Shown here: positions 1-64,000 of the stretch, piece by piece
Layout of the letters: every line of letters starts with the position of its first letter
Position numbering within the stretch: position 1 is the stretch's first letter
Program-made: the position numbers and the translations under genes
The notes under the pieces: model-generated
Databases searched by the model: none
The model's input: the letters and a program-made list of their open reading frames with translations, nothing else
What the model was told of the DNA's origin: nothing
NCBI RefSeq assembly: GCF_003334355.1
Contig: NZ_QOWP01000003.1
From: Escherichia coli
Lineage (GTDB): Bacteria > Pseudomonadota > Gammaproteobacteria > Enterobacterales > Enterobacteriaceae
Strand: one strand, 5' to 3'
Length of the DNA: 64,000 nucleotides

Positions 1-10568: not shown

Positions 10569-10904
10569 ATGTCATTACCACACTGCCCAAAATGCAACTC
10601 CGAATACACCTACGAAGATAACGGCATGTACATCTGCCCGGAATGTGCCTACGAATGGAACGACGCAGAACCTGCACAGGAAAGCGACGAGCTGATCGTT
10701 AAAGATGCTAACGGCAATCTGCTGGCTGACGGCGACAGCGTTACCATCATTAAAGATCTGAAGGTGAAAGGTAGCTCTTCGATGCTGAAAATTGGCACCA
10801 AAGTGAAAAACATCCGCCTGGTTGAAGGCGACCATAACATCGATTGCAAAATCGACGGTTTTGGTCCGATGAAACTGAAATCTGAGTTTGTGAAAAAGAA
10901 CTGA
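10569..10904 (+). CDS. phnA: PhnA-family zinc-ribbon protein (YjdM)
   Basis: 111 aa [32 protein letters not shown]; CxxC...CxxC zinc ribbon; ORF-track start 10422 is an upstream extension. Confidence 0.9.
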
Positions 10905-10917
10905 TTGTATTGTGATC

Positions 10918-11100
<183 letters not shown>

Positions 11101-11163
11101 CCCTCTCATCTGTATAAATTTCGAACTACACTTAACTGGCTTCTCTTAACTGAGGTCACCATC

Positions 11164-11607
11164 ATGCCGTTAAGTCCCTACCTCTCTTTTGCCGGTAACT
11201 GTGCCGACGCAATTGCTTATTATCAACGTACGTTGGGCGCTGAACTGCTCTATAAAATCAGCTTCGGCGAAATGCCGAAATCAGCGCAGGACAGCGCCGA
11301 GAACTGCCCTTCCGGAATGCAATTTCCCGATACCGCCATCGCCCACGCCAATGTGCGCATTGCCGGAAGCGATATCATGATGAGCGATGCTATACCGTCA
11401 GGAAAAGCCAGCTACTCCGGCTTTACGCTGGTGCTCGATTCGCAACAGGTCGAAGAAGGAAAACGCTGGTTTGATAACCTTGCCGCTAACGGAAAAATCG
11501 AAATGGCCTGGCAGGAAACTTTCTGGGCGCATGGCTTCGGCAAAGTCACCGATAAATTTGGCGTACCGTGGATGATTAATGTCGTCAAACAACAACCAAC
11601 GCAATAA
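11164..11607 (+). CDS. phnB: Glyoxalase/VOC-family protein PhnB (YjdN)
   Basis: 147 aa MPLSPYLSFAGNCADAIAYYQRTLGAELLYK; position between phnA and phnC. Confidence 0.88.
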   Translation: MPLSPYLSFAGNCADAIAYYQRTLGAELLYKISFGEMPKSAQDSAENCPSGMQFPDTAIAHANVRIAGSDIMMSDAIPSGKASYSGFTLVLDSQQVEEGKRWFDNLAANGKIEMAWQETFWAHGFGKVTDKFGVPWMINVVKQQPTQ

Positions 11608-11662
11608 TCCGCCGGGAGGCCCGCCCTCCCGCACTGTCATCGAATTCCCGTTAACTCTTCAT

Positions 11663-11699
11663 CTGTTAGTCACTTTTAATTAACCAAATCGTCACAATA
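11663..11699 (+). promoter_or_regulatory. Candidate Pho box (PhoB binding) of the phnC promoter
   Basis: ctgttagTCACttttaatTAACcaaatcgTCACaataat shows 7-nt units separated by 4-nt TCAC/TAAC, as in Pho boxes (CTGTCAT-N4-CTGTCAT); about 45-75 bp upstream of phnC ATG. Confidence 0.5.
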
Positions 11700-11739
11700 A
11701 TCCGCCACGATGGAGCCACTTTTTTAGGGAGGCTGCATC

Positions 11740-12528
11740 ATGCAAACGATTATCCGTGTCGAGAAGCTCGCCAAAACCTTCAATCAGCATCAGGCGCTGC
11801 ATGCGGTTGATCTGAACATTCATCACGGTGAAATGGTGGCTCTGCTTGGGCCGTCCGGTTCCGGCAAATCCACCCTTTTACGTCACTTAAGCGGTTTGAT
11901 TACCGGCGATAAATCCGCCGGCAGCCATATCGAGCTGCTGGGCCGCACAGTCCAGCGCGAAGGCCGTCTGGCGCGCGATATCCGCAAAAGCCGCGCCAAC
12001 ACCGGCTACATCTTCCAACAATTCAACCTGGTGAACCGCCTGAGCGTACTGGAGAACGTGCTGATTGGCGCGCTCGGCAGCACGCCGTTCTGGCGCACCT
12101 GTTTTAGCTGGTTTACCCGCGAGCAGAAACAACGCGCGTTACAGGCGCTGACCCGCGTTGGCATGGTGCATTTTGCCCATCAACGCGTTTCCACCCTCTC
12201 CGGCGGACAGCAGCAGCGTGTGGCGATTGCCCGCGCGCTGATGCAGCAGGCGAAGGTGATTCTGGCCGATGAACCCATCGCCTCGCTGGACCCGGAATCC
12301 GCCCGCATCGTGATGGACACCCTGCGCGACATCAATCAGAACGACGGCATCACCGTGGTCGTCACGCTGCATCAGGTGGATTACGCCCTGCGCTACTGCG
12401 AACGCATCGTCGCCCTGCGCCAGGGGCACGTTTTCTACGACGGCAGCAGCCAACAGTTTGATAACGAACGTTTTGACCATCTCTACCGCAGCATTAATCG
12501 CATCGAAGAGAACGCGAAAGCTGCCTGA
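11740..12528 (+). CDS. phnC: Phosphonate ABC transporter ATP-binding protein
   Basis: 262 aa; Walker [13 protein letters not shown] signature LSGGQQQR. Confidence 0.95.
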
Positions 12529-12552
12529 CATCCCCATCATTGAGGAAAACGA

Positions 12553-13569
12553 ATGAACGCTAAGATAATTGCCTCGCTGGCCTTCACCAGCATGTTCAGC
12601 CTCAGCACCCTGTTAAGCCCGGCACACGCCGAAGAGCAGGAAAAGGCGCTGAATTTCGGCATTATTTCAACGGAATCACAGCAAAACCTGAAACCGCAAT
12701 GGACGCCATTCTTACAGGATATGGAGAAGAAGCTGGGCGTGAAGGTGAACGCCTTCTTTGCCCCAGACTACGCAGGCATTATCCAGGGAATGCGCTTCAA
12801 TAAAGTGGATATCGCCTGGTACGGCAACCTGTCGGCAATGGAAGCGGTGGATCGCGCCAACGGCCAGGTCTTCGCCCAGACGGTCGCGGCGGATGGATCG
12901 CCAGGTTACTGGAGCGTGTTGATCGTCAACAAAGATAGTCCGATCAACAACCTGAACGATCTGCTGGCGAAGCGGAAAGATCTCACCTTCGGCAATGGCG
13001 ATCCTAACTCCACCTCTGGCTTCCTCGTCCCCGGTTACTACGTCTTCGCCAAAAACAATATCTCCGCCAGCGACTTCAAGCGCACCGTCAACGCCGGGCA
13101 TGAAACCAACGCGCTGGCCGTCGCCAACAAGCAGGTGGATGTGGCGACCAACAACACCGAAAACCTCGACAAGCTGAAAACCTCCGCGCCGGAGAAGCTG
13201 AAAGAACTGAAAGTGATCTGGAAATCGCCGCTGATCCCAGGCGATCCGATCGTCTGGCGTAAAAATCTTTCCGAAACCACCAAAGACAAGATCTACGACT
13301 TCTTTATGAATTACGGCAAAACGCCGGAAGAGAAAGCGGTGCTGGAACGCCTGGGCTGGGCGCCGTTCCGCGCCTCCAGCGACCTGCAACTGGTGCCGAT
13401 TCGCCAGCTCGCACTGTTTAAAGAGATGCAGGGCGTGAAAAGCAATAAAGGACTGAATGAGCAGGACAAGCTGGCAAAAACCACCGCGATTCAGGCGCAA
13501 CTGGATGACCTGGACCGCCTGAACAACGCGCTAAGCGCGATGAGTTCGGTGAGTAAAGCGGTGCAGTAA
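12553..13569 (+). CDS. phnD: Phosphonate ABC transporter periplasmic binding protein
   Basis: 338 aa with signal peptide MNAKIIASLAFTSMFSLSTLLSPAHA. Confidence 0.95.
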   Translation: MNAKIIASLAFTSMFSLSTLLSPAHAEEQEKALNFGIISTESQQNLKPQWTPFLQDMEKKLGVKVNAFFAPDYAGIIQGMRFNKVDIAWYGNLSAMEAVDRANGQVFAQTVAADGSPGYWSVLIVNKDSPINNLNDLLAKRKDLTFGNGDPNSTSGFLVPGYYVFAKNNISASDFKRTVNAGHETNALAVANKQVDVATNNTENLDKLKTSAPEKLKELKVIWKSPLIPGDPIVWRKNLSETTKDKIYDFFMNYGKTPEEKAVLERLGWAPFRASSDLQLVPIRQLALFKEMQGVKSNKGLNEQDKLAKTTAIQAQLDDLDRLNNALSAMSSVSKAVQ

Positions 13570-13570
13570 A

Positions 13571-13660
13571 TCGTAGGTCGGATAAGACGCCCCGGCGTCG
13601 CATCCGACAATGTGCAGGCGTTGATGCCGGATGCGGTGCAAGCACCTTATCCGGCCTACA
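13571..13660. repeat. REP palindromic units between phnD and phnE
   Basis: ggtcggataagacgc...gcgtcgcatccgac and gccggatgcgg...ccttatccggc motifs. Confidence 0.8.
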
Positions 13661-13674
13661 GACCGGAGCCAAAC

Positions 13675-14454
13675 ATGCAAACCATCACCATCGCCCCACC
13701 CAAGCGCAGCTGGTTCTCGCTTCTGAGCTGGGCCGTTGTTCTCGCCGTGCTGGTCGTCTCGTGGCAGGGCGCGGAAATGGCCCCGCTCACGCTGATTAAA
13801 GACGGCGGCAACATGGCAACCTTCGCTGCCGACTTCTTCCCGCCCGATTTCAGCCAGTGGCAGGATTACCTCACCGAAATGGCCGTCACGCTGCAAATCG
13901 CCGTCTGGGGCACCGCGCTGGCGGTGGTTCTCTCCATCCCCTTTGGCCTGATGAGCGCCGAAAACCTGGTGCCGTGGTGGGTTTACCAGCCCGTTCGCCG
14001 CCTGATGGACGCCTGCCGCGCCATTAACGAAATGGTCTTCGCCATGCTGTTCGTGGTCGCCGTCGGTCTCGGACCGTTCGCTGGCGTGCTGGCGCTATTT
14101 ATCCACACCACCGGCGTGCTCTCCAAGCTGCTTTCCGAAGCGGTAGAAGCAATTGAACCTGGCCCGGTGGAAGGCATTCGCGCCACCGGTGCCAACAAGC
14201 TCGAAGAGATCCTCTACGGCGTGCTGCCGCAGGTGATGCCGCTGCTGATCTCCTACTCCCTCTATCGCTTCGAATCCAACGTCCGCTCGGCGACCGTCGT
14301 CGGCATGGTCGGCGCGGGCGGGATCGGCGTCACCCTGTGGGAAGCGATTCGCGGTTTCCAGTTCCAACAAACCTGCGCCCTGATGGTGCTTATCATCGTC
14401 ACGGTCAGCCTGCTGGATTTCCTCTCTCAACGGTTGCGTAAGCACTTTATCTGA
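13675..14454 (+). CDS. phnE: Phosphonate ABC transporter permease (intact reading frame)
   Basis: 259 aa from [28 protein letters not shown]; uninterrupted, unlike the frameshifted K-12 allele as I recall it; ORF-track start 13612 lies in the REP region. Confidence 0.9.
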
Positions 14455-14474
14455 TAAGCGAGGCATTGATATCT

Positions 14475-15200
14475 ATGCACTTGTCTACACATCCGACCAG
14501 CTACCCAACACGCTATCAAGAGATAGCCGCAAAACTTGAGCAGGAGCTTCGTCAACACTACCGCTGCGGCGACTATCTTCCCGCCGAGCAGCAACTGGCA
14601 GCGCGCTTTGAGGTGAATCGCCACACCCTGCGCCGCGCCATCGACCAACTGGTGGAAAAAGGCTGGGTACAGCGCCGTCAGGGCGTCGGCGTGCTGGTGC
14701 TGATGCGCCCGTTCGATTACCCGCTCAACGCCCAGGCGCGTTTTAGCCAGAATCTGCTGGATCAGGGCAGCCATCCCACCAGCGAAAAACTGCTTTCGGT
14801 ATTGCGCCCCGCGTCCGGCCACGTCGCTGACGCACTGGGGATTACCGAGGGGGAGAACGTCATCCACCTGCGCACCCTGCGTCGGGTCAACGGCGTCGCG
14901 CTCTGTTTAATCGACCACTACTTCGCGGACCTCACCCTCTGGCCGACGCTGCAACGCTTCGACAGCGGCTCGCTGCACGATTTTCTGCGCGAGCAAACCG
15001 GAATTGCGCTGCGCCGCAGCCAGACGCGGATCAGCGCCCGCCGCGCCCAGGCCAAAGAGTGCCAGCGTCTTGAAATCCCGAATATGTCGCCGCTGCTGTG
15101 CGTGCGCACCCTTAACCACCGTGACGGTGAAAGCAGCCCGGCGGAGTACTCCGTCAGCCTGACGCGCGCCGACATGATTGAATTCACTATGGAGCACTGA
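14475..15200 (+). CDS. phnF: GntR-family transcriptional regulator of phn operon
   Basis: 241 aa MHLSTHPTSYPTRYQEIAAKLEQELR; HTH plus UTRA-like C-terminus. Confidence 0.92.
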   Translation: MHLSTHPTSYPTRYQEIAAKLEQELRQHYRCGDYLPAEQQLAARFEVNRHTLRRAIDQLVEKGWVQRRQGVGVLVLMRPFDYPLNAQARFSQNLLDQGSHPTSEKLLSVLRPASGHVADALGITEGENVIHLRTLRRVNGVALCLIDHYFADLTLWPTLQRFDSGSLHDFLREQTGIALRRSQTRISARRAQAKECQRLEIPNMSPLLCVRTLNHRDGESSPAEYSVSLTRADMIEFTMEH

Positions 15201-15653
15201 ATGCACGCAGATACCGCGACCCGCCAGCACTGGATGTCCGTGCTGGCGCACAGCCAACCGGCTGAACTGGCAGCACGCCTGAACGCGCTAAACATCACCG
15301 CCGACTATGAGGTGATCCGCGCCGCTGAAACTGGCCTGGTACAGATTCAGGCGCGGATGGGCGGCACCGGCGAACGTTTTTTTGCCGGCGACGCCACGCT
15401 GACCCGCGCCGCCGTGCGCCTGACTGACGGCACGCTCGGCTACAGCTGGGTGCTGGGGCGTGATAAACAGCACGCCGAACGCTGCGCGCTGATTGACGCG
15501 CTGATGCAGCAATCTCGCCACTTTCAAAACTTATCAGAAACCCTTATTGCCCCGCTGGACGCTGACCGTATGGCACGCATTGCCGCACGCCAGGCCGAAG
15601 TGAACGCCAGCCGGGTCGACTTCTTTACGATGGTTCGCGGAGACAACGCATGA
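15201..15653 (+). CDS. phnG: C-P lyase complex subunit PhnG
   Basis: 150 aa, operon position, recognised sequence. Confidence 0.92.
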
Positions 15654-16234
15654 CCCTGGAAACCGCTTTTATGCTTCCCGTGCAGGATGCCCAGCACAGT
15701 TTTCGTCGCCTGTTAAAGGCCATGAGCGAGCCGGGCGTGATTGTCGCCCTGCATCAGCTCAAACGCGGCTGGCAACCGCTGAATATCGCCACCACCAGCG
15801 TGCTGCTGACGCTGGCCGATAACGACACGCCGGTGTGGCTTTCTACCCCATTAAATAACGATATCGTCAACCAGAGCCTGCGTTTTCATACCAACGCGCC
15901 GCTGGTCAGCCAGCCGGAACAGGCGACCTTCGCGGTGACGGATGAGGCGATTTCCAGCGAACAGCTCAACGCCCTTTCCACCGGCACCGCCGTTGCGCCG
16001 GAAGCGGGCGCGACGCTGATTTTACAGGTCGCCAGCCTGAGCGGCGGGCGCATGTTGCGTCTCACCGGCGCGGGTATTGCCGAAGAACGAATGATCGCTC
16101 CGCAGCTGCCGGAGTGCATTCTGCACGAACTCACCGAGCGCCCGCACCCGTTCCCGCTCGGCATCGACCTGATCCTGACCTGCGGCGAACGCCTGCTGGC
16201 TATTCCGCGAACCACGCATGTGGAGGTGTGCTGA
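15650..16234 (+). CDS. phnH: C-P lyase complex subunit PhnH
   Basis: 194 aa, overlapping start/stop with neighbours. Confidence 0.92.
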
Positions 16235-17298
16235 TGTACGTTGCCGTAAAAGGGGGCGAAAAGGCGATCAACGCCGCCCACGCCCTGCAAGAGAGCCGAC
16301 GCCGGGGCGATACCGATTTGCCTGAACTGAGCGTCGCCCAGATTGAACAGCAGCTTAACCTCGCGGTAGATCGCGTGATGACCGAAGGCGGCATTGCCGA
16401 CCGCGAACTGGCGGCGCTGGCGCTGAAACAGGCCAGCGGCGATAACGTTGAAGCGATTTTCCTGCTGCGCGCCTACCGCACCACGTTGGCGAAGCTGGCG
16501 GTAAGCGAGCCGCTCGACACCACCGGGATGCGTCTCGAACGCCGTATCTCCGCCGTTTATAAAGACATTCCCGGCGGCCAGCTGCTTGGCCCAACCTACG
16601 ACTACACCCATCGCCTGCTCGATTTTACCCTGCTGGCAAACGGCGAAGCGCCGACGCTGACCACCGCCGACAGCGAACAACAGCCGTCGCCGCACGTTTT
16701 CAGCCTGCTGGCGCGTCAGGGGCTGGCGAAGTTTGAAGAGGATAGCGGCGCACAGCCGGATGACATCACCCGCACGCCGCCGGTTTACCCCTGCTCACGT
16801 TCTTCCCGTTTGCAGCAGTTGATGCGCGGCGACGAAGGCTATTTGCTGGCGCTGGCCTACTCCACCCAGCGTGGTTACGGACGCAATCACCCGTTCGCGG
16901 GCGAGATCCGCAGTGGTTACATCGACGTGTCGATTGTGCCGGAAGAGCTGGGATTTGCGGTAAACGTCGGCGAACTACTGATGACCGAGTGTGAAATGGT
17001 CAACGGTTTTATCGACCCGCCGGATGAGCCGCCGCACTTCACGCGCGGCTACGGGCTGGTATTCGGCATGAGCGAGCGCAAAGCGATGGCAATGGCGCTG
17101 GTCGATCGTGCGTTGCAGGCTCCGGAATACGGCGAGCACGCGACAGGCCCGGCGCAGGATGAAGAGTTTGTGCTGGCACATGCCGACAACGTCGAAGCCG
17201 CAGGCTTTGTCTCGCACCTCAAACTCCCCCACTACGTCGATTTCCAGGCCGAACTGGAGCTACTCAAACGTCTGCAACAGGAGAAGAACCATGGCTAA
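16234..17298 (+). CDS. phnI: C-P lyase complex subunit PhnI
   Basis: 354 aa from [20 protein letters not shown]; ORF-track start 16114 is an upstream extension. Confidence 0.92.
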   Translation: MYVAVKGGEKAINAAHALQESRRRGDTDLPELSVAQIEQQLNLAVDRVMTEGGIADRELAALALKQASGDNVEAIFLLRAYRTTLAKLAVSEPLDTTGMRLERRISAVYKDIPGGQLLGPTYDYTHRLLDFTLLANGEAPTLTTADSEQQPSPHVFSLLARQGLAKFEEDSGAQPDDITRTPPVYPCSRSSRLQQLMRGDEGYLLALAYSTQRGYGRNHPFAGEIRSGYIDVSIVPEELGFAVNVGELLMTECEMVNGFIDPPDEPPHFTRGYGLVFGMSERKAMAMALVDRALQAPEYGEHATGPAQDEEFVLAHADNVEAAGFVSHLKLPHYVDFQAELELLKRLQQEKNHG

Positions 17299-18136
17299 TC
17301 TGAGCGGCTACAACTTTGCCTACCTCGACGAGCAGACCAAACGCATGATCCGCCGCGCCATCTTAAAAGCGGTGGCGATCCCCGGTTATCAGGTGCCGTT
17401 TGGCGGGCGCGAGATGCCGATGCCATACGGCTGGGGAACCGGCGGCATACAGCTCACCGCCAGCGTGATTGGCGAAAGCGACGTGCTAAAGGTGATTGAC
17501 CAGGGTGCGGATGACACCACCAACGCTGTGTCGATTCGCAACTTCTTTAAGCGCGTGACCGGGGTAAACACCACTGAACGTACGGACGATGCGACGCTTA
17601 TCCAGACGCGTCACCGCATCCCCGAAACGCCGCTGACCGAAGATCAGATCATTATCTTCCAGGTGCCAATCCCGGAACCGCTGCGCTTTATCGAGCCGCG
17701 CGAAACGGAGACCCGCACTATGCACGCGCTGGAGGAGTACGGCGTGATGCAGGTGAAACTGTATGAAGATATCGCCCGCTTCGGTCATATCGCCACCACC
17801 TATGCTTATCCGGTGAAGGTGAACGGGCGCTACGTGATGGACCCGTCGCCGATCCCGAAATTCGATAACCCGAAAATGGACATGATGCCCGCCCTGCAGC
17901 TGTTCGGAGCAGGGCGCGAGAAGCGCATCTATGCGGTGCCGCCGTTTACCCGCGTGGAAAGTCTCGATTTCGACGATCACCCGTTCACCGTTCAGCAGTG
18001 GGATGAGCCATGCGCCATCTGCGGATCGACCCACAGCTATCTTGATGAAGTGGTGCTGGATGACGCCGGAAACCGCATGTTTGTCTGCTCCGATACCGAT
18101 TATTGCCGCCAACAGAGCGAGGCAAAAAACCAATGA
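17291..18136 (+). CDS. phnJ: C-P lyase catalytic subunit PhnJ (radical SAM-like, CxxCxxxxxC)
   Basis: 281 aa from MANLSGYNFAYLDEQTKRMIRRAILKAVAIPGYQVPF; C-terminal CAICGSTHSYLDEVVLDDAGNRMFVCSDTDYC. Confidence 0.93.
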   Translation: MANLSGYNFAYLDEQTKRMIRRAILKAVAIPGYQVPFGGREMPMPYGWGTGGIQLTASVIGESDVLKVIDQGADDTTNAVSIRNFFKRVTGVNTTERTDDATLIQTRHRIPETPLTEDQIIIFQVPIPEPLRFIEPRETETRTMHALEEYGVMQVKLYEDIARFGHIATTYAYPVKVNGRYVMDPSPIPKFDNPKMDMMPALQLFGAGREKRIYAVPPFTRVESLDFDDHPFTVQQWDEPCAICGSTHSYLDEVVLDDAGNRMFVCSDTDYCRQQSEAKNQ

Positions 18137-18891
18137 ATCAACCGTTACTTTCGGTCAATAACCTGACCCACCTTTACGCGCCGGGCAAAGGCTTTAGCGA
18201 TGTCTCTTTTGATTTATGGCCGGGGGAAGTGCTGGGCATTGTCGGGGAATCCGGCTCCGGGAAGACCACGCTGCTGAAGTCGATCTCCGCGCGCCTGACG
18301 CCGCAGCAGGGGGAAATTCACTACGAGAACCGTTCGCTGTATGCAATGAGCGAGGCCGACCGCCGTCGCCTGCTGCGTACCGAATGGGGCGTGGTGCATC
18401 AGCATCCACTCGACGGCCTGCGCCGCCAGGTGTCGGCAGGCGGCAATATCGGCGAGCGGCTGATGGCGACCGGGGCACGTCATTACGGCGATATTCGTGC
18501 CACCGCGCAGAAGTGGCTGGAAGAGGTGGAGATTCCCGCCAACCGGATCGACGACCTGCCGACCACCTTTTCCGGCGGTATGCAGCAGCGTTTGCAGATT
18601 GCCCGCAACCTGGTGACGCATCCGAAGCTGGTGTTTATGGATGAACCGACCGGCGGGCTGGATGTGTCGGTGCAGGCCCGCCTGCTCGACCTGCTGCGCG
18701 GCCTGGTGGTGGAGCTGAACCTCGCGGTGGTGATTGTCACCCATGATTTAGGCGTCGCCCGCCTGCTGGCGGACCGTTTGCTGGTGATGAAGCAGGGGCA
18801 AGTGGTGGAGAGTGGGTTAACCGACCGCGTGCTCGACGACCCGCATCATCCGTATACACAGCTGCTGGTGTCATCGGTTTTGCAGAATTGA
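18133..18891 (+). CDS. phnK: C-P lyase-associated ABC ATPase PhnK
   Basis: 252 aa from [15 protein letters not shown]; Walker [10 protein letters not shown]. Confidence 0.92.
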
Positions 18892-18985
<94 letters not shown>

Positions 18986-19001
18986 AACCACGAGGCGAAA
19001 A

Positions 19002-19682
19002 ATGATTAACGTACAAAACGTCAGTAAAACCTTCATCCTGCACCAGCAAAACGGCGTGCGCCTGCCCGTCCTCAATCGCGCCTCGCTCACCGTCAACGCG
19101 GGCGAATGCGTGGTGCTCCACGGCCATTCCGGCAGCGGCAAATCAACTCTGCTACGCTCGCTGTACGCCAACTATCTACCCGACGAAGGTCAAATCCAGA
19201 TCAAACACGGTGACGAGTGGGTAGACCTGGTCACCGCGCCAGCGCGCAAAGTGGTGGAAATCCGCAAAACCACCGTCGGCTGGGTGAGCCAGTTTCTGCG
19301 CGTCATCCCGCGTATCTCAGCACTGGAAGTGGTGATGCAGCCGCTGCTCGATACCGGCGTTCCGCGTGAAGCCTGCGCCGCTAAAGCCGCGCGTCTTCTC
19401 ACCCGCCTGAACGTGCCGGAACGCCTGTGGCACCTGGCACCATCGACATTTTCCGGTGGCGAACAGCAGCGCGTCAACATCGCCCGCGGCTTTATCGTCG
19501 ACTACCCCATTCTGCTGCTTGACGAACCTACCGCCTCGCTGGACGCCAAAAACAGCGCCGCGGTGGTGGAACTGATTCGCGAAGCCAAAACCCGTGGCGC
19601 AGCCATCGTAGGCATCTTCCATGACGAAGCTGTACGTAATGACGTCGCCGACCGCCTGCACCCAATGGGAGCCTCTTCATGA
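19002..19682 (+). CDS. phnL: C-P lyase-associated ABC ATPase PhnL
   Basis: 226 aa from [11 protein letters not shown]; Walker [10 protein letters not shown]. Confidence 0.92.
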
Positions 19683-20815
19683 TTATCAATAACGTTAAGC
19701 TGGTGCTGGAAAACGAGGTGGTAAGCGGTTCGCTGGAGGTGCAGAACGGCGAAATCCGCGCCTTTGCCGAAAGCCAGAGCCGCCTGCCGGAGGCGATGGA
19801 CGGCGAAGGCGGCTGGCTGCTGCCGGGGCTGATTGAGCTGCATACCGATAATCTGGATAAATTCTTCACCCCGCGCCCGAAAGTTGACTGGCCTGCCCAC
19901 TCGGCGATGAGCAGCCACGACGCGCTGATGGTGGCGAGCGGCATCACCACCGTACTGGATGCCGTGGCAATTGGCGACGTGCGCGACGGCGGCGATCGGC
20001 TGGAGAATCTGGAGAAGATGATCAACGCCATCGAAGAGACGCAGAAACGCGGCGTCAACCGCGCCGAGCACCGTCTGCATCTGCGCTGCGAACTGCCGCA
20101 TCACACCACGCTGCCGCTGTTTGAAAAACTGGTGCAGCGCGAGCCGGTGACGCTGGTGTCGCTGATGGACCACTCGCCGGGCCAGCGCCAGTTCGCCAAC
20201 CGCGAGAAGTATCGCGAATATTATCAGGGCAAATACTCCCTCACTGATGCGCAGATGCAGCAGTACGAAGAAGAGCAACTGGCGCTCGCCGCACGCTGGT
20301 CGCAGCCGAATCGCGAATCCATCGCCGCCCTGTGCCGCGCGCGAAAAATTGCGCTTGCCAGCCACGATGACGCCACCCACGCCCACGTTGCTGAATCTCA
20401 CCAGCTTGGCAGCGTGATCGCCGAATTTCCCACCACGTTCGAAGCGGCGGAAGCCTCGCGCAAGCATGGCATGAACGTGCTGATGGGCGCGCCGAATATT
20501 GTGCGCGGCGGCTCGCACTCCGGCAACGTGGCGGCCAGTGAACTGGCGCAGCTTGGCCTGCTGGATATCCTCTCTTCCGACTACTACCCCGCCAGCCTGC
20601 TCGATGCGGCATTTCGCGTCGCCGATGACGAGAGCAACCGCTTTACGCTGCCGCAGGCGGTGAAGCTGGTGACTAAAAATCCAGCGCAGGCGCTTAATCT
20701 CCAGGATCGCGGGGTGATTGGCGAGGGCAAACGCGCCGACCTGGTGCTGGCGCATCGCAAGGACAATCATATTCATATCGACCACGTCTGGCGTCAGGGT
20801 AAAAGGGTGTTCTGA
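19679..20815 (+). CDS. phnM: Amidohydrolase-family PhnM (ribosyl-triphosphate-phosphonate diphosphohydrolase)
   Basis: 378 aa [29 protein letters not shown]. Confidence 0.92.
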
Positions 20816-21372
20816 TGATGGGAAAACTGATTTGGTTAATGGGGCCGTCCGGCTCCGGGAAAGACAGCCTGCTGGCGGAACTCCGCCTGCGGGAACAAAC
20901 TCAGTTACTGGTGGCGCATCGCTACATCACGCGCGATGCCAGCGCCGGAAGTGAAAACCATATCGCCCTGAGCGAGCAGGAGTTTTTTACCCGCGCGGGG
21001 CAAAATCTGTTGGCCTTAAGCTGGCACGCTAACAGTCTGTATTATGGCGTCGGCGTCGAGATTGATCTCTGGCTGCACGCCGGATTCGACGTGCTGGTCA
21101 ACGGCTCACGCGCCCATCTGCCGCAGGCGCGGGCGCGCTATCAATCGGCGCTGCTGCCCGTCTGTTTACAGGTTTCGCCGGAGATCCTCCGCCAGCGCCT
21201 GGAAAACCGTGGCCGTGAAAACGCCAGTGAAATTAACGCCCGCCTGGCGCGCGCCGCCCGCTATACTCCACAGGATTGCCATACGCTCAACAATGACGGC
21301 AGCCTGCGCCAGTCGGTCGACACGCTGCTGACGCTGATCCATCAGAAGGAGAAACACCATGCCTGCTTGTGA
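20815..21372 (+). CDS. phnN: Ribose 1,5-bisphosphate phosphokinase PhnN
   Basis: 185 aa; P-loop GPSGSGKDS. Confidence 0.92.
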
Positions 21373-21793
21373 GCTTCGCCCGGCCACGCAGTACGACACC
21401 GACGCGGTTTACGCGCTGATTTGTGAGCTAAAACAGGCGGAGTTTGACCACCACGCGTTTCGCGTGGGTTTTAACGCCAATCTGCGCGACCCAAACATGC
21501 GCTACCATCTGGCGCTGCTTGATGGCGAAGTTGTCGGCATGATCGGCCTGCATTTGCAGTTTCATCTGCATCATGTCAACTGGATCGGCGAAATTCAGGA
21601 GTTGGTGGTAATGCCGCAGGCGCGCGGTCTGAACGTCGGCAGTAAGTTACTGGCGTGGGCAGAAGAAGAAGCCCGCCAGGCCGGGGCCGAAATGACCGAA
21701 CTTTCGACCAACGTGAAGCGCCACGACGCGCACCGTTTCTATCTGCGCGAAGGCTACGAGCAGAGCCACTTCCGCTTCACCAAGGCGCTGTAA
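21359..21793 (+). CDS. phnO: Aminoalkylphosphonate N-acetyltransferase PhnO (GNAT)
   Basis: 144 aa GNAT fold, operon position. Confidence 0.92.
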
Positions 21794-21794
21794 C

Positions 21795-22553
21795 ATGAGC
21801 CTGACCCTCACGCTCACCGGCACCGGCGGCGCACAGGGCGTTCCGGCATGGGGCTGCGAGTGTGCGGCCTGCGCCAGAGCGCGGCGCTCGCCGCAGTATC
21901 GCCGCCAACCGTGCAGCGGCGTAGTGAAGTTTAACGACGCAATCACCCTGATCGACGCCGGGCTGCACGATCTCGCCGATCGCTGGTCGCCCGGATCGTT
22001 CCAGCAGTTTTTGCTGACGCATTATCATATGGATCACGTCCAGGGGCTGTTTCCGCTGCGCTGGGGCGTTGGCGATCCGATCCCGGTTTACGGCCCGCCG
22101 GATGAACAGGGCTGCGACGATCTGTTTAAACATCCGGGCCTGCTTGATTTCAGCCACACGGTGGAACCGTTTGTGGTGTTTGATTTGCAGGGGTTACAGG
22201 TCACGCCCCTGCCGCTCAACCACTCAAAACTGACCTTCGGTTATCTGCTGGAAACGGCACACAGCCGGGTGGCGTGGCTGTCTGACACCGCAGGCTTGCC
22301 GGAAAAAACGCTGAAATTTTTACGCAATAATCAGCCGCAGGTAATGGTGATGGATTGCAGTCACCCGCCGCGCGCGGATGCACCGCGTAATCACTGTGAT
22401 TTAAATACCGTGCTTGCGCTGAATCAGGTTATCCGCTCGCCACGGGTGATTCTGACCCATATCAGCCACCAGTTTGATGCGTGGCTGATGGAAAACGCAC
22501 TACCGTCAGGGTTTGAGGTGGGGTTTGATGGGATGGAGATTGGGGTGGCGTGA
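21795..22553 (+). CDS. phnP: Phosphoribosyl cyclic phosphodiesterase PhnP (metallo-beta-lactamase fold)
   Basis: 252 aa; HYHMDH metal-binding motif. Confidence 0.92.
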
Positions 22554-22554
22554 T

Positions 22555-22690
22555 GAGAGGGAATGTGCGCGCTGGCCCCCTCACCCTAACCCTCTCCCCA
22601 GAGGGGCGAGGGGACCGATTGTGCTCGATATTGAATATTGCGCTCGTTTTCTCCCTCTCCCCATTGGGGTGAGGGGCGATGCCTGCTCCA
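22555..22690. repeat. Two GC-rich imperfect palindromic elements (cccctcaccc...ggggtgagggg type), box C-like
   Basis: ccctcaccctaaccctctccccagaggggcgaggggacc and ctccctctccccattggggtgaggggcg read directly; family assignment is from memory and uncertain. Confidence 0.5.
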
Positions 22691-22699
22691 TACCCAACC

Positions 22700-23029
22700 T
22701 CATCGCCCATACTCATCTTCCATTCTCCGCTCTTCATCCTCCAGTTGCCGACGCTCCTGATCAAGCTGGCGCTGGCGATCGTCCAGCTGCCTGCGGCGAT
22801 CTTCAAACTGGCGGCGGCGGTCGTCATATTGTCTGCGCCGATCGTCGCTCACTTCACGCTGCCAGCCGTCGTCGCGCGAATCTTCATAGTCTCGCCCACG
22901 GTCAGGGTTATAAGCGTCATTAATCGCCTGCTGAATATTGCCAATGGTGTCGTCGATAATATCGGCCTGGGCCGGAACGGTGGACAGCGTGAGCAGGGTG
23001 AATAAAAGAAATAGCGGAAAGCGTTTCAT
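22700..23029 (-). CDS. yjdP: Secreted, highly charged repeat protein YjdP
   Basis: 109 aa; signal peptide MKRFPLFLLFTLLTLSTVPAQA then Arg/Asp/Gln-rich decapeptide-like repeats (DDRRRQYDDRRRQFEDRRRQLDDRQRQLD). Confidence 0.85.
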   Translation of the reverse strand: MKRFPLFLLFTLLTLSTVPAQADIIDDTIGNIQQAINDAYNPDRGRDYEDSRDDGWQREVSDDRRRQYDDRRRQFEDRRRQLDDRQRQLDQERRQLEDEERRMEDEYGR

Positions 23030-23097
23030 TAGCCAACCTCAAAAAGAAACTCTATCCACATTAATCATTACTCATCCATGCAAGTAGTGGATGAATC

Positions 23098-23547
23098 TCA
23101 ATTTCTCCGCTGCTCTATTGCCGTAATCGCCTCCACGCGTTGTTGATGACGACCGCCTTCGTACTGTGCGCCCAGCCACGCATCCACAATCATTTTTGCC
23201 AGTTCGAGGCCAACCACTCGTGAACCAAAAGCCAGCACGTTGGTGTCGTTATGCTGCCGCGAAAGTTGCGCGGAATAAGGTTCGCTACAGACGACCGCGC
23301 GAATTCCGGCAAACTTGTTCGCCGCTATCGAAATACCGACGCCAGTACCACAAATCAAAATCCCGCCATCAACCTCTCCGCCAGCAACAGCCAGTGCGAC
23401 TTGACTGGCGTAATGTGGATAATCAGTACGCTCTGACGACCAGGTTCCTTTATCAATCACTTCAACGCCACGCTCAACTAAATGTGCCACTATTTCATGT
23501 TTTAAAATGAAACCGACATGATCACAGCCAAATGCAATCTTTTTCAT
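23098..23547 (-). CDS. rpiB: Ribose-5-phosphate isomerase B / allose-6-phosphate isomerase
   Basis: 149 aa MKKIAFGCDHVGFILKHEIVAHLVERGVEVIDKG; RpiB/LacAB family. Confidence 0.95.
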   Translation of the reverse strand: MKKIAFGCDHVGFILKHEIVAHLVERGVEVIDKGTWSSERTDYPHYASQVALAVAGGEVDGGILICGTGVGISIAANKFAGIRAVVCSEPYSAQLSRQHNDTNVLAFGSRVVGLELAKMIVDAWLGAQYEGGRHQQRVEAITAIEQRRN

Positions 23548-23905
23548 TCATCTTCCCCGTCCGTGCAAAACTTCACAATCAAAAAACATTTGTGATGTTA
23601 ATGAATTAAAAACACCCAAAATCGATGAATTACGCCTTCCTGATCTGTTTTACAGAGTTACATCTGACAGCGCAATAGCGTTAAAGACACTCACCATCCA
23701 GCAACATCTATCATCTAAAAAACCAGAAAAACAAATAACATCATGTTTTTAAACTAATTAAATGAAATAAAATTTTAAGCCACTCGCCATTGTTCACAAT
23801 AAAATAAACTTTATAAATTTTATTTTTTTGTGAAGTCGCCAGCATCTTTTCTGTTCTTGCTGTGGTGATATAGTGGCGTCTTCAATTCAAGGACAAGAGA
23901 ACGTG

Positions 23906-24796
23906 ATGAGCCAGTCAGAGTTTGATTCAGCGCTTCCGAACGGTATAGGGTTAGCGCCTTACCTGCGAATGAAGCAGGAAGGAATGACAGAAAATGAAAG
24001 CCGCATCGTGGAGTGGTTACTCAAACCCGGTAACCTGAGTTGTGCACCCGCAATTAAAGATGTCGCAGAAGCTCTGGCGGTATCTGAAGCGATGATAGTT
24101 AAGGTATCAAAGCTGCTGGGGTTTAGCGGCTTTCGTAACTTACGCAGTGCGCTGGAAGATTATTTTTCTCAGTCAGAACAGGTATTGCCTTCCGAGTTGG
24201 CTTTTGATGAAGCGCCGCAGGATGTGGTGAATAAGGTATTTAACATCACTTTACGCACCATTATGGAAGGTCAGTCGATCGTCAACGTTGATGAGATCCA
24301 CCGTGCCGCCCGCTTTTTCTATCAGGCCAGACAGCGGGATTTGTACGGTGCCGGAGGATCAAATGCTATCTGTGCTGATGTACAGCACAAGTTCTTGCGC
24401 ATTGGCGTACGCTGTCAGGCCTATCCTGATGCTCACATCATGATGATGTCCGCTTCGTTGTTACAGGAAGGAGATGTTGTGCTGGTAGTGACCCATTCCG
24501 GGCGAACCAGTGATGTAAAAGCGGCCGTAGAACTGGCAAAAAAGAACGGGGCAAAGATTATTTGTATAACCCATAGCTACCATTCACCGATAGCGAAACT
24601 GGCCGATTATATTATTTGCTCACCAGCCCCGGAAACGCCGTTATTAGGTCGTAATGCCTCGGCAAGAATATTACAACTAACTTTGCTGGACGCTTTTTTT
24701 GTCTCTGTCGCCCAGCTCAACATTGAACAAGCTAATATTAATATGCAAAAAACCGGCGCAATTGTTGATTTCTTCTCACCAGGCGCGCTGAAATAA
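23906..24796 (+). CDS. alsR: RpiR-family transcriptional repressor of rpiB/als operon
   Basis: 296 aa from MSQSEFDSALPNG; HTH plus SIS domain; ORF-track start 23873 is an upstream extension. Confidence 0.9.
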   Translation: MSQSEFDSALPNGIGLAPYLRMKQEGMTENESRIVEWLLKPGNLSCAPAIKDVAEALAVSEAMIVKVSKLLGFSGFRNLRSALEDYFSQSEQVLPSELAFDEAPQDVVNKVFNITLRTIMEGQSIVNVDEIHRAARFFYQARQRDLYGAGGSNAICADVQHKFLRIGVRCQAYPDAHIMMMSASLLQEGDVVLVVTHSGRTSDVKAAVELAKKNGAKIICITHSYHSPIAKLADYIICSPAPETPLLGRNASARILQLTLLDAFFVSVAQLNIEQANINMQKTGAIVDFFSPGALK

Positions 24797-24854
24797 GAAA
24801 AAGGTAATTCCGCCATCGCGGAGTTACCTGTCCCCTTACCGTGAGAACATTATT

Positions 24855-25790
24855 ATGAATAAATATCTGAAATATTTCAGCGGCACACTCGTGGGCTTAA
24901 TGTTGTCAACCAGCGCTTTTGCTGCCGCCGAATATGCTGTCGTATTGAAAACCCTCTCCAACCCATTTTGGGTAGATATGAAAAAAGGCATTGAAGATGA
25001 AGCAAAAACACTGGGCGTCAGCGTTGATATTTTTGCCTCTCCTTCAGAAGGCGATTTTCAATCTCAATTGCAGTTATTTGAAGATCTCAGTAATAAAAAT
25101 TACAAAGGTATCGCCTTCGCTCCATTATCCTCAGTGAATCTGGTCATGCCTGTCGCCCGCGCATGGAAAAAAGGCATTTATCTGGTTAATCTCGATGAAA
25201 AAATCGACATGGATAATCTGAAAAAAGCTGGCGGCAATGTGGAAGCTTTTGTCACCACCGATAACGTTGCTGTCGGGGCGAAAGGCGCGTCGTTCATTAT
25301 TGACAAATTGGGCGCTGAAGGTGGTGAAGTCGCAATCATTGAGGGTAAAGCCGGTAACGCCTCCGGTGAAGCGCGTCGTAATGGTGCCACCGAAGCCTTC
25401 AAAAAAGCAAGCCAGATCAAGCTTGTCGCCAGCCAGCCTGCCGACTGGGACCGCATTAAAGCACTGGATGTCGCCACTAACGTGTTGCAACGTAATCCGA
25501 ATATTAAAGCGATCTATTGCGCGAATGACACGATGGCAATGGGTGTTGCTCAGGCAGTCGCAAACGCCGGAAAAACGGGAAAAGTGCTGGTCGTCGGTAC
25601 AGATGGCATTCCGGAAGCCCGCAAAATGGTGGAAGCCGGACAAATGACCGCGACGGTTGCCCAGAACCCGGCGGATATCGGCGCAACGGGTCTGAAGCTG
25701 ATGGTTGACGCTGAGAAATCCGGCAAGGTTATCCCGCTGGATAAAGCACCGGAATTTAAACTGGTCGATTCAATCCTGGTCACTCAATAA
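24855..25790 (+). CDS. alsB: D-allose ABC transporter periplasmic binding protein
   Basis: 311 aa with signal peptide; sugar-binding protein fold. Confidence 0.95.
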   Translation: MNKYLKYFSGTLVGLMLSTSAFAAAEYAVVLKTLSNPFWVDMKKGIEDEAKTLGVSVDIFASPSEGDFQSQLQLFEDLSNKNYKGIAFAPLSSVNLVMPVARAWKKGIYLVNLDEKIDMDNLKKAGGNVEAFVTTDNVAVGAKGASFIIDKLGAEGGEVAIIEGKAGNASGEARRNGATEAFKKASQIKLVASQPADWDRIKALDVATNVLQRNPNIKAIYCANDTMAMGVAQAVANAGKTGKVLVVGTDGIPEARKMVEAGQMTATVAQNPADIGATGLKLMVDAEKSGKVIPLDKAPEFKLVDSILVTQ

Positions 25791-25802
25791 AACTGAATGA
25801 TG

Positions 25803-25878
25803 CCGGATGATGATGCTAATGAAGTGTCTTATCCGGCCAACAAAATAACCTGAACGTAGACCTGATAAATGTAGCCAT
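25803..25878. repeat. Degenerate REP-like palindromes between alsB and alsA
   Basis: gccggatgatgatgc...cttatccggc and cctgataaatgtagccatcagg inverted repeats. Confidence 0.5.
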
Positions 25879-25916
25879 CAGGCAATAATACGATATTTCG
25901 TGCAGAGAGGTTATTT

Positions 25917-27449
25917 ATGGCCACGCCATATATATCGATGGCGGGGATCGGCAAGTCCTTTGGTCCGGTTCACGCATTAAAGTCGGTTAATTTAACGGTT
26001 TATCCTGGTGAAATACATGCATTACTAGGAGAAAATGGCGCGGGTAAATCCACGCTAATGAAAGTTTTATCCGGAATACATGAGCCGACCAAAGGCACCA
26101 TTACCATTAATAACATTAGCTATAACAAGCTGGATCATAAATTAGCGGCACAACTCGGTATCGGGATTATTTATCAGGAACTCAGCGTTATTGATGAATT
26201 AACCGTACTGGAAAATTTATATATTGGTCGTCATCTGACGAAAAAAATCTGTGGCGTCAATATTATCGACTGGCGAGAAATGCGTGTCCGCGCCGCCATG
26301 ATGTTATTACGCGTGGGCTTGAAAGTTGATCTAGATGAGAAAGTGGCGAATTTATCTATCAGCCACAAGCAGATGCTAGAAATTGCCAAAACGCTGATGC
26401 TCGATGCCAAAGTCATCATCATGGATGAACCCACCTCCTCACTCACCAATAAAGAGGTGGACTATCTGTTTCTGATCATGAATCAGTTGCGTAAAGAGGG
26501 TACGGCCATCGTCTATATCTCGCATAAGTTGGCGGAAATTCGCCGTATTTGCGACCGCTATACGGTGATGAAAGACGGCAGCAGCGTTTGCAGCGGCATA
26601 GTAAGCGATGTGTCAAATGACGATATCGTCCGTCTGATGGTAGGCCGCGAACTGCAAAACCGTTTTAACGCGATGAAGGAGAATGTCAGCAACCTTGCGC
26701 ACGAAACGGTTTTTGAGGTGCGGAACGTCACCAGTCGTGACAGAAAAAAGGTCCGGGATATCTCATTTAGCGTCTGCCGGGGAGAAATATTAGGCTTTGC
26801 CGGACTGGTCGGTTCCGGACGTACTGAACTGATGAATTGTCTGTTTGGCGTGGATAAACGCGCTGGCGGAGAAATCCGTCTTAATGGCAAAGATATCTCT
26901 CCACGTTCACCCCTGGATGCCGTGAAAAAAGGGATGGCTTACATCACTGAAAGCCGCCGGGATAACGGTTTTTTCCCCAACTTTTCCATCGCTCAGAACA
27001 TGGCGATCAGCCGCAGTCTGAAAGACGGCGGCTATAAAGGCGCGATGGGCTTGTTTCATGAAGTTGACGAGCAACGTACCGCTGAAAATCAACGCGAACT
27101 GCTGGCGCTGAAATGTCATTCGGTAAACCAGAATATCACCGAACTCTCCGGGGGAAATCAGCAGAAAGTCCTGATCTCCAAATGGCTGTGCTGTTGCCCG
27201 GAAGTGATTATTTTCGATGAACCTACCCGCGGCATCGACGTTGGCGCGAAAGCCGAAATTTACAAAGTGATGCGCCAACTGGCGGACGACGGAAAAGTCA
27301 TCCTGATGGTGTCATCTGAACTACCTGAAATTATCACCATCTGCGACCGCATCGCCGTGTTCTGCGAAGGACGACTGACGCAAATCCTGACGAATCGCGA
27401 TGACATGAGCGAAGAGGAGATTATGGCATGGGCTTTACCACAAGAGTAA
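25917..27449 (+). CDS. alsA: D-allose ABC transporter ATP-binding protein (duplicated ABC domains)
   Basis: 510 aa; Walker A GENGAGKST and second ABC domain. Confidence 0.95.
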   Translation: MATPYISMAGIGKSFGPVHALKSVNLTVYPGEIHALLGENGAGKSTLMKVLSGIHEPTKGTITINNISYNKLDHKLAAQLGIGIIYQELSVIDELTVLENLYIGRHLTKKICGVNIIDWREMRVRAAMMLLRVGLKVDLDEKVANLSISHKQMLEIAKTLMLDAKVIIMDEPTSSLTNKEVDYLFLIMNQLRKEGTAIVYISHKLAEIRRICDRYTVMKDGSSVCSGIVSDVSNDDIVRLMVGRELQNRFNAMKENVSNLAHETVFEVRNVTSRDRKKVRDISFSVCRGEILGFAGLVGSGRTELMNCLFGVDKRAGGEIRLNGKDISPRSPLDAVKKGMAYITESRRDNGFFPNFSIAQNMAISRSLKDGGYKGAMGLFHEVDEQRTAENQRELLALKCHSVNQNITELSGGNQQKVLISKWLCCCPEVIIFDEPTRGIDVGAKAEIYKVMRQLADDGKVILMVSSELPEIITICDRIAVFCEGRLTQILTNRDDMSEEEIMAWALPQE

Positions 27450-28408
27450 AAAGCGAAGCGAGCGAGAAGAAACCGTTCAACTTTGCGCTGTTCTGGGATA
27501 AATACGGCACCTTTTTTATCCTGGCGATCATCGTCGCCATCTTTGGTTCGCTGTCACCAGAATATTTTCTGACCACCAATAATATTACCCAGATTTTTGT
27601 TCAAAGCTCCGTGACGGTATTGATCGGCATGGGCGAGTTTTTCGCTATCCTGGTCGCTGGTATCGACCTCTCGGTTGGCGCGATTCTGGCGCTTTCCGGT
27701 ATGGTGACCGCCAAACTGATGTTGGCAGGTGTTGACCCGTTTCTCGCAGCGATGATTGGCGGTGTACTGGTTGGCGGCGCACTGGGGGCGATCAACGGCT
27801 GCCTGGTCAACTGGACGGGGCTACACCCGTTCATCATCACCCTTGGCACCAACGCGATTTTCCGTGGGATCACGCTGGTGATCTCCGATGCCAACTCGGT
27901 ATACGGCTTCTCATTTGACTTCGTGAACTTCTTTGCCGCCAGCGTAATTGGGATACCTGTCCCCGTTATCTTCTCACTAATTGTCGCGCTCATCCTTTGG
28001 TTTCTGACAACGCGTATGCGGCTCGGGCGCAACATCTACGCACTGGGCGGCAACAAAAATTCGGCGTTCTATTCCGGGATTGACGTGAAATTCCACATCC
28101 TGGTGGTGTTTATCATCTCCGGTGTTTGTGCAGGTCTGGCAGGCGTCGTCTCAACTGCACGACTCGGTGCCGCAGAACCGCTTGCCGGTATGGGTTTTGA
28201 AACCTATGCCATTGCCAGCGCCATCATTGGCGGCACCAGTTTCTTCGGCGGCAAGGGGCGCATTTTCTCTGTGGTGATTGGCGGGTTGATCATCGGCACC
28301 ATCAACAACGGTCTGAATATTTTGCAGGTACAAACCTATTACCAACTGGTGGTGATGGGCGGATTAATTATCGCGGCTGTCGCCCTTGACCGTCTTATCA
28401 GTAAGTAA
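27428..28408 (+). CDS. alsC: D-allose ABC transporter permease
   Basis: 326 aa polytopic membrane protein; start overlaps alsA 3' end. Confidence 0.93.
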   Translation: MGFTTRVKSEASEKKPFNFALFWDKYGTFFILAIIVAIFGSLSPEYFLTTNNITQIFVQSSVTVLIGMGEFFAILVAGIDLSVGAILALSGMVTAKLMLAGVDPFLAAMIGGVLVGGALGAINGCLVNWTGLHPFIITLGTNAIFRGITLVISDANSVYGFSFDFVNFFAASVIGIPVPVIFSLIVALILWFLTTRMRLGRNIYALGGNKNSAFYSGIDVKFHILVVFIISGVCAGLAGVVSTARLGAAEPLAGMGFETYAIASAIIGGTSFFGGKGRIFSVVIGGLIIGTINNGLNILQVQTYYQLVVMGGLIIAAVALDRLISK

Positions 28409-28418
28409 GGAATTGAAC

Positions 28419-30027
<1,609 letters not shown>

Positions 30028-30299
30028 GTAAAACGTTGGCACAGTAGCGCAATGTCCCGCTGTGCCAACGACAGGTACAATATATATAATAAACACATAA
30101 AACGACTCATATTATTTTCTGCAATGATAGTTTTACTGTAATTTTCCCTCTTCAGCACAAATGCCTAATAAAATGGCGCGTTCCGCTCACACTTCCACTT
30201 ATTAAAGTCGCAATTTCCCAATTATGATAACGCCAGCTTTAAATGACGTATTTTGCATGGATTACATATTTACGACATAAATGATAAATGGAGATTTAT

Positions 30300-32285
30300 A
30301 TGAATAACTCTCGGTTATTCCGTTTGAGCAGGATTGTTATTGCGTTAACTGCCGCCAGCGGCATGATGGTAAATACCGCTAACGCGAAAGAGGAAGCGAA
30401 AGCCGCCACTCAATATACCCAACAGGTTAATCAGAATTACGCCAAATCATTACCGTTTAGCGATCGTCAGGATTTTGACGATGCCCAGCGTGGATTTATC
30501 GCCCCGCTGCTGGATGAAGGTATTCTGCGTGATGCGAACGGTAAAGTTTACTACCGCGCGGACGATTACAAATTTGATATTAATGCCGCAGCGCCGGAAA
30601 CCGTAAACCCCAGCCTGTGGCGTCAGTCGCAAATCAACGGTATTTCTGGCCTGTTCAAAGTCACCGATAAAATGTATCAGGTGCGCGGCCAGGATATCTC
30701 TAACATTACGTTCGTTGAGGGCGAGAAAGGCATTATTGTTATCGACCCGCTGGTGACGCCGCCTGCCGCAAAAGCCGCACTTGACCTTTACTTCCAGCAT
30801 CGTCCGCAAAAACCGATTGTTGCCGTTATCTACACTCACAGCCACACCGACCACTATGGTGGCGTGAAAGGCATTATCTCTGAAGCCGATGTTAAATCCG
30901 GCAAAGTTCAGGTGATTGCCCCTGCAGGCTTTATGGACGAAGCCATCAGCGAAAACGTGCTGGCGGGTAACATCATGAGCCGCCGTGCGCTCTACTCTTA
31001 CGGTCTGTTACTGCCGCACAACGCGCAAGGCAACGTGGGTAATGGCCTTGGCGTGACGCTGGCAACGGGCGACCCGAGCATTATTGCACCGACTAAAACT
31101 ATCGTCCGAACTGGCGAGAAGATGATTATCGACGGCCTGGAGTTTGACTTCCTGATGACCCCAGGTAGCGAAGCGCCAGCCGAAATGCACTTCTATATTC
31201 CGGCCCTGAAAGCCCTGTGTACCGCCGAGAACGCCACGCATACCCTGCACAACTTCTACACTCTACGCGGCGCGAAAACCCGCGACACCAGCAAGTGGAC
31301 CGAGTATCTGAACGAAACGCTGGATATGTGGGGTAACGACGCGGAAGTCCTGTTTATGCCGCACACCTGGCCGGTCTGGGGCAATAAGCATATCAATGAT
31401 TATATTGGTAAATATCGCGATACTATCAAGTACATTCACGACCAGACCCTGCACCTGGCGAACCAGGGCTACACCATGAATGAAATCGGCGACATGATTA
31501 AGCTGCCGCCTGCACTTGCCAATAACTGGGCCAGCCGTGGCTATTACGGTTCTGTCAGCCACAACGCCCGCGCGGTGTATAACTTCTATCTTGGCTATTA
31601 CGACGGTAACCCGGCTAACCTGCATCCGTATGGTCAGGTGGAGATGGGTAAACGTTACGTGCAGGCGCTGGGCGGTTCTGCCCGTGTCATCAACCTGGCG
31701 CAAGAAGCGAACAAGCAAGGTGATTACCGCTGGTCGGCAGAACTGCTGAAACAGGTGATTGCCGCCAACCCGGGTGACCAGGTCGCGAAGAATCTGCAAG
31801 CGAATAACTTTGAACAGCTGGGCTATCAGGCCGAGTCCGCCACCTGGCGCGGTTTCTACCTGACCGGCGCGAAAGAGCTGCGCGAAGGGGTGCATAAGTT
31901 CAGCCACGGCACCACCGGTTCCCCGGACACCATTCGCGGGATGTCGGTCGAAATGCTGTTCGACTTTATGTCCGTTCGCCTCGATAGCGCGAAAGCCGCG
32001 GGTAAAAATATCAGCCTGAACTTCAATATGGGCAACGGCGATAACCTCAACCTGACGCTGAACGATAGTGTGCTTAACTACCGGAAAACGCTGCAACCGC
32101 AAGCCAACGCCTCTTTCTACATCAGCCGTGAAGATCTGCACGCCGTGCTGACCGGACAGGCAAAAATGGCGGATCTGGTAAAAGCGAAGAAAGCCAAAAT
32201 TATTGGCAATGGCGCGAAACTGGAAGAAATTATTGCCTGTCTGGATAATTTCGATTTGTGGGTGAATATCGTAACCCCAAATTAA
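30300..32285 (+). CDS. yjcS: Alkyl/aryl-sulfatase, metallo-beta-lactamase fold (YjcS)
   Basis: 661 aa from [21 protein letters not shown] (signal peptide); HSHTDHYGG metal-binding motif. Confidence 0.9.
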
Positions 32286-32291
32286 TGCCAC

Positions 32292-32332
32292 TCGCTTTTG
32301 GGGGCGCTGAAGCCCCCAAAAGCATTTATTTT
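32292..32332 (+). terminator. yjcS intrinsic terminator
   Basis: cttttgggggcgctgaagcccccaaaag hairpin followed by catttatttt. Confidence 0.65.
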
Positions 32333-32493
32333 AAAAATATATACAACCAATTAATACATAAAATATATAAGTTATGAATGCGGTGGCTGAATAAAGCTAT
32401 TTTTATTCATCAAGAAAATAGCCATACTGACGCCTTCAATGGATATTGATATTCACTACAGATATTGTTCGCAGCAGACAGGATGTATTTAAT

Positions 32494-32769
32494 ATGCCAA
32501 CAGTTCTCTCTCGCATGGCGATGCAACTCAAAAAAACAGCCTGGATAATTCCCGTCTTCATGGTTTCGGGATGCTCATTATCTCCGGCAATCCCGGTGAT
32601 CGGCGCTTATTATCCCAGCTGGTTTTTCTGCGCCATTGCCAGCCTTATTTTGACGCTCATCACGAGGCGAGTTATTCAGCGGGCAAATATCAATCTGGCA
32701 TTTGTCGGAATTATTTATACCGCCCTTTTTGCTCTCTACGCCATGCTGTTCTGGCTGGCATTTTTCTAA
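32494..32769 (+). CDS. ytcA: Small lipoprotein YtcA preceding mdtNOP
   Basis: 91 aa from MPTVLSRMAMQLKKTAWIIPVFMVSGCSL (lipobox) plus C-terminal TM helix. Confidence 0.8.
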   Translation: MPTVLSRMAMQLKKTAWIIPVFMVSGCSLSPAIPVIGAYYPSWFFCAIASLILTLITRRVIQRANINLAFVGIIYTALFALYAMLFWLAFF

Positions 32770-32787
32770 TCTATTTGAGACGCGCTC

Positions 32788-33819
32788 ATGGAAAGTACGC
32801 CGAAAAAAGCTCCTCGCAGTAAATTCCCTGCTCTGTTAGTGGTTGCGTTGGCGCTGGTTGCCCTTGTTTTCGTTATCTGGCGCGTAGACAGTGCGCCATC
32901 AACTAATGACGCTTACGCGTCAGCAGATACCATTGATGTGGTACCGGAAGTCAGCGGCCGCATTGTAGAACTGGCGGTCACCGACAACCAGGCAGTCAAA
33001 CAGGGCGATTTGCTGTTCCGCATCGACCCGCGCCCGTACGAAGCCAATCTGGCGAAAGCTGAAGCCTCCCTCGCGGCGCTGGATAAGCAAATTATGCTCA
33101 CCCAGCGTAGCGTTGACGCGCAACAGTTTGGTGCCGACTCGGTTAATGCCACGGTAGAAAAAGCCCGTGCCGCCGCGAAACAGGCCACAGATACATTACG
33201 CCGCACCGAGCCATTACTGAAAGAAGGTTTTGTCTCAGCGGAAGATGTTGACCGTGCAAGAACGGCGCAGCGCGCCGCAGAAGCGGATCTTAATGCCGTA
33301 TTGTTACAGGCGCAGTCAGCCGCCAGCGCCGTCAGCGGCGTGGATGCATTAGTTGCCCAGCGTGCGGCGGTCGAAGCGGATATTGCCCTGACCAAACTGC
33401 ATCTGGAAATGGCGACCGTTCGCGCGCCGTTTGATGGCCGGGTCATTTCCCTCAAAACCTCCGTCGGGCAATTTGCTTCTGCCATGCGCCCTATTTTTAC
33501 CCTAATCGACACTCGTCACTGGTATGTGATCGCCAACTTCCGCGAAACCGATCTGAAAAATATTCGCTCAGGTACACCCGCAACGATTCGCCTGATGAGT
33601 GACAGCGGCAAAACCTTCGAGGGTAAAGTGGATTCGATTGGCTACGGCGTGCTACCGGATGACGGCGGCCTGGTGCTGGGCGGCCTGCCGAAAGTGTCTC
33701 GTTCTATTAACTGGGTCCGCGTTGCCCAGCGTTTTCCGGTCAAAATCATGGTCGATAAACCTGACCCGGAAATGTTCCGCATCGGCGCTTCGGCAGTCGC
33801 TAATCTTGAGCCGCAATAA
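32788..33819 (+). CDS. mdtN: Efflux pump membrane fusion protein (HlyD/EmrA family)
   Basis: 343 aa; N-terminal TM anchor, coiled-coil and barrel-sandwich regions. Confidence 0.92.
   Translation: MESTPKKAPRSKFPALLVVALALVALVFVIWRVDSAPSTNDAYASADTIDVVPEVSGRIVELAVTDNQAVKQGDLLFRIDPRPYEANLAKAEASLAALDKQIMLTQRSVDAQQFGADSVNATVEKARAAAKQATDTLRRTEPLLKEGFVSAEDVDRARTAQRAAEADLNAVLLQAQSAASAVSGVDALVAQRAAVEADIALTKLHLEMATVRAPFDGRVISLKTSVGQFASAMRPIFTLIDTRHWYVIANFRETDLKNIRSGTPATIRLMSDSGKTFEGKVDSIGYGVLPDDGGLVLGGLPKVSRSINWVRVAQRFPVKIMVDKPDPEMFRIGASAVANLEPQ

Positions 33820-64000: not shown

Follow-up and report, generated by a model that had tools for sequence, protein, structure and literature searches.

An intact phnE with two 8-bp units, matching E. 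coli B at every nucleotide, within a complete phn operon of Escherichia coli

The phnE gene in the window (the whole 64-kb stretch of Escherichia coli DNA that was analysed) very probably carries the known 8-bp slippage site in its functional two-unit state, with the allele of E. coli B, an intact operon and a promoter region equal to that of E. coli B, and with phosphonate use as the predicted phenotype. The two-unit phnE, the intact 14-gene operon and its promoter region together lead to the prediction of phosphonate uptake and cleavage: judged from its sequence, the strain would import phosphonates and break them down with no prior mutation once phosphate becomes limiting. Unlike K-12, it is predicted to use phosphonates without a reversion step. 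PhnCDE also takes up phosphate (Stasi et al., 2019; PMC6469041), and the same is predicted for the strain of the window.

The two-unit allele is already known, being the textbook functional allele of E. coli B, and since it is also the majority state of the species, no new biology follows from it. The value for annotation is that phnE of this strain is to be called intact. The two-unit state is the ordinary and probably the ancestral coding sequence, and the third unit of the K-12 type is a duplication mostly inherited within one clade and reversible in the laboratory.

The phnE gene and its repeat tract

The gene phnE, which encodes the permease of a phosphonate ABC transporter, occupies positions 13675 to 14454 on the plus strand (780 nt, 259 aa; WP_001193500.1). 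No internal stop was found between the ATG at 13675 and the stop codon ending at 14454, which confirmed the uninterrupted frame of 259 codons described in an earlier reading made from the letters of the DNA (the sequence-only reading). The protein scored 311.5 bits against the NCBIfam equivalog model TIGR01097 (cutoff, 216.7), and its residues 16-258 aligned to profile positions 8-251 of 252, representing a full-length match. Among 5,426 complete E. coli genomes, 5,395 contain a match to the gene (identity, 90-100%), with a phnE annotation throughout, and the exact PhnE protein of the window was present on at least 1000 contigs. The GTG at 13612, which would open a 280-aa ORF, was considered as an alternative start and dropped; on identical sequence, RefSeq places the start at the ATG at 13675. 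The 105-nt spacer between phnD and phnE shows no differences between the window and K-12, and most of it is occupied by a REP-type element on the minus strand (13576-13656; Rfam naRNA4, 69 bits), which sits directly 5′ of the phnE start. Among the Rfam matches in the window, none concerns the phnE repeat site.

As read directly from the window, GCTGGCGTGCTGGCGC is located at positions 14080-14095 on the plus strand within the phnE ORF, starting at gene position 406. It is composed of the tandem 8-bp units GCTGGCGT GCTGGCGC, which represent the known slippage site of phnE with the reading frame preserved, and codes for A136-G137-V138-L139-A140 plus the first base of L141. The two tandem 8-bp copies pointed out by the sequence-only reading are present here, though the octamers agree at seven of eight positions, and the strictly period-8 stretch is GCTGGCG-T-GCTGGCG (14080-14094). 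A pattern search of the 64-kb window for GCTGGCGYGCTGGCGY returned 14080-14095 as the sole match.

Tandem 8-bp units with at most one mismatch were counted over the whole window and compared with Markov-1 simulations as the null. The results showed no excess over chance, with 20 loci in the window versus 17.6 ± 3.6 expected. Tandem Repeats Finder (minimum score, 30) did not report 14080-14095 either, because two 8-bp units lie below its size range. The significance of the tract derives wholly from its positional homology to the known K-12 site.

Comparison with K-12

Strain RP437 served as the K-12 reference for the alignment of phnE. Its gene contains GCTGGCGT GCTGGCGT GCTGGCGC at gene positions 406-429, with units starting at 406, 414 and 422, and the comparison with phnE of the window revealed a single repeat-number difference, namely one added GCTGGCGT in K-12 at the equivalent of 14080-14095. 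Alignment with K-12 had been proposed by the sequence-only reading as a check, and it placed the extra 8-bp unit exactly at this site; a frameshift elsewhere in K-12 phnE was looked for in the same alignment and was not found. The RP437 gene is 788 nt long and annotated as "frameshifted" (pseudogene), as is that of ECONIH6, likewise of 788 nt, versus 780 nt and an intact frame in REL606, strain 214-4 and the window. The alignment and the K-12 annotation thus agree with the earlier inference that 14080-14095 corresponds to the site at which K-12 is cryptic.

The product of the three-unit gene is native for 140 residues and then runs to a stop at codon 190, and the EAA-type loop of intact PhnE starts at residue 155, past the K-12 frame change. 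Removing one unit from K-12 phnE in silico yielded a protein 100% identical to PhnE of the window, and the two genes have 17 synonymous differences besides the repeat. On the larger scale, the window is 99.0-99.5% identical to K-12 and collinear with its reverse strand from about 4,337,165 to 4,272,424. When all 64 kb were compared base by base, the 8-bp gap in phnE was the sole indel of more than 1 nt outside the copy-number differences of two REP arrays.

The published work on this site is in line with the alignment. Reversion of K-12 was reported to consist in the loss of 5′-GCTGGCGT at ORF positions 407-414 (Stasi et al., 2019; PMC6469041), and this deletion site coincides with the repeat site of the window and K-12. 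The operon phn(EcoB) is proficient, whereas K-12 is deficient through an 8-bp duplication that is shed by revertants (Hove-Jensen et al., 2012; PMC3463581), and frequent slippage at the direct repeats was put forward as the cause of the deletion (Moreau and Loiseau, 2016; PMC4759930). The cryptic K-12 operon, phn(EcoK0), shares the site (gene position 406 onward) and the unit sequence with the window, but has three units versus two. With regard to the phn(EcoK+) revertants, the PhnE obtained from K-12 by in-silico reversion is the same protein as that of the window.

These data suggested the following course of events. The octamer pair would result from codon choice for the Ala-Gly-Val-Leu-Ala stretch of a permease membrane segment, and slippage during replication between the 7-nt direct repeats GCTGGCG, a mechanism inferred from the literature, could add a unit. 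With three units, as in K-12, the frame is lost beyond residue 140 and translation ends at the stop at codon 190, so that the permease lacks its C-terminal half together with the EAA-type loop. Slippage could also delete the extra unit again, and a gene with two units would give the whole permease.

Integrity of the phn operon

The genes phnC to phnP span positions 11740-22553, and all 14 of them are present in the canonical order on one strand, the plus strand. The annotated locus of identical sequence shows this gene order as well. Upstream of phnE are phnC (11740-12528; ABC transporter ATPase, 262 aa) and phnD (12553-13569; periplasmic phosphonate-binding protein, 338 aa). Downstream, phnF (14475-15200; GntR-family regulator, 241 aa) is followed by the full-length genes of the C-P lyase core, phnG (15201-15653), phnH (15650-16234), phnI (16234-17298) and phnJ (17291-18136), and by phnK (18133-18891) and phnL (19002-19682), which encode ABC-type ATPase subunits of the C-P lyase system. 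The series ends with phnM (19679-20815), phnN (20815-21372), phnO (21359-21793) and phnP (21795-22553), each of full length.

No stops or frameshifts were found in the 14 phn genes, and, the extra phnE unit of RP437 apart, every gene has the length seen in K-12, in strain 214-4 and in REL606 of E. coli B. All 12 proteins for which NCBIfam models exist (PhnC, D, E, F, G, H, K, L, M, N, O and P) scored above the equivalog cutoffs. PhnI and PhnJ, for which NCBIfam has no model, matched Pfam PF05861 (E = 3e-154) and PF06007 (E = 5e-151), respectively, from end to end. In addition, PhnC, D, E, G, J and M each occur on at least 1000 contigs in exactly the allelic form of the window. The statement of the sequence-only reading that phnCDEFGHIJKLMNOP is intact was borne out for all 14 genes, and their sequences gave no sign of a disabling defect outside the phnE repeat, which that reading had named as evidence against its own conclusion.

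The region 5′ of phnC (11609-11739, plus strand) is 131 nt long and identical in the window, K-12 and REL606. It contains CTGTTAGTCACTTTTAATTAAC, reportedly the Pho-box region (Makino, 1991). The phoB/phoR and pst regulators are not encoded within the window.

Comparison with E. coli B

The phnE genes of the window and of E. coli B REL606 differ at 0 of 780 nt. The identity extends without interruption over 4.4 kb (11857-16269), from the 3′ portion of phnC up to and including phnH, and over the 11.3 kb that hold the operon and its flanks (11401-22700), the two strains are 99.8% identical, with 23 SNPs and no gaps. The classical functional operon of E. coli B, phn(EcoB), has the same two 8-bp units in a phnE that is identical at the nucleotide level; its PhnC, D, E, F, G, H, J, L and O proteins are those of the window, and gene order, the length of every gene and the promoter region agree as well. 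The proteins of the window differ from those of phn(EcoB) by PhnI D13N, PhnK C232R, PhnM Q318E, PhnN G74S and PhnP F7L, and at the PhnK C232R and PhnP F7L sites the window has the K-12 residues.

The divergence between the window and K-12 was observed to be a mosaic, in which many 1-kb bins with 0-1 differences alternate with blocks of 1-3.7% difference. The divergent blocks are located at about 9-15, 16-18, 31-36, 40-45 and 50-58 kb of the window; one of them takes in the genes from phnC to phnE, where the window equals E. coli B instead, and phnK to phnP are almost identical to K-12. This mosaic pattern suggests recombination tracts.

Unit number across E. coli and relatives

The unit number was called with a 144-nt query from three-unit K-12, three units being assigned at ≥95% identity and two units at ≤94.4% with a 136-nt footprint. 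A 136-nt two-unit query from the window was rejected as a classifier, as flanking SNPs in B2/O157 genomes also drop two-unit genomes below 95%; the K-12 three-unit query and a two-unit query with K-12 flanks replaced it for the unit counts. The results showed that 1,009 of the 5,395 E. coli records (about 19%) have a three-unit phnE. The remaining 81% or so (about 4,400 complete genomes) have two units, except for a small number of alleles that are truncated or have four units. For the local haplotype resembling K-12 (≥99% identity), 1,525 two-unit records and, over 144 nt, 999 three-unit records were counted, giving a three-unit share of about 40%, versus about 10 three-unit and about 2,860 two-unit records in other haplotypes. 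The notion of a K-12 peculiarity is qualified by these counts, given that the three-unit pseudogene is found in about one-fifth of the complete genomes, mostly in one haplotype.

Among the matches listed were 30 three-unit records. About nine belong to K-12 derivatives kept in laboratories, and the others, roughly 70%, come from non-laboratory isolates of human, animal or food origin. Two MG1655 records differ from each other, one having three units and the other two, and in one strain, LR-71-1, phnE has four units together with a nonsense mutation at codon 105. Conservation of the tract beyond E. coli was not seen in the two outgroups examined, in which substitutions break it: the homologous codons read GCGGGGGTGATGGCGC in Salmonella enterica subsp. 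indica and GCTGGCGTACTGGCGC in Pseudocitrobacter. A literature search on three-unit alleles in natural isolates returned nothing relevant.

Alternative explanations

Simple-sequence contingency loci are exemplified by the tetranucleotide repeats of lic in Haemophilus influenzae and the pentanucleotide repeats of opa in Neisseria. The phnE site resembles them in that expression of the gene is turned on or off by frame changes that follow from the number of units within the ORF, and in that the unit number varies among close relatives. This raised the possibility that the phnE tract is itself a selected phase-variation locus that flips often in nature, the window having been caught in its ON phase. 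The occurrence of two-, three- and four-unit alleles among E. coli genomes, the discordant MG1655 records and the abundance of both states within the K-12-like haplotype speak for such a locus. Unlike contingency loci, however, phnE has merely two or three imperfect octamers, the length of its two-unit tract is within the range of chance, and the tract is unconserved in related genera, where its disruption in S. enterica subsp. indica and Pseudocitrobacter does not suggest a conserved design. The nonsense codon in the four-unit allele looks like decay rather than switching. Moreover, the OFF state is nearly limited to one haplotype, a distribution more in keeping with descent than with lineages that all flip often. 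On balance, we consider a selected, often flipping switch possible but unlikely. The "ON configuration" of the sequence-only reading holds as far as it denotes a working two-unit allele; the term goes too far in implying a dedicated switch, two units being the common and probably ancestral allele. A narrower proposal is that the three-unit OFF allele is part of a balanced natural ON/OFF polymorphism in one E. coli clade, with the window in the ON state, and that the balance may come from the cost of taking up toxic phosphonates, such as fosfomycin, through PhnCDE. We regard this balance as doubtful, and the window contributes nothing new to it.

Two further alternatives call the functional state itself into question. 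The operon might be dead in spite of an intact phnE, through PhnI D13N, PhnN G74S or PhnM Q318E or through a regulatory defect outside the window. The three substitutions indeed occur in neither K-12 nor E. coli B, and two of them are rare, the allele carrying PhnI D13N (window position 16270) being found on 5 contigs and that with PhnN G74S (window position 21034) on 11. However, PhnI position 13 is highly variable, as are positions 264 and 351, among 26 representatives of 34-53% identity; PhnN position 74, though flanked by invariant residues, is G, N or D in 20 Enterobacteriaceae homologues; and the PhnM Q318E allele is present on at least 1000 contigs. A hidden disabling missense mutation was accordingly dropped as unsupported, with the substitutions falling in variable columns or belonging to common alleles. 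The 14 genes free of stops and frameshifts and a promoter region equal to that of E. coli B also argue against a dead operon, and phnN is reported to be accessory rather than essential (Metcalf and Wanner, 1993). A dead operon is thus regarded as very improbable. It is also conceivable that two units were called in error, as the consensus of a mixed culture or through collapse of the repeat during assembly. Frequent slippage has been reported in K-12 (PMC4759930), so mixed cultures are possible, but a tract of 16 to 24 nt is far below any read length, so collapse is impossible. The identical two-unit sequence, moreover, recurs in the roughly 4,400 independent complete genomes, and the 4.4 kb around the site are identical to REL606. 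We give an artefact hardly any credence, and a genuine two-unit allele in an operon predicted to be functional remains the preferred reading.

Other features of the window

No tRNA genes were found in the 64-kb window. Searches against Rfam identified three expected elements at full length, namely the fdhF SECIS element (37943-37997, plus strand), the sRNA sraL (58495-58635, plus strand) and STnc630 (5090-5255, minus strand). Two REP/BIME arrays are longer in K-12 than in the window. The array in the yjdM-yjdN spacer (10916-11098; naRNA4 at 10922-10998 and 11022-11099) is longer there by about 400 nt, and that in the gltP-yjcO spacer (40464-40724; naRNA4 at 40466-40536 and 40579-40649) by about 340 nt. 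The gene espX5/yjcF (53485-54778, plus strand), encoding a pentapeptide-repeat protein of 430 aa in K-12, is split in the window into ORFs of 128 and 333 aa, as one nucleotide that K-12 lacks is inserted near 53861. The gene is annotated as "frameshifted" in ATCC 8739, and the 60-nt sequence at the indel was found exactly in 160 complete E. coli genomes.

Follow-up and report, generated by a model that had tools for sequence, protein, structure and literature searches.

An inverted BoxC (PIT/TMECO) pair with a shortened partner in the phnP–yjdP spacer of Escherichia coli

The phnP–yjdP spacer and its two elements

The window analyzed here is a stretch of 64,000 nucleotides, and its positions 22300-23100 are the reverse complement of MG1655 (NC_000913.3) with 801 of 801 bases alike, which identifies the window as E. 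coli K-12. The spacer between the convergent genes phnP and yjdP spans 22554-22699, that is, 146 bp between the two stop codons rather than the 137 bp given in an earlier note on this DNA. It contains two GC-rich palindromic cores, CCCTCTCCCCAGAGGGGCGAGGGG (22590-22613) and CCCTCTCCCCATTGGGGTGAGGGG (22653-22676), located just where that note had placed them, and both elements are intergenic, flanked by the stop codons of phnP (22553) and yjdP (22700). When the 64-kb window is searched with a 24-nt pattern that fits either core, with a loop of 3 nt and up to three mismatches allowed, only these two sites match, and 100 dinucleotide-preserving shuffles give no match. The cores had thus been described correctly, but the two-block view of element 1 had overlooked a third block, CCCCTCACCC, at 22577-22586. 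In the current RefSeq record, no repeat is annotated in the phnP–yjdP spacer. The features of the locus are as follows:

21795..22553, plus strand: phnP, the last gene of the phn operon, with its stop at 22553
22577..22612, minus strand: element 1, a complete three-block BoxC/PIT/TMECO unit of type A 'mm', exact match to TMECO no. 22
22577..22586, minus strand: second G-block of element 1, GGGTGAGGGG, from an inverted-repeat search; the third strand in the published triplex model
22590..22599, minus strand: first G-block of element 1, GGGGAGAGGG, which pairs with the C-block (Watson-Crick, one mismatch)
22601..22609, plus strand: left copy of the direct repeat GAGGGGCGA, a deletion end point in the O157:H7 allele
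22603..22612, minus strand: C-block of element 1, CCCTCGCCCC, from sequence and block comparison
22613..22630, minus strand: 5' flank of element 1 in C-G-G orientation, GAGCACAATCGGTC, common to other type-A copies in the alignment
22645..22652, plus strand: 5' flank typical of type-B (HPG2) copies, GTTTTCTC, from the alignment
22653..22676, plus strand: element 2, a two-block type-B remnant, CCCTCTCCCC-ATT-GGGGTGAGGGG, inverted relative to element 1, from the alignment and the ECamp083 allele
22671..22679, plus strand: right copy of the direct repeat GAGGGGCGA, the other deletion end point in the O157:H7 allele
22700..23029, minus strand: yjdP, with its stop at 22700, convergent with phnP

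The small protein encoded by yjdP has an N-terminus that resembles a signal peptide and contains a highly charged repeat; RefSeq names it 'DDRRRQL repeat protein YjdP'. The annotation of yjdP in strain H105 is 27 nt longer (357 vs. 330 nt).

Element 1 reads CCCTCGCCCC-TCT-GGGGAGAGGG-TTA-GGGTGAGGGG on the minus strand. Every base agrees with TMECO no. 22 ('type A mm', 93 min), an entry of Table 1 in Holder et al. (2015, PMC4666352), and NC_000913.3 has this sequence at 4,314,285-4,314,320, precisely the published coordinate of that entry. The published TMECO pattern, 5'-CCCTCNCCC N3-6 GGGNGAGGG N3 GGGNGAGGG-3' (Holder et al., 2015, PMC4666352), has its sole match in the 64-kb window within element 1, on the minus strand at 22578-22612. 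The same site is listed as HPGQ no. 51 of group HPG1, with its midpoint at 4,314,309 and distances of 101 nt to yjdP and 24 nt to phnP (Kaplan et al., 2016, PMC5100583), and the core of element 1 contains the exact 21-mer GGGAGAGGGTTAGGGTGAGGG with a C-rich tract approximately 3 nt upstream, the combination that defines HPG1. From the exact match at the published coordinate, the HPGQ listing, and the pattern match, it is nearly certain that element 1 is a BoxC/PIT/TMECO copy that has been catalogued three times before. According to Holder et al. (2015, PMC4666352), the motif was 'earlier described as BoxC', and Hoyne and Maher later found it anew as the PIT element; the suggestion in the earlier note that the palindromes resemble BoxC was therefore correct, since Holder et al. 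equate the motif of TMECO no. 22 with BoxC.

Both elements share with BoxC, in the Bergler/Bachellier nomenclature, a GC-rich, imperfectly palindromic, intergenic, and multi-copy character; element 1 shows no difference from it, while element 2 is a shortened copy. Among the TMECO/PIT elements (Hoyne and Maher, 2000, 2002; Holder et al., 2015, PMC4666352), element 1 belongs to type A with one mismatched triplet, and its sequence is identical to that of TMECO nos. 9, 16, and 19.

Element 2 was characterized by aligning the units of five K-12 loci that have inverted type-A/type-B pairs with those of this locus, all in the same orientation. Compared with six type-B copies, it aligns with one 12-nt gap, and the missing bases, GGGGAGAGGGCC, comprise the first G-block and part of loop 2. 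HPG2 copies have a conserved 4-nt T-rich region ahead of the C-rich region (Kaplan et al., 2016, PMC5100583), and HPG2, with this T-rich 5' flank, is the type from which element 2 would derive. The orthologous site of strain ECamp083 has the intact sequence CCCTCGCCCCATTGGGGAGAGGGCCGGGGTGAGGGG, a full type-B unit on the plus strand that is inverted relative to element 1, and the K-12 spacer equals the ECamp083 allele minus 12 nt with a GGGG microhomology under a single-deletion model. Furthermore, the C-block of K-12 element 2, CCCTCTCCCC, is complementary at every position to the block that is missing, GGGGAGAGGG, which argues for loss rather than gain. As judged from these alignments, element 2 is a type-B copy that has apparently lost 12 nt between two direct G-runs and would now form a simple hairpin. 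From the family consensus and parsimony, rather than from a rooted phylogeny, we infer a deletion from a full pair instead of stepwise gain.

With a C-block and only one G-block, K-12 element 2 does not match the TMECO pattern, which is matched by the orthologous site of ECamp083. It is for this reason absent from both published tables, and Holder et al. count phnP–yjdP as a single element; likewise, its two remaining G-runs are too few for the proposed quadruplex, so that the 12-nt collapse let it escape the triplex and G-quadruplex catalogues. The type-A and type-B units at phnP–yjdP are paired in the same inverted manner as the five TMECO pairs described in K-12 (Holder et al., 2015, PMC4666352). 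Their hairpins-inward layout is that of TMECO 17+18 (lldD-trmL), while the other four of the five listed K-12 pairs have the opposite layout, with G-blocks inward.

Spacer alleles in E. coli

The alleles of the spacer were surveyed with a 371-nt query spanning it; 40 rows were taken evenly spaced down the ranking of 5432 records, and representatives were fetched and aligned. At least seven spacer lengths exist among complete E. coli genomes (5426):

158 bp, ECamp083: 1 of 40 rows
146 bp, K-12 type: 22 of 40 rows (~55%), including one diverged variant at 96.5% identity
95 bp, 22AH104: 1 of 40 rows
76 bp, O157:H7: 2 of 40 rows
41 bp, 33E: 1 of 40 rows
34 bp, FDAARGOS_1288: 5 of 40 rows
27 bp, H105 and 181.1: 7 of 40 rows

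The annotations of phnP and yjdP are intact in every spacer allele examined, and the elements are therefore dispensable for both genes. In the sampled rows, the K-12 form of the pair is kept in about 55% of E. coli genomes, which indicates that the pair is not rapidly purged, and the pair is mostly or wholly missing in about a third, again with phnP and yjdP retained: approximately 17% have the 27-bp spacer without any block, and approximately 12% more have part of one block only. The collapsed element 2 falls in the 80-90% identity band with about 3012 records, while its intact form accounts for at most 189 records (bands of at least 95% identity), some of which are partial matches elsewhere.

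Several alleles are related by exact deletions. The O157:H7 spacer equals that of K-12 minus 70 nt, removed exactly between the 9-nt direct repeats GAGGGGCGA, over which the junction can slide. The 22AH104 allele equals that of ECamp083 minus 63 nt with a GAGGG microhomology and is otherwise identical, and FDAARGOS_1288 equals ECamp083 minus 124 nt. Compared in this way, the alleles indicate a locus that probably decays through recombination or slippage between near-identical family blocks. Published work reported raised variability of TMECO loci relative to control loci, as well as partial deletions of palindromic TMECO pairs that leave a hairpin, termed the 'palindrome effect' (Holder et al., 2015, PMC4666352), and the allele series agrees with both observations. 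The 27-bp haplotype was also considered as a simple excision or an empty site, but it is too diverged for this, with 13 mismatches under a single-deletion model. In 22AH104, the deletion created a four-block chimera, CCCCTCACCC-TAA-CCCTCTCCCC-AGA-GGGGCGAGGG-CCG-GGGTGAGGGG (199-245 of the retrieved locus), in which overlapping TMECO patterns are present on both strands.

Copies in K-12 and in other lineages

The family is multi-copy throughout the species. By BLAST, a 60-nt query matched every one of the 5426 complete E. coli genomes, at a median of 19 and at most 34 places in each, which answers the call of the earlier note for a search for other copies. K-12 was described to have 23 TMECOs (Holder et al., 2015, PMC4666352); an early K-12 GenBank record has 33 BoxC features of 51-59 bp, and other surveys give 32-33 copies of about 56 bp in K-12. 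Those values would fit the core plus the conserved flanks of the aligned copies; in the alignment of K-12 units, the 36-nt core is bordered by 5' flanks specific to each type and by a 3' flank that is conserved in part. TMECO copies have no bias in neighbor gene function, distance to the ORF, or operon position (Holder et al., 2015, PMC4666352).

Two other K-12 loci were compared across E. coli genomes. At adk-hemH, a BoxC-containing K-12 segment of approximately 160 nt is replaced by an unrelated sequence of approximately 55 nt in about 46% of genomes, and this short form is a replacement haplotype, not an insertion or deletion; at zntA-tusA, the element is kept in nearly all genomes. The 21 nt located 3' of element 1 (CAGCGCGCACATTCCCTCTCA, 22556-22576, minus strand) are alike at 18 of 21 positions to the spacer of the hrpB-mrcB BoxC pair, a similarity that only equals the best of 300 shuffles and may reflect chance or a weakly conserved BoxC 3' flank. 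A relic third element in the G-rich 3' end of phnP was considered and rejected, as there is only this 21-nt flank similarity and no block homology.

Beyond E. coli, the TMECO pattern was reported from 262 proteobacterial genomes (Holder et al., 2015, PMC4666352). When a collection of species-representative genomes was scanned for the exact 21-mer GGGAGAGGGTTAGGGTGAGGG, at least 120 stretches were found. The matches listed include Pseudomonas, Polaromonas, Bradyrhizobium, Ca. Contendobacter, and several Desulfobacterota-type metagenome-assembled genomes (MAGs), and outside Proteobacteria, they include Verrucomicrobiales, Ca. Gracilibacteria, and one Methanomicrobiaceae archaeon MAG. Among them, the Ca. 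Gracilibacteria copies are located on five long contigs of 82-489 kb with AT-rich flanks. A C-block is present at the expected distance in almost every match listed, and the flanks are lineage-specific. The non-proteobacterial matches may extend the reported range of the family, and MAG binning errors may account for some of them.

In Pseudomonas, the flank ...CTCGGTCAGTCCCCTC of element 1 recurs beside the copies, and most copies of the repeat belong to composites. Pseudomonas sp. dw_612 has a composite of approximately 161 bp, in which a type-B' and a type-A unit form an inverted pair, with a conserved spacer between them and their hairpins inward, and the Pseudomonas MAG EaCA-3 has one of approximately 130 bp with the same pair and orientation. 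The inverted similarity of these composites runs a few bases past the outer blocks (...ATCCA/CCCC...GGGG/TGGAT..., with slashes at the block edges). The 5' flank of the Pseudomonas composite, CTCGGTCAGTCCCCTCGCCCC, is that of the K-12 alx-sstT copy. The listed foreign loci together contain 188 elements: 84 are solo copies, and the others form 47 hairpins-inward pairs and five pairs with the layout reversed.

One proposal for what spreads takes the whole hairpins-inward pair, bounded by CCCCTCACCC ... GGGTGAGGGG, as a MITE-like unit that would be copied by a putative sequence-specific enzyme acting in trans and moved horizontally between phyla, with solo and two-block copies as its decay products; the intact ECamp083 form of phnP–yjdP and the ~161-bp Pseudomonas composite may be examples of it. 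The likeness to MITE-like composites (ERIC/IRU) lies in the 10-bp terminal inverted repeats of the full pair and in the recurrence of the hairpins-inward layout in Pseudomonas sp. dw_612, while the difference is that no target-site duplication, clean empty site, or cognate transposase was found for the BoxC pair. No clean empty site or target-site duplication is readable at phnP–yjdP, adk-hemH, or zntA-tusA, and when 942 ORFs located up to 2.5 kb from the copies in 120 listed foreign loci were all compared with one another, no recurrent transposase-like family emerged as a candidate mobilizing gene; the recurrent ORFs near listed foreign copies belong only to large housekeeping superfamilies, namely, ABC ATPase, LysR, histidine kinase, molybdopterin oxidoreductase, and MCP. 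Of 72,556 plasmid records, 233 have matches, and most of these are mislabelled chromosomes or large replicons of rhizobia or Azospirillum; matches are also found in three of 50,697 phage records. The link of the family to mobile replicons is weak. Taken as a whole, the proposal of a mobile pair is doubtful.

Predicted structure, function, and meaning

The palindromes are predicted to fold stably as RNA. Compared with shuffled controls and computed with Watson-Crick pairs only, the spacer reaches -63.8 kcal/mol on the plus strand (z -3.35) and -64.9 kcal/mol on the minus strand (z -3.03). Element 1 reaches -32.3 kcal/mol on the minus strand (z -3.1), its two strands spanning -23 to -32 kcal/mol, and element 2 reaches -18.2 (plus) and -16.3 (minus) kcal/mol with z about -2.8. 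DNA folding is weaker; three of the four combinations of element and strand outperform the shuffles, the exception being the plus strand of element 1 (z -0.77). The RNA folding proposed in the earlier note thus gave stable predicted structures on both strands, and with copies elsewhere in the genome, the motif is neither unique nor devoid of predicted structure.

In the published structural model, the C-block of the unit pairs with one G-block and the second G-block is extra, and in vitro the G-rich strand on its own folds into a G-quadruplex or a very stable intrastrand triplex (Holder et al., 2015, PMC4666352; Kaplan et al., 2016, PMC5100583). The type A 'mm' oligonucleotide of Holder et al., which differs from element 1 in loop 1 only (TTT vs. 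TCT), forms an intrastrand triplex by CD and NMR with a Tm of about 74 C (Holder et al., 2015, PMC4666352).

The reading that accounts best for this locus is that it holds a known selfish or neutral BoxC pair with no dedicated regulatory job here, whose sole demonstrated consequence is local instability, and we consider this reading very probably correct. In so far as it denies a function, it argues from absence, and several functional readings have to be weighed against it.

REP/BIME elements are also short, GC-rich, palindromic intergenic repeats that are often located between convergent genes. The statement in the earlier note that the palindromes are not REP holds, as the core GCC[G/T]GATG has no match on either strand of the 146-bp spacer; BoxC further differs in its three-block structure and in having no RAYT-like or other transposase gene beside its copies. 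A REP-like role in RNA would have the hairpins, located in the 3' untranslated regions, block 3'-to-5' exonucleases and stabilize the phn and yjdP messages without terminating them. Stable hairpins are predicted in both transcripts, their placement right after both stop codons fits such a role, and the deletion alleles tend to retain a hairpin-forming remnant. However, family copies are more often located upstream than downstream of ORFs (Holder et al., 2015, PMC4666352), at no fixed distance, and the elements are missing at this locus in many genomes, which makes such message stabilization improbable.

Another reading regards the elements as a regulated non-B DNA switch among triplex, G-quadruplex, hairpin, and duplex states that would pause polymerases and be selected for local variability or for tuning of expression. 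The triplexes of the motif have a Tm of 70-82 C and stop the polymerase in primer extension (Holder et al., 2015, PMC4666352), a K+/Mg2+-dependent transition between G4 and hairpin was reported (Kaplan et al., 2016, PMC5100583), and the greater variability of TMECO loci and the microhomology-deletion series described above would fit replication slippage at a structured site. Nevertheless, the DMS footprint in vivo is that of a duplex, not a triplex (Holder et al., 2015, PMC4666352), and in the earlier tests, as far as they are recounted in the same paper, RNA polymerase, reverse transcriptase, and conjugation were unaffected, no effect on replication or transcription was seen in vivo, and DNA polymerase was stopped in vitro. 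Deletions between direct repeats of 5-9 nt require no triplex, and the third block of element 2 is lost in most genomes, which leaves no triplex or G4 there. Selection for such a switch at phnP–yjdP is unlikely.

The earlier note had also proposed that the palindromes could terminate the phn operon, and a (bidirectional) terminator for phn and/or yjdP would agree with the convergent genes on either side and with the strong hairpins predicted for both strands. Yet no T/U run follows any hairpin on either strand; a scan of 22300-23200 for terminator-like sites (a GC stem with a T run) found none in the spacer (22554-22699) on either strand and two matches that are both inside yjdP. When Hoyne and Maher (2002) tested PIT/BoxC elements, they saw neither promoter nor terminator activity, as summarized by Holder et al. 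(2015, PMC4666352); these assays were made on copies other than the one at phnP–yjdP and apparently in other genomic contexts. In addition, phnP and yjdP stay intact in the third of sampled genomes that lack most or all of the pair, whether blockless or with part of one block. In related searches, the best Rfam matches at a permissive E-value have 10-17 bits against thresholds of 37-137 bits (E > 2), which is chance level, and the 3'-end supplements of Adams et al. (2021) have no entries for yjdP or phnP. A terminator here is very unlikely. A specific binding site for a nucleoid protein, topoisomerase, or regulator, which the extreme conservation of the 36 nt within and between genomes would fit, is just as far-fetched, since the work cited here on TMECO/PIT/HPGQ elements names no binding protein, copies have no link to gene function or ORF distance, and no neighbor gene recurs in the 120 foreign loci listed.

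Under the preferred reading of a selfish or neutral pair, the history of the locus may be outlined as follows. The spacer holds two BoxC units in inverted orientation, members of a non-coding repeat family dispersed between the genes of E. coli and many other bacteria, and element 2 has apparently lost its first G-block and part of loop 2 between direct G-runs and become a simple hairpin. Both elements would act as selfish or neutral repeats at phnP–yjdP, where their near-identical blocks would promote deletions by slippage or microhomology and thereby local instability; as a by-product, the convergent transcripts of phn and yjdP would have strong hairpins without a U-tract in their 3' untranslated regions.

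The feature is an ordinary, already catalogued repeat, for which BoxC, PIT, TMECO, and HPGQ (HPG1/HPG2) are synonyms, and the additions made here are small, namely, element 2 as the 12-nt-collapsed type-B partner and the series of spacer alleles. The label BoxC/TMECO suffices for the locus, and its treatment as a candidate terminator, sRNA, or operator is unneeded. Among the 5426 genomes, the locus provides a clear natural example of BoxC decay via exact deletions between its own blocks, and the deletion series supports the published link between the family and instability. The 36-nt unit is nearly identical from E. coli to Pseudomonas and apparently in other phyla, and neutrality alone hardly accounts for so little change across such distances, which suggests that the unit is either copied by a sequence-specific machinery or put to a conserved use.

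Follow-up and report, generated by a model that had tools for sequence, protein, structure and literature searches.

The window, a 64,000-nt stretch of Escherichia coli DNA, carries yjdP on the minus strand, between rpiB, which lies upstream on the same strand, and phnP (21795-22553, plus strand), with which yjdP is convergent. The coding sequence, the segments of its product, and the adjoining elements are as follows.

22700-23029, minus strand: yjdP coding sequence, 109 codons plus the stop codon at 22700-22702, with an ATG start (from the list of open reading frames)
22964-23029, minus strand: signal peptide MKRFPLFLLFTLLTLSTVPAQA, residues 1-22, with predicted cleavage before D23 (n, h, and c regions and A-x-A, by inspection)
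22907-22963, minus strand: amphipathic N-terminal helix of the mature protein, DIIDDTIGNIQQAINDAYN, residues 23-41, a conserved block in alignment A3
22847-22906, minus strand: acidic variable linker PDRGRDYEDSRDDGWQREVS, residues 42-61, net charge -3
22703-22846, minus strand: heptad-repeat helix, residues 62-109 (DDRRRQY DDRRRQF EDRRRQL DDRQRQL DQERRQL EDEERRM EDEYGR), delimited by lag-7 identity and a 21-nt period
23037-23040, minus strand: Shine-Dalgarno sequence GAGG, 7 nt 5' of the ATG, read directly from the sequence
22554-22699, no strand assigned: phnP-yjdP convergent intergenic region, with two G-rich hairpin repeat copies at 22577-22613 and 22653-22676

The earlier note on this DNA had called the gene yjdP, and the identification was correct. 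The ATG-started, 109-amino-acid open reading frame on the minus strand is 100% identical in DNA sequence to the yjdP gene annotated as "DDRRRQL repeat protein YjdP" in RefSeq E. coli genomes, and its product matched NCBIfam model NF041443 over model positions 1 to 101 of 101 (147.9 bits against a cutoff of 90; E = 8.9e-44). PF28054 is recorded in precomputed Pfam assignments on all 120 of the YjdP homologs listed. The gene was matched in 5405 of 5426 complete E. coli genomes, and homologs with a common architecture occur across the Enterobacteriaceae (Citrobacter, Trabulsiella, Cronobacter, Buttiauxella, Entomohabitans, Klebsiella, and Salmonella). Alignment A3, with 17 members from several genera, has three segments (a signal peptide, an A-D-I-I-D-D...IQQAINDAY helix, and DDRRRQL-type heptads), and all three are present in the window protein, which is a K-12-type member of the NF041443/PF28054 family with no substantive difference. 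At most of the loci compared with it, the Shine-Dalgarno sequence reads GAGG or GAGA. yjdP is a real gene, is expressed, and is nearly universal in E. coli.

RefSeq, NCBIfam, and Pfam entries already cover the gene, its signal peptide, and its DDRRRQL repeat; the earlier finding as stated adds nothing new. The family name describes the sequence and carries no function. In the searchable literature we found no study devoted to yjdP and no phenotype, partner, or localization data for its product, so the earlier remark that no function is known still holds. A Pfam-A scan, using a release that predates YjdP's own entry, gave nothing significant at E <= 0.001 (best i-Evalue 0.048, to DUF7900). An Rfam scan of 22000-24000 and a PDB sequence search with mature YjdP, both at E <= 1, gave no match. 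Weak NCBIfam matches to FlbB, RNase Y, HmpF, and MutS2, and the names "Skp family chaperone," "colicin uptake," and "RuvC/YqgF nuclease" given to homologs by JGI, were rejected as compositional resemblance to charged helices.

Segments of YjdP and the heptad repeat

By inspection, the N terminus (MKR, a hydrophobic core FPLFLLFTLLTLSTV, and PAQA followed by D) has the pattern of a classical Sec signal peptide, with the positively charged n-region, the hydrophobic core of 10 to 15 residues, and the small residues at -3 and -1 that mark Sec substrates cleaved by signal peptidase I. YjdP contains no cysteine, hence no lipobox, and so is not a lipoprotein. The earlier description of a secreted protein with a clear signal peptide fits these features: the sequence looks exported. 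A-x-A followed by D or N is kept in all homologs in A3, and the hydrophobic core drifts (dN/dS of 0.3 to 0.6). We infer that YjdP reaches the periplasm and that cleavage follows Ala22, which would give a mature N terminus of DIIDD.

The mature protein has 87 amino acids and is acidic (calculated pI, 4.6; net charge, -8). The earlier note had described it as almost entirely Arg, Asp, Glu, and Gln. This is true of residues 62-109, in which these four make up 83%, but they account for 67% of the mature protein and 46% of residues 23-61, where the conserved amphipathic helix DIIDDTIGNIQQAINDAY lies. Residues 23-41 form the most conserved block outside the repeat in A3, with hydrophobic residues (I25, I29, I32, I36, and A39) at a spacing of 4-3-4-3; AlphaFold2 predicted this block to be helical at low confidence (pLDDT of 58 to 66). 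The linker is the most variable segment of the mature protein in A3. In the AlphaFold2 model residues 41-52 are nonhelical, and pLDDT falls below 50 at residues 45-47.

The peptide DDRRRQYDDRRRQFEDRRRQLDDRQRQLDQERRQLEDEERR had been quoted exactly, as residues 62-102, but its unit had been called decapeptide-like, and it in fact recurs every 7 residues (21 nt). Identity was found in 26 of 41 residue pairs at lag 7, versus 7.7 ± 2.3 in composition-preserving shuffles (z = 7.9; reached in 0 of 5000 shuffles). At lag 10 there was a single identical pair (z = -2.7). The DNA is repetitive, as had been said: Tandem Repeats Finder reported a period of 21 with 3.5 copies and 75% matches at 22774-22846, and a second repeat search found one direct-repeat family with 21-nt spacing within yjdP. 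The 48-residue segment thus amounts to about 6.7 heptads of DDRRRQL. One hydrophobic residue occurs at every seventh position (Y, F, L, L, L, M, conserved across genera), and the resulting stripe turns by about 20 degrees per heptad. Among charged pairs in residues 62-109, 18 are of opposite sign versus 1 of the same sign at i+3, and likewise at i+4. The repeat is close to neutral (+16/-17); 55% of the residues of the mature protein are charged, and GRAVY is -2.28.

That repeat number might differ between strains had been anticipated, and it does, between species as well. Lengths of 109, 102, 97-100, and 123 amino acids were seen, the last in E. albertii. The 102-amino-acid allele is an exact 21-nt deletion (one heptad fewer), and the 123-amino-acid allele has two heptads more. 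K-12 has the 109-amino-acid allele and many E. coli strains carry the 102-amino-acid allele; both are common, judged by database cluster sizes. Because length changes in exact heptads, the helical register is preserved, which implies that it matters.

Compared with Citrobacter, dN/dS was about 0.01 in the repeat and 0.05 to 0.08 over the whole gene. Among Escherichia, Citrobacter, and Trabulsiella the repeat is conserved position by position, with 3.5 to 6 nonsynonymous changes in 48 codons (dN of 0.03 to 0.05) and saturated synonymous sites; the hydrophobic series Y, F, L, L, L, M is preserved, as are the D/E/Q substitutions. Cronobacter and Buttiauxella retain the core motif RRQL-D/E-x-R-x-RQLD. 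By these sequence comparisons, the repeat is under very strong purifying selection, and few parts of the gene are as tightly constrained. Such selection points to a specific structure or interface rather than to a loose polyampholyte; the earlier suggestion of a generic polyampholyte or a nucleic-acid- or ion-binding protein finds no support in position-specific conservation of this degree.

AlphaFold2 modeled residues 53-108 as a single continuous helix (pLDDT of 88 to 97) in a model with no compact fold (pTM, 0.36). The helix would be about 7 nm long if the model holds. Modeled as a linker-fused tandem "dimer," the protein gave a pTM of 0.44 and a helix pLDDT of 76 to 91, versus 88 to 97 for the monomer, with no improvement in confidence and no confident pairing; a Foldseek search of this tandem model against the PDB gave no match.

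Two kinds of known helix invite comparison. Like the single-alpha-helix (SAH), or ER-K, domains of myosin VI, myosin X, and caldesmon, YjdP has a long predicted helix without tertiary contacts, dense opposite charges at i+3 and i+4 over at least 30 residues, and high helix confidence together with low pTM. SAH domains use Glu, Lys, and Arg, whereas YjdP uses Asp and Arg, and Asp forms helices less readily than does the Glu that characterizes SAH domains. SAH domains also lack a periodic hydrophobic residue, whereas YjdP has one at strictly every seventh position, a seam of the kind that the definition of an SAH excludes. To our knowledge, all known SAH domains are cytoplasmic and eukaryotic, unlike YjdP, which is bacterial and predicted to be exported. 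With parallel leucine zippers YjdP shares the 7-residue period and a core position occupied by Leu, Phe, Tyr, or Met. A register with L at d puts D at e and R at g, an arrangement that favors parallel pairing; attractive e/g pairing is classic for parallel dimers. YjdP differs from these coiled coils in that position a would be Arg in every heptad, leaving no canonical a/d hydrophobic seam. On the model, the helix may be a salt-bridge-stabilized rod, present as a single helix or in a weak parallel pairing through its Leu stripe.

The upstream block and the expression of yjdP

Three further features lie upstream of yjdP.

23086-23101, minus strand: conserved block TTGAGATTCATCCACT (16 nt), found in upstream alignments, which holds an RcsB-type box, TGAGATTCATCCAC, at 23100-23087 and overlaps the rpiB stop codon (23100-23098)
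23058-23063, minus strand: predicted -10 element TAATGT (family consensus TAnnnT), with T1, A2, and T6 invariant across genera
near 23051, minus strand: predicted transcription start, placed by analogy with rprA and corresponding to about 4,313,846 in MG1655

The block was kept in all ten genera compared. Alignments A1 and A2 covered E. coli, other Escherichia, Citrobacter, Trabulsiella, Cronobacter, Buttiauxella, Entomohabitans, and Klebsiella sp.; Salmonella and K. pneumoniae were read directly. The sequence 5' of the block cannot be aligned, and the 5' edge of the block is abrupt and coincides with the point at which genomes diverge in their upstream gene (rpiB, a hybrid histidine kinase, or none). 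It was the sole match in the 64-kb window to the block consensus of the yjdP family (0.08 expected). The RcsB consensus, TN(G/A)GAN4TC(T/C)NA, comes from crystallographic and electrophoretic mobility shift assay (EMSA) work (PMC7913699). The yjdP box agrees with it at 7 of the 8 specified positions, the last A being C in all species, and the core differs between genera at R, Y, and N positions only. Chance alone would produce a bare match to this degenerate core roughly every 4 kb on each strand. One exact match to the strict consensus was found in the window, at 61157-61170, and was treated as noise because 2.1 were expected by chance.

The region resembles the rprA promoter in the box itself (TGAGATTCATCCAC in yjdP and TGAGACGAATCTGA in rprA), in the abutment of the box on a weak -35, and in a spacing of 37 nt between the initial T of the box and that of the -10 in both genes; the rprA +1 was taken as the annotated 5' end of the RNA. 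The same 37-nt spacing also fits osmB and bdm. The boxes differ at the final consensus base, which is C in yjdP, A in rprA, and G in the bona fide boxes of osmB and bdm. RcsB homodimer sites usually lie just upstream of the -35 (PMC5651002), and, given the start site placed above, the yjdP box is immediately upstream of the -35. A scan with the sigma-70 consensus found no promoter upstream of yjdP, which is compatible with activator dependence but does not prove it. yjdP would thus have its own promoter, with an RcsB-homodimer-type box centered near -42.5, directly upstream of a weak -35, in the rprA geometry. The conserved motif suggests that yjdP is switched on by the Rcs envelope-stress system, and, by sequence and by analogy with rprA, we infer that Rcs control is direct. 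From a promoter of this type, YjdP would be made when the Rcs phosphorelay is active. In the searchable literature we found no report of rcsB dependence, an RcsB footprint, or start-site data for yjdP.

The earlier note had held that lack of expression in any condition would count against the gene. Published transcriptome sequencing (RNA-seq) data already answer this point: yjdP mRNA rose from about 10.6 to 100-112 normalized units, or 9.5- to 10.6-fold, upon inhibition of LolCDE (PMC5105897). Genes induced together with yjdP by the inhibitor include osmB, bdm, wca, yjbEFGH, rcsA, ivy, and mliC (PMC5105897). yjdP shares this induction with the genes that have RcsB-homodimer promoters (rprA, osmB, bdm/osmC). 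The response also includes Cpx- and RpoS-controlled genes, and the induction of yjdP is therefore not specific to one regulator. The same induction table contains spy and cpxP (PMC5105897). Like Spy, CpxP, and ZraP, YjdP is small, predicted to be exported and helical, and strongly induced by envelope stress. It differs from them in having no sequence relationship to them, in lacking LTXXQ motifs (the Spy/CpxP/ZraP LTXXQ models gave no match in the Pfam-A scan at E <= 0.001), and in being acidic.

Readings of YjdP function

The explanation that we favor, and consider reasonably probable, is that YjdP is a genuine exported heptad-helix protein with its own RcsB-type promoter and with a specific partner or the capacity for self-assembly. 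It would act through that partner or assembly and not as a nonspecific polyampholyte. Our best guess at its role is that of an Rcs-induced periplasmic envelope-stress protein, protective or structural. A bolder form of this reading, which we regard as quite unlikely, makes YjdP a direct RcsB-activated effector whose salt-bridge-stabilized helix of about 7 nm serves as a rigid periplasmic rod, the first bacterial exported counterpart of an SAH or one-stripe zipper. If that were true, the rod could be a spacer or a ruler; alternatively, under envelope stress, it could specifically trap a cationic attacker, such as lysozyme or an antimicrobial peptide, by electrostatic attraction. Whole-heptad alleles would then tune the length of the rod. 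The natural alleles of 97-100, 102, 109, and 123 amino acids are a ready length series for this model. YjdP is one of the remaining uncharacterized y-genes of E. coli, and the promoter block, the repeat constraint, and the allele series make it more tractable. The sharply delimited, RcsB-box-like block offers a cheap experiment and a condition for a phenotype search, and a repeat so constrained is better explained by a specific structural role than by a filler polyampholyte. Should the Rcs link be borne out, YjdP would be one more of the small envelope proteins induced by Rcs.

A generic periplasmic polyampholyte or hydrophilin, acting by bulk charge and hydration (ion buffering, or osmotic or desiccation protection) with no defined structure or partner, is unlikely. 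Such a protein would have the charge content, hydropathy, and balanced repeat charge of YjdP and a model with no compact fold, and it would fit the coinduction of yjdP with the osmotic and desiccation genes osmB, osmY, and otsBA and the colanic acid genes (PMC5105897). However, constraint on composition alone would mean quick drift, and the repeat is instead conserved position by position, with low dN at saturated dS, and changes length by exact heptads. There is a distinct, though minor, chance that the upstream block is bound by some regulator besides the RcsB homodimer (another NarL/FixJ protein or an RcsB heterodimer), or that LolCDE inhibition induces yjdP through RpoS or Cpx. The box is one base off the RcsB consensus in all species, that consensus is degenerate (its strict form matched the window no more often than chance would allow), and the inhibitor response spans several regulons. 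In addition, overexpression of CsiR lowers yjdP expression 3.5-fold, and a ChIP peak lies nearby (PMC5217608). Against these points stand the confinement of core variation to positions at which the consensus is degenerate, a geometry identical to that of the crystallographically defined rprA site, and, by eye, the absence of Cpx-type (GTAAA-N5-GTAAA) and sigma-E-type motifs from the conserved 70 nt. That the open reading frame is a spurious, untranslated product of repetitive DNA is hardly credible. The repeat does open long reading frames in other registers and on the opposite strand, such as one of 108 amino acids at 22679-23005 on the plus strand, and we retrieved no proteomic evidence for YjdP, but selection is frame specific (dN/dS of 0.05 to 0.08 overall), the Shine-Dalgarno sequence and signal peptide are conserved, the mRNA is regulated, and the gene is nearly universal in E. 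coli with homologs across the Enterobacteriaceae.

We also consider it very improbable that yjdP is tied to its neighbors in function, whether by ending the rpiB (allose/ribose-5-phosphate) transcript as its last gene or by belonging to the phosphonate (phn) system. The rpiB stop codon is separated from the yjdP start, which is on the same strand, by 68 nt that contain no terminator-like site; a terminator scan gave only plus-strand matches inside the repeat, which were taken as artifacts. The PRECISE iModulon study lists yjdP with rpiB under a Crp-related module, which suggests that read-through from rpiB dominates in unstressed K-12, and in K-12 such read-through probably adds to transcription from the gene's own promoter. 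However, outside Escherichia only a few Citrobacter and Klebsiella have rpiB upstream of yjdP. In the others yjdP is preceded by a hybrid histidine kinase gene, by an unrelated gene, or by a long intergenic gap, and the promoter block is retained. In favor of a tie to phn, the 3' end of the phn operon adjoins yjdP in Escherichia, Citrobacter, Trabulsiella, and Buttiauxella. The earlier placement of yjdP next to phnP is physically correct, but the genes converge and so share no transcript. Phosphate limitation, which had been proposed as a condition on the strength of that position, is unsupported: yjdP converges on phnP, has a predicted conserved promoter of its own, and has no Pho-box-like site nearby (scan with <= 3 mismatches, a weak test because it also missed the promoter of the phn operon itself). 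Moreover, YjdP appears to be exported, whereas RpiB and PhnP are cytoplasmic enzymes.

The intergenic region in which the two genes converge is a known site of HPGQ elements, which have been listed between yjdP and phnP (PMC5100583). As RNA, the hairpin region has a folding energy of -65.6 kcal/mol (z = -2.6). It lies outside the protein and is likely a terminator or an mRNA 3' end. The hairpin region is absent from CFT073 and other genomes, in which the stop codons of yjdP and phnP are 27 nt apart.

Identity and conservation of yjdP

yjdP starts with ATG and has 109 codons on the minus strand (window 22700-23029); a Shine-Dalgarno sequence, GAGG, lies 7 nt 5' of the ATG. The same DNA is found in E. 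coli K-12 and many other strains, and RefSeq names it "yjdP: DDRRRQL repeat protein YjdP" (MG1655 locus b4487). The protein matched the full NCBIfam equivalog model NF041443 (DDRRRQL_YjdP) with 147.9 bits against a cutoff of 90, and Pfam PF28054 ("YjdP") is present on every database homolog; our Pfam-A scan, which used a library version older than PF28054, gave no significant match. Because these RefSeq, NF041443, and PF28054 entries exist, the gene and motif described in the earlier note were already catalogued. That description was largely right and the feature is real, except for the repeat unit and the association with phn genes.

yjdP is a real gene, with a match in 5405 of 5426 complete E. 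coli genomes. Comparison with the Citrobacter and Trabulsiella orthologs gave saturation at synonymous sites (dS >1.7) and an overall dN of 0.10 to 0.20; in the repeat segment dN is just 0.03 to 0.05, for a dN/dS of ~0.01. The fastest-evolving segment is the signal peptide (ratio, 0.3 to 0.6), as is usual for signal peptides. The three-part architecture is kept in homologs from Escherichia, Shigella, Citrobacter, Trabulsiella, Cronobacter dublinensis, Buttiauxella, Entomohabitans, Klebsiella, and Salmonella. yjdP mRNA has been detected by RNA-seq, and a LolCDE inhibitor induced it 9.5- to 10.6-fold (PMC5105897). Long ORFs in other frames or on the opposite strand, such as 22679-23005 (+), were rejected as by-products of the repeat. 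In the clinical E. coli strain FLI21, an IS1 insertion splits yjdP (locus L033, 501-1606), and therefore the gene is dispensable in at least that background.

yjdP is an ordinary y-gene, known and named before this analysis along with its repeat. What the analysis adds is a conserved RcsB-type promoter block, a dN/dS result, and natural alleles that differ in heptad number; these are useful and can be tested but are not a discovery.

The predicted heptad helix and the N-terminal segments

This conserved, expressed gene encodes a signal peptide, an amphipathic helix, an acidic linker, and, in the AlphaFold2 model, a ~7-nm helix of charged heptads. The repeat peptide quoted earlier was exact (residues 62 to 102), but the unit of ~10 residues assigned to it was wrong; the period is 7. 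The heptad periodicity far exceeds chance: of 41 residue pairs spaced 7 apart, 26 are the same, where shuffled sequences gave 7.7 ± 2.3 (z = 7.9). At lag 10 there is just 1 identical pair (z = −2.7). Tandem Repeats Finder gave a 21-nt period at 22774-22846 (3.5 copies, 75% matches), with which repeat family D1 from a separate repeat search agrees. The successive heptads are as follows:

DDRRRQY / DDRRRQF / EDRRRQL / DDRQRQL / DQERRQL / EDEERRM / EDEYGR

The statement that the protein is almost entirely R, D, E, and Q holds for the C-terminal 48 residues (83%) but not for residues 23 to 61 (46%).

Repeat number varies, as had been predicted, though modestly and by whole heptads each time. The common E. 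coli alleles encode 109 and 102 amino acids, the latter being an exact 21-nt deletion between GAYCGCCGC direct repeats; E. albertii YjdP has 123 amino acids, with two additional heptads, and forms of 97 to 100 amino acids are rare. Because gains and losses come in whole heptads, helical register is preserved. Purifying selection on the helix is extreme; such strong, position-by-position conservation speaks against the earlier suggestion of a polyampholyte or an ion- or nucleic acid-binding protein.

AlphaFold2, run with a 17-sequence alignment, predicted a single continuous helix at residues 53 to 108 (pLDDT 88 to 97), a low-confidence N-terminal part, and no compact fold (pTM 0.36). At both i+3 and i+4, 18 of the 19 charged pairs in the repeat have opposite signs. 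Opposite charges 3 or 4 residues apart are the hallmark of salt-bridge-stabilized single alpha-helices, which YjdP resembles in this respect; it differs from them in having a conserved hydrophobic residue at each seventh position. The hydrophobic residues form a single stripe that turns ~20 degrees per heptad. With Leu placed at d, position e is Asp and g is Arg, which favors parallel pairing, but position a would be Arg, and so the repeat does not form a canonical coiled-coil pattern. Confidence was no higher for a tandem model fused by a linker (pTM 0.44; helix pLDDT 76 to 91), which had no Foldseek match in the PDB; a PDB sequence search with mature YjdP (E up to 1) found no related solved structure. 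Tentatively, the helix might be a rigid rod that either binds a specific partner or self-associates via its one stripe of Leu; a second contact surface might be the amphipathic helix near the N terminus.

Within residues 23 to 61, the acidic linker comes after that conserved amphipathic helix, DIIDDTIGNIQQAINDAY, whose hydrophobic residues have 4-3-4-3 spacing. By inspection, the N terminus resembles a Sec/SPase I signal peptide in form: MKR, FPLFLLFTLLTLSTV, and PAQA, with D next. YjdP is not a lipoprotein because it has no cysteine. Homologs retain A-x-A followed by D or N, and the hydrophobic core drifts. A second length polymorphism lies in the signal-peptide region, window 22964-23029 (−). 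K-12 has two imperfect copies of a 9-nt unit, TTCACGCTG; E. coli AVS0753, AVS0972, and C8 have 4 to 6 perfect tandem copies, giving a hydrophobic core of (FTL)n and proteins of 118 to 121 amino acids. The expansions in these yjdP loci are as follows:

L030, 593-637
L040, 336-389
L041, 336-371

A conserved upstream block and candidate control by RcsB

The alignment of DNA upstream of yjdP covered Escherichia, Citrobacter, Trabulsiella, Cronobacter, Buttiauxella, Entomohabitans, and a Klebsiella sp.; for Salmonella and K. pneumoniae, the sequences were compared by direct reading. There is no alignment 5' of about −72 from the ATG and abrupt conservation thereafter. The block has the consensus TTG(A/G)GA(A/T)T(C/T)(C/A)TC(C/T)(G/A)CT, with an invariant TAnnnT ~20 nt further 3'. 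In the window:

23101-23086, conserved block TTGAGATTCATCCACT, with the rpiB stop codon inside
23063-23058, putative −10 (TAATGT)

TTGAGATTCATCCACT is the sole match to the family consensus in 64 kb (chance expectation, 0.08).

The RcsB homodimer box, TN(G/A)GAN4TC(T/C)NA, was defined from crystal structures and EMSA (PMC7913699). The block core, TGAGATTCATCCAC, matches it at 7 of 8 specified positions and varies across genera at R, Y, and N positions only. The final consensus A is replaced by C in every species compared; the accepted E. coli boxes of osmB and bdm/osmC likewise lack this A. From the first T of the box to the first T of the putative −10 is 37 nt, the same geometry as in MG1655 rprA: there, precisely 37 nt separate the co-crystallized box, TGAGACGAATCTGA, from the −10 TACTAT, and the annotated RNA 5' end comes 12 nt further on. 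By analogy, yjdP transcription would start near 23051, placing the box center near −42.5, abutting a weak −35 (TACTTG); RcsB homodimer sites usually lie directly against the −35 (PMC5651002).

An RcsB-type promoter is consistent with the co-induction of yjdP with osmB, bdm, wca, yjbEFGH, rcsA, ivy, and mliC by the LolCDE inhibitor (PMC5105897), but that response takes in Cpx and RpoS genes too, and a bare match to the degenerate RcsB core is frequent by chance. We infer that yjdP is a candidate direct RcsB target. With moderate confidence, envelope stress would lead RcsB~P to activate yjdP transcription, and the product would be exported to the periplasm.

In K-12, rpiB and yjdP are 68 nt apart, and a terminator scan found nothing terminator-like between them; yjdP is also tabulated with rpiB under a Crp-related iModulon; read-through from rpiB probably adds to yjdP expression in unstressed K-12 cells. 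The strict RcsB consensus has one exact match in the window, TTAGATAAATCTTA at 61157-61170 (+), in the intergenic gap just past the start codon (61099) of ORF 59504-61099 (−); it is probably noise, since about 2 such matches are expected by chance. In E. coli, a small inverted repeat, CATCCA-N8-TGGATG at 23073-23092 (−), overlaps the 3' part of the RcsB-like box and the predicted −35/spacer; other genera do not conserve it.

Chromosomal neighborhood

yjdP keeps the same chromosomal neighborhood in all the genera compared: in Escherichia, Citrobacter, Trabulsiella, and Buttiauxella it adjoins the phn operon at the 3' end of the latter, and in Cronobacter and Entomohabitans it is near yjdM. Upstream of it, Escherichia and some Citrobacter and Klebsiella have rpiB; O157:H7, many Citrobacter, and K. 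pneumoniae have a hybrid histidine kinase gene; and elsewhere the DNA is unrelated. Because phnP is convergent with yjdP and the upstream gene changes, yjdP has no conserved operon partner; the proposed phn association was mistaken, and the phosphate-limitation lead is unsupported. A scan run without a working positive control found no Pho-box-like site near yjdP.

In K-12, rpiB is accompanied by allose genes; the kinase in O157:H7, many Citrobacter, and K. pneumoniae is the OI-167 hybrid histidine kinase. In several cases the TGA stop of the upstream gene lies within TTGAGA of the promoter block (window 23098-23101; loci L032, about 1960-2030, L004, and L044), and therefore the boundary of the variable segment coincides with where the yjdP promoter begins. 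The surroundings resemble an island insertion hotspot. In some Salmonella enterica (L042/L043), yjdP is truncated, ending after about residue 40, and JetD/SbcC-like (Wadjet-type) genes come next. In Cronobacter dublinensis (L023) it is flanked by an HSP90-like ATPase gene and a 771-amino-acid gene with no Pfam match, with a dynamin-like gene ~2 kb downstream, and in a Klebsiella sp. (L028) two CBRB-domain genes separate it from the phn genes.

The convergent phnP-yjdP gap (22554-22699) is filled by two G-rich hairpin repeats, CCCTCTCCCC...GGGGxGAGGGG:

22577-22613, G-rich hairpin repeat
22653-22676, G-rich hairpin repeat

They are missing from the gap in CFT073 and many others, where the stop codons are 27 nt apart. 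These repeats are the "HPGQ" G-quadruplex/hairpin elements of PMC5100583, and the repeat is present elsewhere too, at several other sites in each genome (median, 3 matching places).
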